DNA of 64,000 nt, from NCBI GenBank assembly GCA_942491275.1, contig CALNZI010000004.1:3305-67304 (forward strand), read 5' to 3'. Of the stretch, positions 1 to 64,000 are shown piece after piece (positions within the stretch are counted from its first letter, which is position 1; each line of letters starts with the position of its first letter). The stretch is from Minisyncoccota bacterium. GTDB lineage: Bacteria; Patescibacteriota; Minisyncoccia; Phycocordibacterales; UBA9973. The notes under the pieces were generated by a model. The model was not told the DNA's origin and did no database searches. It was given only the letters and a program-made list of their open reading frames with translations. A program made the translations under genes and the position numbers.

Positions 1-1
1 T

Positions 2-598
2 ATTGTAATCATAAACGGTTGTGCACAATTTAAACAAGTTGTACAGCAACCCAAACCCAAAAAAGAAATAAAAATATTAAAGGATAAACCAATTCCTTTT
101 AAGGAAAGTTATTTTCAAAAAATTATTTCTGACAATCCATCTTTATTTTATCAAAAATTAAAAGATTCAACCTCATTTTATAACAGTACCGAAATTGTGT
201 TAGAAGGTGAATTTTTCAAACAATCTATTTCTTTTGAAGATAGAAAGATTTCTTTAGTTGATAATATTACAGATGTGAGAAAAATAGTTCCGCAGTTTAC
301 GCCTGGTGGTATCATTGAAATAAAATTTATTTCAACTGGAAAAATGAAAGCCGTTAAGGTTTCATTTTCTAAGAATGAAGCAACCTATGAATTTTATTTT
401 TTTCGTGTAAATGATGGACGGTTTATTCTAAGTGGTAATGCAACCTTAATTTTTAATGGTCGTAAATATCCAGTTACAGCAACCGCAACCACATCTGAGG
501 ATTGTTTTTTGTTATTTTATCTGAATTATAAAAAAAATAAGATTGAGATAAGAGAAGAGGCTAAGGGATGGGTAGAAGAAGGGTGGAAAGAATATTAA
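2..598 (+). CDS. hypothetical protein, 5'-partial (runs off the left edge)
   Basis: The frame of the listed 197..598 ORF stays open back to nt 2 (IVIINGCAQFKQVVQQ...), so the GTG start is probably internal. No recognisable motif. Confidence 0.45.
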   Translation: MVIINGCAQFKQVVQQPKPKKEIKILKDKPIPFKESYFQKIISDNPSLFYQKLKDSTSFYNSTEIVLEGEFFKQSISFEDRKISLVDNITDVRKIVPQFTPGGIIEIKFISTGKMKAVKVSFSKNEATYEFYFFRVNDGRFILSGNATLIFNGRKYPVTATATTSEDCFLLFYLNYKKNKIEIREEAKGWVEEGWKEY

Positions 599-795
599 TT
601 TTCACTTAAATAAATTTAAAAGTGCTTCAATTGAAATTGGAGCTCTTTTTTATGATAAATACTAAGGGTTGACAGATGTAATCAGTTGTGATATGATATG
701 CTCAAATGTTAATTTATATATTGTTGTATTTGCTTCTTATTTTTAGGAATTTTTGGATGTAAATATAACAATATATAAATTTAAAAAACAGAACG

Positions 796-1539
796 ATGAA
801 AAAACTTACAATAGTTTTGATTTTAACTCTAGGTTGGTTAATTTCAAATGGGCAAACAAAATATCCACCCATAAAACCTTATATGGAGAATGACTACAGT
901 ATCTCTCAGGTAAAAATATTTGCTAAAGAGAACACTAAACTTGCCTCAAGTTGGAGGAAAGAACTACTTATCTTAGTGAACTCGGGTTTAATGAAATCTG
1001 GCGAAAACTTTACTGTGAGCAAAGAAGACATAGATTGGATTTTAGATAATGTTATCTACGAAAGAAAAAAACTTTTTTCTTTTAAAAATTCAAGAAATGT
1101 TCTTGAGTCAGTATCTTTTTATCCTGACAAAGATTTTGATGGAATGGTTGGAGTTTTTAAATATGGGAAATGCAGTCTAGTTGTTTTTAAAACGAGATGC
1201 ATTAACCTCTTAAAGGTTCCAGTAGAAATTATTGAACCATTTAATCCCGGATCTTTCTCTTTGCAGGAGCAAAATGTGAACGATTGGGAATATGTTGTTC
1301 CTAAAAAAATCTCTGGAGAAGGGAAATTGTCTACAAATTTTGAACTTGATTTATATCAAGATCGAGATTCTAAAAAAATAATTCGAAAAAAAACCTGGGT
1401 TGGTAAAAACCTGGGTTGGATAATTCCAGCAGTAGGAGTAGCAGGAACCTCTATTTATTTCTTACTAAAAGAAAAAAAGGGAATGACACCTGATCCTAGG
1501 ACTATGCCACCAGGCATAGGAATTGTTCTAAAGCTTTAG
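796..1539 (+). CDS. hypothetical secreted / C-terminally membrane-anchored protein
   Basis: N-terminal signal-like segment MKKLTIVLILTLGWLISNG. C-terminal hydrophobic segment WIIPAVGVAGTSIYFLL. TTGACA / TATGAT promoter-like pair near 667-700. Confidence 0.6.
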   Translation: MKKLTIVLILTLGWLISNGQTKYPPIKPYMENDYSISQVKIFAKENTKLASSWRKELLILVNSGLMKSGENFTVSKEDIDWILDNVIYERKKLFSFKNSRNVLESVSFYPDKDFDGMVGVFKYGKCSLVVFKTRCINLLKVPVEIIEPFNPGSFSLQEQNVNDWEYVVPKKISGEGKLSTNFELDLYQDRDSKKIIRKKTWVGKNLGWIIPAVGVAGTSIYFLLKEKKGMTPDPRTMPPGIGIVLKL

Positions 1540-1794
1540 ATCTTTTCAAATAAAGTAAATAACCTAATTTAAAAAATTATTCAAAAGAATAATCAAAAGA
1601 AAGGTTGTTTTTAAAATTAATGGATGATATATAATTAATTATATATCATCCACTTTCTTAAGTCTTTAAACCGTTTAGTTTGAAGGTTTAAAATTGTAAA
1701 ATTAATAGAAATATAGATTTTAATACCTTGACTTATCTATAAATTATGATATAATATATAAATAAGATTAAATTATTAAACATTATTAAATTAT

Positions 1795-4700
1795 ATGAAA
1801 AATTATATGAAGAAAACAATATATTTGGTCGTGCTTGGAATTGCATTCTTGGCCTCTTTTGGGCAAGTAAATGCAGCTTGGAATACCTATGCAACTGATT
1901 GCCCCAATTCACTTTCAATAGGGAACTATACTACTAGTGAAGGTGTTCAAGATGGAAACAATGGTTGTTGGACAAAAAAAAGTGTTTCTGCCGATGCCGG
2001 ACAGACAATTAATGTGGCTGTTTATTATGATAATACTAATAGTACGGATGCAAACAATGTTGTTATTAATTTAAATCAATCTCCGTCCTTTGGTTCAAAA
2101 AGCTCTAGTCATTCTTTCTCTGGAAATCTAACCTCTAGTGTAGGGTCTTTATATTTAAGTAGAGTTACTGCAAATCTTTCAGCTTCAGAATCTTTAACCT
2201 TCAGTCAAGCAAAATGGTTTAAAAATGGATCTTCATATGGATCTTATCTTTCTAATGGAAATAGCGCTCTTTATGGAGGACTTTCTTTGGGAACTATTAG
2301 AAAAGGTGATTGGGGAACTGTTGTTTTCTCTTTTGTTATAAGTAAAACAGTAATTATTCCAAGTGCTTGTAAAATTGATAATTTTTCAGCAAGTCCTACT
2401 ACTATAAACAGTGGTTCTTTTTCACGTCTTTCATGGAATACATCAGATTGTGATTCAGTTAGTCTTTCAAGTTATGGAAGAGTTAACAAAGATTACTATA
2501 AGAATGTTTCACCAATAGAAGATACAGTCTACACCCTGACTGCTTCCGGAGCCTATGGTTCTTCTGATTCAGAAACAGTTGAGGTTAAGGTTAATCAACC
2601 ACAAGCTTGTACAATAGATAAACTTGAAGTTACACCTTCCTCAATAAATAGAGGTCAGTCTTCAATAATTACCTGGAAAACAAGTAATTGTAATCTTCTT
2701 ACTTTTTCAAATGACACCAACTATGGCAACCTACAAGGACAATTTGAACTTTCAGGAAGCAGAACAATTTCTCCTGAGCGTGACACCATTTTTTCTTTGA
2801 ATGCTATTGGACCAAACAATAGTCGGGATTTTGATTTTACTAAACTTACTGTTACTCAACCACAAGTTTGTGAAATAAATAGTTTTACTGCTGATGGTTC
2901 TTCTTCTACTACAATCACAAAAAATGAATCTGCAACATTAGACTGGAATACAACTGGTTGTGATAAAGTTACAGTTTACCCAACCCTAGGACAAGTAGAA
3001 CTTGTTGATTCAAAAGATGTTTTACCAACAACAGACAAAATATATACAATAAGTGCTTATTTAAATGGAATACTTCAAAAAACTAAAACAGTTAGAGTCA
3101 ATGTTATAAATCTTCCAAATCCAATTTGTAAAATAAATAGTTTTACAGTTAATAATTCTTACTCTACTAATACCACAATAAATAGAGGTACTTCTGCTGT
3201 TTTGTATTGGGACACTAAAGATTGTCAGAGTGTGGCTATTTCTTCTTTAAATATTAATAATAGAAAATCAGGGAATGAAACTATTTCTCCTGATTCAAAT
3301 ATTACTTATACATTAACTGCTGTTGATCAGTTCAATTCTCCTCGAGAAAAAGAAGTTACTATTACTGTTAATCAACCAGGGATTATGGAAGGAAACATTC
3401 AAGCTTCTCCTTCAACTTGTCAAATCCAAGCAGGACGTTCCAATTGTGATACAACCTTAACTTGGAGTACTTCAAATCCTGAAAAAACTTCAGCTGTTAC
3501 AAGTAACAATAACACAATCGCTAATGGAAATTTTGGGTATAAGAATGTTTTAGTTTCTCAAGGAGATCAAACTTTTTATCTTTATAATAATTCAAAACAA
3601 TTAGATTCAATTACTGTTTCAGCTACCTGTGAATCGGGATCAAATTGGAAAGGATCATCTTGTGTAAAAGAAACAAACCCTGTTTATAGTTGTTCTATTT
3701 CAAGTTTTAAAGTCAATGGAGTTACTTCAGCCACAATAACAGCAGGACAAACTGCTGCGTTAACTTGGGCTTCTGATCATTGTGATTATGTTAATATTAC
3801 TCCTGATGTTGGAGAACAATTAGATCCAAACGATAGTCATCCTATTTATCCAATAATAAATACCACCTATAGAATAATCGGTTATAACTCTCTGGGTCAA
3901 AGTTCAAGTAAAACTGTTTTCATTAAGGTTAATCCCGTTATAAATCCAACATATAGTTGTAGGATTACTAGTTTTACAGCTGATGGTGATTTATATACCA
4001 CAGTAGAAGAAGGAGATGATGTTAATTTATCTTGGGCAACTGAACATTGTAATTCTGTAAATATTACCGATGTTGGAACTGGCTTACAGTTCAATGGAAG
4101 TAGAACAATTTCTCCATCTTCCACTAGAACATATAAGATTACTGCCAGTGGAAATAGTAGCTCTGTTTATGGCTCAAGATACTCAAATATAAGTCGTACA
4201 GTGAGAGTTACTGTTGTTCCAGCCACAGAAGAAAGATATTCTTGTTCAATTACACGATTTTCTGTTGATGATTCTCGTATTGAATATGGTGAAGATACAA
4301 GACTTAGATGGGACACAGATGATTGTTATTCTGTAAACATTTCAAATATTGGAAGTGTTTCTAAGTCAGGAAGTCAAAATATTTATCCTTCAGGGTCAAC
4401 CAGCTATGTTATTACCGCCTACGGTTCAAATGGTTCACGCCAAACTCGATCTCTTTATGTAAATGTGGATGGCAATAGATATTACCCACCAGTTTATCCT
4501 CCTGTTTACCCTCCAGTATATCCACCAGTTTATAATAATTGTTCAGTTTTAAGCTTTACCTTGAGCCAAAATTATATTAATAGTGGCTCTCCTGTAACAA
4601 TGTATTGGAATACAAGTAACTGTAATTCAGTTAATATTTCAGGAGTGGGAAGTGTTGCTGCTTCAGGAAGTCGTATTTTGTATCCTTCCGGAACAACAAA

Positions 4701-5664
4701 TTATACTTTAAGTGCCTATGGTTCAAGTAATGGAACTCAAACTAGAACAGCTTCGGTTGTTGTAAGTAATGTTAATCCGAATCCACCAACACCAATTTAT
4801 AATAATTGTGCTGTAACAAGTGTTGCCACAAACATTACTCAAAACACAGCAACTGTTAATGGCTTGTTCACAGATTCAAGTTCACGCAGTAATGCTTACT
4901 TTGAATATGGAACAACTGTTAATCTTGGACAAAGAACTTCAGCGGTTTCATACTCAGGAAATACATCATTCAATCAAAGTTTAACAGGACTTGCGGCTAA
5001 TCAGATTTATTTCTTTAGAATGGTTTCAAACTGTCAAAATGGTGCCGTTGGGTATGGATCAATTGAAATCTTTAAAACTCTCGGATCACAAGTTGTTAGA
5101 CCTATTATAATTCAAGGAACAACAGTTGTTGGATCAGCTTCTCCTATTATGCTTAAAATAGAAGATCGCTATGAAGCAATTGGTAAAGGAGACATTATTG
5201 ATTACACTGTAACCTACAAAAATATTGGAAAAACAACTCTAACAGATCCGATTCTTCAAGTTATAGCTCCAAAGGGCATTAATATTATTAATGCTTCAAA
5301 AGGAAACTATGCAGCCGACACAAGAACTTTGACAATTAAATTAGACGACCTGAGAAGTGGAGAAGAAGGAATAATTTATGTTCAAGGAGAAGTGAATCTA
5401 ATTCCAGTTAATACTCAACAAATAGTAACAACAGCATTATTGGTTTATACAAACACCAATGAAGCTCAAGAAAATGCAATTGCCTATGTGTTAAATATTC
5501 CAAAAGTGTTCAACAGCAACTCTCTTGGAGCAGCCGCTTTCTTTGGAGGATTATGGGGATTTGGTCTTATTGGATGGTTATTGATAATCATACTAATATT
5601 ACTTATCATCCTTATTGTCCGCCGATATTTTTACTACCCAGATGGAAGTAGAAATAATAACTAA
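1795..5664 (+). CDS. giant cell-surface protein (1289 aa): signal peptide, about nine Cys-bracketed Ig-like repeats, YPPV linker, Fn3-like and DUF11-like domains, C-terminal TM anchor
   Basis: Signal peptide ...LASFGQVNA|AW. Repeated ~85-95-aa units of the form C-x-I-x-x-F...W-x-T-x-x-C-x-x-V...Y-x-L-x-A. FEYGTT...YFFR segment (Fn3-like). DYTVTYKNIGKTTLTDP (DUF11-like). Terminal LIGWLLIIILILLIILIVRR anchor. Confidence 0.85.
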   Translation: MKNYMKKTIYLVVLGIAFLASFGQVNAAWNTYATDCPNSLSIGNYTTSEGVQDGNNGCWTKKSVSADAGQTINVAVYYDNTNSTDANNVVINLNQSPSFGSKSSSHSFSGNLTSSVGSLYLSRVTANLSASESLTFSQAKWFKNGSSYGSYLSNGNSALYGGLSLGTIRKGDWGTVVFSFVISKTVIIPSACKIDNFSASPTTINSGSFSRLSWNTSDCDSVSLSSYGRVNKDYYKNVSPIEDTVYTLTASGAYGSSDSETVEVKVNQPQACTIDKLEVTPSSINRGQSSIITWKTSNCNLLTFSNDTNYGNLQGQFELSGSRTISPERDTIFSLNAIGPNNSRDFDFTKLTVTQPQVCEINSFTADGSSSTTITKNESATLDWNTTGCDKVTVYPTLGQVELVDSKDVLPTTDKIYTISAYLNGILQKTKTVRVNVINLPNPICKINSFTVNNSYSTNTTINRGTSAVLYWDTKDCQSVAISSLNINNRKSGNETISPDSNITYTLTAVDQFNSPREKEVTITVNQPGIMEGNIQASPSTCQIQAGRSNCDTTLTWSTSNPEKTSAVTSNNNTIANGNFGYKNVLVSQGDQTFYLYNNSKQLDSITVSATCESGSNWKGSSCVKETNPVYSCSISSFKVNGVTSATITAGQTAALTWASDHCDYVNITPDVGEQLDPNDSHPIYPIINTTYRIIGYNSLGQSSSKTVFIKVNPVINPTYSCRITSFTADGDLYTTVEEGDDVNLSWATEHCNSVNITDVGTGLQFNGSRTISPSSTRTYKITASGNSSSVYGSRYSNISRTVRVTVVPATEERYSCSITRFSVDDSRIEYGEDTRLRWDTDDCYSVNISNIGSVSKSGSQNIYPSGSTSYVITAYGSNGSRQTRSLYVNVDGNRYYPPVYPPVYPPVYPPVYNNCSVLSFTLSQNYINSGSPVTMYWNTSNCNSVNISGVGSVAASGSRILYPSGTTNYTLSAYGSSNGTQTRTASVVVSNVNPNPPTPIYNNCAVTSVATNITQNTATVNGLFTDSSSRSNAYFEYGTTVNLGQRTSAVSYSGNTSFNQSLTGLAANQIYFFRMVSNCQNGAVGYGSIEIFKTLGSQVVRPIIIQGTTVVGSASPIMLKIEDRYEAIGKGDIIDYTVTYKNIGKTTLTDPILQVIAPKGINIINASKGNYAADTRTLTIKLDDLRSGEEGIIYVQGEVNLIPVNTQQIVTTALLVYTNTNEAQENAIAYVLNIPKVFNSNSLGAAAFFGGLWGFGLIGWLLIIILILLIILIVRRYFYYPDGSRNNN
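2365..4800 (+). repeat. tandem array of about nine divergent ~260-290-nt domain repeats inside the surface-protein gene
   Basis: Units begin ACKIDNF, ACTIDKL, VCEINSF, ICKINSF, (variant) STCQIQ, YSCSISSF, YSCRITSF, YSCSITRF, NNCSVLSF. Each carries a second Cys about 27 residues later (W-N/D-T-x-x-C). Confidence 0.7.
4480..4533 (+). repeat. 12-nt tandem repeat encoding YYPPVYPPVYPPVYPPVY
   Basis: tat tac cca cca gtt tat cct cct gtt tac cct cca gta tat cca cca gtt tat. The copies differ only at synonymous positions. Confidence 0.9.
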
Positions 5665-5672
5665 TTAGAAAT

Positions 5673-5706
5673 AAAATCCCTCTTGGTTCAATCCAAGGGG
5701 GATTTT
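5673..5706 (+). terminator. rho-independent terminator after the surface-protein gene
   Basis: aaaatccctcttgg-ttcaat-ccaagggggatttt hairpin with a U-run. Confidence 0.7.
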
Positions 5707-5722
5707 ATGTTAATATATGATT

Positions 5723-6157
5723 ATGAAATCTTTTACTTTAAAGGAAATTAAAGAAGTGGCTAAGAATCTTTTTAATGATGTTGTTAAAAAGAAAAAAAAT
5801 AAAGCCATGGTTATTTCTTTATCAGGTGAACTAGGGGCAGGCAAAACGACCTTGACTCAAGAGATAGCAGGACTACTTGGAATTAAAGAAAAAGTGGTTT
5901 CTCCGACCTTTGTAATAATGAAAAGATATGAAACCACCAGCCAAGATTTTAAGTATTTAATTCATATAGACGCATATCGTTTGGATAGTAGCCAGGAATT
6001 GTTGGCCCTTGGTTGGAAGGAATTAATGGAAAATGAGGAGAATTTGGTTGTTTTGGAGTGGCCGGAAAGAGTCCCAGAATGCTTGGAGGATAACGTTTGT
6101 AGGGTCATTTTAGGCCATAGGGACGAAAGGACCAGAACCATTGAAACTCTGCTATAA
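5723..6157 (+). CDS. tsaE: tRNA t6A37 biosynthesis ATPase TsaE
   Basis: P-loop SGELGAGKTTLTQ, HIDAYRL and typical size. The ATG at 5723 sits 6 nt after the tgttaatat -10-like box (the ORF track starts at 5717). Confidence 0.8.
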   Translation: MKSFTLKEIKEVAKNLFNDVVKKKKNKAMVISLSGELGAGKTTLTQEIAGLLGIKEKVVSPTFVIMKRYETTSQDFKYLIHIDAYRLDSSQELLALGWKELMENEENLVVLEWPERVPECLEDNVCRVILGHRDERTRTIETLL

Positions 6158-6164
6158 TTAGAAG

Positions 6165-8560
6165 GTGAAGGAAAAAATAAAACCTAAAAAAGAAAAATTA
6201 GTTCTTCTTGATGCCCATGCAATTATTCATCGGGCTTACCATGCTTTGCCAGAATTTATGAATTCTAAAGGAGAACCAACTGGAGCGATTTATGGAATAG
6301 CTACCATGCTTTTTAAGATTATTACAGAATTAAAACCTGATTATATTATTGCTTGTTATGACTTACCTAAAAAAACTTTTAGACATGAAGCCTATAGTGA
6401 TTATAAAGCTGGGAGAGCTAAGTCCGACGATGCTCTTGTTTCTCAATTAATAAAATCTAGAGATTTCTTTAAAGCTCTATCTATTAAAATATACGAAGCC
6501 GAAGGCTTTGAGGCCGATGATCTTCTTGGAACTATTGCTAAACAAGTTACAAAAAAGAAGAAAAATATTGATGTGGTTATCGCTTCTGGAGATATGGATA
6601 CTCTTCAATTGGTTGATGATAAAAATGTTTTTGTTTATACCCTGAAGAAAGGAATTAATGACACAATTTTATATGATGAAAAGGCCGTAGTAGACCGTTT
6701 TAAATTTAAACCAGAGTATTTACCGGATTATAAAGGGTTGAGAGGGGACCCTTCCGATAATATTATTGGTATTAAGGGAATTGGAGAAAAAACAGCTACT
6801 ATTTTAATTTCAGAGTTTGGTTCATTGGAAAAGATGTATAAGGTTCTTAAAAAAGACCCGGAGTATATTTCTAAACTAGGAATTACTCCTCGCGTTTTAA
6901 ATCTTTTGAAAGAAGGAGAGGAAGAAGCTTTATTTTCTAAAACCCTAGCAACGATTCGTCGCGACGTACCCATTACTTTCAAAATTCCTAAAGATGTTTG
7001 GGAAAAAGAAGTTAAAGTTGAAGAGGTGGCGGACTTTTTTAAAGAGATGGAGTTTAGAAGTTTACAGGGAAGATTTTTAAATTTGTTTAAAAAAGAAGAA
7101 GGTAACCATTTAGACAATTTTACAGAAGAAAAAGAAGTTGAATATAAAGAGGAAGACAAAATTAAAATAACCAAAGCCCAGATTGCCTATTGGCTTTTGA
7201 ATTCAGAAAAAACCAATCCAGATTTAGAGGAAGTCGTTGATTATCAAGGAAGTAGTAATTTAGACGAATCATTGGAATTATTAGAAAAAGAGGTTGAAAA
7301 ACAAGGCTTAAATTACGTTTACAAAGATATCGAAATTCCAATTATTCCCATAATTAAAAAAATGGAAGAAAATGGTATTTTAGTGGATGCTAAATATTTA
7401 AATAAATTATCAAAGAAATATCACACACTTTTATCTAAACTAGAAAAAGACATTTGGGAATTAACAGAAAGTGAATTCAATATAAATTCACCGAAACAAT
7501 TAAGCGAGATTCTTTTGAAAGATTACAGCTTTCATCCAAAGGGATTAAAAAAAATCCAGGAGGTACACTTTCCACTCGAGAAAGTGAATTAGAAAAATTA
7601 AAAGACATACATCCAGTTATTGGAAAAATTTTAGAATATCGTGAGTTACAAAAACTGCTTTCAACTTACATTGATACAATTCCAAATGCTATTCATGAGG
7701 ATGGTCGTTTGCATGCAAATTTTATTCAAACAGGCACAACCACAGGACGCTTCTCTTCAAATAATCCTAATTTACAAAATATTCCAACCAAAACAGAAAA
7801 AGGGAGAAATATTAGGACTGCTTTTGTCGCGCCAGAAGGAAGTGTTTTGGTTTCTTTCGATTATTCACAAATAGAACTACGAGTAGCAGCTCTAATGTGT
7901 CAAGATTCATTTTTTATAGAAGTTTTTAACAAAAGGGAGGACGTTCATTCGGCTGTGGCCATGAAAGTTTTTGGTGTTAAAGAAGAAGAAGTGACTCCGG
8001 ATATGCGTCGTCGTGCCAAGGTTATTAACTTTGGTATTTTATACGGCATGGGCGTGAATGCTTTGAAAGATAATTTAGGCACCGACAGGAAAGAAGCTCA
8101 AATTTTTTATGATAATTATTTTGCTCAGTTTCCAACCATCGCTGCTTATTTGGAATCCATTAAGATTTTTGCTAAAGAGAAAGGATATACTTTAACTCTT
8201 TTTGGAAGGAAAAGATATTTTCCTGGAATTAAATCACCACTTCCTTTTCTTAGAGCAATGGCGGAAAGAATGGCTATTAATGCTCCCATTCAGGGGACAG
8301 CTGCTGATATAATAAAGATTAGCATGAAAAAAGTTGATGAAGAACTAAGGAACGCTAAAATACAAGATGAAGTAAAACTTGTTTTACAGGTCCACGATGA
8401 GTTAATTTTTGAAATAAAAAAAGATAGGGTTGATCAGGCTGTGGAAATTATCAAAAAAGCTATGAAAAATGTTATGCCTATTGAGTTTTTGAATGACCTT
8501 GAGTCAGTTCCTTTTGAAGTTTCCTTTGGAATTGGTAAAAATTGGGGAGAGTTAAAATAG
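6165..8560 (+). CDS. polA: DNA polymerase I (5'-3' exonuclease plus polymerase domains), reading frame interrupted by one -1 shift at an A8 run
   Basis: ORF 6165..7592 has the 5'-nuclease motifs (LLDAHAIIHRAYHAL, GIKGIGEKTA). After the a8 run at 7547..7554 the -1 frame reads KNPGGTLSTRESELEKLKDIHPVIGKILEYRELQKLLSTYID...HANFIQTGTTTGRFSSNNPNLQNIP and continues to 8560 (YSQIELRV, QVHDEL). Confidence 0.9.
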
Positions 8561-8596
8561 TGGCATAAACTCACAGTCAGTGATAAAATTGATAGT

Positions 8597-9100
8597 ATGG
8601 AGAATGAAGTAGAAAATACTAATACAAAGCAAAACCCTCCTTCTGGCAAGGGTTATATTCACTTTGTTTTATCACATGCTTATACTATGTTTCTTTTTTC
8701 CGTTGTGTTGGGCGTTGTATTTGATATTGTTGTGCCCCTTGATATTTTTTCCAATGAAATTTACCAATATGTGGGGCTGCTGATGATATTCATTGGATCA
8801 TTCTTTGTTTACTGGGCTCAGTTTTCTTCTAGTAAGGCTGGCAGAAAAAGAGACCTAGAAAAATCAAACTTGAATTTTCATCAAGGCCCTTATAAATATC
8901 TAAGACATCCAACTCACTTCGGACTTTTTGTTATGACTTTGGGTTTGGCTTTTATTATAAATTCCCCCTTCTCTATTTTTCTTACTATAGTTGCCCATGT
9001 AATTATAAAATTAGTTTTTATTAAAAAAGAAGAAAAATTGCTAGAAAAAAAATATGGAGATTCCTATCTTGAATATAGGATGAAAAATAAAAAGAAATAA
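8597..9100 (+). CDS. isoprenylcysteine carboxyl / phospholipid methyltransferase-family membrane protein
   Basis: Multi-TM protein with GPYKYLRHPTHFGLFVMTLG (ICMT/PEMT-type RHPxY motif). Confidence 0.6.
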   Translation: MENEVENTNTKQNPPSGKGYIHFVLSHAYTMFLFSVVLGVVFDIVVPLDIFSNEIYQYVGLLMIFIGSFFVYWAQFSSSKAGRKRDLEKSNLNFHQGPYKYLRHPTHFGLFVMTLGLAFIINSPFSIFLTIVAHVIIKLVFIKKEEKLLEKKYGDSYLEYRMKNKKK

Positions 9101-9732
9101 TGATTTATATTTTAGTCGGCAGTGACTTAAAAAAGAAAACTCTTTACGTAAAAAAACTTTCCGGAGATCAGGATCGGGTTTTTTTGTCCTACGATAATAT
9201 TACAAAGGAATTACTACAGAATTATGCCAATAGTAATTCTTTATTTGGAGAAGTTCCTGTTATTTTAATTGAAAATTTAATCGGAGAAGGGGATTTGGTT
9301 TTTTCTCCTGAAGAATTGGAAGAATTTAAAAATTCTCAAACCACTTTTATTCTTTTGGAAGATAAACTATTGATGGTTGATGAAAAAAAATATAAAAAAT
9401 ACGCGGAAATTGAAAAATTTGATATAAAAGAAATAAAAAAAGTTCCAGTGAATAGTATATTTGAAATTACAGATTCTTTTGCCCGTAAGGATAAAGTTAA
9501 AACTTGGACTCTTTATTGCGAAGCCGTTGAGGCTGGAGTGGGGCCGGAGTCTATATCTGGAATGCTTTTTTGGAAGATTAAAACAATGATTTTAAATAAT
9601 AGTAAAGCTTTTCCCTTGGATGTATTAAAAAAACAATCTTCAGAATTAGTTTCACTTCATCACAAAGCCCATAGAGGAGAAGTTGATTTTATTGTGGGCC
9701 TAGAGCAGTTTATTTTGGATTCTTTAAGTTAA
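9100..9732 (+). CDS. hypothetical protein (possibly a short DNA polymerase III delta-like protein)
   Basis: Only a weak resemblance: an MIYILVGSD... N-terminus and a helical C-terminus. The start overlaps the upstream stop (ATGA). Confidence 0.3.
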   Translation: MIYILVGSDLKKKTLYVKKLSGDQDRVFLSYDNITKELLQNYANSNSLFGEVPVILIENLIGEGDLVFSPEELEEFKNSQTTFILLEDKLLMVDEKKYKKYAEIEKFDIKEIKKVPVNSIFEITDSFARKDKVKTWTLYCEAVEAGVGPESISGMLFWKIKTMILNNSKAFPLDVLKKQSSELVSLHHKAHRGEVDFIVGLEQFILDSLS

Positions 9733-10070
9733 CTCGGATAGAGAAAAGAATAAAAAAAAGCCTGGAATAAAAATATGGGTGTGGGGGAAAAGAAAAGGCT
9801 TGGAAGTCGAACCTCAAAATTTGAGAACCGGCTTCCAAGCCTTTGAGCTTTTAGAAACAAAGAACATTATACTTCTCTATCTTAATAATAAGTATAAATA
9901 ATGAACTAATTTTTCTGTCATTAAATAATTTCGTATTTTTTTAACCCTTTTCATTGAAGGGGGACAATTGAATATTTTATGACATGTAAAAACAACTTGC
10001 GTACATTATAACGCTCAATTTACATATTTGCAAAGAGGGTTGGGGATAACCCCCACCCATATTATTTATG

Positions 10071-10475
10071 TTAATTTGGCCAAATATATTCTAAATTATC
10101 GGGTTCTGTCCAATTAAATTTTGAATAATAAACAGGGTCTTTTCTAAGTAAATTAGATTTATGGGCAGAATGAAAATTTCTTTTACCCAGCCATTTAGGG
10201 TATTCAATATTACCTCTAATTTTTTCTTTAATCATGTTGTTTTTGTACCCTCGTTTTTCCCATTCAATAACACACAAATTGAAATATTCTTTTAGAGCAT
10301 TAGGATGGTCCTTCCACATTAAAACAGCAGGATGATTTCTCCATCCTTTGGATTCGGTTCTATTTAAAACTATATTAAGAATTTGATATGCCTCAACTCT
10401 TTGTTTGCCAAGTCTTCGGTAATCTAAAACTTCAACAGTTTTTTTAAAACTTTTGTAAGGTAAAAATGTTTGCAT
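10071..10475 (-). CDS. pyrimidine-dimer DNA glycosylase (endonuclease V / Pyr_excise)-like protein
   Basis: N-terminus MQTFLPYKSFKKTVEVLDYRRLGKQRVEAYQIL...GWRNHPAVLMW matches my memory of this family. Not search-verified. Confidence 0.45.
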   Translation of the reverse strand: MQTFLPYKSFKKTVEVLDYRRLGKQRVEAYQILNIVLNRTESKGWRNHPAVLMWKDHPNALKEYFNLCVIEWEKRGYKNNMIKEKIRGNIEYPKWLGKRNFHSAHKSNLLRKDPVYYSKFNWTEPDNLEYIWPN

Positions 10476-10476
10476 T

Positions 10477-10872
10477 TTATTTATTTAAAAAGGTGATAGT
10501 CAGCTGCAATATTGTAGCAAATGAAACCCATAGTAAATAGGGTATTTGAATATAGCTGATCCATTTAGCATAGGGGAAGATGGCTACCATTGCCCAAACA
10601 AGAGTAACAAAAACAAGGATAATGTCAATTGAGGCTAAAAAGTTGTTTTTTAATTTAAATTGTAAGTATGTAAAGATTAAATTAAAGAAAATGTTAAGGA
10701 TGAAGGGTAGTGCTATTGCGAAAGATATTTTCCCTTTGAATAGCATGTGAAAAACCTTACCAAAAGAAATGATTATTAATACATATAAAACAGACCATAC
10801 TGGTCCAAATAACCAAGAAGGCGGCGCCCAGGTGGGTTTAATTAATTGTAAATACCAATTTGAATTATCCAT
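10477..10872 (-). CDS. tspO: TspO/MBR-family tryptophan-rich membrane protein (short form)
   Basis: WYLQLIKPTWAPPSWLFGPVWSVLYVLI and W-rich TM helices. At 131 aa it is shorter than typical. Confidence 0.7.
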   Translation of the reverse strand: MDNSNWYLQLIKPTWAPPSWLFGPVWSVLYVLIIISFGKVFHMLFKGKISFAIALPFILNIFFNLIFTYLQFKLKNNFLASIDIILVFVTLVWAMVAIFPYAKWISYIQIPYLLWVSFATILQLTITFLNK

Positions 10873-10879
10873 AATTAAA

Positions 10880-11080
10880 TTATATCATAATCTCAGGACG
10901 ACAAGCTTAAAGTTCCCGTTTCTTGGTTTATCGTACTTGTCGTCAGGAATAATTTTCTCGCCGTCGCTCTAAAATTTTCACGACCCTGCCTCGCCTATTT
11001 TTTCTGCTAAAAAAATTATGGCTCCGGCTCGGACAAGCTAAAAATCCCCAGCAGTGGGGATTTTTTACGCTTGTCCCCAG
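10880..11080. repeat. copy (a) of a ~200-nt structured intergenic repeat family
   Basis: Ends in the composite hairpin cggacaagc-taaaa-atcccca-GCAG-tggggat-tttttta-cgcttgtcc (11030..11077), near-identical to 15061..15110. Shares a cacgaccc(t/c)g..ctcg core with copies (b) and (c). Confidence 0.55.
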
Positions 11081-11202
11081 AACAGGAGATTATTATAACC
11101 ATATTATCCGACAAGAGTTATATGGAGGGGATGTACAATAAATTGATTTTTATTAAAGCGTTGCAAAAGGAGAATTTATAAATAATGATATAATTAAATA
11201 GT

Positions 11203-11790
11203 ATGAATACAATTACAATTGTTAGCTTATCAATAGGATTAATGGGATTAGTAGCAACTGGAATAGGAACTTATTTAACCTATATTTCGTATGTTAATCC
11301 CATTATTAGATTTAATAGATTTTTAAAAAAACCAAAAAAATGGGAGAAGTTTGAGGGTGTTGATTTTAGTAAAGATGTTTATAGATGTAAAAAGTATCCC
11401 AATTTTCAAATAATAATAGATTGGAATAAGGAGGTTTCAGATAATTTTACAGAGGAATGGATGAGTTTTTACCCCGATAATGAAAATAATGCCTCATATC
11501 ATGTTAAGTTTGAAGTTAATGGAATGTTATTAGATAAAGAATTATTTGTTAGTTTAGATGCACATAGATATTTTGTTCCTGTTCCAAGAATTAAAAGAGA
11601 CGGGGATAAAAAAAGTTATTTTTATGACAAGAAACAAATTAATATTTCTAACATAATAGGTAGATATCATTCTAATGAAAAAAACATAAATGAATTTGTT
11701 AAAAATCAAAAAAAATTAACAATAGAAGATATGCCGTCAAGCTTTCTAAAATTAAAATTAAGACAACTCCGATATTTTTGCTTTAAATAA
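11203..11790 (+). CDS. hypothetical protein with N-terminal TM helix
   Basis: ITIVSLSIGLMGLVATGIGTYLTYI. The tgatataat box at 11186..11194 lies 8 nt upstream of the ATG. Confidence 0.55.
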   Translation: MNTITIVSLSIGLMGLVATGIGTYLTYISYVNPIIRFNRFLKKPKKWEKFEGVDFSKDVYRCKKYPNFQIIIDWNKEVSDNFTEEWMSFYPDNENNASYHVKFEVNGMLLDKELFVSLDAHRYFVPVPRIKRDGDKKSYFYDKKQINISNIIGRYHSNEKNINEFVKNQKKLTIEDMPSSFLKLKLRQLRYFCFK

Positions 11791-11817
11791 TGTATTTATG
11801 TTTGTATAACGGCAACT

Positions 11818-11988
11818 TTACATAGATTGAGGAGATAAATCCTTTTCTAATTTATTTTTATATTTATCAAATTCTTGGTCAATAACATTTTTACAAAGAA
11901 CTTCAATATGACCAATTTTTTCAAGTTCCTTTTTGATATTTAATTGTTTTTTGGCAAAAGTGACACTGCCAGCTATTGTTATTTTCAT
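11818..11988 (-). CDS. small ORF (56 aa), last in the minus-strand operon; possibly a truncated remnant
   Basis: MKITIAGSVTFAKKQLNIKKELEKIGHIEV... lies 10 nt downstream of the peptidase E-like gene. Below the ORF-track cutoff, translated by hand. Confidence 0.3.
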   Translation of the reverse strand: MKITIAGSVTFAKKQLNIKKELEKIGHIEVLCKNVIDQEFDKYKNKLEKDLSPQSM

Positions 11989-11998
11989 AATTTATATA

Positions 11999-12619
11999 TT
12001 AAAACTTAACCTCTTTCCCATCTCCAATAAATTTATAATCACCATCTTTAACAAGAAAACCTTGCCCATCTCTTAAAAATTTAACAGGGTATTCTAAATC
12101 CTTTGTTTTTTCTTTGTATTCTTCTTTTTTATCATCTGTGTAATGAGCTTGTATAACAAAAGGTACCAAATCTAATCCCCTCAACATCTCTTTTGAAGGA
12201 TTTTCAGGAATACCAGAACTTGATTTTATACTAATTCCCATAATTGCAGCACCAGCACTGGTACCAATATATACTTTTCCTTGTTCCAGAAGTTCTATTA
12301 GAAGTTTATCAAAACCATTTTCTTTCATTGCGTTTAATAAGTAAAAAGTACTACCACCATCTATATGAATTATATTTTTATCCTTAAAAAATTCTTCTAA
12401 TTGTTCTTTATTTTTTCCTTCAATATCTATTTCTTCAAAATTATAACCATTTTCTCTTATTTTATCTTTAACATTTTCCATAAACAATTTAGTCTTTTCA
12501 TCTCTTCCTTTTACTGCAGTATTAACATAACCAATTCTCATATCCTCCTTTGAAATACCAGTTAAGTCATAACCATATTTCAAAAGAAAACTTAAATCTG
12601 ACGCGAGTATGAGTTTCAT
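11999..12619 (-). CDS. peptidase E-like (S51 family) dipeptidase
   Basis: HIDGGSTFYLLNAM...VYIGTSAGAAIMG, the typical S51 GGNTF / SAGA pattern. Confidence 0.75.
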   Translation of the reverse strand: MKLILASDLSFLLKYGYDLTGISKEDMRIGYVNTAVKGRDEKTKLFMENVKDKIRENGYNFEEIDIEGKNKEQLEEFFKDKNIIHIDGGSTFYLLNAMKENGFDKLLIELLEQGKVYIGTSAGAAIMGISIKSSSGIPENPSKEMLRGLDLVPFVIQAHYTDDKKEEYKEKTKDLEYPVKFLRDGQGFLVKDGDYKFIGDGKEVKF

Positions 12620-12620
12620 A

Positions 12621-13253
12621 TTATTTTCCCCAATTATCTAATAATTCTTTTGAATCTATTGTCTTTCCATACAAATAAGGGAAGACTCTATTTTTGAGAT
12701 CTTTAGAAATTCTTTGGTTTTCTTCACTATCGGTTGCCTCTATTAAGTCTTTTAACATTACAAAGTTAAAACCTAAAGAAAAACCAACAACTACAGTAGA
12801 AAGAACACACCCTCCCGTGAAAACACCTGTCATTATTAAGTACTGAATACCTTTCTTTTTTAATGTTTCTTCTAATTCAGTTTGAGAAAAAGCATCATAG
12901 GTGTTTTTTGTAATAATAATATCTCCTTCTTTGGGTTTTATTTGATAAAATTCTTCATCAAAACCAGTTTTATCTTCTGAGTAATAAACAACATCAGGGT
13001 CAGTGTATAATTCATTCATATTGTCTCGTAGGTGTTCTTTGTTCCAAGGAGAGAGATTCACAAATACAACTTCTCCTTGAACTGTTTTTCTATAATCTTC
13101 AATAAAATCTTTTAGTTTGGGAACCATTTCTCTTATTTTTGAAAACCTAATATTCCATTCAGGAGTTTCACATTTTTCATGAACACAGCTGTTAACCACA
13201 TCTATAATTATTAGAGCTGTGTTATCTTTGTTCATTTTTGGGTATATTTTCAT
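12621..13253 (-). CDS. isochorismatase-family cysteine hydrolase
   Basis: TALIIIDVVNSC...ITKNTYDAF...MTGVFTGGCVLSTV (catalytic Cys context). Confidence 0.8.
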   Translation of the reverse strand: MKIYPKMNKDNTALIIIDVVNSCVHEKCETPEWNIRFSKIREMVPKLKDFIEDYRKTVQGEVVFVNLSPWNKEHLRDNMNELYTDPDVVYYSEDKTGFDEEFYQIKPKEGDIIITKNTYDAFSQTELEETLKKKGIQYLIMTGVFTGGCVLSTVVVGFSLGFNFVMLKDLIEATDSEENQRISKDLKNRVFPYLYGKTIDSKELLDNWGK

Positions 13254-13254
13254 A

Positions 13255-13845
13255 TTATTTTATGTGTTCATGCACTATTTTTTTTAATTCAGACTCATCG
13301 GTGAATACAAAGGCTTTAATCTTGACTTCCTCACTAGCTTTTACATTTTCTTCTTTATCATCAAAATATAAACATTCTTCTGGGTTTAAGTTGTTTTCAG
13401 ATAAAACTAATTTCCAGGCTTCTAGATTAGGTTTAATAAAACCTGTTTGCCAAGAAAAATAAGCTTTATCTACAACTTTTTGCATCCAAGGATAATGTCC
13501 ATAATGCTCTGCTCTTTCTTTAAAATTGTTTGAAAGCATAAATATTTTAATTCCTTTTTCTTTTAATTCTTTTGAAAAAGATATCATTTCTTCCGAAGGA
13601 TATTCTTCTTTAAACCAATAGTTCCAAAACTTTTCTTCATTTAAATTTAAGTTCCATTTTTTAAATAAAGGCTCCCAATATGTAAAAGCTGGTTTTGAAT
13701 TAGGTTTTCTAACTTCTCCCATTATTTTAAATAACTCAGGTAAAAAAACAGAAGTTGGTATATTAAAATCTTCCTCGAATCTATCTCCTAGTTTTCTGCT
13801 TTTTATAAATATTCCATTTAAATCAAAAATTATTGCTTTTATCAT
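13255..13845 (-). CDS. HAD-superfamily hydrolase
   Basis: IIFDLNGIF (DxN motif I), LSNN and YFDDKEENV (motif IV). Confidence 0.8.
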   Translation of the reverse strand: MIKAIIFDLNGIFIKSRKLGDRFEEDFNIPTSVFLPELFKIMGEVRKPNSKPAFTYWEPLFKKWNLNLNEEKFWNYWFKEEYPSEEMISFSKELKEKGIKIFMLSNNFKERAEHYGHYPWMQKVVDKAYFSWQTGFIKPNLEAWKLVLSENNLNPEECLYFDDKEENVKASEEVKIKAFVFTDESELKKIVHEHIK

Positions 13846-14807
13846 ATTATTCTTATTTTATTAAAATTTTTACCAACTAAACCTTCAATTGAAATATCTT
13901 CAAAAATAAACTCTGATTTTTCTAATTGAGAAGGGGAAAGGACATATTCAATAAATTCATCATCTTTCTTTTTTAACACACCAACTCCTGGCCAAAACTT
14001 CGCTACAGATGTTTTAGTGGTTCCCACCGGAATACAATTATCCATTTTTATACAAAAAACTTTTATCTTTTCTTTTGTATTGTTGTATGCACGTCTTTTT
14101 GGAAGTGTATAATATGCTTGATGTAGTAATTCAACTTTTTCTCTCCAAAGAGGGTCTTTGTCTTGACCAGGTTTTAACCGAACATTTAATTCAACCATTC
14201 CTCTGGTGTGATCATTTAAAACTGGTAATCCACCAAGTTGATTTTCCATTTCCGAAATCTTTTCTTTTAAGGTTTCTTCAAATTCCTCAGTAGTATAATG
14301 TGAACTAACTGGAGTTAGGCTAAATTTAATGTTTTTTGGTAAATAATTTTTAAGAAAATCAAAAATCATATTTAGACTTTTTGCATAATCTTCCGTATCT
14401 TTTTTAGGGATATTATTTATTCTCTCAACTATTACATCATCAGAACTAAAATCAAATAATATCCCAGGTTTGTAAACTTCTAAAATTGGTTTAAGCCATT
14501 TCACGTAATACATTAAAGTAAATAACTCCGCCCAATCTGCCTCAGGAGTTTCTTCTAGTCGCCAAAGCTTATATGCCCCAAAAGGGAAAATTAATTTAAT
14601 TGGTAAGTTGTTTTTTATACTATTCTCAATTACCCCATGAATTTGTGGTATATATTCTAAATTTACGCTAAATTTTCTAAACTTTTTAGACATAAGTTTT
14701 TTAAAAATATAATCTGTTAGGTCTTTATCAGAATTAAAAGAGACCTCTGTTTTCTCAGTAGATCTTAATTTTTCTAATTTTTTCTCAATAAATTCTTGTG
14801 CTTTCAT
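13842..14807 (-). CDS. hypothetical protein (weak motif-level resemblance to DIT1/PvcA-type enzymes)
   Basis: FPFGAYK...PEADWAEL...YKPGILFDFSSDD loosely recalls the FP.KS...PD.AE...Y.PG...SDG pattern. Very tentative. The start codon lies 2 nt after the tRNA-Cys 3' end. Confidence 0.5.
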   Translation of the reverse strand: MKAQEFIEKKLEKLRSTEKTEVSFNSDKDLTDYIFKKLMSKKFRKFSVNLEYIPQIHGVIENSIKNNLPIKLIFPFGAYKLWRLEETPEADWAELFTLMYYVKWLKPILEVYKPGILFDFSSDDVIVERINNIPKKDTEDYAKSLNMIFDFLKNYLPKNIKFSLTPVSSHYTTEEFEETLKEKISEMENQLGGLPVLNDHTRGMVELNVRLKPGQDKDPLWREKVELLHQAYYTLPKRRAYNNTKEKIKVFCIKMDNCIPVGTTKTSVAKFWPGVGVLKKKDDEFIEYVLSPSQLEKSEFIFEDISIEGLVGKNFNKIRII

Positions 14808-14809
14808 AG

Positions 14810-14880
14810 AGATGTGGGTAGGAATTGAACCTACGATGTTTACTTTGCAAGTAAATGCCTTACCACTTGGCTACCACATC
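14810..14880 (-). tRNA. tRNA-Cys (GCA)
   Basis: Minus-sense sequence GATGTGGTAGCCAAGTGGTAAGGCATTTACTTGCAAAGTAAACATCGTAGGTTCAATTCCTACCCACATCT. Cloverleaf with anticodon loop CTTGCAAAG. No CCA encoded. Confidence 0.9.
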
Positions 14881-14929
14881 AAATTTATTATATCAGAAAT
14901 ATGCAATCGAACGTACTGTCTGTTTGGTA

Positions 14930-15110
14930 GGACCGCGAGTATATTTTTTAAGTTTGTCGTCACGAGTTACTAAATATTTTGCTCAATAAATTCGCAAAAT
15001 ATGTAAGTACTCGCGACCCCGGCTCGTGGTTTTGTCTGCTGACAAAACATCACTGCGCCTCGGACAAGCTAAAAGCCCCTAGCAGTAGGGACTTTTTTAA
15101 CGCTTGTCCG
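14930..15110. repeat. copy (b) of the structured intergenic repeat family, between tRNA-Cys and tRNA-Lys
   Basis: tcacgagttactaaat (14960..14975) is identical to 32274..32289. taagtactcgcgaccccggctcg (15004..15026) matches 32319..32341 at 21/23. The terminal composite hairpin 15061..15110 matches 11030..11077 and overlaps the last 4 nt of tRNA-Lys. Confidence 0.6.
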
Positions 15111-15179
15111 CCCGGTAGGAGTCGAACCTACGACCATCTCCTTAAAAGGGAGCTGCTCTACCAACTGAGCTACGGGCGG
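15107..15179 (-). tRNA. tRNA-Lys (UUU)
   Basis: Minus-sense CCGCCCGTAGCTCAGTTGGTAGAGCAGCTCCCTTTTAAGGAGATGGTCGTAGGTTCGACTCCTACCGGGCGGA. Anticodon loop CTTTTAA. C1:G72 acceptor pair. Confidence 0.9.
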
Positions 15180-15269
15180 ATATTTATCATCCAATTAACC
15201 AAAAATACCATATTTGTGTAATAAAATCAATAAAAAGTACTTTAATTTTAGATATGATATAATTTAAAT

Positions 15270-17003
15270 ATGAAGGTAACTAAAACTCCAAAATTTGATG
15301 CATTTTTAGATAAAATATTAGCTGACCTTGTTCCACATACTAGGGTTTGTTTTGATTGTAAAAAAGAATTTAATATAGAAGAAGAAGACATTGAGTTTTT
15401 TAAGATTTTTAGGGTTCCAGCTCCGAAACTTTGTCCAGATTGTCGTCAGAGGAATAGGCTCGCTTTTGCTAACTATTCAAATATATATAAAAGAAAATGC
15501 GATGTTCCCGGCCACGAGGATGTCATGATTTCATACGTGGCTCCAATAATGCCTTGGGTTACCTATGACTATGAAACATATTATTCTGATAAATGGGATC
15601 CACTTTCCTATGGACGAGAAATAGACGATGAAAAAAGTTTTCTGGAGCAATATTTAGAATTATTAAAAGTTGTCCCCATTGCAGGGGTTCGTCGTGGAGC
15701 AAATTCTATAAATTGTGATTTCAGTTTTTACGGCAAAGACATGAAGGATTGTTATTATCTTTTTGGAGGAAGACGATCGGAAGATATTATGTTTAGTTCT
15801 TCTATTTATAATTCAAAGAATGTAATGGATTCCTATTTTCTTCTTGACGTGGAGGGAGCTTTTCAAAATATTATAACCAGTGATTGTTATAAAAATAAAT
15901 ATGCTTATTTCTCCTCGAATTGTGTAGAATCTGATTTTATTTTTGATTGCAGAAATTGTCAAAATTGTTTTGGCTGTGTAAACCTTAGAAATAAAAATTA
16001 TTGTTATTTTAATCAACAACTTACAAAAGAAGAATATTTAAAAAAACGAGCGGAGATTGATTTAGGGGATAGAAAAACAAATGAAGAATATCAAAATAAA
16101 TTTTGGAATTTTGTGAAAGAAAACCCCATCAGAGCCACTAGAATTTTAAAATCAGAAAATTGTGTAGGTAATGACATAAAAGAATCAAGGAATTTGTATA
16201 ATGTTTGTCAGGCTGATAATTGTGACAACATAAGACACGCGGCTTTTGCTGTTATGAGCTTGAAAGACTCTATGGATATAAATCATTCCGGTGGAGGGGG
16301 AGGAAGACTCTATCATTGCCAGAATGCTGGGACTAAATCGTCCGATGTTAAATTTTCTTTTTCTGTCAAGGAATGTTCAGAGTGTGAATATATGATTTTT
16401 TCTAATAATTGCCAGAATTGTTTTGGTTGTTCTGGCATTAAAAATGCTTCCTATTCAATTTTTAATAAAAAGTACGAACCCGAAGAGTACTGGAAAAAAC
16501 TTGATGAAATAAAAACTAAAATGTTAGAAGATGGAACATACGGGGAGTTTTTCCCAATGTCTTTTTCTCCAATTGCCTATAATAGTTCCTTTGCCCATGT
16601 GATATATCCAATGGCAGAAAAAGAAGCCAAAGAAAGAGGTCTTTTCTGGCAACCTGAAAGTGACGTGGATATAAAAAATTTAAAAAGCATTGAAGCAAGT
16701 GAACTACCGGCTAATATTAATGATGTTGATTATGATATTTGCGATGTTGCTATTATCGGAGAAAAATCAAAAAAACCCTTTAGGTTGATAAAAAGAGAGA
16801 TTGATTTCTATAAACAAAATAAAATTTCTCTTCCTACGGATACCCCTTATCAGAGGATGTTAGATCGTTTCAAGATTTTAAATAACTTTAAAATTTTTGA
16901 TGAAATTTGTGATTCTTGTGGATTGTCTATAAAATCAGCTTATTTAAAAAAGGATGGATATAAACCATATTGTGAAAAATGTTATCAAAGAGAGGTTTTG
17001 TAA
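15270..17003 (+). CDS. cysteine-rich paralog family, copy 1 (subfamily I, 577 aa)
   Basis: Full-length homology to 33413..35164: KTP(K/Q)FD...LVPH.R.C, CRNC.(N/D)CFGCVNLRN, YGEFFP, ASELP..IN(D/E)V, ...YCEKCYQ(R/Q)EV(L/V)-stop. tgatataat at 15255..15263 lies 6 nt before the ATG. Confidence 0.85.
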   Translation: MKVTKTPKFDAFLDKILADLVPHTRVCFDCKKEFNIEEEDIEFFKIFRVPAPKLCPDCRQRNRLAFANYSNIYKRKCDVPGHEDVMISYVAPIMPWVTYDYETYYSDKWDPLSYGREIDDEKSFLEQYLELLKVVPIAGVRRGANSINCDFSFYGKDMKDCYYLFGGRRSEDIMFSSSIYNSKNVMDSYFLLDVEGAFQNIITSDCYKNKYAYFSSNCVESDFIFDCRNCQNCFGCVNLRNKNYCYFNQQLTKEEYLKKRAEIDLGDRKTNEEYQNKFWNFVKENPIRATRILKSENCVGNDIKESRNLYNVCQADNCDNIRHAAFAVMSLKDSMDINHSGGGGGRLYHCQNAGTKSSDVKFSFSVKECSECEYMIFSNNCQNCFGCSGIKNASYSIFNKKYEPEEYWKKLDEIKTKMLEDGTYGEFFPMSFSPIAYNSSFAHVIYPMAEKEAKERGLFWQPESDVDIKNLKSIEASELPANINDVDYDICDVAIIGEKSKKPFRLIKREIDFYKQNKISLPTDTPYQRMLDRFKILNNFKIFDEICDSCGLSIKSAYLKKDGYKPYCEKCYQREVL

Positions 17004-17041
17004 AGAGGTCAAATTATTATAAATATAAGTAGAAAAATGAT

Positions 17042-17428
17042 ATGAAAATAATTTTAGTGGATGCAGTTCATTGTTTTGTTTCAAAAGAAGGAGAGATTTT
17101 TGATGATATGTATAGACTACTGGAAACATATGTAAATAAAAAGATTATTCTTACTGGAGCAAATGATGAGCAATTTAAAAAGTTTGGTTTAGATAAAATG
17201 CCCTACGAAGTTTTTACACTAAAGCATGATCCAGAAAAAACTGATCCAGAATATTATAAAATTTTCTTAAATACATATAATTTAAGTAAAGATGATGTTA
17301 TTTATTTTGAACATGACATGGAAGCCATGAAGAGTGCGCAATCTGTGGGGATTAATAGTTATTATTATGATAATGATAAAAAAGATTTAGAAGGCTTAAA
17401 AAACTTTTTAGATGAGAATTTGAAATAA
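17042..17428 (+). CDS. small HAD-like hydrolase-fold protein
   Basis: MKIILVDAVHCFV (DxV-type motif I) and IYFEHDMEAMKSAQSVGI. Weak. Confidence 0.4.
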   Translation: MKIILVDAVHCFVSKEGEIFDDMYRLLETYVNKKIILTGANDEQFKKFGLDKMPYEVFTLKHDPEKTDPEYYKIFLNTYNLSKDDVIYFEHDMEAMKSAQSVGINSYYYDNDKKDLEGLKNFLDENLK

Positions 17429-17465
17429 AAGAAATTATGTTATAATAGTTCCACAACTAAATATT

Positions 17466-17656
17466 AATTATCAAGAGTATGGAGATCCTCCTTCGTATAA
17501 ACTACGGACGGAGAGCGAGCACTGGCTCGATGACCCATCAGCAACCCTCATTTATACGAGTAGGTGCTAAATCCAGCCCGATAAAGTGAAAACTTTATTC
17601 AGGAAAGATAAATGGAAGTAGTTTATCTTTCCCCATTATGGGGATTTTTTATTTTC
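17466..17656 (+). promoter_or_regulatory. SAM-I (S-box) riboswitch with intrinsic terminator
   Basis: aTTATCAAGAG...GGAGAGcgagcACTGGCTCGATGAcCCatCAGCAACC...AGGTGCTAAATCCAGC...GAAAGATAAat matches the S-box core, with an extra hairpin inserted in P2. Terminator ccccattatgggg+T-run at 17631..17656. tgttataat -10 box at 17438..17446. Confidence 0.85.
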
Positions 17657-17667
17657 AAATTTACAAA

Positions 17668-17775
17668 ATGCTTAAAAAAACACCACAACAGAAAGAAGAT
17701 ACAGTCATGGTTTTTGTCATGATGTGGCCCATTTGGGCGGCAGGCCTAGGTCTTTTGTTTTATATAGTTTTTTAA
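17668..17775 (+). CDS. 35-aa Met-rich hydrophobic micro-ORF directly downstream of the SAM riboswitch
   Basis: MLKKTPQQKEDTVMVFVMMWPIWAAGLGLLFYIVF, translated by hand. Starts 12 nt after the riboswitch terminator T-run. One predicted TM helix. Confidence 0.35.
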   Translation: MLKKTPQQKEDTVMVFVMMWPIWAAGLGLLFYIVF

Positions 17776-17809
17776 AGAAAATTTTAGGCTTTATGATACA
17801 ATTTAGTAT

Positions 17810-18286
17810 ATGAAAAAAATAGATGCAGTTTTAATACTTCCAGATATTCGTAGTGCTATCAATGTGGGAGCTATTTTTAGAACTGCAGATGCTGTGGGGA
17901 TCAATAAAATATTTCTGACGGGTTACACTCCACGACCAACTGATAAATTTAATCGGATTCAAAAAGATATTGCTAAAAGCGCTCTTGGATCTGAAACTTG
18001 GATTGACTGGGAGTATAAAAAAACTCTCACCCTTCTTTTAAATAATTTAAAGAAAAAAGGATATGAAATTATTGCCCTTGAGCAGGATGAAAGAGCAGTG
18101 GATTATCGTAAGCTTAAAATATCCAATAAGGTAGCTTTTATTTTAGGACCAGAGGTTCTAGGTTTAGATAAAAAGATATTGGATAAGTGCGATCAAATAA
18201 CTTACATTCCAATGTACGGCAAAAAAGAATCCCTCAATGTGTCAGTTTCCTGTGGAATTGCTTTATTTAAAATTTTGAAACCTTAG
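17810..18286 (+). CDS. SpoU/TrmH-family RNA 2'-O-methyltransferase
   Basis: NVGAIFRTADAVG, LILGPE-like FILGPEVLGL and IPMYGKKESLNVSVSCGIALF (SPOUT knot motifs). tgatacaat at 17794..17802. Confidence 0.85.
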   Translation: MKKIDAVLILPDIRSAINVGAIFRTADAVGINKIFLTGYTPRPTDKFNRIQKDIAKSALGSETWIDWEYKKTLTLLLNNLKKKGYEIIALEQDERAVDYRKLKISNKVAFILGPEVLGLDKKILDKCDQITYIPMYGKKESLNVSVSCGIALFKILKP

Positions 18287-18477
18287 TTGCTACTTCCGAA
18301 AGTATTTATTTCAGTTGTTGGTGGCCAAGACTGGTCCTCAATAATTTTTTCTTCTTTTTCTCCATTAGGCCCCCCTGTTAGTATCCAAATGATAAAGAGA
18401 GCCAGGACAAATAAAAGGAAAATGGTTCCAATTCCCAGTCCCCCCAATATGTCTTTTTCTTCTTTTATTTCTGCCAT
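18283..18477 (-). CDS. small single-TM membrane protein
   Basis: LGIGTIFLLFVLALFIIWILTG. Co-directional with and just downstream of fpg. Preferred over the overlapping plus-strand ORF 18287..18517. Confidence 0.4.
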   Translation of the reverse strand: MAEIKEEKDILGGLGIGTIFLLFVLALFIIWILTGGPNGEKEEKIIEDQSWPPTTEINTFGSSN

Positions 18478-18520
18478 TTTAAATAATTATGAATTAATAA
18501 TTAATAATTACGAATAAAAA

Positions 18521-19465
18521 TCAAAACAGTTTTTGGTGAAGGCTACAAAAATGAGCACTCCTACCATTAATAACTTTTCTAATTATAACACCAGAACACC
18601 TCTTTTTGCCACATTTTTCACCTTTTCTCTGATAGGCGTTGTGTTTTCCTTGAAAATCGCCTTTTCCTCCATCTATATTTCTATAGTCAGAAGTTGAATC
18701 ACCACCAAGCTTTATTCCTTTATTGAGGACTTCTTTCATGGACTTAAAAAGGAGCTTTATTTGGGGTAAGGGGACATTACCGGGCTTAGACTCAGGATGA
18801 ACTCCAGAAAGCCACAACATTTCATCTGAATAAATATTACCAATTCCAGAAATAACAGATTGATCCATTAAAATTGTTTTTATTTTTCTGTTCTTTTTTG
18901 TATCTAATCTTTCTCGGAATTTATCTAAGGTGAATTTAGTTTCAAGGGGTTCGGGCCCTAGCTCATCCAGTCCAGAAATTTTATTGTTGATATCTTCAGT
19001 AGGGAATATGGTTACTTTCCCAAATTTTCGAGCATCACAGAAAACTAAATGATTATTTTTTGAAAAAGAAAAGACTGCGTGGATGAATCGGTTATAGGGG
19101 TCATGTAATTCTTTTCTCTCATTTTTTGCTGGTTTCCAACTTACTACTTGTTGCTTGCCACTTATTACTTTTTCGTATCTTCCAAAAATAAGATGGCCGG
19201 TCATTTTTAAATGAATTAAAATAGTTTTTTTATTATTTAAATGAATTAATATATTTTTTGCTCGCCTTTCTACTTTTAAAATTTTTACACCAATTATTTC
19301 TTTTTTGAATTTTTTGAAGAACAAGTCATTTTTTATAGTATTCTCAAATTGTTTGATTGTTTGGTTTTTTACAGCTAAATCGGTCCAAACATCCAAAATA
19401 ACAAGCCCCGGAAGGACTTTTTTGAGACCGTTTACTGTAGTAGTGACTTCAGGTAATTCAGGCAT
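18521..19465 (-). CDS. mutM: formamidopyrimidine-DNA glycosylase
   Basis: N-terminal MPELPEV, H2TH region and C-terminal zinc finger C..C...C. Confidence 0.9.
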   Translation of the reverse strand: MPELPEVTTTVNGLKKVLPGLVILDVWTDLAVKNQTIKQFENTIKNDLFFKKFKKEIIGVKILKVERRAKNILIHLNNKKTILIHLKMTGHLIFGRYEKVISGKQQVVSWKPAKNERKELHDPYNRFIHAVFSFSKNNHLVFCDARKFGKVTIFPTEDINNKISGLDELGPEPLETKFTLDKFRERLDTKKNRKIKTILMDQSVISGIGNIYSDEMLWLSGVHPESKPGNVPLPQIKLLFKSMKEVLNKGIKLGGDSTSDYRNIDGGKGDFQGKHNAYQRKGEKCGKKRCSGVIIRKVINGRSAHFCSLHQKLF

Positions 19466-19473
19466 TTAAATAA

Positions 19474-20049
19474 TTAAGAATTGTTTAAAAGACGGAGAGC
19501 TTCTTTGATTCGATCATTGGTTCCTTCTATTTCTACAGGAACTTTTTTAAGTGCTTCGCGGGCTTCAGATTGTGAATAGCCCAGAGATTTCATTGCTTCA
19601 ATAATATCACTTTCGTCGCGGAGAGTTCCCGGAGTACTGTCATCTTTATATGCCAGCAATTTATCTCTCAATTCGATAACAATTTTTTCAGCAGTTTTTT
19701 TACCAATACCGGAAACTTTGTTTAAATAGGTTGTGTCACCGGTAGCGATGGCTTTCTTTAATGTTTCCACGGGAGCCACTCCTAAGGTAGAGAGGGCCGA
19801 TCTTGGTCCAATTCCTGAGACATCCAGAAGTAATTCAAAGAAAGACATTTCTTCTTTGGTTATAAATCCATAAATATCAATTGAGTTTTCTCGAACGGCT
19901 GTATATGTCCAAAAAGACACTTCTTCTTCTAAATTATAATTGGTAAGTGTTTCTATTGTAGAAAAAACCTTATATCCAACACCACTGACATCAACGATTA
20001 GAAATTTTGTATCAATATGTAGAATTTTTCCTTTTAAATAAGCGATCAT
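19474..20049 (-). CDS. ruvA: Holliday junction branch-migration complex subunit RuvA
   Basis: MIAYLKGKI...VGYKV, HhH motifs VSGIGPRSA / VSGIGKKTAEKI, C-terminal domain III. Confidence 0.9.
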   Translation of the reverse strand: MIAYLKGKILHIDTKFLIVDVSGVGYKVFSTIETLTNYNLEEEVSFWTYTAVRENSIDIYGFITKEEMSFFELLLDVSGIGPRSALSTLGVAPVETLKKAIATGDTTYLNKVSGIGKKTAEKIVIELRDKLLAYKDDSTPGTLRDESDIIEAMKSLGYSQSEAREALKKVPVEIEGTNDRIKEALRLLNNS

Positions 20050-20178
20050 ATAGAAATAATACCAAATATTGCCCTTTTCTGCTATTTCTGGTATTCTTTA
20101 GTCGTCTCAGTCAATAACATTAATAAAAAGTTTAACTCGTAATTCGTAACTAAAAATTCGTAATTACTTAAAAATAAT

Positions 20179-20433
20179 ATGCCAATTACAAGATCAGCAA
20201 AAAAAGCTTTACGTGGATCCCTTAATAAAAAAGCTGCTAATGACCGCAATAAGAAAGCAGTTAAGGAATCTATTAAAAACATTGAAAAGTTAGTAAAAGA
20301 AAAGAAAAAAGATGAAGCTAAAAAGCTTCTTCCTGAAGCTCAAGCTGTTATAGATAAAGCAACAAAAAAGGGTGTTTTAAAGAAAAATACTGCTTCACGA
20401 AGAAAAGCTCGACTTTCAAAAATAACAAAATAA
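20179..20433 (+). CDS. rpsT: 30S ribosomal protein S20
   Basis: MPITRSAKKALRGSLNKKAANDRNK..., a basic 84-aa protein. Confidence 0.9.
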   Translation: MPITRSAKKALRGSLNKKAANDRNKKAVKESIKNIEKLVKEKKKDEAKKLLPEAQAVIDKATKKGVLKKNTASRRKARLSKITK

Positions 20434-20456
20434 TAATTTAAACCTATATTAAATAT

Positions 20457-20726
20457 ATGAAAAATGATCTATTATTTTTCTATGGACTTGATTGTCCTCA
20501 TTGTGGAGAAGCTGAAAAGATTGTAAATGATCTTATTAGTGATGGTTTTGATATAAGAAAATTAGAAGTTTGGCATAATGAAGATAATGATAATCTTCTG
20601 GAAGAGTTAGATAGTGGAGAAGATTGTTGTGGAGGAGTGCCTTTCTTTTTTAATCAAAAAACAGGAAGTAAAATTTGCGGAGATGCTCCCTATAAAGAAA
20701 TAAGAAATTGGGCAGAAGGAAAATAA
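20457..20726 (+). CDS. glutaredoxin/thioredoxin-fold protein
   Basis: FYGLDCPHCGEAEK (CPHC active site) and GGVPFFF. Confidence 0.6.
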   Translation: MKNDLLFFYGLDCPHCGEAEKIVNDLISDGFDIRKLEVWHNEDNDNLLEELDSGEDCCGGVPFFFNQKTGSKICGDAPYKEIRNWAEGK

Positions 20727-20729
20727 ATA

Positions 20730-20763
20730 AAAAACCTCACATTGCGTTGTGAGGTTTTTTATT
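20730..20763. terminator. bidirectional rho-independent terminator between convergent genes
   Basis: aaaaaacctcac-attgcgt-tgtgaggtttttt, with an A-run and a T-run on either side. Confidence 0.75.
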
Positions 20764-20773
20764 ATTTAGGAAA

Positions 20774-21079
20774 CTAGTTTACTTCAACGGCAACTCCGTC
20801 TGTCATTTTATCAGAAATAGCATTCATGTAAGCATCTTTTTTTGCTTGAATTTGTTCGGGAGTCCAATTCATCATAGCTTTATGATTTTGAAAATAGAAA
20901 TCACTTTTTTTCACGGAATGCATTTTTCCATAGCATGAACCTAGGCAAAATGCGATTACGATTATAACTGCCAATATTAACCATTTAAATGAATGACATC
21001 TATTTATCATCGGGCAACGCAATGAACACATTTTAGGACAACACTCTATTCCTTTTTCGCAACATCTTTTTTCTTCCAT
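20774..21079 (-). CDS. hypothetical Cys-rich single-TM protein
   Basis: N-terminus MEEKRCCEKGIECCPKMCSLRCPMINRC, then TM helix WLILAVIIVIAFCLG. Confidence 0.5.
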   Translation of the reverse strand: MEEKRCCEKGIECCPKMCSLRCPMINRCHSFKWLILAVIIVIAFCLGSCYGKMHSVKKSDFYFQNHKAMMNWTPEQIQAKKDAYMNAISDKMTDGVAVEVN

Positions 21080-21139
21080 ATCTTTTATATATTTTAAATT
21101 ATAAACCTCGACTGAGGGTATTATAGCATGGGAGCCCTT

Positions 21140-22339
21140 TTAAAGTTTAATGGATTCAGAGGGGGTCTTTAATGTAGAATTTTTTAAATAGAAAATTGAA
21201 ACAATTAATATAAGAGTAAGAATTATTCCCATAATTAAATAGGAAGTTGAATAATAATACTTGAGAACTAGGAATCCCATAGTAAGGCTGGTTATAGCTC
21301 CAAATATTTTTGTAATAAGTTGATTTACAGACAATAGAGTAGCTTTTGATTTTGAATTTTTAATAAAATCGAGGTTGTATTGACTCCCAGCAGAAAGTAA
21401 TCCCATTGAAAAAGTATTTTGAGCTATAAACAAAGAGGCCACTATCCACATATTATTAGTTAATCCGATACCCAGGAAGGATAGGGAGTAGACTAAGGTT
21501 TTCATAATAATAAATTGCTTATATGAGAGAGTTTTGTGTATCCAGCCGTTTAATAAAAGAAGGCCTGATATAAGAAAACGTGAAGTAGCCCAAAGAAGAC
21601 CAAGTGAAGAGATTGAAAAACCCACGATTTCTTGATAGGGGTTTTTAAAACCGGCGGTGGCTCCAAAAATAAGTCCAGAAATAATAGATCCTATTAGGAT
21701 ATATCTGACCCAACCAACATTCCTCCATTCTCTAAGGGCTTGTTTGAAATTATGGAGACTAATTTCTTCGACATTTTTTTTAATTTTAGGGCTAACTAAT
21801 AGAAGAACAGCAAGAAGTCCTATTACATCAACAATAAGTGCAACAAGAAAAGCTAATTTGAAATTTGTTTCTGCTATGTAGGGAAGTAATATTATAAAAA
21901 TGATTGGAACTGCAAATCCGAGTGATTGAAGTCTTCCCATAATAAATGCATACCTTTTTTCTTTGCCAAGGGCAGTAAGAACGTTGTGCATAAAAGCATT
22001 ATCGGTACCACTATTGAAGGCAAATCCCATTGCTAAGAATATTGCACCAAGGAAAAACCAAGGGACACTGCTTGCTAATACATAACATGATGTTGAAAGG
22101 ATGAATGAAATACGAGCAAGAAGTAAAGCCTTCTTGTGACCAATTCTGTCAGAGATGTAACCGCTGGGTATTTCAAACAAAAAGCCGACAATTTGTCCTA
22201 GCGCAGTGAGCATACCAATTGTTTTTGCCGTAGCGTTGGGCATGGTCAGCAGGTAAATAGTCAAGAACGTCATGTATGTTCTTTTGTTTGTGATTTTATG
22301 AATGGCAAATTTCCAAAGATTTCCCTGTAGTTTCTTCAT
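21140..22339 (-). CDS. MFS transporter
   Basis: About 12 hydrophobic segments. GYISDRIGHKKALLLAR resembles the MFS loop 2-3 motif. Confidence 0.75.
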   Translation of the reverse strand: MKKLQGNLWKFAIHKITNKRTYMTFLTIYLLTMPNATAKTIGMLTALGQIVGFLFEIPSGYISDRIGHKKALLLARISFILSTSCYVLASSVPWFFLGAIFLAMGFAFNSGTDNAFMHNVLTALGKEKRYAFIMGRLQSLGFAVPIIFIILLPYIAETNFKLAFLVALIVDVIGLLAVLLLVSPKIKKNVEEISLHNFKQALREWRNVGWVRYILIGSIISGLIFGATAGFKNPYQEIVGFSISSLGLLWATSRFLISGLLLLNGWIHKTLSYKQFIIMKTLVYSLSFLGIGLTNNMWIVASLFIAQNTFSMGLLSAGSQYNLDFIKNSKSKATLLSVNQLITKIFGAITSLTMGFLVLKYYYSTSYLIMGIILTLILIVSIFYLKNSTLKTPSESIKL

Positions 22340-22425
22340 TGCTGGAGTATATCAAAAATTGGGAATAAAGATAAGGATGAGTATTGTTATTCTTTTTAAA
22401 TAAGATTTTTGATATAATTAATAAT

Positions 22426-23604
22426 ATGAAAATAAAAGCACTTTATCTTGGTGATTGGTTCCAAAGGACTCAGTTACATCTTTCTGAGATTCATGATTTT
22501 CTTGTTGATAAATCCTCCCCATTAAAATTAGATTCAAAGCTTCTTGAACAAAATAAAAAATCTTTAGGCGTGTTAGATGTACATTCACATATAGGTAGAC
22601 TCAATTCACTCGAAATAAAGACAAAACTAAATATTGATTTTTCAATTTATGAAGACGGACTAGTTCTTTTTCGTAAATTAAATATAAAAAACCTAGAAGA
22701 AGATAAAAAAGAGTTAGCTGACTTTTATAGAGGACCATATTCAAAGTCCATGGCACATCTTTTTAGTCTTGGCGCTCCAATACCAAAAGATCTTACAAAA
22801 GTACAACCAATAATGCCATATTTTATTGTGACCGAAGGAGCATCTAAAGAAGAAATTTCTGAAATTTTTAAAATAACTAAAAATGATGAATACTTCGATA
22901 AAACTTTATCGGGTTTTGATTTATATAGGGGAGATAATATTTATGTTATTAACCAAAAATCTATTAGCGACAAAGCGCTCGAACGATTTATTAGTGAGCT
23001 AGTTTTTTTTAGAGAATTTAGAGGTCAATTACATCAGTATTTAAATTTTCATAGAGTTATTTGGGAAAATATTAGTGATGTGAAAGAAAGAGGTTTTATA
23101 CGTGGAAATGATATTAAGCCCTTTAAATCAAAAATAGAAAGTTATGAAAAAACGATAAATTTAATAGATACACGCATTAATCAAATGGGAGTATATATAA
23201 AAACTAGAGGAAGTATTTTAAAGGATACTCCAGAGCTTCTTGATGCAACAGATAAAGTTTTTAACTTTCAACACGAGACACTAGAAGATTCATTGTCCTA
23301 TGTTAAAGAAATATGGTCTATGACAAAAAACTATGTTTCAGCCACATTAAAAGTTTTCAGTGATTTACAGGCTAAAGTTCTTGATAACTCTGTGAAAAAT
23401 TTAACTCTTATTACAACTCTTGGGGTAGGAGGAACTATCTACAAACTTTTAACAGGGGACCCTTCTAAAATTTCTTTTGGGGGTCTCACTATTTTTGTTG
23501 GAGTAGCAGCCATTTCCTTGGTTCTAATATTCGTACTTAAATATATACATGTATATAAAAAATATAAAATTAAGGATATCACTCCGGGTAATAATATTAA
23601 ATAG
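22426..23604 (+). CDS. hypothetical protein with C-terminal TM helix
   Basis: The ATG at 22426 (MKIKALYLGDW) lies 7 nt after tgatataat (22410..22418), and the TTG start listed at 22384 would put that promoter box inside the gene. C-terminal TM helix LTIFVGVAAISLVLIFVL. Confidence 0.6.
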   Translation: MKIKALYLGDWFQRTQLHLSEIHDFLVDKSSPLKLDSKLLEQNKKSLGVLDVHSHIGRLNSLEIKTKLNIDFSIYEDGLVLFRKLNIKNLEEDKKELADFYRGPYSKSMAHLFSLGAPIPKDLTKVQPIMPYFIVTEGASKEEISEIFKITKNDEYFDKTLSGFDLYRGDNIYVINQKSISDKALERFISELVFFREFRGQLHQYLNFHRVIWENISDVKERGFIRGNDIKPFKSKIESYEKTINLIDTRINQMGVYIKTRGSILKDTPELLDATDKVFNFQHETLEDSLSYVKEIWSMTKNYVSATLKVFSDLQAKVLDNSVKNLTLITTLGVGGTIYKLLTGDPSKISFGGLTIFVGVAAISLVLIFVLKYIHVYKKYKIKDITPGNNIK

Positions 23605-23659
23605 ACCCAGCTTCAATTAGGATGATAATTTTTACAAATATAAACCTTAATAAATAAGG

Positions 23660-23850
23660 TCTTTATGGCTAGTGAATTTGGTAGGATCGGCAGTAGCCTT
23701 ATAGGTCATTACATGACCAGTACACCTTTTCCATTCGCGAGTACACTCACAAGGAAAAGGTCTTCGATTCCTGCACGCAAGCAAAGCAGTTTGCTTGCTC
23801 AGGATCACAACAGAAAAAGACTAGGTTTACCTAGTCTTTTTCTGTTGTGA
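23660..23850 (+). ncRNA. candidate structured small RNA / hairpin cluster (unclassified)
   Basis: Four consecutive hairpins: ggcta...tagcc, ggtcat-tac-atgacc, ccttttcc...ggaaaagg and gcaagcaaa-GCAG-tttgcttgc. They are followed by a 21-bp perfect hairpin with an internal T-run (23805..23850). A tgataat -10-like box lies near 23621. No match to SRP, tmRNA, 6S or RNase P motifs that I can see. Confidence 0.3.
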
Positions 23851-23980
23851 GCCTGATAGACCCTTAATTGAACGGGACAAATTGACAAGATTTACATCCA
23901 GTAATAAAATTATTAATGAGTCCTCACTAGACTTTCGTTTGTGTAGAGAATTAAATAAGAAATAGTATTTAAAATAGATA

Positions 23981-25096
23981 TTATTTGTAAATTTCGATGT
24001 TTTCCAAAATGTAATCATCGTTTTCTTCGCATACGATTCCAACGCTATATCTAGCACGTGTAAGTCCAACATAAAACTTAGCTCTAGCCTCGTCTGAGAA
24101 CTTATGATCATGATTCTTCATCCATTTTATCATATCACTCGTTGGATAGATAAGAACTCGATCAAATGATAACCCTTTTGACAATCCAAGATTATTTACA
24201 GTATATTTTAAATTAATATTTTTTGTTAAAGAATTCCATCTTAATTGAACTGGATTGTACGTCTCTAGGTATTTCTTAATATTAGTATTCTTAACTAAAA
24301 ATATTCCATCATGACCAGTAACACTATCTTGTGCAGAAAAACATGGTTTAAAAGTGCTGTATAGCTTGTTTGAGTACACACATATTTTCTCATTACATCT
24401 GTGTGAGTGAGAAAGTGTATGATTATCTATTTCAAAATTAATATTAGAACATTTGTCCTTTATAAACTCTTCTAATAATCCATTTCGGTATTTTCTGTAT
24501 TTACTTTCATTGTGAGTCAAATAAGTTACTTGTCTTGGGTCACAAACCATAATTAGATTCACTGGGCTCTCTGATAGCAGTCGTATAATATCAAGATCAT
24601 ATCCAGCTAAATCTTGACTTTCATCAATAAAGATATTTGGGTAGATATTAATAAGACGATCAATAATCTTCCCTTCAGATTTTTCATTAATCTTAATAAC
24701 AAGTTTTGAAAGTTTGTCTGAGTATATCTTTTTATTGTCTGTAAAATAGTATTGATTAAAGTTGCTTTCTCCCCAAAATACAGGGAAACCCTTTGGCGTT
24801 TTGTATCTAAAGCCAGATTGCTTATTTACTAGTAACATTCCATTAACATGAAAATCAAACAAAACACTTTGGTAAGGTTTAATACCGTGTTTTATCAATA
24901 GAGAAAACCATGTTTGAATTGTGACGTTTTTTGGTATATAGCCATTTATTTCAATAAATTTACTCCTAATTTCTTGCTCATTAGCCTCTGTAAATGTTGT
25001 AATTAGTACAGGATCATCTAAAATTTCAAGAGCCTCTTTAACAAGAAGTGTTGTTTTACCAGACCCGGCTGCAGATATTATCAGCTTATTTCCCAT
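23981..25096 (-). CDS. short UvrD/PcrA-like SF1 helicase (GajB-like partner of the OLD nuclease)
   Basis: Walker A AAGSGKTT, Walker B/DExx IFIDESQDL, VCDPRQ and C-terminal VGLTRARYSVGIV. Only 371 aa. Separated by 4 nt from the upstream OLD gene. Confidence 0.75.
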   Translation of the reverse strand: MGNKLIISAAGSGKTTLLVKEALEILDDPVLITTFTEANEQEIRSKFIEINGYIPKNVTIQTWFSLLIKHGIKPYQSVLFDFHVNGMLLVNKQSGFRYKTPKGFPVFWGESNFNQYYFTDNKKIYSDKLSKLVIKINEKSEGKIIDRLINIYPNIFIDESQDLAGYDLDIIRLLSESPVNLIMVCDPRQVTYLTHNESKYRKYRNGLLEEFIKDKCSNINFEIDNHTLSHSHRCNEKICVYSNKLYSTFKPCFSAQDSVTGHDGIFLVKNTNIKKYLETYNPVQLRWNSLTKNINLKYTVNNLGLSKGLSFDRVLIYPTSDMIKWMKNHDHKFSDEARAKFYVGLTRARYSVGIVCEENDDYILENIEIYK

Positions 25097-25100
25097 AGTT

Positions 25101-26738
25101 TTAAATTACATCCGAAATATAACTGGGATAATTAATTTTAATTTCGGAATTAAATATTTTTAAGGCACATTTAGTTTTGTTTTGATACATGTATTGAAGA
25201 ATCTCATTGTCATTTACAAACACTGTTTCAAACACCTCATTTAAAGTTTTAAGAGAATTTGCCTTTAGTATTTTAGGTTCAAGAGTATTATAATTGAATG
25301 CTCTCCCGTTAATAAGTAAATCTCCCTCATCAATTGTATAATCAAAGGAAATATTGATATGTGGTTTGGCTTTTTTCCCAATGAAATTTCCGTATTTCTT
25401 TTTGATTGCTCCTATACTCCAATCAGTATCTGTAATAACAATCGTAGGTTTTTCAATTTTATCAGCAATTTCAAGAAATCGTAAAAACGAAGTACCAACA
25501 GAGATTACGTCAACACCGTTTTCAATTGGGAGCTTCCCGTCGTATTTATCAGCGTATGCTTTTTGTACAATAAGTTCATCAGAATCACCTTCAACTAGTA
25601 TTGCTTGTTTACATAGTATTAACCTTAAGGTGTCATAACCTGATAATTTTTGAAAATATTGAAAAGTTTCTTCAGTTAGTTCAGACAATCTAGTAGTTTG
25701 AGGATTGTTAAGTAAAATTAGACTATCTAAGCCTAATTTATTTGCCACAAAACTACTATGAGTAGATATGATAATCTGCTTATTTTGCCCCCCTGTCTTT
25801 AGCTCATTTATTAAGTAATTCAATCTTGAATGAGACAAATGATTCTCTGGTTCTTCAATAAGTAAAACGTTAGCTTCTTGAATTTTTTTATGATTTAAAG
25901 CTAATTTGGTTTTTATAATAGATTGTTCTCCTTTTCCTAAATGATGAAATGGTATTTCATCTAAGTATGTAACTAGTGAATTTTCCCATGCATTTTTAGA
26001 AGAAAGTTCCACGGAGAGTTCTACTTTTTTATTTGATATTTTTGAGTCTGTTTGTATTTTCTCATTGATTGCTTTAATTGCCTCTTCTTGCATGAAAAAA
26101 TCTTTCATCTTACGATGTGCTTGAGAGACATTTATTACTTCTTCGGGTTTCAAAAAATCTTTAATTATTCTGCTGATATATATATCTGAACCATTTTGAT
26201 TACGATTATTTACAGAATCAATTAATGCTGATTTTATAGGAATTAACCTAGGAGTAATTTTTTCATCTCTTGCGAAGGACTCCCAATAATAATGATAGTA
26301 TTCTATTGGTAATGAGCTTATACTTCCCTCCTTCAATAAAAACTCGTACTCTTCTTTATACTTTTCATCAAATTTAATTTGGAAGGTAAGTCCTAATAAA
26401 TCAGATTGTTCACTATTCTTATTTCCTCTAAGAAAATGAGGAGAATCTCCTGAGAAGTAAACCTCGATGCTAATAGATGGTGGAAGGACACCTTGACCCT
26501 CCTTTATGTTTTTAAGATACTCTGCAACTATCTGGTTGTTAAATATACATTGATTTAATTCATTGTAAAAATATCTACCATTAAACCAGCCAGATAATGC
26601 AAGATGGATCGCTTCAATAATTGTTGATTTTCCAGCTTCATTATCACCAGCAATAATATTTAACCCTTTCTCTAAAGAAAGGCTAAATTCGTCGTAGAAA
26701 CACTTAAAGTTTTTGATTTTAATTTTCTCAATATGCAT
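25101..26738 (-). CDS. OLD-family ATP-dependent endonuclease (ABC-type ATPase plus TOPRIM), GajA-like
   Basis: Walker A GDNEAGKST, signature-like GKGEQS, Walker B LLIEEPENHLSHS and STHS. TOPRIM motifs ILVEGDSDE and VITDTD. Confidence 0.85.
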   Translation of the reverse strand: MHIEKIKIKNFKCFYDEFSLSLEKGLNIIAGDNEAGKSTIIEAIHLALSGWFNGRYFYNELNQCIFNNQIVAEYLKNIKEGQGVLPPSISIEVYFSGDSPHFLRGNKNSEQSDLLGLTFQIKFDEKYKEEYEFLLKEGSISSLPIEYYHYYWESFARDEKITPRLIPIKSALIDSVNNRNQNGSDIYISRIIKDFLKPEEVINVSQAHRKMKDFFMQEEAIKAINEKIQTDSKISNKKVELSVELSSKNAWENSLVTYLDEIPFHHLGKGEQSIIKTKLALNHKKIQEANVLLIEEPENHLSHSRLNYLINELKTGGQNKQIIISTHSSFVANKLGLDSLILLNNPQTTRLSELTEETFQYFQKLSGYDTLRLILCKQAILVEGDSDELIVQKAYADKYDGKLPIENGVDVISVGTSFLRFLEIADKIEKPTIVITDTDWSIGAIKKKYGNFIGKKAKPHINISFDYTIDEGDLLINGRAFNYNTLEPKILKANSLKTLNEVFETVFVNDNEILQYMYQNKTKCALKIFNSEIKINYPSYISDVI

Positions 26739-26900
26739 TTGAGTGATTTTGGTTTAATCTGATTGGTAATGATATAAATTATATCATTTTCTGAAAGATA
26801 ATAAATATGTGGGTAAAATATGCAAAACTACATACACAAAAATACCTCTACATTTAATTATGGAAAGAAATTCTGTCTGAATATCAGAATTTTACTACTG

Positions 26901-26972
26901 TGATCCCGGCAGGAATCGAACCTGCATTGTAACTTCCGCAAAGTTATGTCCTATCCATTGAACGACGGGACC
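26901..26972 (-). tRNA. tRNA-Arg (GCG)
   Basis: Minus-sense GGTCCCGTCGTTCAATGGATAGGACATAACTTTGCGGAAGTTACAATGCAGGTTCGATTCCTGCCGGGATCA. Anticodon loop TTGCGGA. Confidence 0.85.
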
Positions 26973-27046
26973 AATGGTTTCTGGTCTTAATTTACAACAT
27001 TAATCACATAACTGCAAGTTGAGATGGTTTTTGATATAATTTAAAT

Positions 27047-27436
27047 ATGGAAATAGGAATAATAGTAAATATAATTATATTGAATCAAAAAGGTGAAATT
27101 TTAATTATAAGACGAACTAAATCTAATGATGTGGAGCCGGGGCTCTGGGATATACCTGGCGGGACATTAGAGCAAGGAGAAGATCCTGCTATGGGAGTAA
27201 AAAGAGAATTAAAAGAAGAAACAGGATTGGAGGTTGGTCGACTAAAAATAATAAATCAGTTGTCCAGTGTTGATAAAAAGAAAAACAAACAGTTCGTCCG
27301 TTTGATATTTAATTCGGATGATGTTGATGGAGAAATTATTCTTTCACCTGATGAGCATGATGAATATAAATGGATAAAATTAGAAGAAATTTCTAATTAT
27401 AATTGTGCTAGTTTCATTAAAGATCTTTTTAAATAA
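27047..27436 (+). CDS. NUDIX hydrolase
   Basis: Nudix box GGTLEQGEDPAMGVKRELKEETGL. tgatataat at 27032..27040 lies 6 nt before the ATG. Confidence 0.9.
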   Translation: MEIGIIVNIIILNQKGEILIIRRTKSNDVEPGLWDIPGGTLEQGEDPAMGVKRELKEETGLEVGRLKIINQLSSVDKKKNKQFVRLIFNSDDVDGEIILSPDEHDEYKWIKLEEISNYNCASFIKDLFK

Positions 27437-27448
27437 ATACATATAGTT

Positions 27449-27477
27449 AAAAAACCTCAGCGCGTGAGGTTTTTTTT
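27449..27477. terminator. bidirectional rho-independent terminator
   Basis: aaaaaacctca-gcgcg-tgaggtttttttt between convergent genes. Confidence 0.75.
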
Positions 27478-27949
27478 AGAAGCCGATTTTTTCCATGAAG
27501 AGCATGGATTGAGATTCTTTTAGTTCTATTTTAGGGATTACTTTTAGGAGGGATTCTTTTATTTGGGGAAGCATATTGTTTGGGATAGGAAGGGTATAGG
27601 TTGGAAGGAAGTGTTTATTTGTTTCAATTAAAAGTTTACTTACTCCATCTCTTTTTTTAATATCAAAACCTTTTATTCTTGACCACTCGTATTTATCTTT
27701 ATTCATTGTTAAACCTTCGGTTTCAATTGAGAAAATAATTTCTTCTGGATGTCTAACAGAAAACAACATTAAGGCGGAGCCGGAAATAACTATAAAAATA
27801 GCAAACAGGTAACTCTTTGTCCAAAGGGCAATGATACAGATAACAAGAGTAATTAAACCCATTGTCCAATACCAGTCGGTGGACCGTTCTTTATGGTTGT
27901 ATTCTAGAGCACTCCACTTTATTTTATCTATGGTAACTTCTTCTGACAT
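27476..27949 (-). CDS. hypothetical two-TM membrane protein
   Basis: WYWTMGLITLVICIIALW and YLFAIFIVISGSALMLF, then a soluble C-terminal domain. Confidence 0.5.
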   Translation of the reverse strand: MSEEVTIDKIKWSALEYNHKERSTDWYWTMGLITLVICIIALWTKSYLFAIFIVISGSALMLFSVRHPEEIIFSIETEGLTMNKDKYEWSRIKGFDIKKRDGVSKLLIETNKHFLPTYTLPIPNNMLPQIKESLLKVIPKIELKESQSMLFMEKIGF

Positions 27950-28048
27950 GTATATATATTATAGCAATACTTATTTTATAAAGAAAGGGAATTATTATCA
28001 TTATCTATTTAAGATTGACAGGAATCTATGTTTTGTTAGTATTAAGAT

Positions 28049-28114
28049 ATGAGAAATATTCAGAAAATATACTCAAAATTGACTTGGTGGAACGCTTATT
28101 TATGTAAGCGGTAG
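28049..28114 (+). CDS. trpL: 21-codon trp leader peptide with tandem Trp codons
   Basis: atg aga aat att cag aaa ata tac tca aaa ttg act TGG TGG aac gct tat tta tgt aag cgg tag = MRNIQKIYSKLTWWNAYLCKR. TTGACA at 28015..28020 lies upstream. The peptide overlaps attenuator segments 1 and 2. Confidence 0.7.
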   Translation: MRNIQKIYSKLTWWNAYLCKR

Positions 28115-28141
28115 TTTTTGTATATTCATTTTTGATTGTTA

Positions 28142-28169
28142 CACCGCTTGCAGAAGCGGCTTTTTATTT
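28142..28169 (+). terminator. attenuator terminator (segments 3:4) upstream of trpB
   Basis: ccgctt-GCAG-aagcgg followed by cttttta ttt. Segment 3 accgctt (28143..28149) is also perfectly complementary to segment 2 aagcggt (28106..28112). Confidence 0.7.
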
Positions 28170-28319
28170 GTTTGATTAAATATTATTTATGAAAAAATTT
28201 ACTTTTTACAACCTATCAACATTCTTCTGGCGAGATTACAAATCGTTTATTTTTACAAACTTAACTTAAATTGCGTCGCGTTTTAATGGACATTACGCGA
28301 TACGATTTTGCAAAATCGT

Positions 28320-29522
28320 ATGAAAAACAATATAAAAAATTATAAAGACACACCAAACAAAGAAGGATATTTTGGTAAATATGGTGGCCAGATTATTCCA
28401 CCACAATTAAAATCAATTTTTGATGAAATTGATGTTAAATATAGAGAAATTAAAAATGACCCTAACTTTTTAGAAGAGTATAACAACTTGTTGAAAAATT
28501 ACGTGGGTAGGCCTTCTCCTTTATATTTTGCAAAAAATTTAACAAAAAAACTAGGTGGAGCAAAAATATACCTAAAAAGAGAAGATCTTAATCACACCGG
28601 TGCCCATAAAATAAATCACACTTTAGGAGAAGCCCTTTTGGCTAAAAAAATGGGAAAGAAAAAATTACTTGCTGAAACTGGAGCGGGACAACACGGAGTT
28701 GCTTTAGCAACGGCGGCAGCACTTGTAGGGATTGAATGTGAAATACATATGGGAGCCATTGATATAAAAAAACAAAAACCTAATGTAATCAGGATGAAGT
28801 TGTTGGGGGCTAAAGTTGTGGAAGTTAAATCGGGCGGGTGTTGTTTAAAAGATGCAGTAGATAGTGCTTTTGGAGCGTTTCTTGAAGATCCAAAGAATAT
28901 TTTTTTTGGGATTGGTTCTGTCGTAGGGCCGCACCCTTTTCCAATGATAGTAAGAGACTTTCAATCTATTGTTGGCAAGGAAACTAAAGAACAAATAATG
29001 GAACAAGAAAATAAATTACCAGACTATCTAATAGCTTGTGTCGGTGGCGGGTCCAATGCCATTGGTTTATTCCACGAATTCTTAAATAATGATGTAAAAA
29101 TGATTGGAGTAGAACCGAGTGGTAAAAGTTTTAAAGCAGGAGATCATGCTGCTACTTTAACATTAGGTAAGCCAGGAGAAATTCACGGAATGTTTACCTA
29201 TCTATTACAAGATGGCAAAGGGGCCCCTCTGCCTGTCCATTCAATTGCTTCTGGTTTGGATTATCCTGGAGTGGGACCAATTCATTCTCAATTAAAAGAT
29301 GAAGATAGGGTAGAGTATATTTCTATTAATGATAATGAAGCCCTATCAGCCTTTAAAGAATTATCTAAAGTTGAAGGAATCATTCCAGCGTTGGAGAGTT
29401 CTCATGCCATTGCCCATGTAATTAAAATTGCTCCAAAACTAAGTAAAGATAAAATTATAATTATTAATTTGTCTGGCAGGGGAGATAAGGATATTGATTA
29501 CGTGGAAAATTTGATTGATTAA
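28320..29522 (+). CDS. trpB: tryptophan synthase beta chain (no trpA or other trp genes nearby)
   Basis: [23 protein letters not shown] (PLP lysine), GAGQHG and GGGSNAIG. The ATG at 28320 is preferred over the TTG at 28308. Confidence 0.9.
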
Positions 29523-29559
29523 TAAAAATTAACCAAATTTTTTAAAATAAACCCCTCCA

Positions 29560-32211
29560 TTAATAATGGAGGGGTTTATTTTTATAGAGGAAGTATTTTA
29601 TAACTTCAGCTAGAGCTATATTTAGAAGAACAAAAATAAGAGCAAATCCTAACCAAGAAAGAGGAAGAGGGTGGATAGATAATAATGTTCGTATTGGTGG
29701 GAAATATAAAGCAGAGACCATCATAACCATTCCGATAAGGACTCCTCCTGTCATATACTTGTTGGAGAAAGGTGAATAGGACCAAATTGGACGATAGAAA
29801 TTTCGTAGAGAGAATGCCAGAAGAAGAGAATATAGGCCGAAGGCTGTAAAGATAAAAGTTTGTAGTATTTTGGGGTCGTATCCTAGAAAAGAAAGTAAGG
29901 CGTAGAGACCAAATAAAATAATTGAAGTAACTACACCAATAATAATAATGAATATTCTCACTTCCTTATCAAAAATATTTCCGGAGGTTCTTTTGAGAAC
30001 ATCATCTTTATTTTTTTCAAAAGCGAAGGCTATGGCTGGGAAACTATCGGAGAAGAAATTAACCCAAAGTATTTGAAGAGCGGTAAGAGGAAGAGGTATT
30101 CCCAATAGAATACTTCCTCCAATAAGTAGCACCTCATCAAGAGTACTAGATAGAAGATAGATAACAGTTTTTTTAATATTTCCCATAATTCGGCGACCTT
30201 CTTCAATGGCTGAAATAATTGTAGTAAAATTATCATCCAGTAAAACTAAATCAGCTACGTCTTTGGCCACATCGGTTCCAGAGCCCAGGGCTACCCCCAC
30301 GTCGGCTTCTTTAAGGGCCGGAGCATCATTGACCCCATCTCCAGTCATGGCTACTATATGACCCATTCTTTTAAATGCTTGAGCAATACGAATTTTATCT
30401 TGAGGAGTCACTCGAGCATAGATTGAAATTTCCATTAATCTTTCGTCAAGTTCTTCGTCTGTTAATTCACGGACTTGTTTTCCCGTGAGCAATCTCTTTT
30501 CACTGGAATTCAAGCCAACAGCTTTGGATATTGCTAGAGCTGTTCCAGGATGATCTCCTGTAACCATTACTATATATGTTCCAAAGTCCTTAATCTTTTT
30601 CATAACGGCAGCAGCTTCAGCTCGAGGAGGATCAAAGAAAGAAATTATTCCAGCCCAGGTTAGGGAGTGTTCATTTTCGCTATCACTAATATATCCAACA
30701 GCCAAAACTCTTTCTCCTTGTAGGGCTATTTTGTTAATTTGTTCACCCACACGAATGCGCTCCTCTTTAGAAAGAGTACTTCTTTCAAGTAATACTTCGG
30801 GAGCTCCCATGTATATTTCAATATTATCTGTTTCTTGAGAAAGGATAGGAGACAGTGCTGTAGGGATATTTTTTATTTTATAAATGGAGTGTTTTTTTAA
30901 TGAGTCAAATGGGATAAATTCAATTGCCTCGGTTTCTTTTTTTAATAGTCGGACATCAATATTGTGATCGAAAGCATAGGACACTAAAGATGACTCCAGA
31001 GAGTTTCCTTTAATAATAGGATTTTCATTTCCGTTTTCTTGGGAAATAAGAGTTCGTGTGTTAATTAAAGCTAATAGAAGTAATCTCCTTTGTTCTTCTG
31101 ATAGGTCATCTATGCTTTTTTCTTTTTTTAATATTGCTTTGTTTGGTGTATAAGGTTCTATTCTGCGAACAGTTAATTTTTTTTCTGTGAGGGTTCCAGT
31201 TTTGTCTGTCATTATTACATCAACGGAACCTAGGGTTTCAGCTGCAATCAGTCGACGGACTATTCCATTTCTTTTTGCTAATCTACTTACACCAACAGAT
31301 AATACTGCTGTTAAGGCGATGGGGAGCCCTTCAGGTATGGAACCAACTGCCACAGCTACAACTATAAAGAACATATCGAGGATTGGAATTCCTTTAGTTA
31401 TTCCAATCATAAATAATACTGCCACTAGGATGCCTAGCACCAAGGTAAGCATCCAGGAGAATTTATAAATTGATTTTTGTAGAGGTGTTTTAGTATCTTT
31501 TGTTTCTGAAATTAATTGAGCAATGAGACCTATTTCACTTTTTTTACCGGTGGCACAGATAATAGCATCACATAATCCTTGTAATACCAGAGTTCCACCG
31601 TAAAGCATATTTGTTCTGTCTGGGAGCTCTGTTTCTTCGGGGAGAATATTTTTTTGTTTATTTACCGGGAGAGACTCTCCTGTTAAAATTGATTCCTCGG
31701 TTTGAAAATTATTAGAAGAGATAATAAGTGCATCTGCGGGGACTCGATTTCCTCCTTCTAATCTAATCATATCTCCAACAACCAACTCTTCGGCATCTAT
31801 TTCTTTTTCTTGTCCGTCTCTGATTACACGAATTCTTTCTTTAACATAACTTCTTAGATGTTTAACGGAGACTTCAGCTTTATACTCTTGATAGAAGCCC
31901 AGGGCGACATTTATTCCCACAGCTAATCCAATGATAAGAGCATCTCCACCTTTTTCTAATAATAGAGAAACTATTAAAGCTATTAATAATATAAAAATAA
32001 GAGGGCTCGTAAATTGTCTTAGAAAAATTTTCCAAATGGTTGAATTGGAATCCTTCGATATGGAGTTTGGTCCATGAATTTTTTTCCTTTGTTGAGCTTC
32101 TTTATCACTGAGCCCTCGGTTAGAAGTTTTAAGTAATTTAAAAATTGCTTCTGTGGACATGTGCCACCAAGAAGCAGAGGGGAGGATTTGAAGCGTTGTT
32201 TTTTCTTTCAT
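29560..32211 (-). CDS. P-type cation-transporting ATPase (P2-type, Ca2+/Mg2+-like)
   Basis: TGES, DKTGTLT (MTDKTGTLTEKK), TGDHPGTA and TGDGVNDAPALKEADVG. About 10 TM segments. Confidence 0.9.
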   Translation of the reverse strand: MKEKTTLQILPSASWWHMSTEAIFKLLKTSNRGLSDKEAQQRKKIHGPNSISKDSNSTIWKIFLRQFTSPLIFILLIALIVSLLLEKGGDALIIGLAVGINVALGFYQEYKAEVSVKHLRSYVKERIRVIRDGQEKEIDAEELVVGDMIRLEGGNRVPADALIISSNNFQTEESILTGESLPVNKQKNILPEETELPDRTNMLYGGTLVLQGLCDAIICATGKKSEIGLIAQLISETKDTKTPLQKSIYKFSWMLTLVLGILVAVLFMIGITKGIPILDMFFIVVAVAVGSIPEGLPIALTAVLSVGVSRLAKRNGIVRRLIAAETLGSVDVIMTDKTGTLTEKKLTVRRIEPYTPNKAILKKEKSIDDLSEEQRRLLLLALINTRTLISQENGNENPIIKGNSLESSLVSYAFDHNIDVRLLKKETEAIEFIPFDSLKKHSIYKIKNIPTALSPILSQETDNIEIYMGAPEVLLERSTLSKEERIRVGEQINKIALQGERVLAVGYISDSENEHSLTWAGIISFFDPPRAEAAAVMKKIKDFGTYIVMVTGDHPGTALAISKAVGLNSSEKRLLTGKQVRELTDEELDERLMEISIYARVTPQDKIRIAQAFKRMGHIVAMTGDGVNDAPALKEADVGVALGSGTDVAKDVADLVLLDDNFTTIISAIEEGRRIMGNIKKTVIYLLSSTLDEVLLIGGSILLGIPLPLTALQILWVNFFSDSFPAIAFAFEKNKDDVLKRTSGNIFDKEVRIFIIIIGVVTSIILFGLYALLSFLGYDPKILQTFIFTAFGLYSLLLAFSLRNFYRPIWSYSPFSNKYMTGGVLIGMVMMVSALYFPPIRTLLSIHPLPLSWLGFALIFVLLNIALAEVIKYFLYKNKPLHY

Positions 32212-32252
32212 TTTTTTATTATAGCAAAAAAGCCCAACAAGGGCTTTTTAGG

Positions 32253-32450
32253 TGCGGAATCGGTGAGATTCGGTCACGAGTTACTAAATCTACTCGGATG
32301 AGTACATCTTGCGTGGACTAAGTACTCTCGACCCCGACTCGATAGAAAGAAAAGTCAGTAAACTTTTCTCTGTCTGTGTCTTTCGAATCTCACACTGCAA
32401 CCATACGCTAAAAAACGATACCTATTGAAACGGTATCGTTTTTATCGTTG
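32253..32450. repeat. copy (c) of the structured intergenic repeat, bounded by a 20-nt duplicate of the tRNA-Ser 3' end
   Basis: tgcggaaTcggtgagattcg (32253..32272) versus tgcggaaGcggtgagattcg (32449..32468, the tRNA 3' end). The internal cores match copy (b). An inverted cgaatctcac lies at 32384..32393. Confidence 0.6.
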
Positions 32451-32537
32451 CGGAAGCGGTGAGATTCGAACTCACGGACCGCGTAAACGGTCTCTTGTTT
32501 TCAAGACAAGTGCCTTAAACCACTCAGCCACGCTTCC
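32451..32537 (-). tRNA. tRNA-Ser (UGA), class II
   Basis: Minus-sense GGAAGCGTGGCTGAGTGGTTTAAGGCACTTGTCTTGAAAACAAGAGACCGTTTACGCGGTCCGTGAGTTCGAATCTCACCGCTTCCG. Long variable arm. Anticodon loop CTTGAAA. Confidence 0.9.
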
Positions 32538-32688
32538 TTATATTTTCAATGAAGGAAAGGTGGTTTCGTGTCCTCCGGGACCCTTCCCTATAGTTAATTC
32601 GCTTTCGCTCATATTAACTATTTCTGATATTAATCAGAATCGGATGAAATGTAAAGCAGTTTACATTTCATAGCCACGCTTCCTTATA
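32526..32688. repeat. 17-nt direct repeat (tRNA-Ser 5' end plus 5 upstream nt) flanking a 129-nt hairpin-rich insert
   Basis: agccacgcttccttata occurs at 32526..32542 and 32672..32688. The insert carries hairpins tagttaat...attaacta, ctgat-atta-atcag and atgaaatgtaaa-GCAG-tttacatttcat. Confidence 0.65.
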
Positions 32689-32701
32689 ATTTTTTTTAAT
32701 A

Positions 32702-32932
32702 TTAAATCTTTGATTTTAAAGCGTCAAGAAGATCTTTTGGTTTTTTCTTGGCAATGTAAAAAACATAAAAAATATCAAATAATCCGAAGGTATTCAATAT
32801 TATTAATACCAAAAACCACTTTTTGTGACCTTTTTTAGCTGAGGTCCAAAGGGCATATCCCTTCCAGGGTAAAGTCCAAATTGCTGCTATTATTAAAACC
32901 CAAACATTTTTCTCACTTAAAAATGATTCCAT
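32702..32932 (-). CDS. small two-TM membrane protein
   Basis: VWVLIIAAIWTLPW and WFLVLIILNTFGLFDIFYVFYI. Confidence 0.5.
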   Translation of the reverse strand: MESFLSEKNVWVLIIAAIWTLPWKGYALWTSAKKGHKKWFLVLIILNTFGLFDIFYVFYIAKKKPKDLLDALKSKI

Positions 32933-32985
32933 AGGGATATCCTAGCAAAAATACCATTTTCTAGCAATTATGGTAGGATTTAAAT

Positions 32986-33408
32986 ATGAAATACCTTGGG
33001 ATTGATTATGGGAGTAAAAAGGTTGGATTAGCACTTTCCGACGAAGATGGAATGATGGCTTTTCCTTTTAAAACAATTCTAAACAACAATGAGTTTATTG
33101 ACGCTCTCCATAATATTTGTGGAGAGGAAGATATTCAGGAAATTATAATTGGAGAATCTAAAAATTCTTTAGGAGAACCAAATAAAATAATGGAAAAGAT
33201 AAATGATTTTAAGGACCAATTAGCTTTGGAAATTGGACTTCCAATTCATTTTGAAAAAGAATTTATGACCAGTTTACATTCCGATACATTAAAAACAAAA
33301 GATATTTTTTCTGCTCGACAAAATAAAAAAGAGATAAAAAATAAAAATGACTCTCAGGCAGCAGCTTTAATCCTACAACGTTTCCTTGATCGTAATAATC
33401 AAAAATAA
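32986..33408 (+). CDS. ruvX: Holliday junction resolvase-like / pre-16S rRNA nuclease YqgF
   Basis: MKYLGIDYGSKKVGLALSD...IIIGES...DSQAAALILQRFLD. Confidence 0.85.
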   Translation: MKYLGIDYGSKKVGLALSDEDGMMAFPFKTILNNNEFIDALHNICGEEDIQEIIIGESKNSLGEPNKIMEKINDFKDQLALEIGLPIHFEKEFMTSLHSDTLKTKDIFSARQNKKEIKNKNDSQAAALILQRFLDRNNQK

Positions 33409-33412
33409 CATT

Positions 33413-35164
33413 ATGTCTAGTTCAAAAACTCCACAATTTGATAAAGTCGTTGATGAAGTTCTAGAAAAACTTGTTCCACACGAACGAAAATGTTTATGGA
33501 TAAATGAACATCCCCACTGTCAGGGTGTTTTTGAGATTGAAGATGCCGATATAAAATTTTTGAGAATGTTTAAAGTACCACCTCCGAATTATTGCCCAAC
33601 CTGTCGTCGTATGAGACGGCTTACGCACCTAACTGTTTCTCAACTTTTTAAAACTAAATGTGAAGCTCCTGGACATGACGAATCAATGATTTCAATTTTT
33701 CCAGAAGAATCACCTTGCCCTGTCTATGACTATAAATATTTTATTGGAGATGACTTCGACCCTTTTTCTTTCGGGCAGGAATGGAATAAAGATTTAAATC
33801 CCATGGAGCAACTTTTAGGTTTGAGAAAAATATTTCCCATGCCATCATTTTTAAATCGTAACCCCTCGGATGTTAATAGTGATTACTCCAATGGAGGCAG
33901 GGACGTGAAAAACGGATATTACACTGTTGGCTGTTACCACGTGGAAGATCTTTGGTATTCTATTCATATTAATAAAAGTAGAAACATAATGGACTCCAAT
34001 GCTATTCAGGATTCAGATTTAGTCTACGAGTCTATTACTTCCAATCATTTATATAAGTCTTCTTTTGTTTATTTTTCTAGCAATTGTACTGACAGCATGT
34101 TTTTGTTTGATTGTCGCAACTGTACAGATTGTTTTGGTTGTGTGAATTTAAGAAACGCTAAATATAATGTTTATAATAAGCAGTTAACTAAAGAACAGTA
34201 TGATGATTTTATGAAGAATATCATTCCTTTTTCTAGAGAGTTTTTGAGTGAGGCTAAAGAAAAATTTTGGGAATTGGTCAAAAGTAACCCCGTTAATGGC
34301 TCAAGAATTACAGCTTCCAATAATGTTCAAGGGGTTAAGATTGTAAATTCGAAGAACTTATTTGATGTGACAGATTCTATTGATTCGGAAAATGTTCGTC
34401 ATGCCGATGGAGCTTTGTCCCACAAAGATTCCATGGATTTTCTTTATTCAGGAGGGCATTCCAGTCTTCTTTATATGAATACAAATATTGGCTCGCAGTC
34501 TAGTAAAGTAAAATTTTCAGTTTCCTCTAAATTTTGCACAGACTCAGAATTTATTTTTAATTGTAAAAATTTAAATAATTGTTTTATGTGCTTTGGTTTA
34601 CAAAATAAATCTTATTGTATTTTTAATAAACAATATTCCGAAGAAGATTATTTTAAAATAATCGACGAAATAAAAACAGAGATGATTAAGAAAGGGGAGT
34701 ATGTCGATGGTCCAGGTTTTGAATTTTCTGCTCAGGCATATAATTTTTCAATTGGTCAGATTTTATATCCATTGACTGATGAACAAATAAAAAAAATGGG
34801 TGGATATATAGCTAAAGAGTCAGAAACAAATATTGGTGATATGGAAGTTGTGGAGGCCAGTGAATTGCCCCAAACCATAAATGAAGTCACCGATGATATT
34901 TTAGATAAAGCCATCAAATGTGAAGTTTCTGGACGGCCCTTTCGGATTATTTTTTCGGAACTTTCTTTTCTTCGAAGAGTAGGCTTTCCTTTACCAACGG
35001 TGCATCCTTCCATTAGAATGGAAAATCGCTGGAGATTTTCTCCTGTGGGTAGAAAATATCCGATGATCTGTGCTAAATGCCAGAAAAAGACAGAGTCTCT
35101 ATTTAATCCTAAAGACGGATATATTCTTTATTGTGAAAAATGCTATCAACAAGAAGTGGTATAA
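33413..35164 (+). CDS. cysteine-rich paralog family, copy 2 (subfamily I)
   Basis: MSSSKTPQFDKV...LVPHERKC, FDCRNCTDCFGCVNLRN, FNCKNLNNCFMCFGLQNKSYCIFNKQYSEEDY and ...YCEKCYQQEVV-stop. The ATG at 33413 is preferred over the listed 33386. Confidence 0.85.
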   Translation: MSSSKTPQFDKVVDEVLEKLVPHERKCLWINEHPHCQGVFEIEDADIKFLRMFKVPPPNYCPTCRRMRRLTHLTVSQLFKTKCEAPGHDESMISIFPEESPCPVYDYKYFIGDDFDPFSFGQEWNKDLNPMEQLLGLRKIFPMPSFLNRNPSDVNSDYSNGGRDVKNGYYTVGCYHVEDLWYSIHINKSRNIMDSNAIQDSDLVYESITSNHLYKSSFVYFSSNCTDSMFLFDCRNCTDCFGCVNLRNAKYNVYNKQLTKEQYDDFMKNIIPFSREFLSEAKEKFWELVKSNPVNGSRITASNNVQGVKIVNSKNLFDVTDSIDSENVRHADGALSHKDSMDFLYSGGHSSLLYMNTNIGSQSSKVKFSVSSKFCTDSEFIFNCKNLNNCFMCFGLQNKSYCIFNKQYSEEDYFKIIDEIKTEMIKKGEYVDGPGFEFSAQAYNFSIGQILYPLTDEQIKKMGGYIAKESETNIGDMEVVEASELPQTINEVTDDILDKAIKCEVSGRPFRIIFSELSFLRRVGFPLPTVHPSIRMENRWRFSPVGRKYPMICAKCQKKTESLFNPKDGYILYCEKCYQQEVV

Positions 35165-35211
35165 TTAAAAATGCGAAAGGACCGTCCTTTACACAAAAAA
35201 AACTATCAAAG

Positions 35212-36930
35212 ATGAAACAGGAAACAAAAAATTGTCAGAATTGTAAAAAGGATTTTATTATTGAGTCTGATGATTTTTCTTTCTACGAGAAAATTCAAGT
35301 ACCACCTCCTACTTTTTGTCCGGAATGTCGGCTTGTTAGAAGATTAGTAACAAGGAACGAGAGAACTTTATATAAAAGAAAGTGTGATTTGTGCGAAGAA
35401 GAAAAAATTCTAGTTTACCCCGCAAATAGTAAATATAAAGTGTATTGCAGAGAATGTTTTATTGGGGATAATTGGGATTCAATGGAATATGGGAAAGATT
35501 ATGATTTTTCAAAACCATTTTTTGAACAATATATTGATTTATTTAATTCTGTACCAAAATTTGGAGTTATAAAACAAGGTTTTTCTACTAATAGTGAATA
35601 TACAAATAGAGTAACTAATTTAAAAAATTGTTATCTTACCTATGCTACAGCCGATAGTGAAAATTGTAATTATGGAGCATCCTATTGGGATTCAACCGAT
35701 TCCATGGATTGTTTTAATATTAGGAAGAGTGAACAATGTTTTTATTGTATGGATTGTAATCAATGTAGTAAATTAAGGTATTCTAAAGAATGTAATAATT
35801 GTGTTGATTCGTATTTTTTAAATAATTGTCGTAATTGTGTAAATTGTTTTGGATGTACGAATTTAAGAAACAAAAATTATTGTATTTTTAATAAACAATA
35901 TTCTCGTGACGAATATTTTAAAAAGATTTCTGAATTTAATTTATCAGATAAAAATAATTTAAAAGAAATAAAAGAAAAAGTAAAACAAATTTCACTTAAA
36001 GAGATTGTTCCATCTTTGGTTGAAAATTATTCTACTAACATTTCAGGGAATTGGATTGAAAATGCTAAGAATACAAATTTATCTTTTGGTTGCGAGAAGG
36101 TTGAAGATGGAAAATATTTATTTGGAGTAACTGAAGCTAAGGACGTTATGGATTATACCTATTGGGGAAAATCTAGTGAACTTATTTATGAGGCTTCAAA
36201 CGTAGGGATACAGTGTTCCAATGTTAAATTTTCAAATGAGTCTTGGAGTCAGTTAATTGATTCAGAATATTGTCATAATTGTTTAAATTGTTCAGATTTA
36301 TTTGGATGTGTGGGTTTAATTAAAAAACAGTATTGTATTTTTAATAAACAATATACAAAGGAGAAATACGAAGAATTAGTTCCTAAAATAAAAGAGCACA
36401 TGATGAGTATGCCTTTCGTTGATAGAATGGGAAGAACTATTAAATATGGAGAATTTTTTCCATGCGACATGACTCCTTTTTCCTACAATGAAACTATTGC
36501 TCAGGAATTCTTTCCAAAGACAAAGGAACAGGCTACCAAAGAAGGGTATAGATGGTTAGATGTAGATAAAAAAACTCATCAGCCGACGATAGCGGGGGAA
36601 GATTTACCAAGTACCATTCCAGAAGTTAAGGATGATATTTTGAAAGAAATTATTGGTTGTGCTCATAAGGGTGATTGCAATCAACAGTGTACTGTTGCCT
36701 TTAAAATTATTCCTGATGAATTACAATTCTATCGAAGCAATGATATCCCTTTACCGGAGTTATGTCCTAACTGTAGGCATTATGAGAGATTAGAAGAGAG
36801 AAATCCAATAAAGTTGTGGCATAGAAGTTGTATGAAAGAAGGTTGTAATAATAAATTTAAAACTAGTTACTCTCCAGAAAGGCCAGAAACAGTATATTGC
36901 CAACCATGCTATAGACAAGAAGTTGTATAA
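35212..36930 (+). CDS. cysteine-rich paralog family, copy 3 (subfamily II)
   Basis: MKQETKNCQNCKKDFIIESDDFSFYEKIQVPPPTFCPECR, NNCRNCVNCFGCTNLRNKNYCIFNKQYSRDEY, YCHNCLNCSDLFGCVGLIKKQYCIFNKQYTKEKY and ...YCQPCYRQEVV-stop. 39 Cys in 572 aa by my count. Confidence 0.85.
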   Translation: MKQETKNCQNCKKDFIIESDDFSFYEKIQVPPPTFCPECRLVRRLVTRNERTLYKRKCDLCEEEKILVYPANSKYKVYCRECFIGDNWDSMEYGKDYDFSKPFFEQYIDLFNSVPKFGVIKQGFSTNSEYTNRVTNLKNCYLTYATADSENCNYGASYWDSTDSMDCFNIRKSEQCFYCMDCNQCSKLRYSKECNNCVDSYFLNNCRNCVNCFGCTNLRNKNYCIFNKQYSRDEYFKKISEFNLSDKNNLKEIKEKVKQISLKEIVPSLVENYSTNISGNWIENAKNTNLSFGCEKVEDGKYLFGVTEAKDVMDYTYWGKSSELIYEASNVGIQCSNVKFSNESWSQLIDSEYCHNCLNCSDLFGCVGLIKKQYCIFNKQYTKEKYEELVPKIKEHMMSMPFVDRMGRTIKYGEFFPCDMTPFSYNETIAQEFFPKTKEQATKEGYRWLDVDKKTHQPTIAGEDLPSTIPEVKDDILKEIIGCAHKGDCNQQCTVAFKIIPDELQFYRSNDIPLPELCPNCRHYERLEERNPIKLWHRSCMKEGCNNKFKTSYSPERPETVYCQPCYRQEVV

Positions 36931-36963
36931 AAAAACAGCATCAATTTTTTAAAAAGATGCCGC

Positions 36964-37506
36964 TTAGTAGTTTGTAAGAAAATACCAACAGGTAATTTCT
37001 TTTAAGATATCCCATAATAAAATAAATATTGGAACTAGCACAAATATTACTGTATTCCAATATATATTTATTATTAATGAATTTACTAAAAAAACTAATT
37101 TTATGCTTCTTCCAGTAAACCCATTATATAAATAAAATCCAGGACGACGGAAAATAACTACTAGGCCGGTATTCATCCATGATAAAGACAGACTTAAAAT
37201 AGTATTATTTCTTTTAGTCCACCTTAGAATTCTTTTTATTATTTTATTTTTTTGGGGGAATCCTTGGTCTTTATGGAGAGCTTCTTTTAGAGCTTCAATC
37301 CACAAACAGTCTTTTCTGTATTTATCATAGATTTTTACAGAAAAGATTCCGATTAAAATATAAATTAGAAATGTAATTGATAAACTAATTGCATAATCAA
37401 ATTTAATCATAAGGATCGGATTTACGATCAAGCCTATTATTCCCTTAATCCCTAGATTAATGAAGAAAATAGATCCAAACCGGATATTCTTCTTCATTTT
37501 TTCCAT
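36964..37506 (-). CDS. hypothetical multi-TM membrane protein
   Basis: Several hydrophobic segments. No recognisable motif. Confidence 0.5.
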   Translation of the reverse strand: MEKMKKNIRFGSIFFINLGIKGIIGLIVNPILMIKFDYAISLSITFLIYILIGIFSVKIYDKYRKDCLWIEALKEALHKDQGFPQKNKIIKRILRWTKRNNTILSLSLSWMNTGLVVIFRRPGFYLYNGFTGRSIKLVFLVNSLIINIYWNTVIFVLVPIFILLWDILKEITCWYFLTNY

Positions 37507-37591
37507 GAGACTGTTATTTTTTTAAGGTTTTTTTTAGTCTAGCACAACCTTGGGATTTTGCATTGTTTTGTTTTTGACGTATAGTATTAAC

Positions 37592-37945
37592 ATGGAATAC
37601 GTAGCATTTGAAGAATTTAAGAAGATGGACATGAGAATCGGAACAATCAGTGAAATTGAGCCAGTTCCTGAGACTGATAAGCTTTTGGTTTGTCAAATTG
37701 ATTTCAATGAAGTGGACGAAGATGGAAATAAAAAATTTCGCCAAGTCGTTTCTGGACTTAGAGAGTATTTCCCTGACTATGAAGAGTTAATTGGTAAAAA
37801 AGTTTTGTATATTTTAAATCTTGAACCTAGGAAAATAAAAGGTTATGAGAGCAATGGAATGTTAATGGCAGTTGATGGGGTAGATGGAAAGCCAGCATTT
37901 CTTATTCCAGATAGTGAGGTTGTTCCAGGAAGTAAAGTTCATTAA
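37592..37945 (+). CDS. tRNA-binding domain protein (CsaA / Trbp111 / EMAP-like OB fold)
   Basis: F..MDMRIGTISEIEPVPETDKLLVCQIDF...ILNLEPRKIKGYESNGMLMA. The ATG at 37592 is preferred over 37550. Confidence 0.8.
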   Translation: MEYVAFEEFKKMDMRIGTISEIEPVPETDKLLVCQIDFNEVDEDGNKKFRQVVSGLREYFPDYEELIGKKVLYILNLEPRKIKGYESNGMLMAVDGVDGKPAFLIPDSEVVPGSKVH

Positions 37946-37950
37946 TTTTT

Positions 37951-38541
37951 ATGTTAGACCCAATTTTAATTATTAAAGCCATCGGATTAATCGGAATTTT
38001 CTTGATTATTTTTGCTGAGACTGGTCTTTTTTTTGGTTTTTTCCTTCCGGGAGATACTTTGCTTTTTACTGCCGGGATTTTTGCTTCCCAAGGCTTCCTT
38101 AGTATTTATCTTTTAATAGGAGGAGGAATTATTATGGCAATTCTTGGAGACAGTGTTGGTTATTGGATGGGTAAAAAATACGGAAGAAAGTTTTTTGAAA
38201 AAGATAAAGGTTTTTTCTTTAAAAAGAAATATTTATATGAAACAGAAGATTTTTATAAGAAGCACGGAAAGTATACTATTATAATAGCTCGATTTATTCC
38301 AGTAGTTAGAACTTTTGCTCCCATCGTTGCAGGAATTGCTAAAATGTATTATCCTTCATTTATTTCATTTAATATTTTTGGAGGAATATTTTGGGTGGCG
38401 TCCATGTCGCTACTAGGTTACTTTTTAGGTGAATATATTCCCAACATAGAAGCATATATAATCCCCATCGTTGTTGCTATTGTTTTGATATCTATTTTAC
38501 CGGTGATTTTGAAATTTATTATCTCTAGACTTAAAAAATAG
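37951..38541 (+). CDS. DedA-family (VTT domain) membrane protein
   Basis: ETGLFFGFFLPGDTLLFTAG...GKYTIIIARFIPVVRTF. Confidence 0.85.
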   Translation: MLDPILIIKAIGLIGIFLIIFAETGLFFGFFLPGDTLLFTAGIFASQGFLSIYLLIGGGIIMAILGDSVGYWMGKKYGRKFFEKDKGFFFKKKYLYETEDFYKKHGKYTIIIARFIPVVRTFAPIVAGIAKMYYPSFISFNIFGGIFWVASMSLLGYFLGEYIPNIEAYIIPIVVAIVLISILPVILKFIISRLKK

Positions 38542-38575
38542 ACTTATTCTCTTTTATATCAAGCATAAGTATCGT

Positions 38576-38624
38576 ATAACCCCGTAGTAGAATTTTGTCT
38601 AAAATTTCACTACAGGGTATAATA
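38576..38624 (+). promoter_or_regulatory. conserved ~49-nt palindrome-plus-TATAAT element (copy A) upstream of pilM/N
   Basis: ataaCCCCGTAGTAGAATTTTgtctAAAATTTCACTACAGGGTATAATa, near-identical to 57493..57541. TATAAT at 38618..38623 lies 9 nt before the ATG. Confidence 0.6.
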
Positions 38625-38632
38625 GAAGAGTA

Positions 38633-40258
38633 ATGAAAAAATTATTCAGTCGCTATTTTCCGACACCTACTTATTTGAGCATGGACTCCTGTGCTCTAGA
38701 TATTTCCGACGAGTCTATTAAATATGGGCAGCTTTCTTCTTCTTTCTCTGAATTTAAATTAAGTAAGTTTGGTAAAGAAATTATACCGGCTGGTGTTTTG
38801 GTTTCAGGTAAAATTGAAGATGAAAAAAAACTTATTGAAATATTAAAAAATTTAAAGAAGAAAGAAAAACTTGATTTTGTTAGGGTTTCGTTGCCGGAAG
38901 AACAGATGTATGTTTTCACTTTGTCTCTTCCTCAAATGAACGGGCAAGATTTAAGGGAAATGATTCTTCTTCAAATAGAAGAGCATATTCCACTTAAGGC
39001 CAATGATGTTGTTTTTGATTATGACACCATAAAAGAAGACGAAAAAATAAGCATTGTTGAAGTCGTAGCTACTCCGGTGGGAGTTATTGAAAGCTATTTA
39101 TCTGTTTTCAGTCAAGCTGGATTAGTTCCACTTTCATTTGAATCTGAATCTCAAGCTATTACTAGAGCCGTTGTACCAAGGGGTGAAAAAAGTTCAGTTA
39201 TGATTGTTGATTTTGGATATTCTCGTACAGGAGTTTCTATTTCACAAAACGGGAATGTCCTACTTACGACAACTTTGGATATTGGAGGTTTCAATTTAAC
39301 GGAGATGCTTGCCAAGAATTTCTCGATTTCATTTGATAAGGCGGAAGAAATGAAACGATCCTATGGCTTGAGTAATGATTCAAAGGTCAATGATATTTTT
39401 CCTGTGATTTTGAATGGAATTTCTGTCTTACATGATGAATTAGATAAACAATATATCTATTGGAAAACTCACAGTCAAGAAAGTAGTTTTACTCATAACA
39501 AAATAGACAGAATAATTTTATGTGGAGGGAATGCTAATTTATCTGGGTTAGCTGAATATTTAGAAGCTAGTATGAAAATAAAAGTAGAACACGCTAATGC
39601 TTGGGTAAATATTTTAAATATGAAAGAGTCTGTTCCTGAATTATCTTTTGAAGAATCATTAAGCTATGTGACTGTCCTTGGGTTAGCTTTAGGTAGTTTT
39701 TCAAAGGAAGCAAGATCTGTTATTAATGTTTTACCTCTTGGAGAAAAGAAAATATTACGTAAGAGATATTGGGTTCGACTTGCGACTGTCTTTTTAAACC
39801 TTTTTTCTATAACCGGGTTGTTGTCAATTGTTCTCCTCTCTCCTTCTTATTTTTTATCTATGGAAAAAGAGAATTTAGCGGAGAGTAGATTGGAGTCGTT
39901 TAACACAATGAATCCCGAGATAACAACTTTAAATATAAGCAATACAATAGAAGATATAAATAATAATCTAACAGTTCTTTCTAAGAAGGAAATTAATCCG
40001 CAAACTATTGAAAAGGTTTTTGGATGGCTTCTAGAAAATAAACCAAGTAAAGTGACTTTTTCTCAGATACTTTTCAATAAAAGAACAAACAATGAGCTGG
40101 TTTTGGATGTTCATGGGACTGCGGGTAGTAGGGCGGTTTTAAGAGATTTTAAGTCTCTTTTAGATGAAAATGAGAATTATAAAGAAGTTAATTTACCAAT
40201 TTCGGATTTTTTGGAAAAAGAAGATCTTAATTTTACAATTTCTATTCTTTTAAAATAA
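38633..40258 (+). CDS. pilM: type IV pilus assembly PilM-like ATPase fold fused to a PilN-like TM/periplasmic region
   Basis: Actin-like N-terminal ~350 aa (LDISDESIKYG, VDFGYSRTGVS, LCGGNANLSGL), then TM helix WVRLATVFLNLFSITGLLSIVLL and a C-terminal domain. Confidence 0.65.
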   Translation: MKKLFSRYFPTPTYLSMDSCALDISDESIKYGQLSSSFSEFKLSKFGKEIIPAGVLVSGKIEDEKKLIEILKNLKKKEKLDFVRVSLPEEQMYVFTLSLPQMNGQDLREMILLQIEEHIPLKANDVVFDYDTIKEDEKISIVEVVATPVGVIESYLSVFSQAGLVPLSFESESQAITRAVVPRGEKSSVMIVDFGYSRTGVSISQNGNVLLTTTLDIGGFNLTEMLAKNFSISFDKAEEMKRSYGLSNDSKVNDIFPVILNGISVLHDELDKQYIYWKTHSQESSFTHNKIDRIILCGGNANLSGLAEYLEASMKIKVEHANAWVNILNMKESVPELSFEESLSYVTVLGLALGSFSKEARSVINVLPLGEKKILRKRYWVRLATVFLNLFSITGLLSIVLLSPSYFLSMEKENLAESRLESFNTMNPEITTLNISNTIEDINNNLTVLSKKEINPQTIEKVFGWLLENKPSKVTFSQILFNKRTNNELVLDVHGTAGSRAVLRDFKSLLDENENYKEVNLPISDFLEKEDLNFTISILLK

Positions 40259-40259
40259 T

Positions 40260-40820
40260 ATGAAAAAAAATTATACAATTTTAACTCTAGGAATTTCAAT
40301 CTTTCTTTCATTGATGGTTGTTTTAGTTTTTGCTTTCTTTTTTAAGGTTATTAAGATTAAAAATGAGAATACTTCAAAAACCTTAATAACTCTTGCTAAT
40401 AAAACCGCAGATAAGAAAAATGCAGATATTTTAGTTAAAAAATTCTCTGAACTTAGAGAAACAAAAGATAGAATAGCCAGTTATTTTGTGGATCCCTCAC
40501 ATATTGATATCTTTGTTGATTATTTAGAGAATCTTGGGATTAAAAATGATTCTGAATTGATTGTAAAAAACGTGGAAGTTTCTGAAAAAGAAAAAGAGAG
40601 TATTTTATTTAAGATATCAGTCACTGGAGACTTCAGTAATGTAATGAAGATTGTCCACTTGTTAGAAAATATTCCCTATCAAGTTAATTTGACTCAAGTT
40701 TTTCTAAATAAGGAGATTAAAACAGAGGAAGTTGAAATCAGGGGGGAGAAGAAACAGACTGAAAGATATATTTGGAGGGCTGATGTTTCTTTTAATATTT
40801 TAAGTCTACCTCAAAAATAA
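40260..40820 (+). CDS. PilO-like single-TM protein (tentative)
   Basis: N-terminal TM helix ILTLGISIFLSLMVVLVFAFFF. Position immediately after pilM/N. No strong motif. Confidence 0.35.
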   Translation: MKKNYTILTLGISIFLSLMVVLVFAFFFKVIKIKNENTSKTLITLANKTADKKNADILVKKFSELRETKDRIASYFVDPSHIDIFVDYLENLGIKNDSELIVKNVEVSEKEKESILFKISVTGDFSNVMKIVHLLENIPYQVNLTQVFLNKEIKTEEVEIRGEKKQTERYIWRADVSFNILSLPQK

Positions 40821-40821
40821 T

Positions 40822-41136
40822 ATGAATAATTTATTAACAAAAATTAAAAATAGATTTAAGGGCTTGCATAAATCAAGATTTATAAATCCACACAGGCATT
40901 GGGCTTTTTTGATACAATTGTTTTTGTCTGTAATTTTAATATTAATCATATTCAGTTTTTATTTGTTATATAAGATAAGAAATGAACAGATTTTTCAAGT
41001 CAATGAAGAGCCAACTACTCCGGTGAGTTTGATTAAAGAAAAATTATTAGAAGAGACCTTAGAGTCTTTTGATCAAAAAAAAGAGAGAACCAGAGACATA
41101 AAGGCAGGCTTGGTTGAGTTAAAAGATCCAAGTTAG
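40822..41136 (+). CDS. hypothetical single-TM protein (pilus-operon associated)
   Basis: TM helix WAFLIQLFLSVILILIIFSFYLLY. Translationally coupled spacing to the upstream genes. Confidence 0.45.
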   Translation: MNNLLTKIKNRFKGLHKSRFINPHRHWAFLIQLFLSVILILIIFSFYLLYKIRNEQIFQVNEEPTTPVSLIKEKLLEETLESFDQKKERTRDIKAGLVELKDPS

Positions 41137-41203
41137 AGCTTACTTGAATTTTAATGATATTATGGTAGTATTGTTGAGTATTTGAATGTTTTGTGTTAGT
41201 ACT

Positions 41204-41240
41204 ATATGTTATATGCGCGGTTAGTTGTCTTGGTAGGTCC
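41204..41240 (+). repeat. degenerate duplicate of the tRNA-Val promoter plus 5' half
   Basis: atatgttatatGCGCGGTTAGttgtcTTGGTAGgtcc versus the real gene atatgttttatatGCGCGGTTAGctcagTTGGTAGagc, 76 nt downstream. Confidence 0.6.
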
Positions 41241-41290
41241 TTTAACTTAGAAACAAAATAATCATTATTAGTACCAAATATGTTTTATAT

Positions 41291-41363
41291 GCGCGGTTAG
41301 CTCAGTTGGTAGAGCAACTCATTTACACTGAGAAGGTCGGGGGTTCAAATCCCTCACCGCGCA
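41291..41363 (+). tRNA. tRNA-Val (UAC)
   Basis: GCGCGGTTAGCTCAGTTGGTAGAGCAACTCATTTACACTGAGAAGGTCGGGGGTTCAAATCCCTCACCGCGCA. Anticodon loop TTTACAC. Confidence 0.9.
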
Positions 41364-41379
41364 CAACGCCAAGAATATT

Positions 41380-41451
41380 GCCCCTGTAGTTAAATGGATA
41401 TAACTGCGGACTTCTAAGCCGTTATTCGAGGTTCGATTCCTCGCGGGGGCA
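41380..41451 (+). tRNA. tRNA-Arg (UCU)
   Basis: GCCCCTGTAGTTAAATGGATATAACTGCGGACTTCTAAGCCGTTATTCGAGGTTCGATTCCTCGCGGGGGCA. Anticodon loop CTTCTAA. Ends 1 nt before the ATG at 41453. Confidence 0.85.
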
Positions 41452-41452
41452 C

Positions 41453-42229
41453 ATGAAAATAAAAATTCTATTTGAAGATAAAGACCTATTGGTCATAAAT
41501 AAACCCGCAGGTGTTTCTGTCCATTCGGATGGAAAAAGCAAGGAAAAAACTATTGCTGACTGGGTTTTAGAAAATTATCCAAAAACTAAAAAAGTTGGAG
41601 AACCTTTTGATTTGGAGGTTAAGGGAGGGGAAAATATAAAAATTTATCGTCCAGGAATTGTCCATCGCTTAGATAGAGAAACTTCCGGGGTTTTGATTAT
41701 TGCTAAAAATCAGAAAACTTTCGAGTTTGTGAAAAAACAATTTGCTGATCGTGTAGTTCAAAAAGTTTATCATTCTTTTGTCTATGGATCAGTTTCAGAT
41801 CCCCAAGCCTCTCTGGCTACAAATAAAAGGGGAGTGATAAAAGCAGCTATGGGACGTTCTCCCAATGATATTAGAATGTGGACAGCTGGACGAGGAGCAC
41901 GTGAACCACTACGGGAAGCTACAACAGAATATATTATTTTAGAAAAATTTAAATTAAAAAACGGAAAAGAATTTTCTTATCTGGAAATTTATCCAAAAAC
42001 TGGGAGAACTCACCAGATTAGAGTTCATATGAGATATATTAATCATCCGGTGGTGTCTGATAATCTTTATGGAGGATCAAATAAACCTGCTCTTGGAATG
42101 AAGCGCCTAGCTCTTCATGCTAAGATTATTACTTTTAAATTACCAAGCGGTCAGCCGAAAACAGTGGAAGCTCCGTTTCCAAAAGACTTTCAAGAAGTTA
42201 AAGATAAATATTTAAAAATAGATAAATAG
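41453..42229 (+). CDS. RluA/RluD-family pseudouridine synthase (lacks an S4 domain)
   Basis: [28 protein letters not shown] and GRTHQIRVH. Confidence 0.9.
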
Positions 42230-42281
42230 AGGTAAATTAAGGGGATTGCTTAATATACATATATATGATAAAGTACACGCC

Positions 42282-42737
42282 ATGGAATTGACCAAGGAAA
42301 AATTCACTCCGGTGGACACAGAAGAACGAAAAAGTCTTGATTTTAAGGCGGGTGATACTGTTTGTGTTTGGAGTAAAATTCAAGAAAAGGGTAAAACTAG
42401 ACTTCAGGCATTTGAAGGGTTAGTTCTTTCTCGTAAGCATGGGACAGAGCCAGGAGCAACATTTACAGTTAGAAAAGTTGCCAGTGGTGTTGGAGTTGAG
42501 CGTATATTCCCTTTATATTCTTTTAATATTGGGAAAATTGAAGTTTTGAAAAAATCAAAGACTCGTCGAAATAAACTTTACTATATTAGAACAAAAGCAG
42601 TTAAAGAAGTTAGAAAGAGATTGAAGAGTATTACTTTGGTTAAAGAAAAAACAATTAAAATTTCAGCAGAAGAGGAAGTGCCCACGGTTGAAAAAGAAGT
42701 AGAAGTAAAAACAGAAGAAGTTACAAAATCAGAATAA
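42282..42737 (+). CDS. rplS: 50S ribosomal protein L19 with acidic/lysine-rich C-terminal extension
   Basis: [35 protein letters not shown]...[20 protein letters not shown]. The ATG at 42282 is preferred over 42246. Confidence 0.9.
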
Positions 42738-42764
42738 AAAAGCTCCACTGGTGGAGCTTTTTTT
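42735..42764 (+). terminator. rho-independent terminator after rplS
   Basis: aaaaaagctcca-ctgg-tggagcttttttt. Confidence 0.8.
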
Positions 42765-42803
42765 GTTTGGAATAAGATCAGTAATTGAGTATACTTTTAA
42801 TAT

Positions 42804-42885
42804 GCCCGGGTGGTGAAATTGGTAGACACGCTAGTATGAGGTACTAGTGCCGCAAGGTTTGGAGGTTCAAATCCTCTCCCGGGCA
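42804..42885 (+). tRNA. tRNA-Leu (GAG), class II
   Basis: GCCCGGGTGGTGAAATTGGTAGACACGCTAGTATGAGGTACTAGTGCCGCAAGGTTTGGAGGTTCAAATCCTCTCCCGGGCA. Ends 1 nt before the ATG at 42887. Confidence 0.85.
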
Positions 42886-42886
42886 C

Positions 42887-43453
42887 ATGGATATATTTTA
42901 TATTTTAGAATGGTTTTTAGTAATTATTTCTTTCATCACTTTTGGAGTGCTTTCTTTGTGGATTTTTAGTAGTTTTAATAAAAAGACTCGCTTTACTCAA
43001 ACTCCTAGTTCTGTTTTTAAGTATATTTCTAAAAGTTTAGAAATTAAAGAGGGTAGTGCGGTTTATCATTTAGGTTGTGGTGACGGGCGAGTATTGTTTA
43101 ATTTAGCAAAGCAAAAGCCTAAAGCGGAATTTATAGGAGTTGAAGATAATAAGTTTTTTTTAGGACTAGCTTTTTTACATAATTGGTGGAATAAAATAAA
43201 AAAGAAGGAAAAAATTGAAATTATAAATAGAGATTTTTTTAATCAAGATTTATCTAAAGCAACACACATCTTTGTTTATTTGTATCCTAACTTTATGGAT
43301 GATCTGTTATCAAAATTTGATAAAGAATTAAGCCCAGGAACTCGTTTAGTTTCTTTAAATTTTCATTTTACTTCGAAGCAACCAATTGCTGAAATCAGTC
43401 TCCCTAAAAAAAGTTATCAACGTAATCATCGAATTTACGTTTATGAATTTTAA
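42887..43453 (+). CDS. class I SAM-dependent methyltransferase with N-terminal TM helix
   Basis: VYHLGCGDGRVLFNLA (motif I) and GVEDN. N-terminal TM helix WFLVIISFITFGVLSLWIF. Confidence 0.7.
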   Translation: MDIFYILEWFLVIISFITFGVLSLWIFSSFNKKTRFTQTPSSVFKYISKSLEIKEGSAVYHLGCGDGRVLFNLAKQKPKAEFIGVEDNKFFLGLAFLHNWWNKIKKKEKIEIINRDFFNQDLSKATHIFVYLYPNFMDDLLSKFDKELSPGTRLVSLNFHFTSKQPIAEISLPKKSYQRNHRIYVYEF

Positions 43454-43475
43454 AAAGCAATGATATAATATAGGT

Positions 43476-45776
43476 ATGATTACAGAAGATTTAACAAACT
43501 ATATTAAGAGCCAAATTGAACAAAATATTTCTAAAGAGGTGATTGTTTCAAAACTAGCTCAAGTTGGATGGAAATTGGAAGATATTGAAGAAGCTTTGGC
43601 GGAGGTGATTCAACCAATTAAAACAGAAGTTAAATCAGATCTAATTTCTGAAACACAGAAGGAAGTAGAAGAAAAAAGAGAAGAATATAAAGTAGACCCT
43701 TATCACGAACCCATTGATTTGGGGTCTGATCCTTTGGCCACTAATCTGGAGATTGAAAAAAACAAGTCCAATAAAGTTGAATCGCTTAGCCCTTCCACTG
43801 AAATGCTTGTAGAAGAAAAAAAAGAAGAAACATCAAAAATCTGGACTCCCACTACAATAAAACCAATAATAGAAGATCTTCCTCCTCTAGAAAATAAAGA
43901 AGTTGGGGATATTCCCAAAGAGGATACAACCGTTAAGTCTGTGAGCACTAGAACCATAGAGACTTTTCAGCTTGAATTAAATAAACCAAAAGAAGATAAA
44001 AAACCAGATCCAGTTAAACTTCCGGTGGAAGAAATTAAAATTGAAGGGATTCAAGAAGAAATTGAAAAAATTCCAAACCTAATTCCTAAAATGACATCTC
44101 AGGATGTAAAAAAAGAAGATCCCTCTTGGGATATTCCAACTCAACAGAGTCCTGAACCTAAATCAGCAGTAAAGCCAGAATTAAAGTCAGAGCCAGTTAT
44201 TAAGAAAATAGAAGATAATATTGATCCTTCTCAGATTAAACAGAATAGAATTTCTGATATGACCAGTAGTCTTTCTAAGAAAGCAATGATCTCATCGTAT
44301 TCTCAGGATTATATGTCTGCCAATAAACTAAAAGAAGAAGTTTCTAAGAGGAAAAAAAGTATTCTCTCAGGTTGGTTGATTTGGGTGGGAACATTTATTG
44401 TTTTAGTTGGGATAGTTCTTATGTTTACTGAAGGTTTCATAAAAATACCTAAGTTTGATTTATCATTTGTAAAAAAAGACCCAAAGATTGTTTTATTAAA
44501 TAGTACAAATAATCTTTCTTTACTTAAATCTTATAAGGTGGGAACTAAAGTGAGTATATCTTTTCCTTCTTTTTCAAACATAACATCAAGCTTAATGGAA
44601 GGAGAAAATCTTTCTTTCCAAGATAAAGACTCCTTTTCTTTCAAGGCTGATGGGATTGTTGATAAGAAAAATTCAACCTCAATCTTTTTTGATTATGATA
44701 TTGTTTTGAATAGTTCCATAATAGAAGATGAAATTAAAACAAATTTTAAGTATGACGGAAGAAGCTCTTTTGTGAACGTTCCAGATCTGAGTAAAAGTCT
44801 AGGGGAGAAATCTCCTTTAGTTGGATTAGTTTCAATTCCAAATGAACAACTCGACGAAATTAACCTTTTCCTTCCCGCTTCTATACAAGAGAAAGTTGGA
44901 AAAATAGAATTATCAAAGTTATTACCTAATAGTTTTTCAGATATTACCGGTAGTTATTTTAGCTTGTTATTTAAAAATTTTATAGGAGGGGTTGAAATGA
45001 TAAAGAAAGGGGAACAGGATATTGGTGGAATTCTTACGTATAACTATAGCTTGAGTGTTGATCGTGTATTTTTGAAAAAGTTTTTAAGCGATATCTTAAA
45101 TGTTGTACTACCGAATCTTTCTAATGAAGAAAAATTAGGCATGGATCAAATTTTAGGATCTGCTTCAGTGGATTCATTTGAAGTTTGGATAGGGAAGAAA
45201 GATGGAAATCTTTATAAATACAAATTTAAGTTGGCTGTCCCTCTTTCGAAAGTTATTGGACTAGACGACAAGACCATGGCGAATAATTCAGTTGTCTTGG
45301 ATTGGGAAACTAAATATTTTGACCTGGATTTACCTAACAGTGTGACAATTCCAGTCCAAACAATTGGGATGGATGATTTTGTAAATAATATTAATGACAC
45401 TAAAATTAAGAATTTAATATCATCCTTTTCTGTCTCAGCTAATGTGATGAAAAACGCTCTAGGTAATTACGGGAAGAAATCAAATTCAAAGGGAAGTTGT
45501 GTAGAACCTACCTCTGGATCATTATTTTCTCCACTTGGCCACACAAAAGGAGCTTCTACTGTTGTTGGAACCATTGCTAGTATTATGAATGAAATTACTA
45601 GCCAAACACAAGGTGTTTCAGCTTGTTATTCAACTTCTAAGAATTGGGCTATAGCTTCTCCTTTAATTAGTGATCCAGATTCTTATTTCTGTAGTGACAG
45701 TGAAGGGAATTCAGTTATTTTAAATGAATCTTTAACAGGAACAGTTTGTCCTGAAATTATTACAGAACAAGAGTAG
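43476..45776 (+). CDS. large hypothetical bitopic membrane protein (766 aa)
   Basis: Acidic/Lys-rich N-terminal ~290 aa, one TM helix (WLIWVGTFIVLVGIVLMF), and a ~450-aa C-terminal extracytoplasmic region ending in a Cys-containing domain. Confidence 0.6.
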   Translation: MITEDLTNYIKSQIEQNISKEVIVSKLAQVGWKLEDIEEALAEVIQPIKTEVKSDLISETQKEVEEKREEYKVDPYHEPIDLGSDPLATNLEIEKNKSNKVESLSPSTEMLVEEKKEETSKIWTPTTIKPIIEDLPPLENKEVGDIPKEDTTVKSVSTRTIETFQLELNKPKEDKKPDPVKLPVEEIKIEGIQEEIEKIPNLIPKMTSQDVKKEDPSWDIPTQQSPEPKSAVKPELKSEPVIKKIEDNIDPSQIKQNRISDMTSSLSKKAMISSYSQDYMSANKLKEEVSKRKKSILSGWLIWVGTFIVLVGIVLMFTEGFIKIPKFDLSFVKKDPKIVLLNSTNNLSLLKSYKVGTKVSISFPSFSNITSSLMEGENLSFQDKDSFSFKADGIVDKKNSTSIFFDYDIVLNSSIIEDEIKTNFKYDGRSSFVNVPDLSKSLGEKSPLVGLVSIPNEQLDEINLFLPASIQEKVGKIELSKLLPNSFSDITGSYFSLLFKNFIGGVEMIKKGEQDIGGILTYNYSLSVDRVFLKKFLSDILNVVLPNLSNEEKLGMDQILGSASVDSFEVWIGKKDGNLYKYKFKLAVPLSKVIGLDDKTMANNSVVLDWETKYFDLDLPNSVTIPVQTIGMDDFVNNINDTKIKNLISSFSVSANVMKNALGNYGKKSNSKGSCVEPTSGSLFSPLGHTKGASTVVGTIASIMNEITSQTQGVSACYSTSKNWAIASPLISDPDSYFCSDSEGNSVILNESLTGTVCPEIITEQE

Positions 45777-45850
45777 ATTTTTCTAGTACTAGATTTATAG
45801 GTGTTTTTCTGGTATAAATGTGTAGTCTCTGCTTAATGTAAAGAAATTAT

Positions 45851-45923
45851 GGTGCCTATGGTGTAACGGTTAACACTGGGGTTTGTGGAACCCTCGATAC
45901 CGGTTCGATTCCGGTTAGGCACC
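45851..45923 (+). tRNA. tRNA-His (GUG) with encoded G-1
   Basis: G-GTGCCTATGGTGTAACGGTTAACACTGGGGTTTGTGGAACCCTCGATACCGGTTCGATTCCGGTTAGGCAC-C. G-1 pairs with C73. Confidence 0.9.
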
Positions 45924-45974
45924 CCCTCAAACTTATCTTAGTAAAAAAAGAATATTATGATACCATAAAATTGT

Positions 45975-47489
45975 ATGAAAATAGCTTATGCAATTACTAG
46001 ATTCTTTTTTAAATATAGGTTGAAAAAGATAGAGAAAATGGGTAAAAATCCCATGGAAACCCAGGGTAAAGTTCTTAGGGGTCTTATTCGAAAAGCAAAA
46101 AACACAGAATGGGGCAAATTGTATAAATATGAGTCTATTTCGAGTATCGCCGAGTTTCAAAAAAATGTTCCAGTTTCTTCTTATGAAGATATTTTCCCTT
46201 TTATATCTAGAATGATGGAAGGAGAAAAAAATATTCTTTGGCCGGGTTTAATTCCTTATTTTTCTAAGTCTTCTGGAACGACGGAGACTAGAAGTAAATT
46301 TATTCCAGTTTCAAAAAATTCTTTAAAAGATTGTAATTTTAGAGCAGGGAAGGATGAGATTGTTTTTTATATAAAAAATAATCCGGAAGCTAAAATTTTT
46401 AAAGGGAAAAATCTTGTTGTTGCTGGTAGTTTAAATAAAATTAAAGACAGCCCTAAAATTTTTTGTGGAGATGTTTCAGCTATTATAACCAAAAATTTAC
46501 CTTTTTGGGCTGAATACTTTAGGACACCTTCTTTAGAAACAGCACTATTGGTTGATTATGAAGAAAAAATAGAAAGATTAGCAGAAGAATCAAGCAAAGA
46601 AAATGTTGTAAGTCTTGCAGGTGTTCCAACTTGGGTATCTTTACTCATTAAAAAAGTTTTGGAAAAGAAAAAAGTAAAGAATATTTTTGAAGTTTGGCCA
46701 AATTTAGAAGTTTTTTTTCATGGGGCTGTTTCTTTTAGTCCTTATCAAAAACTTTTTGAAGAATTATTACCTTCCTCTAAAATGAATTATATGGAAAACT
46801 ATAATGCTTCTGAAGGATTCTTTGCAATTCAAGATGATCTATCAAAGAAAGGAGAGATGATGTTAATGTTAGACTATGGTGTTTTTTATGAATTTGTTTT
46901 AGCTGAAGATTTAAATTCAAAAGATTCAAAATTTTTAACCATAGACCAAGTAGAAATTGGGGAAAATTATGCAATAGTTATTTCTACTAATGCCGGTCTT
47001 TGGCGGTATGCTATCGGAGATACAGTTTCTTTTACCAGTCTTTATCCTCATCGGATTAAAATAACAGGACGAACAAAACATTTTATTAATGCTTTCGGGG
47101 AAGAGGTAATTATTGATAATGCAGATAATGCTATAACTGAGGCTTGTTTTGTTACTGATTCTTTAATTTCTGAATATACTGCAGCCCCTATTTTTATGGG
47201 AGACGGGAAGAAGGGAGCTCATGAATGGATTATTGAATTTGAGAAAAAACCAGAGTCCATTGATAAATTTAGAGATGTTTTAGATTTAACTTTACGTAAA
47301 ATAAATTCTGACTATGATACTAGGCGTTTTAAAGATGTTATTATAGGTGCCCCCATAATAACAGTTGTTCCTTCAGGGACTTTCTATAAATGGATGAAAT
47401 CTCGTAAAAAACTTGGTGGGCAAAACAAAGTTCCGCGACTTTCTAATACTCGTGAGTATGTTGATGAAATATTAAGATTAATTAAATAA
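45975..47489 (+). CDS. GH3-family acyl-acid amido synthetase-like protein (adenylate-forming)
   Basis: FSKSSGTTETRSKFIPVS, YNASEGFF and RYAIGDTV, as I recall for bacterial GH3 auxin-responsive-promoter family proteins. Confidence 0.8.
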   Translation: MKIAYAITRFFFKYRLKKIEKMGKNPMETQGKVLRGLIRKAKNTEWGKLYKYESISSIAEFQKNVPVSSYEDIFPFISRMMEGEKNILWPGLIPYFSKSSGTTETRSKFIPVSKNSLKDCNFRAGKDEIVFYIKNNPEAKIFKGKNLVVAGSLNKIKDSPKIFCGDVSAIITKNLPFWAEYFRTPSLETALLVDYEEKIERLAEESSKENVVSLAGVPTWVSLLIKKVLEKKKVKNIFEVWPNLEVFFHGAVSFSPYQKLFEELLPSSKMNYMENYNASEGFFAIQDDLSKKGEMMLMLDYGVFYEFVLAEDLNSKDSKFLTIDQVEIGENYAIVISTNAGLWRYAIGDTVSFTSLYPHRIKITGRTKHFINAFGEEVIIDNADNAITEACFVTDSLISEYTAAPIFMGDGKKGAHEWIIEFEKKPESIDKFRDVLDLTLRKINSDYDTRRFKDVIIGAPIITVVPSGTFYKWMKSRKKLGGQNKVPRLSNTREYVDEILRLIK

Positions 47490-47508
47490 TATTTGATATA
47501 CTTTTTGT

Positions 47509-47757
47509 ATGAATATAACTTTAATGATTGGAGTAATGGGAGCATTGATTGTTCTGGTATTTTTTATATTAGAACAGACACATAAAATTAGTAATGATAG
47601 TATTTGGTATGATTTTGGTAATTTTGTAGGATCATCTCTATTGGTTATCTATGCCATTCTCCTTTCTAGTATTCCCTTTATAATTTTAAATGGATTTTGG
47701 GCCATCTTTTCACTTAGAGATGTGATATTAGATTTAAAAAGAAAAGAAGTGATATAA
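47509..47757 (+). CDS. small three-TM membrane protein
   Basis: Hydrophobic segments. tgatatact at 47494..47502 lies 6 nt before the ATG. Confidence 0.5.
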   Translation: MNITLMIGVMGALIVLVFFILEQTHKISNDSIWYDFGNFVGSSLLVIYAILLSSIPFIILNGFWAIFSLRDVILDLKRKEVI

Positions 47758-47764
47758 TATATTT

Positions 47765-48286
47765 ATGAAATCTCAAAAAAATAAAACAAAGAAAAAAGAG
47801 AAAATTGTAATGGTGAGTGGGGGATTTGATCCTGTCCACATTGGGCATGTACGATTGTTTAATAAAGCAAAAAAATTAGGGGATAAATTAATAATAGTAA
47901 TAAATAATGATAATTGGAAAAGAAAAAAAAGAAAACATGTATTTATGCCAGATTATGAAAGGAAAGAAATAATTGAAGCATTTTCTGCTGTGGATAAGGT
48001 ATTTATTAGTGGACATGATAAAAACCCAGAAGGACCCAAAGAAATGAGTGTAAGTAGAGAGTTGTCTAAAATAAAACCACATATTTTTGCTAATGGAGGA
48101 GATAGAAATGAAGAAGATGCACAGAATCCAAATTCTTCTTTGTATTATGATATAGAAACATGTAAAAAATTAGGTATAAAAATGGTTTTCAATGTTGGAC
48201 ATGGTGGAAAAGTTCAAAGCTCTTCTTGGTTAGTGGAAAAAAGTATCTTAGCAGAAACAAAAGATAGAAAACAAAAAAGGAAATAA
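47765..48286 (+). CDS. cytidylyltransferase-like nucleotidyltransferase (HIGH-motif family)
   Basis: VSGGFDPVHIGHVRLFNKAKKLG. Confidence 0.8.
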   Translation: MKSQKNKTKKKEKIVMVSGGFDPVHIGHVRLFNKAKKLGDKLIIVINNDNWKRKKRKHVFMPDYERKEIIEAFSAVDKVFISGHDKNPEGPKEMSVSRELSKIKPHIFANGGDRNEEDAQNPNSSLYYDIETCKKLGIKMVFNVGHGGKVQSSSWLVEKSILAETKDRKQKRK

Positions 48287-48933
48287 TGAACATTTTTAAA
48301 ATTAACATTCCAAAACAAATCATTTTATTAACTATTTTAGTTGTAATTTTGGTTATTACTAGAATCTTTATGTTTGATAGTTTTTCTTTAATTTATATTT
48401 TATGGAATGTCTTTTTGGCCATACTTCCTTTTTTAATTAGTTTATTTTTACTACATCGAGTTAAGTTAAATAAAATTAATAGGGTTGTGTTTATTATAGG
48501 AGTAATATTTTGGTTATTACTTTTACCCAATGCTCCCTACTTAGTTACAGATCTTATTCACGTGGGTGTTGTCTATAAAGTTCCAGCTTTATACGATTCC
48601 ATTCTATTATTTAGTTCGGCTTGGGTGGGAATGCTTTTGGGAATGCACTCACTTTTACATATGGAAAAGATAGTCCGTATAAGATATTCGGGCTGGAGGG
48701 TAAATATGATTATTTCAATAATCCTATTGTTAACTTCTTTTGGTATGTATCTAGGTAGGTTTCTTCGTTTTAATAGTTGGGATATCTTTGTTAATCATTC
48801 ATCAATCTTGAAAAGTACTTGGAAATTACTATCTCAATCTAGCGAGCATTTGAATGCTTATTTATATATAGGGCTATTTTTCTCTTTTCTTCTATTTTCT
48901 TACCATGCTTGGAGAAGTACACAGATAAAATAA
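48286..48933 (+). CDS. DUF1361-like integral membrane protein
   Basis: LLPNAPYLVTDLIHV and RFNSWDIF, as I recall for DUF1361. Start overlaps the upstream stop. Confidence 0.55.
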   Translation: MNIFKINIPKQIILLTILVVILVITRIFMFDSFSLIYILWNVFLAILPFLISLFLLHRVKLNKINRVVFIIGVIFWLLLLPNAPYLVTDLIHVGVVYKVPALYDSILLFSSAWVGMLLGMHSLLHMEKIVRIRYSGWRVNMIISIILLLTSFGMYLGRFLRFNSWDIFVNHSSILKSTWKLLSQSSEHLNAYLYIGLFFSFLLFSYHAWRSTQIK

Positions 48934-48985
48934 CCCTTTGTTCGAATTATTTGTGTTATAATTTACCAATAGAAGAACCTTATTT

Positions 48986-50203
48986 ATGGTAATAAAAAAA
49001 CTAAAATCTAAAAAAGTAAATAAAAAGAAAAAAGTAATTAAGAAAGTTACTCTTAAGAGTGTTACTAAAAAATTAAAACTAAAATCTAAAAAAGTAGTTA
49101 AGAAAAAGGTTACAAAGAAGAAAAAAGATTTATCTCTTAAATTAATAAAAACAGGACAAAATCCTATTCTTTCGCCGAGTTATTATCCTTGGGAATCTCA
49201 GGGAGTTTTTAATCCAGGTTCAATATATATAAACAATAAGGTACATCTTTTTTATCGTGCTCTTGGAGACGATGGTATTTCTCGTGTGGGATATGCTTCC
49301 AGTGAAGATGGAATTCATTTTGAAGAAAGATTGTTGTATCCTATTTATTCTTTCAAAAGTTCGGAAGAGATGAAAGAACATTGGCCATTTACCTCTCCGG
49401 CTCGTCCCACTTACAATAGAGACTTATATGCTTCTGGAGGTGGATGGGGTGGCTGTGAAGACCCAAGAATGGTTTTGATAGATGGATATGTTTATATGAC
49501 ATTTAATGTTTTTAATGGCTGGGATTCTTTAAGAGTTGCTGTGACCTCAATTAAGGAGGAAGATTTATTGAATAAAAAATGGAATTGGACTAATTTTTCT
49601 TATCTTACAAAATTAGGTGATAGACAAAAAAATTGGGTTTTATTTCCAGAAAAATTTAATGGGAAATTTGCAATTTTTCATAATTTAGACAAAGGTGATC
49701 CTAATAGAGTTCATATCAGTTATGTGAATAAATTAGATTCATCAGAAACACCAATGGGTAGTGATATTAATAGTGAAGCACCTGATCCACAAATTTTACC
49801 AGATCATATTGTGGCTTGGCATAAAAGGACTCGCAGTGCAGCTTCTCCTCCCATTAGAACAAAAGATGGCTGGTTGCTTTTGTATCATGCTATGGATAAA
49901 GATGGAACTGAACGATACAAATTAGGAGCTATGTTGTTGGACCTTAAGGATCCAGAGAAAGTTCTTTATAGAGCTCAACATCCAATACTTGAACCGAACG
50001 AATGGTATGAAAATGATTGGAAACCAGGAATCGTTTATGCTAATGGATCCATTGTTAAGAACGATAGATTGTTTGTTTACTATGGAGGAGGAGATAAATA
50101 TGTGGCAGTAGCTTCTGTTGTTCTTAACGACTTACTAGATAGTTTAAAGAAAGGTAAGCCTGTTAAGATGAAGAAAGAAAGAAAAATAAAATCAGTTAAA
50201 TAA
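48986..50203 (+). CDS. GH130-family glycoside phosphorylase/hydrolase-like protein with ~50-aa poly-lysine N-terminal extension
   Basis: N-terminus KKLKSKKVNKKKKVIKKVTLKSVTKKLKLKSKKVVKKKVTKKKK. Then NPILSP...GVFNPG...YRA...GCEDPR...YYGGGD (five-bladed beta-propeller GH130/DUF377 pattern). Confidence 0.75.
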   Translation: MVIKKLKSKKVNKKKKVIKKVTLKSVTKKLKLKSKKVVKKKVTKKKKDLSLKLIKTGQNPILSPSYYPWESQGVFNPGSIYINNKVHLFYRALGDDGISRVGYASSEDGIHFEERLLYPIYSFKSSEEMKEHWPFTSPARPTYNRDLYASGGGWGGCEDPRMVLIDGYVYMTFNVFNGWDSLRVAVTSIKEEDLLNKKWNWTNFSYLTKLGDRQKNWVLFPEKFNGKFAIFHNLDKGDPNRVHISYVNKLDSSETPMGSDINSEAPDPQILPDHIVAWHKRTRSAASPPIRTKDGWLLLYHAMDKDGTERYKLGAMLLDLKDPEKVLYRAQHPILEPNEWYENDWKPGIVYANGSIVKNDRLFVYYGGGDKYVAVASVVLNDLLDSLKKGKPVKMKKERKIKSVK

Positions 50204-50205
50204 TT

Positions 50206-52146
50206 ATGTATGTAGCAAAAAAATCAATTTACAATCCTATAGTTTTACCCAATAGAGATCATCATTGGGAAGAGTTTGCTACTTTTAATATGTGTCCCAT
50301 TAAAAAAGGGAAGACTATTTATGGTTTGTACCGAGCTATCTCGGCTGTTGATAGAATAGCAGCCCAACCCCAGTTTTCAGTTATAGGAATTGGAAAAAGT
50401 AAAGATGGAATTCATTTTGAAGATAGAGTTCCTTTTATTGAGCCTCAAGAAGAATGGGATATTAATGGATGCGAAGATCCTAGAGTAACTTTTTTTGAAG
50501 GGAAGTATTATATTTTTTATACAGCCCTTTCTAAATACCCATTTGGAGCGGAAGGGATTAAAGTCGGGCTAGCGGTTTCAAAGGACTTAAAAAAAGTAGA
50601 CAGACGACATTTAATTACACCTTTTAATGCAAAAGCCATGACTCTTTTTCCAGAACGTATTAATGGGAAAATCACAGTTATTTTTTCAGCCAATACAGAT
50701 AAACCACCAGCTAAGATTTGCTTTGCCCAATTCGATAAAATAGAAGAATTGTGGGATCCTAAATATTGGGAGAAGTGGATTAAAGATATTGATAAACATG
50801 CCATTGATTTTAATCGAACACCCTATGATCATTTAGAAATTGGGGCACCTCCTGTTAAAACAAAAGATGGATGGCTTTTGGTTTATTCTCATATTCAAAA
50901 TTATTTTTCCGGACCTGAAAATTTAGATAGGATTTTTGGAATTGAGGCACTTCTTTTAGACTTGAAAGATCCAACAAACATTGTTGGTCGGACAAAGGGC
51001 CCAATTTTAGTTCCAGAAGAAGCCTACGAGATGTCCGGTTACGTGGGGAATGTAATTTTCCCAACGGGATCTTTAATTGAAAAAAATATTTTAACTATCT
51101 ATTATGGAGCTGCCGATACAACAGTTTGTGTTGCAAGAGTTAATTTAAATGATTTAATTCCTACGATGCTTTTTAATAAAGCAAAAGAGAGAAGTTTTAA
51201 GCGTTTTAAGGAGAATCCAATAATTGAACCAAGAGAAAATCATTTATGGGAATTTCAAGGAACCTTTAATCCGGCGGCTATATTACTGGAAGGGAAAGTT
51301 CATATATTATATCGAGCTTTTTCCAACGACAATACTTCAACATTTGGCTATGCCTCAAGTGATGATGGAGTTAATATTAAGTTAAGACTCCCTGAACCTG
51401 TTTATGTTCCGAGAGAAGATTTTGAGATGAAAAAGAGAACTAATGGTTTTTCTGGTTGTGAAGACCCTCGTTTAACAAAAATAGGAAAGACAATTTATGT
51501 TTGTTATACAGCCTATAATGGAGTTGATTCTCCAAGAGTGGCGGTATCTTCAATTTCAGAAAAAGATTTTATTTCTCGAAAATGGAATTGGACTGATCCA
51601 ATATTAATTACACCACCTGGTTTGGATGATAAAGATACTTGCTTATTCCCTCAGAAGTTTAAAGATGGTTATTTTATTTTACATCGTGTTGGAAATGAAA
51701 TTTGTGGAGATTATTTAGATTCCCTTGATTTTAAAAATAATATGGTTGATAAATGTATTCGAGCCTTTGGTCCAAGAAAAAATGCTTGGGATAGTTCTAA
51801 AATTGGAATTACCGCTCCTCCTTTAAAGACGAAGTATGGCTGGCTACTTCTTTATCATGGTGTTTCAAAAAGTCATAATACCTATCGTGTTGGAGCTGTT
51901 CTTCTTGACCTAAAAGATCCAACTATTGTTTTATCTCGAAGTACTGATCCGATTTTTGAACCTCAAGAGGATTATGAAAAAAATGGATTTGTTAATAATG
52001 TAGTTTTTCCTTGTGGAATGGTTCTAAGGGGTAAAGATTTATATATTTACTATGGAGGAGCAGATAGAGTTGTTGGCGTAGCCAAGATGAAACTTTCCAC
52101 GATTATAAAAACTCTAGTGAATGGTGAAAAATTCAATGAATATTAG
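50206..52146 (+). CDS. tandem double GH130-domain protein
   Basis: Two successive copies of the ...FN...YRA...GCEDPR...YYG(A/G)AD pattern (aa ~1-320 and ~330-646). Confidence 0.75.
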   Translation: MYVAKKSIYNPIVLPNRDHHWEEFATFNMCPIKKGKTIYGLYRAISAVDRIAAQPQFSVIGIGKSKDGIHFEDRVPFIEPQEEWDINGCEDPRVTFFEGKYYIFYTALSKYPFGAEGIKVGLAVSKDLKKVDRRHLITPFNAKAMTLFPERINGKITVIFSANTDKPPAKICFAQFDKIEELWDPKYWEKWIKDIDKHAIDFNRTPYDHLEIGAPPVKTKDGWLLVYSHIQNYFSGPENLDRIFGIEALLLDLKDPTNIVGRTKGPILVPEEAYEMSGYVGNVIFPTGSLIEKNILTIYYGAADTTVCVARVNLNDLIPTMLFNKAKERSFKRFKENPIIEPRENHLWEFQGTFNPAAILLEGKVHILYRAFSNDNTSTFGYASSDDGVNIKLRLPEPVYVPREDFEMKKRTNGFSGCEDPRLTKIGKTIYVCYTAYNGVDSPRVAVSSISEKDFISRKWNWTDPILITPPGLDDKDTCLFPQKFKDGYFILHRVGNEICGDYLDSLDFKNNMVDKCIRAFGPRKNAWDSSKIGITAPPLKTKYGWLLLYHGVSKSHNTYRVGAVLLDLKDPTIVLSRSTDPIFEPQEDYEKNGFVNNVVFPCGMVLRGKDLYIYYGGADRVVGVAKMKLSTIIKTLVNGEKFNEY

Positions 52147-52197
52147 GAATTAGTGCAATTTATAAAATTATTTGGTAGAGTAAATAAAGGGCATTTC

Positions 52198-53988
52198 ATG
52201 CCTTTTATTGTTATGGAGAAAGACTATTCAAATTTACATAGAGGCCTTGTTATTAAATACTTTTGGCAAGTTCTAAGGAATTTTAAGGTTTCGTTTTTTA
52301 TCACTATTTCAAGTGGAATAATTTCTGCTATTTTAGATATTTACATACCTTTGCAATTTCTTAAATTATGGAATATCTTGAGTCTTAATGATTTTAGCCT
52401 TGCAGGACAAGCTCAGCACGTTGTAATTATAATTTTTATATTAGGATTAACTAACTGGGGACTCAGAAGAGTTCGAGGTTTTTCTCATTCCTATTTTCAA
52501 TCCAACACAATGGCGGGACTTCGTCATCAAGCCTTTTCATATATGATAGGGCATTCCCATACTTTTTTTGCTAATAATTTTGGAGGATCATTAACTCAAA
52601 AAATAAATAAATATGCTAGAGCTTTTGAGAAATTATTAGATAGGGCTATTGAAGATGGATTACCTCTAACAGTAAGATCTGTGGGAACTGTTATTGCTAT
52701 TTATACTCTTGTTCCTAAATATGCTTACATTTTAACTATTTTTTGTGTTGTATTTATAGCAACCGCTTTAATTTATACTCGGTTAAAATTAAAATATGAT
52801 GTGATTGCTTCCAGAGCGGACACTAAAACTACGGGTGTTTTAGCTGATTCAATTAGTAATCACTCATCTATTCAACTTTTTGCTGGGCATGATTATGAAA
52901 AAGAACGAGTAGGTAGTGTTATTAATAAACAGAAAAAAGCGACAGTTTTTAATTGGTATTTATGGGAAGGGCTGGGAGGTCTTCAGTCTTTGTATGCAGT
53001 TACTATTGAATTTATAGTTTTTTGGATAGCTATTGGAGATTGGAAGGCCGGTTTAATTGGTTTGCCCGTATTAGTTTTGATTCAAGGTTATTTGATTCGT
53101 TTAATTGAAAGTCTCTGGAGATTTGCTGGGATAGTTAGAGTTTTCTACGATAGTTTCGCTGACGCCCAAGAAATGGCTCTTATTCTTGATACTCCATATG
53201 GAATTGAAGATAAAACAACTGAAGTTTTGAAAAAAATTAGAGGTGAGGTTAAATTTGAAAAAGTTACTTACATATATGATAAAAATAATATAAAAGTTTT
53301 TGATGATTTTTCTATTACCATTCCGGCGGGACAAAAAATTGCTTTGGTTGGAACTTCTGGAGCAGGGAAGTCTACTTTTGTAAATCTTCTTATGAGATTA
53401 TTTAATTTAACATCGGGAGAAATTTTAATTGATGATGTTAACATTAGTGAAATTTCTCAGCAAAATTTACGAGAACAAATTGCTTTTGTTCCACAGGATC
53501 CAGCTTTATTTCATCGTTCTTTGATGGAGAATATTCGTTATGGAAGAAGGGATGCTTCTGATGAAGAAGTTAAGGTGGCTGCATCTTTAGCTAATTGTGA
53601 TGATTTTATTGATAAATTACCAGCAGGCTATGATACTTATGTAGGAGAAAGAGGAGTGAAACTTTCAGGAGGAGAACGCCAGAGAGTTGCTATCGCCAGA
53701 GCAATCCTTAAAAATGCACCAATCCTTGTTTTAGATGAAGCCACTTCTGCTCTTGATTCAGAATCTGAATTACTTATTCGTGATGCTCTCCGTAATTTAA
53801 TTCAAAATAAAACAACAATTGTTATTGCCCACAGACTTTCAACTATTAGAGAAATGGATAGGATTGTTGTTGTTTCAGAAGGAAAGATTGTTGAAGATGC
53901 AAATCATGAAGAATTGATAAATAAAAAATCTGGTATTTATAAAAAACTTTGGAATATTCAAGCTGGAGGTTTTGAAGAGTTGCTATAA
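52198..53988 (+). CDS. ABC exporter, fused permease plus ATPase (MsbA-like)
   Basis: Six-TM N-terminal domain. Walker A GTSGAGKST, signature LSGGERQR, Walker B ILVLDEATSALD. Start uncertain (52153 GTG, 52198 or 52213 ATG). Confidence 0.9.
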   Translation: MPFIVMEKDYSNLHRGLVIKYFWQVLRNFKVSFFITISSGIISAILDIYIPLQFLKLWNILSLNDFSLAGQAQHVVIIIFILGLTNWGLRRVRGFSHSYFQSNTMAGLRHQAFSYMIGHSHTFFANNFGGSLTQKINKYARAFEKLLDRAIEDGLPLTVRSVGTVIAIYTLVPKYAYILTIFCVVFIATALIYTRLKLKYDVIASRADTKTTGVLADSISNHSSIQLFAGHDYEKERVGSVINKQKKATVFNWYLWEGLGGLQSLYAVTIEFIVFWIAIGDWKAGLIGLPVLVLIQGYLIRLIESLWRFAGIVRVFYDSFADAQEMALILDTPYGIEDKTTEVLKKIRGEVKFEKVTYIYDKNNIKVFDDFSITIPAGQKIALVGTSGAGKSTFVNLLMRLFNLTSGEILIDDVNISEISQQNLREQIAFVPQDPALFHRSLMENIRYGRRDASDEEVKVAASLANCDDFIDKLPAGYDTYVGERGVKLSGGERQRVAIARAILKNAPILVLDEATSALDSESELLIRDALRNLIQNKTTIVIAHRLSTIREMDRIVVVSEGKIVEDANHEELINKKSGIYKKLWNIQAGGFEELL

Positions 53989-54072
53989 AAATGAAAGAGA
54001 AGGGGATAACAGTTGCCATTTTGTAAAATGGCAACTGTTTGTATTTGTTGTCAATTATTGTATTATTTAAAT

Positions 54073-55740
54073 ATGAAGGCTGAAACTAAAAAATGTCAGA
54101 ATTGTAAGAGTAACTTTTTAATTGAAGTTGATGATTTTTCCTTTTATGAGAAAATGGGGGTGTCTGTTCCCACTTTTTGTCCAGAATGCCGATTAATGCG
54201 CAGGATGGCTTGGAAGAATGAAAGATATCTTTATCATCGTGAATGTGGAAAATGTAAAAATCGTGTTATTTCTATTTATTCAAAGGAGAAACCTTTCCCT
54301 ATATATTGTAATACTTGTTGGTGGGGAGATGATTGGGACGCCATGGATTATAGAGTAAATTATGATCCATCTAAAAGTTTTTTTTCTCAATTTCAGGAGC
54401 TTTTAAATAAAACTCCTCATTTAGCTATACCTAATTTTAAAAATAATGATTGTGAATATACAAGCTGGTTGGATGAAAGTAAGAGCTGCTATATGTCTTT
54501 TGGTTCTTCTAGGTGTGAAGATGTTTTATTTTCTGAAACATTACAGGACTGTAAAAATTCTTTAGATTTAACTAGTTGTGATTCAGTCACCTATTCTTAT
54601 AATTCTGTTTATTGTCATCATTCAAATAGAATACAATATTGCGTGAATTGTTATAATTGCGTGAATTGTTATTTTTCTTTTGATTTAAAGGGGTGCCAAA
54701 ATTGTTTTATGTCATATAATTTAAGGCATAAAAATTACATGATTTTAAATGAGTCATATACAAAAGAAAAGTTCAAGGAAAAGATGGATAAAATTCTTGG
54801 AGATAGAGATTTGTTAAAAGAATCATTAGAAAAATTTAAAAAATTAATAAAAACACAGGGAATACATCAATTCGCTGATATCCAGAAAAGTTATAATTCT
54901 AAAGGCAATAATCTTATTGAGTGTAAGAATGCCTTGAATTGTTTTGATTCAAAGAAGATTGAAGATTGTCGGTATGTTACCTATGGTGGTTTTATTAAAG
55001 ATTGTTTTGATCTATATGGAGTGATGAAAAATAGTGAACTTTGTTATGAGGGGTTTAGTATGACCGGTAGCTCTAATTGTGTCTCAGTGTTGAGTTCGTG
55101 GGGAGATAATATTGATATTCAGTACTCTCAGTATGTAATTGGATGTAAAAATCTTTTTGGTTGCCATTCTTTACGTAAAAAATCTTTTTGTATCTTAAAT
55201 AAACAATACGATGAGATTGAGTATGAGAAAATAAAAAAATTAATTATTGAAGAAATGAAAAATAAAAAAAATTATGGGGAGTATTTTCCAGTAGAAATGT
55301 CTCCATATGGCTATAATGAAACAGTTGCAAACATATTTTTTCCAATGACAAAAGAAGAAGTCATGGCTGCTGGTTATAGATGGCAAGAAGAAACAGGAGG
55401 TGTTTTTGGAAAATCTACCATTTTAACTAAGGACCTTCCTTCTTCTATTAAAGAAACGGGAGATAATATTTTAAAAGAAATAATCGAATGTTTTAATTGT
55501 AGTAAAAATTTTAAAATTGTAGAAAAGGAACTTAACTTATACAGAGCATTAAATATTCCTATTCCTGATAACTGTATTGATTGTCGATTTAAAGAACGTT
55601 TACAATTTTGTTTACCACGCAAACTTTGGCATCGAAAATGTATGAAAGAAGGTTGCAACAATGAATTCGAAACCTCCTATGCACCAGAGAGGGAAGAGAT
55701 AGTATACTGTGAGCAATGTTATCAAGCTGAAGTTTATTAA
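54073..55740 (+). CDS. cysteine-rich paralog family, copy 4 (subfamily II)
   Basis: MKAETKKCQNCKSNFLIEVDDFSFYEKMGVSVPTFCPECR..., YCVNCYNCVNCYFSFDLKGCQNCFMSYNLRHKNY and ...YCEQCYQAEVY-stop. The ATG at 54073 follows ttaaat as in other leaderless-type starts. Confidence 0.85.
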   Translation: MKAETKKCQNCKSNFLIEVDDFSFYEKMGVSVPTFCPECRLMRRMAWKNERYLYHRECGKCKNRVISIYSKEKPFPIYCNTCWWGDDWDAMDYRVNYDPSKSFFSQFQELLNKTPHLAIPNFKNNDCEYTSWLDESKSCYMSFGSSRCEDVLFSETLQDCKNSLDLTSCDSVTYSYNSVYCHHSNRIQYCVNCYNCVNCYFSFDLKGCQNCFMSYNLRHKNYMILNESYTKEKFKEKMDKILGDRDLLKESLEKFKKLIKTQGIHQFADIQKSYNSKGNNLIECKNALNCFDSKKIEDCRYVTYGGFIKDCFDLYGVMKNSELCYEGFSMTGSSNCVSVLSSWGDNIDIQYSQYVIGCKNLFGCHSLRKKSFCILNKQYDEIEYEKIKKLIIEEMKNKKNYGEYFPVEMSPYGYNETVANIFFPMTKEEVMAAGYRWQEETGGVFGKSTILTKDLPSSIKETGDNILKEIIECFNCSKNFKIVEKELNLYRALNIPIPDNCIDCRFKERLQFCLPRKLWHRKCMKEGCNNEFETSYAPEREEIVYCEQCYQAEVY

Positions 55741-55780
55741 ATTTGTAAAAGGACGGTCCTTTTACAAAAAATTATCAAAT

Positions 55781-57496
55781 ATGAAACCAGAAACAAAAAA
55801 CTGTCAAAACTGTAAAAACGACTTCGTTATTGAAGTTGATGATTTTTCTTTTTATGAGAAAATAAAAGTTCCAGCACCTACTTTTTGTCCGGAGTGTCGG
55901 TTTGTTAGAAGAATGGCTTATCGAAACGAAAGATCTTTGTATAAAAGTTCCTGTGATTTATGTAAAAAAAAGATTATCTCCATGTATCCTAAAGATGTTG
56001 AGTTTACTGTGTACTGTCGTGATTGCTGGTGGTCTGATAAATGGGATGCAACGGACCATGGAAGAGATTATGATTTTTCGAGGCCATTTTTCGAACAATT
56101 GAAAGAATTATTTTGGTCTGTTCCCCACTTAGCTATTTGGCAAAGGAATGTTATAAATTCTGATTTTTCTAACATGGTAGGAGAAAGTAAGAATGTATAT
56201 TTGTCTGCTTCGGTTGTTATGGAATCTGAAAATGTCTTTTATTCTAAGGCCATTGATAAGTCTTTTAATATTTTTGACTGTTCTAATTTAAAAGAATCAA
56301 ATAATTGTTATGAAAATATTGAAGGAGAAAAGAACTATAATTCACAACACCTTTTCCTGTCTCGAAGCTGTATAGACTCTATGTTTTTAATTGACTGTGT
56401 TAATTGTAGTAATTGTGTATTATCTTCCAATTTGAGAAATAAAGAATTTTATTTTAGAAATAAACAATATTCTAAAGAAGAATATTTTAATCAGATTGAA
56501 AAACTTAATTTGGGGAGTCGTCAAGCTCGCAATGAAGTAATTAAAGAATTTGATCTTCTTTGTGAAGATGGTATCTATCGTTATGCAAATATTATTAAAT
56601 CAGTTGATTCAACTGGGAATAATATTTTAAATGCAAAAAATTCTAAATATTGTTTTGATTTTTATGATATGGAAAATTTGAAATATGGATATAGGGGAAT
56701 TTCTGTAAAAGATTCCATGGACTTTGATTTTGGAACAACTTCAGAATTAATGTATGAATATTCCACAGGAGCAACCAATGATTATAATGTTAGATTTTCC
56801 TATTCGGCCATGGGGTCAGTTAGAAACGCAGAGTATACGGATTCCTGTGTTTCCTCTGAAAATATATTCGGTTGTTATAGTTTGAAGAAAAAAGAATATG
56901 TAATTTTAAATAAAGTCTACACAAAGGAAAAGTTTTTCGAATTAAGAGAAAAAATAATTAAACATATGAATGAAATGCCATTTAAGGGGAGCAATGGCAG
57001 AGAATATAAATATGGGGAATTTTTTCCAGTGGAAATTTCTCCATTTGGATACAATGAAACATGTGCCCATGAATTTTACCCTCTAACAAAAGAAGAGATA
57101 TTAAAAAGGGGACACCAATGGAGAGATTTAGAAGAAAAAAATTATACAATTACCCTTGGGGTAGATTCTATTCCAGATAATATAAAAGATGTTGATAAAA
57201 ATATTTTAAAAGAAGTACTAGGTTGTTCTCATGAAGGGGACTGTGACCATCAGTGTATGACAGCTTTTAAAATCACTCAGGATGAATTTAATTTTTATAA
57301 AAAAAATAATATTCCGATTCCTAATAAGTGTTCTAATTGTAGGTATTATGAAAGATTTAAAAAAATTCCACCTCCAAAACTTTGGACACGTTCTTGTATG
57401 AAAGAAGGATGTTCTAATATCTTTCAGACAGCTTACTCACCTAAGGGGAAAGAAAAAGTATATTGTGAGGAATGTTATCAGCAAGAAGTGATATAA
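55781..57496 (+). CDS. cysteine-rich paralog family, copy 5 (subfamily II)
   Basis: MKPETKNCQNCKNDFVIEVDDFSFYEKIKVPAPTFCPECR... and ...YCEECYQQEVI-stop. The 5' flank is homologous to that of copy 3. Confidence 0.85.
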   Translation: MKPETKNCQNCKNDFVIEVDDFSFYEKIKVPAPTFCPECRFVRRMAYRNERSLYKSSCDLCKKKIISMYPKDVEFTVYCRDCWWSDKWDATDHGRDYDFSRPFFEQLKELFWSVPHLAIWQRNVINSDFSNMVGESKNVYLSASVVMESENVFYSKAIDKSFNIFDCSNLKESNNCYENIEGEKNYNSQHLFLSRSCIDSMFLIDCVNCSNCVLSSNLRNKEFYFRNKQYSKEEYFNQIEKLNLGSRQARNEVIKEFDLLCEDGIYRYANIIKSVDSTGNNILNAKNSKYCFDFYDMENLKYGYRGISVKDSMDFDFGTTSELMYEYSTGATNDYNVRFSYSAMGSVRNAEYTDSCVSSENIFGCYSLKKKEYVILNKVYTKEKFFELREKIIKHMNEMPFKGSNGREYKYGEFFPVEISPFGYNETCAHEFYPLTKEEILKRGHQWRDLEEKNYTITLGVDSIPDNIKDVDKNILKEVLGCSHEGDCDHQCMTAFKITQDEFNFYKKNNIPIPNKCSNCRYYERFKKIPPPKLWTRSCMKEGCSNIFQTAYSPKGKEKVYCEECYQQEVI

Positions 57497-57541
57497 CCCC
57501 GTAGTAGAATTTTATTAAAATTTCACTACAGGGTATAATAA
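57493..57541 (+). promoter_or_regulatory. conserved palindrome-plus-TATAAT element (copy B) upstream of paralog copy 6
   Basis: ataaCCCCGTAGTAGAATTTTattAAAATTTCACTACAGGGTATAATaa. Overlaps the copy-5 stop codon. TATAAT at 57534..57539 lies 6 nt before the ATG at 57546. Confidence 0.6.
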
Positions 57542-57545
57542 ATAC

Positions 57546-59243
57546 ATGAGTCCTGAAACTAAAAATTGTGTAAATTGTCAGAAAGATTTTATCATTGAAA
57601 CAGATGACTTCTCTTTTTACGAAAAAATCAAAGTTCCAGCACCTACTTGGTGTCCTGATTGTCGACAGCAACGTCGATATGCCTGGCGAAATGAGCGTAC
57701 TTTATATAGGCGAAATTGTGATTTATGTGAAAAAAGTACGGTTACTATTTATTCGCCCAATAAAGACTGTAAGGTTTATTGTTTGAATTGTTGGTGGGGA
57801 GATGGATGGGATCCTGCTTCTTACGGACGAGATTTTGATTTTAATCGACCATTTTTTGAGCAATATTATGAACTACAAAAAGAAGTTCCAAGAATGGCAC
57901 TTTTAAATAAAAGAGGAACAAATTCTGAATATACAAATCATTCAGCAGACAATAAGAATGTTTATTTATCCTATTGTTCTTTTGATGGAGAAGACATTCT
58001 TCACTCCACCTGGATAATGCAATCGAAAAGTTGCTTGGACTGTAGTTTTATAAATGGAGGAGGGGAGAAGTTGTATCAATGTATTGATTCTCGGAAGTCA
58101 TATCAATGTCAATTTGGTTTTTTTCTAAAGGATTGTGTGAACTGTTATTATTGTTACGACAGTCATGGGTGTACAGATTGTTTTATGTCTTCAAATTTAC
58201 GTAATAAAAGTTATGTATTTAAAAATGAGCAATATACTCGTGAAGGATATTTTGAGAAATTAAAGGAATATAATTTAAGCTCTTTTGAAGTTAGAGAGCA
58301 ATTGAAAAAAGATTTTCTTAATTTATTGAAGAATAATTCTACTCACAAACATTTTATGGGTGAACGTAATTTAAATTCAACAGGAGGGTCTATTTTTAAT
58401 AGTAAAAATTCATTGTTTTGTTTTGATTCTGAAGATCTTGAAGATGTAAAAAATGGATACGCAGTGTTAGGTGTAAAAAATTCGATGGATATTTATCACG
58501 TCGGAATAAAAACAGAATTAGTCTATGAAGACCATGGATGTACAGGAGTATATGATTGTCAGTTTTGCCATCTTTGTTACGATAATTCTCATTTAATGTA
58601 TTGCGACTCTTGTCAGAATAGTCAAAATCTTTTTGGTTGTATCTCTGTTAAAAAAGGAGAGTACATGATTTTTAATAAAAAATATACAAAAGAAGAATAT
58701 GTTGAGCTAAAAGAAAAGATCATTGAACATATGGAAAAAACAGGGGAGTATGGAGAATTTTTTTCACCAAGTATTTCTCCTGTTTCCTATAATGAAACTC
58801 AAGGAAATTATTATATGCCTTTAACAAAAGAAGAAGTTTTATCAAGAGGATGGTTATGGGAAGATCAGGTGCCGGGAACCTTCGGAAAGGAAACTGTTCA
58901 GCCAGAAGAAATTCCCGACATCATTGAAGAAGTAAAAGAAGATGTTTTGACTGCTATCTTTAAATGTACTGAATGTACAAAAAATTATAATATTGTACCC
59001 GATGAATTAACCTTCTATCAAAGAGAAAAAATACCAATACCTAGAAGGTGTCCCGACTGTCGCTATAAATGGCGTTTCGACCTTCGTTTGCCAAGGAGGC
59101 TTTGGTTAGGGGTCTGTAAATGTGATAAAAAAGGTCATTTTCATGAAGAAAAACCTTGTTCTGAGCAGTTTCAAACTAGTTACGAGCCAAATAGGCCAGA
59201 AATTGTATATTGTGAAAAATGTTACCTTCAAGAAATAGTCTAA
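57546..59243 (+). CDS. cysteine-rich paralog family, copy 6 (subfamily II)
   Basis: MSPETKNCVNCQKDFIIETDDFSFYEKIKVPAPTWCPDCR..., KDCVNCYYCYDSHGCTDCFMSSNLRNKSYVFKNEQYTREGY and ...YCEKCYLQEIV-stop. Confidence 0.85.
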   Translation: MSPETKNCVNCQKDFIIETDDFSFYEKIKVPAPTWCPDCRQQRRYAWRNERTLYRRNCDLCEKSTVTIYSPNKDCKVYCLNCWWGDGWDPASYGRDFDFNRPFFEQYYELQKEVPRMALLNKRGTNSEYTNHSADNKNVYLSYCSFDGEDILHSTWIMQSKSCLDCSFINGGGEKLYQCIDSRKSYQCQFGFFLKDCVNCYYCYDSHGCTDCFMSSNLRNKSYVFKNEQYTREGYFEKLKEYNLSSFEVREQLKKDFLNLLKNNSTHKHFMGERNLNSTGGSIFNSKNSLFCFDSEDLEDVKNGYAVLGVKNSMDIYHVGIKTELVYEDHGCTGVYDCQFCHLCYDNSHLMYCDSCQNSQNLFGCISVKKGEYMIFNKKYTKEEYVELKEKIIEHMEKTGEYGEFFSPSISPVSYNETQGNYYMPLTKEEVLSRGWLWEDQVPGTFGKETVQPEEIPDIIEEVKEDVLTAIFKCTECTKNYNIVPDELTFYQREKIPIPRRCPDCRYKWRFDLRLPRRLWLGVCKCDKKGHFHEEKPCSEQFQTSYEPNRPEIVYCEKCYLQEIV

Positions 59244-59483
59244 AAAAAGAAAAAATAGAGAAATAGCCGACAAAAAAGTTTAATTTTTGCCAGCTATTTT
59301 TTTTAAAAATTACCCTTCTTAAAAACCCTCCCCTGGAAAGCTTTTTTGAGATTTTTACCTAAAAAATTTGACGGCCATTCCCCAGATTGGTCAAATGGGT
59401 AATTTATTTGGAATTTCACTTGATAGGAGGGTATAATAAATATCCAAAACATTAAAACATTATTAATAATAATTTTATAAATT

Positions 59484-61829
59484 ATGTCCCCAAAAAGCAA
59501 AAAAGATGATTCAAAAAAAGAGGTGAAAAAAAACAATCAAACAACCAAAGTTGTTTCAATTGAAAAAAAACAAAATAAGAATGATTTTGTTAAGAGTATT
59601 CAAAGAAGAGATGGGGTAATTGTTCCTTTCGATATTGAAAAAATAAAGAATGCTATTAACAAAGCCATGCTTGCCGGAGGAGAAGGTTCACCAAAGGATG
59701 CAGAGCGTGTTGCTAACAGAGTTTTGAGAGAGTTTGTTCATTTAGCTAAGAAGCATAAGAGTTTTATTCCAACCGTTGAAACCATACAAGATACAGTGGA
59801 GCAAGAATTAATGCTTGCTGATTTTGTAAAAGCTTCTAAAAATTATATTTTATATCGTGAAGAAAGAGCACGCCTAAGATCTCATAGTATGAGTGTTCCG
59901 GACCATGTAAAAAAACTTGCAGAAGAAAGTAAAAAATATTTTAGAAATCCACTTTCTGAATTTGTTTACTATAGGTCCTATGCAAGATGGATTGAAGAAG
60001 AAAATAGAAGAGAAACTTGGATTGAGACAGTTGATCGATACATGAATTTTATGAAAGGGAAGCTTGGAGACATGCTGAAAGAAAGTGAGTATAAAGAAGT
60101 TCGTGAAGGAATTTTAAATCAAGAGGCAATGCCTTCCATGAGATTGTTACAGTTTGCTGGAGATGCAGCGGAGAAAACAAATGTTTGTGCCTATAACTGT
60201 TCTTTTGTGGCCCCTTCTAAGTTCCAAGATTTTGGAGAAATTATTTATATTTCCATGTGTGGGACAGGGGTTGGTTTTTCTGTTGAGAGTAAAAACATTC
60301 AATCACTTCCTCAAATTAAAAAACAAACAAATAAAAAAATATTAAATTACGTTGTTCCAGATACAAAAGAAGGCTGGGCCGACGCATTTGTTTTTGGAAT
60401 GAAAACTTGGTTCGAAGGAAAGGATGTGGAATTTGATTTTTCAAAACTACGTCCGGCTGGGGCAAGGTTAAAAATAATGGGAGGGAAAAGTTCTGGTCCC
60501 AAGCCTCTAATTGATTTACTTGGATTTACCCGAGATCGTATTCTTCGAAGACAGGGAAGACACTTAAGAAATATTGATGCTCACGATATTATTTGTAAAA
60601 TTGGAGAATGTGTAGTCTCTGGAGGTGTTCGTCGTAGTGCTCTTATTTCACTATCTGATTTAGATGATCAAGATATGCGTGATGCTAAGAATGGTCAATT
60701 CTGGCTAAATGAAGGGCAGAGAATGTTATCTAACAATTCTGCTGTATATGATGAAAAGCCTACAGAAACTGAATTTCTGAAGGAATGGATCGCTCTTATG
60801 GAGTCTGGATCTGGAGAAAGAGGTATTTTTAATAGAGGTTCCTTAGCGAAATCATTACCAGAAAGAAGAGTAAAAAAATCAAAAAACTTTATTGGAGAAA
60901 TGGGAACTAATCCTTGTGGTGAAATAATATTAAGATCAAAACAGTTTTGTAATCTTTCTGAAGTCGTTGCTAGGGCAGAAGATACAGAAGAATCTTTAAT
61001 GAGAAAAATTCGTCTCGCAACAATACTGGGAACATATCAATCAACTCTTACAAAGTTCGGATATCTTTCTAAAGAATGGAAAAATAATTGTGATGCAGAA
61101 AGATTGTTGGGAGTGTCTGTGACTGGACAATGGGATTCACCACTTTCTCGTGATCCAGACGTATTAAAAAAACTTAAAATGGAAACCATTCGTATTAATA
61201 AACTTTATGCAAAAAGATTTGGGGTGAATGAATCCACCTGTATCACAGCAGTGAAGCCTTCAGGAACTGTTTCTCAGACCGTAGATTGTTCTTCTGGAAT
61301 GCATCCTCGTCATGCACCATATTATATTCGTCGAGTTCGTATTTCTGCTACCGATGCTTTATTTAAAATGATGAAAGATCAGGGAGTTCCTTATCATCCA
61401 GAAGTGGGGCAAACCCACGATGATGCAAATACTTTTGTTTTAGAATTTCCCATGAGAGCTCCAGCGGACGCAATTTGCAAGGACGATGTTTCTGCCATTG
61501 ATCAATTGGAACATTGGAAAATTGTAAAAGTTAATTATACAGAACATAATCCTTCTGTGACTGTTTCAGTGGGGGAGAATGAATGGATTCAGGTGGCTCA
61601 CTGGTTGTATCAGAATTGGGATATAGTAGGAGGACTCTCTTTTCTTCCTCGAAGTAATCACGTCTATCAACTTGCTCCCTACGAAGCAATTACAGCAGAA
61701 AAATACAAAGAACTTACAAGTAAAATGCCGGACTTTGATTTTTCAAAAATTGTAACCTATGAATTAAAAGATGAAACTGAAGTTAAGAGAGAATTGGCTT
61801 GTGTTTCTGGAGTTTGTGATATAGTATAG
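59484..61829 (+). CDS. nrdJ: class II (adenosylcobalamin-dependent) ribonucleotide reductase with N-terminal ATP-cone
   Basis: ATP-cone VKSIQRRDGVIVPFDIEKIKNAI. Catalytic region AYNCSF, GTGVGFS, NPCGEI and SQFCNLSEV-like KQFCNLSEV. Confidence 0.85.
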   Translation: MSPKSKKDDSKKEVKKNNQTTKVVSIEKKQNKNDFVKSIQRRDGVIVPFDIEKIKNAINKAMLAGGEGSPKDAERVANRVLREFVHLAKKHKSFIPTVETIQDTVEQELMLADFVKASKNYILYREERARLRSHSMSVPDHVKKLAEESKKYFRNPLSEFVYYRSYARWIEEENRRETWIETVDRYMNFMKGKLGDMLKESEYKEVREGILNQEAMPSMRLLQFAGDAAEKTNVCAYNCSFVAPSKFQDFGEIIYISMCGTGVGFSVESKNIQSLPQIKKQTNKKILNYVVPDTKEGWADAFVFGMKTWFEGKDVEFDFSKLRPAGARLKIMGGKSSGPKPLIDLLGFTRDRILRRQGRHLRNIDAHDIICKIGECVVSGGVRRSALISLSDLDDQDMRDAKNGQFWLNEGQRMLSNNSAVYDEKPTETEFLKEWIALMESGSGERGIFNRGSLAKSLPERRVKKSKNFIGEMGTNPCGEIILRSKQFCNLSEVVARAEDTEESLMRKIRLATILGTYQSTLTKFGYLSKEWKNNCDAERLLGVSVTGQWDSPLSRDPDVLKKLKMETIRINKLYAKRFGVNESTCITAVKPSGTVSQTVDCSSGMHPRHAPYYIRRVRISATDALFKMMKDQGVPYHPEVGQTHDDANTFVLEFPMRAPADAICKDDVSAIDQLEHWKIVKVNYTEHNPSVTVSVGENEWIQVAHWLYQNWDIVGGLSFLPRSNHVYQLAPYEAITAEKYKELTSKMPDFDFSKIVTYELKDETEVKRELACVSGVCDIV

Positions 61830-61851
61830 TTTTAATTCTTGGAAATATTTT

Positions 61852-62376
61852 ATGAAAAAAAAATGGATAAAATACATAGTTACTTTTTTGGCTGTTTTTG
61901 CAGTTAGATTGATACCCTTTAGAGCTCCCAACGTGGAACCAATTATGGCCGTGGCTATGCCCTTTGGTAAGGCCTATGGAGGTGTATTTGCTTTTTTCTT
62001 TGGATCTTTAAGTATTATCCTATTTGATCTTGTGACCTCAGGGTTAGGCGTTTGGACTGCCATAACAGCTATTGCTTATGGATTGGTTGGCTATGGGGCT
62101 CATTTCTTTTTTAAGAATCGTTCTGGTTGGAAAAACTACGCCTTTTATGCTGTTTTAATGACACTTCTCTATGATGCTATTACTGGGTTAACCCTGGGGC
62201 CTCTCTTTTTTGGAATGCCTTTTATGGTTGCTTTGATGGGTCAAATTCCTTTCACGATCTTTCATTTGCTTGGTAACGTTTCTTTTGCTATAGTACTTTC
62301 ACCAGTCATTGAAAGATGGGTGACGGCAGAAGAAAGAAAAAGTGTTTTAGTTTCTGATGTTGTTAAGGTTAGTTAG
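61852..62376 (+). CDS. ECF S-component-like / DUF6580-like membrane protein (candidate vitamin transporter)
   Basis: RLIPFRAPNVEPIMAVAMPFG and ~5-6 TM helices, adjacent to nrdJ and the cobalamin-riboswitch-like element. The family assignment is from memory only. Confidence 0.4.
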   Translation: MKKKWIKYIVTFLAVFAVRLIPFRAPNVEPIMAVAMPFGKAYGGVFAFFFGSLSIILFDLVTSGLGVWTAITAIAYGLVGYGAHFFFKNRSGWKNYAFYAVLMTLLYDAITGLTLGPLFFGMPFMVALMGQIPFTIFHLLGNVSFAIVLSPVIERWVTAEERKSVLVSDVVKVS

Positions 62377-62391
62377 TGTATTTTAAAAATT

Positions 62392-62561
62392 TAAACCTGT
62401 TATATTTGGAAGTGAGGTTTAATCCCTCCACTGTGCCGCAACGGTAAAGTCCTAGATTAATAAATTTAGGAACAAGTCCGATCTTAATATAATGGTGTAT
62501 CCCGAGCAGGAAACTTTTTTATAAAAAGTGTTAGATCTCTTGCTTCGGCAGGAGTTTTTTT
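62392..62561 (+). promoter_or_regulatory. cobalamin riboswitch-like element with intrinsic terminator
   Basis: ttGGAAgtgaGGTttAATCCctcCACTGTgCCGCAACGGTAAag resembles the GGGAA..GGTG.AAATCC...CCGCCACTGTAA core. aAGTCCGA marks a degenerate B12-box region. cctg...cagg could close P1. Terminator ctcttgc-ttcg-gcaggag+T7 at 62537..62561. Confidence 0.55.
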
Positions 62562-62577
62562 ATTTTTAAATAAAAAT

Positions 62578-63066
62578 ATGAATATAAAAAATAAAAATAG
62601 AATAGTCTTACTTTTGATTGTCTTAATTGCAATTACTGTGGTTTCTTTGGTTTTAATTAAAAGAAACACAAAAGAAGTTATTTTTTTCAATAATGAGGGT
62701 TCTTCTACTCCTTTGAATTTAATAAATGATGGATCTAGTTCCGCAGAAGAAGATGTTTTAGTAGAAGATAACAAAAAAGAAAATTTTGTTATCTTAGAAG
62801 TTCTAAATGAATCCTATGAAATTGGAATAAAAAACAATGATAGTGTTTACGACGCAATGAATCGGTTAAGTGTTTTGAATAAAAATGATTTTTCATTTGA
62901 ATATGAAAATTATCAGTCCATGGGAATTTTTATTAAGGAGATTAATGGAAGGAAAGAAAAATCTGGAGCCTATTGGATTTATTCTATTAATGGAGAAGAA
63001 GCATCTGTCGGTGTTTCTAAATATATTCTCAAGTCGGGGGATGTAATAACTTGGGAGCAAAAATAA
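62578..63066 (+). CDS. DUF4430-domain secreted protein (transcobalamin-like B12-binding candidate)
   Basis: N-terminal TM/signal segment, then ...GIFIKEINGRKEKSGAYWIYSINGEEASVGVSKYILKSGDVITWEQ, the DUF4430 pattern as I recall it. Confidence 0.6.
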   Translation: MNIKNKNRIVLLLIVLIAITVVSLVLIKRNTKEVIFFNNEGSSTPLNLINDGSSSAEEDVLVEDNKKENFVILEVLNESYEIGIKNNDSVYDAMNRLSVLNKNDFSFEYENYQSMGIFIKEINGRKEKSGAYWIYSINGEEASVGVSKYILKSGDVITWEQK

Positions 63067-63068
63067 TT

Positions 63069-63487
63069 ATGAAAGTGAAGAATAAAATTAGTATCATTGT
63101 TTTAATTTGGTTAGCTTTTTTTACCATTGCAAATGCCGACGTTGGAATTCATTTAGAAATTCAAACTTCAGAAGAATCTTTATTCAATCAAAGTGTTTTA
63201 GTCTCTCCTTGTGATAGTGATAATGATCCTGAAACTCCGGATGATATTACTGCCTATTGTGCTGTTCTTCAGTCTGGACTAGAAAACGATTGGTCTTGGT
63301 GGGGAAGTGATGCTTTTTTAAGTTCCATTGGAACCAACATTAATAATGATAATGATAACGGTATTTATTGGGGATGGTTTAATAATTTAGATCTTGGCTC
63401 CATTGCCCTTAATAAATATATTCTCAATGAAGAAGATAGAATACTTTTAACTTATAATATAAATCCTTTAAAAAATGATTTTAAAAT
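63069..63487 (+). CDS. second DUF4430-like secreted protein, 3'-truncated at the compositional junction
   Basis: Signal segment ISIIVLIWLAFFTIANA, then IYWGWFNNLDLGSIALNKYILNEEDRILLTY. From about 63487 onward the listed ORF reads through into unrelated GC-rich DNA. Confidence 0.5.
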
Positions 63488-63781
63488 GTCCCCGGGAAGC
63501 ATCCCGTTTCAGGGCATTAAAGCCATGAAAGAGTTGTACCTTGATCCCAGGAAAAAAGTCCGGCACCACATTGCTGGCCACAAAAACCACATCCGGTTGA
63601 AACGCCATGACCCCGTCTACGGTTTTCAGTAAATGCTCAGTCTTCTTCATATAAGGGATATATTGTTTCTGCGCCAGGAACCACGCCAAACCCATCCCCC
63701 CTGACGAAGGATTTCCTCCTGGAGGGGACGTACAATGGCAAAGGCATAAAGGTGGGAAACATAGAGAAGATATTTTTTCAT
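63487..63781 (-). pseudogene. N-terminal fragment of a CDP-glycerol glycerophosphotransferase (TagB/F)-like gene, GC-rich, truncated at the junction and possibly frameshifted
   Basis: Minus strand: ATG at 63781 gives MKKYLLYVSHLYAFAIVRPLQEEILRQGG. After a 6-nt G-run (C-run at 63696..63701 on plus) the next frame gives GLAWFLAQKQY...PDVVFVASNVVPDFFPGIKVQLFHGFNALK. It ends where the AT-rich DNA begins. Confidence 0.45.
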
Positions 63782-63853
63782 TATTTCAGCATTTCCTTTC
63801 TCGCCGTCGACGGGGATGTTTTCAGAACCAGGTCAATCCATGGGATGGGGTCA

Positions 63854-64000
63854 TCAACGCCTGTGGATTTCATTGCGCCCTGCCATACGGTGTAAAGTCC
63901 ACAGGCCCGCATATTTGTTAAATGCCCCCTGGCTGTACATCGCCGCCACCAGAAATCCCACCGGCCCATCCAGAAACCCCAGCCGAATAACATAACATCG
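63854..64000 (-). CDS. C-terminal fragment of a family-2 glycosyltransferase-like gene (GC-rich, runs off the right edge)
   Basis: The minus frame starting at nt 64000 reads RCYVIRLGFLDGPVGFLVAAMYSQGAFNKYAGLWTLHRMAGRNEIHRR-stop (RxGFLDGxxGF...KYxKLW tail typical of GT2 enzymes). The listed ORF 63781..63993 is in a different, W-rich frame. Confidence 0.45.
   Translation of the reverse strand, partial: RCYVIRLGFLDGPVGFLVAAMYSQGAFNKYAGLWTLHRMAGRNEIHRR

Follow-up and report, generated by a model that had tools for sequence, protein, structure and literature searches.

Start codons abutting tRNA 3' ends in a Paceibacteria lineage: junctions consistent with tRNA-punctuated, leaderless mRNAs

The window analysed here, a 64,000-nt stretch of DNA, comes from a tiny-genome, groundwater-type bacterium of the Nomurabacteria/Paceibacteria (CPR) and holds three protein-coding genes whose ATG lies 1, 1 and 2 nt 3' of a tRNA. 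The tRNAs were called with ARAGORN and Rfam, each of which found all three abutting tRNAs; ends are given as the Rfam discriminator base, the ARAGORN ends lying 1 nt further. At the first junction, tRNA-Arg(UCU) (41380..41451, plus strand; Rfam 60.4 bits), with an acceptor stem paired at 7/7 positions, has its discriminator A at 41451, followed by a single C at position 74 of the tRNA (C74; 41452..41452, plus strand) and the ATG at 41453 (...GGGGGCA-C-ATG). A 16-nt spacer separates this tRNA from tRNA-Val(UAC) (41291..41363, plus strand; ARAGORN and Rfam, 71.4 bits; trailer CAA), which we infer to be the first gene of a Val-Arg-rluA transcription unit. At the second, tRNA-Leu(GAG) (42804..42885, plus strand; 50.9 bits; discriminator A at 42885, C74 at 42886) precedes the ATG at 42887 (...CCGGGCA-C-ATG). 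The third is on the minus strand, where tRNA-Cys(GCA) (14810..14880; 69.8 bits; discriminator U at 14810, C74 and a U at 14809-14808) precedes the ATG at 14807 (...CCACATC-T-CT-ATG). These tRNA ends and start codons reproduce those of an earlier sequence-only reading of this DNA, and each ATG opens a real ORF. A same-strand ORF directly follows five window tRNAs, three of which abut it; the remaining gaps are 50, 162 and 239 nt. None of the eight window tRNAs encodes CCA, as that reading had said of the abutting ones, the trailers being CTA, CAA, CAG, CAA, CAA, CAT, CAT and CCC.

The ORF behind tRNA-Arg (41453..42229, plus strand; 258 aa) encodes an RluA/RluD-family pseudouridine synthase (Pfam PF00849, E = 9e-27; Pfam annotation covered 39 window ORFs) and is followed by rplS, encoding ribosomal protein L19 (42282..42737, plus strand; PF01245, E = 1e-31). 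A -10 box of the extended form TGaTAAAGT (42269..42274, plus strand) lies 7 nt 5' of the rplS ATG; it is an ordinary leaderless promoter and serves as a contrast case. The rluA-rplS unit ends in an intrinsic-terminator hairpin, AAAAAAGCTCCAC-loop-GTGGAGCTTTTTT (42736..42763), which precedes the tRNA-Leu unit, and a promoter-like site matching the consensus, TTGGAA-17 nt-TATACT (42767..42795, plus strand), ends 8 nt 5' of tRNA-Leu. The ORF behind this tRNA (42887..43453, plus strand; 188 aa) encodes a membrane-anchored, SAM-methyltransferase-like protein with weak Pfam methyltransferase matches. The ORF behind tRNA-Cys (13842..14807, minus strand; 321 aa) has no assigned function and leads a set of four tightly coupled genes on that strand, the others encoding a HAD hydrolase (13255-13845), an isochorismatase (12621-13253) and a peptidase S51 (11999-12619). 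The promoter-like -10 just 5' of tRNA-Cys is an extended element, TGATATAAT (14887..14895, minus strand), which is likely the promoter of this tRNA and its four-gene unit. Between each tRNA and its ATG, the 1-2 nt available can accommodate neither a promoter, as had been noted before, nor a terminator.

A general class of tRNAs whose transcripts start at position +1, making RNase P unnecessary, was also considered and dropped, as the distance from -10 to tRNA shows no sharp peak across 282 tRNAs; the window tRNA-Cys does carry TGATATAAT 6 nt before its G+1 despite this. A motif search for the core of RNase P RNA gave no convincing match.

The abutment would be a coincidence if the three ATGs were not true starts, either through mis-called start codons or because the ORFs are pseudogenes. 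An in-frame TTG at rluA codon 13 and the general uncertainty of start calling are all that speaks for this reading. Each of the three ATGs is the first start after an in-frame stop, which likewise disposes of an upstream in-frame start within the tRNA. The N-termini are conserved, with the motif MK.KILFEDKN kept in 68 RluA orthologues, a common methyltransferase-like N-terminus in 35 and conservation of the 321-aa protein across three. In the 258-aa product, the PseudoU_synth_2 domain extends from residue 11 onward, and in orthologues that bear a promoter the distance from the -10 to the same ATG is exactly 6 nt. We consider false starts highly improbable.

The junctions lie in a lineage whose genes show no Shine-Dalgarno (SD) signal. 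For comparison, the window was combined with 69 related Paceibacteria loci from one syntenic gene neighbourhood, giving 283 tRNAs. Upstream of ORFs there is no SD peak either in the window or in the 69 related loci, and -10 hexamers are most frequent at a distance of exactly 6 nt from the ATG (10/54 window ORFs; 175/1064 ORFs in the related loci), the reverse of the pattern in Bacillaceae control loci. Gene expression is therefore mostly leaderless, and the geometry shows that the lineage's machinery copes with leaderless mRNAs. In a census of the window, 24 ORFs have a -10 at 5-9 nt, 15 are coupled to an upstream stop codon (-4 to +10 nt) and three abut a tRNA; the leaderless route would serve between about a quarter and almost half of the lineage's genes. 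In agreement with this, about half of Parcubacteria have no anti-SD motif (PMC9297842). The view that the junctions fit a leaderless promoter geometry seen elsewhere in the window is borne out by these data. At the junctions themselves, the acceptor-stem G-run stops 3 nt short of the ATG and the T-arm GGAGG/GAGG lies ~19-22 nt away; an SD sequence within the tRNA 3' end was rejected, given a lineage with no SD peak at all. In the full-text literature searched, we found neither leaderless expression nor tRNA punctuation described for CPR/Patescibacteria.

The sequence-only reading had proposed a survey of tRNA-end-to-ATG distances, and across the window and the 69 loci an excess of short spacers is found. 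An ATG follows within 1-9 nt of 31 of the 283 tRNAs (~11%). Twelve spacers measure 1 nt and ten 2 nt, 24 junctions have spacers of 3 nt or less, and longer spacers occur at ~0.3-0.5 per nt; a spacer of 0 is absent from the tRNA-ATG junctions of the window and its relatives. The excess survives the collapsing of homologous junctions and is more than chance: among 81 distinct pairings of a tRNA with a protein family, the minimum spacer is 4 nt or less in nine, where a uniform distribution of spacers over 400 nt would give ~0.8. The abutting junctions draw on six tRNA species and eight families of downstream proteins. Two metagenome contigs, L081 and L082, also carry the Cys junction, in the form ...CCACATC-T-CC-ATG; a metagenome scan for the 321-aa ORF returned three loci, two with the tRNA-Cys junction and a distant one without the tRNA. 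tRNAs punctuate on the upstream side too, since in the relatives the distance from a stop codon to a tRNA 5' end is 0-12 nt for 22 tRNAs.

The orthologues of the abutting genes show alternative upstream signals at one start codon. In ~22 loci, a same-strand tRNA-Arg or tRNA-Val lies 1-9 nt upstream of rluA, and in most other rluA loci TGnTAnnAT is found 6 nt before the same ATG. Methyltransferase orthologues mostly show TAGTATAAT, then 6 nt, then the ATG; an abutting tRNA is present in two loci (L016, spacer 1; L036, spacer 8), and in several others the -10 sits inside a 30-57-nt spacer after tRNA-Leu. The rluA and methyltransferase start codons are preceded by an abutting tRNA or by a TGnTAnnAT box 6 nt upstream, never by both. 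At 5-8 nt a -10, the mark of the promoter-made leaderless class, is missing from the three window genes and present in their tRNA-less orthologues. The tRNA-abutting and promoter states are intermingled across the RluA tree, a weakly resolved, single-gene neighbour-joining tree of loci from one gene neighbourhood, which makes the count of independent origins uncertain.

These junctions also bear on the idea that a promoter inside the tRNA gives the ORF an ordinary primary transcript, leaderless or with a short leader. The T-arm sequences TCAAAT (Leu) and TCAATT (Cys) are weakly -10-like and lie ~17 nt before the ATG; a start in the T-loop would yield a structured, GC-rich, SD-less leader of ~10 nt, unlike those of the other genes here. 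A -10-like hexamer (at least 4/6 matches, with A2 and T6) at 5-8 nt from the ATG occurs in 0/31 junctions with spacers of 1-9 nt, the three window ones included, and the region in question is a G+C-rich acceptor stem. The internal promoter was rejected on this count, and its chance of being right is very slight.

A simpler reading is that the junctions reflect compaction only: streamlining brought the genes together, translation starts by SD-independent internal initiation as it does within operons, and excision of the tRNA is incidental. Fifteen window genes are joined to a preceding CDS just as tightly (-4 to +10 nt), again with no SD; a few junctions with tRNA-ORF spacers of 13-21 nt show no -10, and spacers of 3-9 nt exist beside those of 1-2 nt. 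Since AU-rich spacers of 13-21 nt occur at some junctions and in-operon genes start without an SD, the ribosome can start at non-5'-terminal sites, and strict leaderlessness may therefore not be required. However, CDS-CDS coupling needs a terminating ribosome, which a tRNA does not deliver, and a folded tRNA 1-2 nt from an AUG should, if left in place, prevent initiation sterically. Moreover, spacers that are long enough have a -10 positioned as in leaderless genes (at least 5/6 matching bases at 15/31 junctions with spacers of 23-60 nt), so that the AUG seemingly needs a 5' end, and the 1-2 nt spacers resemble the leaders of 0-2 nt that -10 gaps of 6-8 nt would give. Compaction as the whole explanation is accordingly judged unlikely.

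The nucleotides between tRNA and ATG provide a further constraint. C follows the discriminator in 282/283 tRNA genes and is never displaced by an ATG, so the "1-nt spacer" is to be counted as part of the tRNA unit; at position 75, A or C is found in 254/279. As a rule, C at position 74 is an anti-determinant for canonical RNase Z, an enzyme inhibited by the Cs of CCA, and the CCA-less trailers of B. subtilis are U/A-rich. One feature of canonical RNase Z substrates, the lack of an encoded CCA, is found in 8/8 window tRNAs and in 227/283 of the window and relatives together; a trailer without C74 is not. The earlier proposal of an RNase Z-type cut just after the discriminator is therefore questionable. 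In Propionibacterium acnes (P. acnes), which has no tRNase Z, the tRNA cut was mapped after C74, "always between the Cs" of CCA (PMC3848588). The tRNAs studied here may likewise be cut after C74 rather than at the canonical RNase Z site, which would explain both the invariance of C74 and the failure of any ATG to displace it. Such a cut would leave 0-1 nt before the AUG instead of the 1-2 nt put forward earlier.

The processing enzymes themselves were sought by motif in ORFs of at least 150 aa from the window and the 69 loci (~1 Mb of one syntenic neighbourhood), where neither RNase Z (HxHxDH) nor a CCA-adding enzyme (GGxVRD) was found; because the loci represent one syntenic neighbourhood, this does not amount to absence from the genome. 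No RNase or nucleotidyltransferase appeared among the 39 window ORFs scanned with Pfam.

For tRNA genes that encode CCA, exonucleolytic maturation is the usual route, and ~20% of the relatives' tRNA genes do encode it, some of the triplets overlapping the ATG (CC-ATG in L062, L066, L081 and L082). After a distal cut, 3'-to-5' exonucleases such as PNPase could in this way yield either the tRNA, with the mRNA destroyed, or a poorly translated chimera, which would make the abutting genes low-expression passengers. That no RNase Z was found in the window and ~1 Mb of related loci fits such an outcome, as does the retention of PNPase, one of the few RNases kept in >90% of CPR genomes (PMC12641178). 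On the other hand, the junction is conserved across many species for housekeeping genes (rluA, then rplS), and the replacement of a good promoter by a tRNA junction is hard to square with sacrificed expression; a bacterium that lacks tRNase Z does make endonucleolytic cuts at C74/C75 (PMC3848588). This either/or outcome seems less probable still than compaction.

Taken with the sequence evidence above, tRNA punctuation is the reading we favour and hold to be probable, that is, processed leaderless mRNAs whose 5' end would be created by tRNA excision. Of the original proposal, the junction geometry and the lack of a promoter or SD at the junctions stand, with orthologue switching in support, while the RNase Z cut site is not supported as proposed. 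A promoter immediately 5' of the tRNA would drive a transcript spanning both the tRNA and the gene that follows. Endonucleolytic maturation of the tRNA 3' end, by a cut after the discriminator or, more likely in our view, after the invariant C74, would also free the downstream RNA. The freed mRNA is predicted to begin at the AUG or 1-2 nt before it, with a 5' monophosphate, and to be translated by the leaderless route; the tRNA 3' end would take over the function of a -10 box set 6 nt before the ATG. The 5'-exonuclease activity of RNase J attacks 5'-monophosphate RNA. CPR genomes retain RNase J (PMC12641178). Processed mRNAs might therefore be short-lived. A more far-reaching version is speculative, and we think it rather less likely than its opposite: that Paceibacteria evolved, independently of mitochondria, a lineage-wide, two-sided tRNA punctuation in which a C74-marked cut yields a tRNA-NC, completed by a CCA-adding enzyme, and a 5'-pAUG mRNA translated leaderlessly by anti-SD-less ribosomes, promoter- and tRNA-derived 5' ends having been swapped repeatedly by inversion of the tRNA pair.

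The closest likeness is the tRNA punctuation of animal mtDNA (the Ojala-Montoya-Attardi model), in which tRNAs and protein genes lie side by side, 0-2 nt apart, much as here, and tRNA 3' maturation provides the 5' ends of leaderless, SD-free mRNAs, as the junctions suggest for this lineage. The stop codons that abut tRNA 5' ends in the relatives extend the resemblance. Whereas mitochondria produce two genome-length transcripts, transcription in this cellular bacterium uses numerous separate promoters and terminators, only ~11% of tRNAs (31/283) punctuate and C74 is always kept, giving a minimum spacer of 1 nt; in the human mtDNA map a spacer of 0 is frequent. The E. coli thrU-tyrU-glyT-thrT-tufB operon also combines tRNAs and a translation-related gene in one unit, the message being released by tRNA processing, but there the tufB leader is ~100 nt long and has an SD sequence, in contrast to an AUG 1-2 nt from the tRNA in a lineage without an SD signal.

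Other systems share parts of the arrangement. The primary leaderless mRNAs of Actinobacteria and Deinococcus have a -10 ~6-7 nt before the start, a geometry that dominates this lineage and the orthologues of the abutting genes; such mRNAs carry a 5' triphosphate, whereas the three window genes have no -10 and their mRNAs would carry a 5' monophosphate. An endonuclease rather than a promoter sets the 5' end of the downstream RNA, as proposed here, in the leaderless mRNAs made post-transcriptionally by E. coli MazF, which is stress-induced and leaves a 5'-OH, and in tRNA mimics such as the "t-elements" of plant mitochondria and the tRNase Z-cut element before Haloferax 5S rRNA. In contrast to these, the tRNAs here are genuine and essential and the arrangement is constitutive. 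P. acnes, a leaderless-rich bacterium, cuts after C74 and repairs the end with tRNA nucleotidyltransferase, although its cut was mapped on full-CCA tRNAs without abutting ORFs (PMC3848588).

If tRNA punctuation holds, a mitochondrial-style organization has arisen in a large radiation of uncultured bacteria as well, and the conditions for it would be a lost SD mechanism and a compact genome. A gene-calling rule for CPR would follow, by which a start is expected 6 nt downstream of a -10 box, at a preceding stop codon or directly behind a tRNA C74. The invariant C74 would be the signature of a further 3' tRNA-processing activity in CPR, and for genes such as rluA a stoichiometric coupling of tRNA and mRNA output is predicted. 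Paceibacteria-type organisms are abundant in groundwater and lake samples, and it is in such bacteria that the release of a tRNA would, if this reading is correct, also supply the start of a message.

Eight tRNAs were called in the window by ARAGORN and all of them (8/8) were confirmed by the Rfam tRNA model. Three of these, tRNA-Arg(UCU) (41380-41451) and tRNA-Leu(GAG) (42804-42885) on the plus strand and tRNA-Cys(GCA) (14880-14810) on the minus strand, abut an ATG. Their discriminators, i.e., the last bases of the Rfam ends, lie at 41451, 42885 and 14810, and the junctions read GGGGGCA-C-ATG, CCGGGCA-C-ATG and CCACATC-T-CT-ATG, with the ATGs at 41453, 42887 and 14807 (minus strand), respectively. 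The spacers are therefore 1, 1 and 2 nt, in agreement with an earlier sequence-only reading, which had also correctly described these tRNAs as devoid of an encoded CCA (0/8 window tRNA genes carry one). Each ATG is the earliest possible start 3' of an in-frame stop, and the ORFs so opened comprise 258, 188 and 321 aa. The first encodes an RluA/RluD-type pseudouridine synthase (rluA), whose Pfam domain begins at residue 11 and whose nearest named relatives belong to Candidatus Nomurabacteria; the product of the second is small, methyltransferase-like and hydrophobic at its N-terminus, and a Pfam search with the 321-aa ORF gave no match.

These junctions occur in a lineage with largely leaderless, SD-free gene expression. 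SD sequences are almost absent upstream of the window ORFs, and TGnTATAAT recurs 5-8 nt before the ATG. A scan retaining one genome per species yielded 69 comparison loci from Nomurabacteria, Paceibacteria and Patescibacteria MAGs (hereafter CPR loci), as well as 11 Bacillaceae loci used as a control set. Matches to TATAAT of at least 5/6 peak exactly 6 nt before the ATG (10/54 window ORFs and 175/1064 CPR-locus ORFs; 284/1064 of the latter have such a match at 5-8 nt), and no SD peak was detected across the window and the CPR loci. The Bacillaceae control shows the reverse pattern: SD sequences peak strongly at 6-10 nt, whereas a -10 peak is lacking. Thus, the leaderless promoter geometry previously noticed elsewhere in the window extends lineage-wide. 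Additionally, the anti-SD motif of 16S rRNA is missing in about half of Parcubacteria (PMC9297842). In a start-context census of 58 window ORFs, 24 have a -10 at 5-9 nt, 15 start -4 to +10 nt from the upstream stop (typically TAAtATG), three abut a tRNA, and 16 fall into other contexts, several of them with doubtful TTG/GTG start calls; most genes of the lineage outside the -10 class likewise start -4 to +10 nt from an upstream stop.

A near-identical element of ~44 nt, CCCCGTAGTAGAATTTT-n-AAAATTTCACTACAGGGTATAAT, occurs at 38580-38623 and 57497-57539, preceding a pilM-like gene (38633) and a gene at 57546; palindromic and overlapping a leaderless promoter at its -35 region, it is probably a shared operator. 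At 17465-17614 (region to ~17800) Rfam identifies a SAM riboswitch (46.2 bits), apparently with a terminator; nothing but a very short hydrophobic ORF (~33 aa) separates it from the leaderless promoter that belongs to the SpoU methylase gene itself. Among the ORFs of the window, DNA polymerase I is seemingly interrupted (6165-8560): the ORF at 6165-7592 contains the 5'-3' exonuclease and the beginning of the polymerase domain, with a stop at 7590, and the polymerase domain resumes in another frame from ~7574 to 8560, which could reflect a frameshift, an assembly error or a pseudogene.

From the layout of the transcription units, we infer that each of the three tRNAs is co-transcribed with its downstream ORF. 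The first unit (plus strand) comprises tRNA-Val (41291-41363), a 16-nt spacer, tRNA-Arg, a single C and rluA (41453-42229), followed by rplS (42282-42737), which has its own TGaTAAAGT 7 nt before its ATG, and by a hairpin terminator (42736-42763). In the second (plus strand), TTGGAA-17-TATACT (42767-42795) lies 8 nt before tRNA-Leu, which is followed by a C and the methyltransferase gene (42887-43453); the gene that follows (start 43476) is preceded by a separate TGATATAAT, 6 nt from its ATG. In the third (minus strand), a hairpin 3' of tRNA-Lys is followed by TGATATAAT (14895-14887), ending 6 nt before the +1 of tRNA-Cys (14880), and then by tRNA-Cys, CU, the 321-aa ORF and three tightly coupled genes (HAD hydrolase, isochorismatase and peptidase S51). 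Since this putative tRNA-Cys promoter has the spacing of leaderless genes, transcription may begin directly at the tRNA-Cys 5' end, leaving no leader; it is not a general spacing, as the distance from -10 to tRNA 5' end shows no sharp peak over 282 tRNAs.

Abutment recurs among relatives. In 283 tRNAs from the window and the CPR loci, where pairing of the acceptor stem (complete, 7/7, in 282) located the discriminator and the spacer was measured to the next ATG that begins an ORF of ≥80 aa, spacers of 1 nt occur 12 times, of 2 nt 10 times and of 3-5 nt five times, above which the distribution is flat at ~0.3-0.5 per nt; none of the 283 has a spacer of 0 or less. Because the loci are syntenic, junctions were collapsed into types defined by tRNA species and downstream protein family, and in 9 of 81 types the shortest spacer is ≤4 nt, whereas spacers spread evenly over 400 nt would give ~0.8. 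These are Arg-UCU and Val-UAC before rluA; Leu-GAG before the methyltransferase gene, msrA and another protein; His before two different proteins; Ser-UGA before one protein; and Cys before the 321-aa ORF. With the 321-aa protein as query, a metagenome scan returned two more contigs (L081 and L082) in which tRNA-Cys again abuts the start (T-CC-ATG), as well as a distant homologue without a tRNA. The abutting tRNAs lie at 743-815 (L081) and 817-889 (L082); ARAGORN calls the former Ala(CGC), but both its acceptor stem and its homology identify it as tRNA-Cys(GCA); its anticodon loop is unusual and apparently has C at position 33.

Comparison of orthologues indicates what replaces the tRNA when it is not there. 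The rluA start was placed in 68 loci, and the conserved N-terminus MK(I/L)KILFEDKN fixes its start codon. In ~22 loci this ATG lies 1-9 nt beyond the end of a same-strand tRNA (Arg-UCU, but Val-UAC in L044 and L059) and lacks a -10; in most of the remaining loci the tRNA-Val/Arg pair is inverted and TGnTAnnAT lies exactly 6 nt before the same ATG (TGcTAATATgtcatt|ATG in L002), and L020 has a 23-nt spacer containing TGgTAAGTAtaaaat|ATG. Similarly, most methyltransferase orthologues have TAGTATAAT 6 nt before the ATG, and several lie 30-57 nt 3' of tRNA-Leu with a -10 within the spacer, the spacer being 1 nt in the window and L016 and 8 nt in L036. A wrongly assigned start codon is most improbable in light of the rluA N-terminus and of orthologue -10 elements placed 6 nt before the same rluA and methyltransferase ATGs. 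The tRNA 3' end and the leaderless promoter are alternatives preceding the same start codon in this lineage. Both states are interspersed on a neighbor-joining tree of RluA, suggesting repeated switching, albeit on a single-gene tree (50-70% identity) that is not strongly resolved; the two orientations, also interspersed, suggest recurrent inversion of a small tRNA-Val/tRNA-Arg cassette upstream of rluA. In the window, an exact 15-nt repeat, TATATGCGCGGTTAG, is found at 41210-41224 and 41286-41300, the latter spanning promoter-proximal bases together with tRNA-Val nucleotides 1-10. The upstream copy runs on into a degenerate D-arm; it resembles a fragment from the 5' part of tRNA-Val and may have been left behind by the Val-Arg inversion observed in relatives.

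A -10-like hexamer 5-8 nt from the ATG is found at 0 of 31 junctions with spacers of 1-9 nt, which makes it very doubtful that a promoter internal to the tRNA drives the ORF; at spacers of 23-60 nt, 15 of 31 junctions have a -10 match of at least 5/6. Together with the alternation among orthologues, this sustains, within the reach of sequence comparison, the proposal of tRNA-punctuated leaderless mRNAs, with its likely cut site and enzyme corrected (see below): probably, tRNA and ORF are co-transcribed and an endonucleolytic cut at the tRNA 3' end leaves a leaderless or near-leaderless 5'-P mRNA whose translation is SD-independent. Mere compaction, with ribosomes starting internally on these ORFs without an SD, as they do on operon genes, would accord with the tight CDS-CDS junctions and with a few 13-21-nt spacers lacking a -10; however, no terminating ribosome comes from a tRNA and sufficiently long spacers do have a -10, and we regard this explanation as rather unlikely.

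The base after the discriminator (C74) is C in 282 of 283 tRNA genes (window and CPR loci), against a background of ~15% C. Position 75 is A in 194, C in 60 and G once; A is also found at position 76 in 194. The commonest trailers are CAA (123), CCA (56) and CAT (44), giving the consensus C-[A/C]-A, and full CCA is encoded in only ~20% of the 283 genes. Although 70% of discriminators are A, so that an overlap or a 0-nt spacer would be easy to evolve, an ATG displaces C74 in none of the 283 tRNAs; hence the 1-nt spacer belongs to the conserved tRNA gene unit. We know of no description of this invariance in CPR tRNA genes. The Cs of CCA are RNase Z anti-determinants, substrates whose trailer begins with C being the poorest, and invariant C74 is thus unlike the canonical RNase Z signature. 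Of the RNase Z-type cut just after the discriminator that had been proposed, endonucleolytic 3' maturation is still favored whereas its site and enzyme are not. Exonucleolytic maturation, by which a given transcript would yield either the tRNA or the mRNA, seems improbable. Genes for RNase Z and a CCA-adding enzyme were not found in the 64-kb window and ~1 Mb of related loci, which represent one neighborhood. The invariance suggests that C74 is a processing determinant or that the cut falls after it. In Propionibacterium acnes, which lacks tRNase Z and is rich in leaderless mRNAs, dRNA-seq revealed endonucleolytic cuts within encoded CCA, "always between the Cs", with repair by tRNA nucleotidyltransferase proposed (PMC3848588). 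A cut after C74 is our preferred hypothesis for its placement; it would create an mRNA 5' end of exactly pAUG at the Arg-rluA and Leu-methyltransferase junctions and pU-AUG at the Cys/321-aa ORF junction, matching the leaders of 0-2 nt that a -10 lying 6-8 nt from the ATG would leave.

Functionally, this arrangement resembles mitochondrial tRNA punctuation. In relatives, stop codons also abut tRNA 5' ends (gaps of 0-12 nt, 22 tRNAs; e.g., TAG|G in L057), and a few CDS-tRNA-CDS arrangements are tight on both sides (12/4 nt in L045, 7/17 in L051 and 6/13 in L060), which amounts to two-sided punctuation. Stop-abutted tRNA-Leu-GAG 5' ends are seen in L057, L022, L053, L028, L047, L049, L018 and others. 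Unlike in mitochondria, the system belongs to a cellular bacterium with many promoters, involves only ~1 tRNA in 9 and always keeps C74. Classical bacterial tRNA-mRNA operons of the tufB type keep a long SD-bearing leader, which is absent from the CPR junctions, and MazF-generated leaderless mRNAs differ in being stress-induced and bearing 5'-OH ends. Neither leaderless expression nor tRNA punctuation in CPR turned up in a full-text literature search, which is not proof that no description has been published. If tRNA and ORF indeed share one transcript, the cut that matures the tRNA 3' end would also create the 5'-P end of the mRNA, which would then be translated via the lineage's default SD-independent, 5'-end-dependent route.
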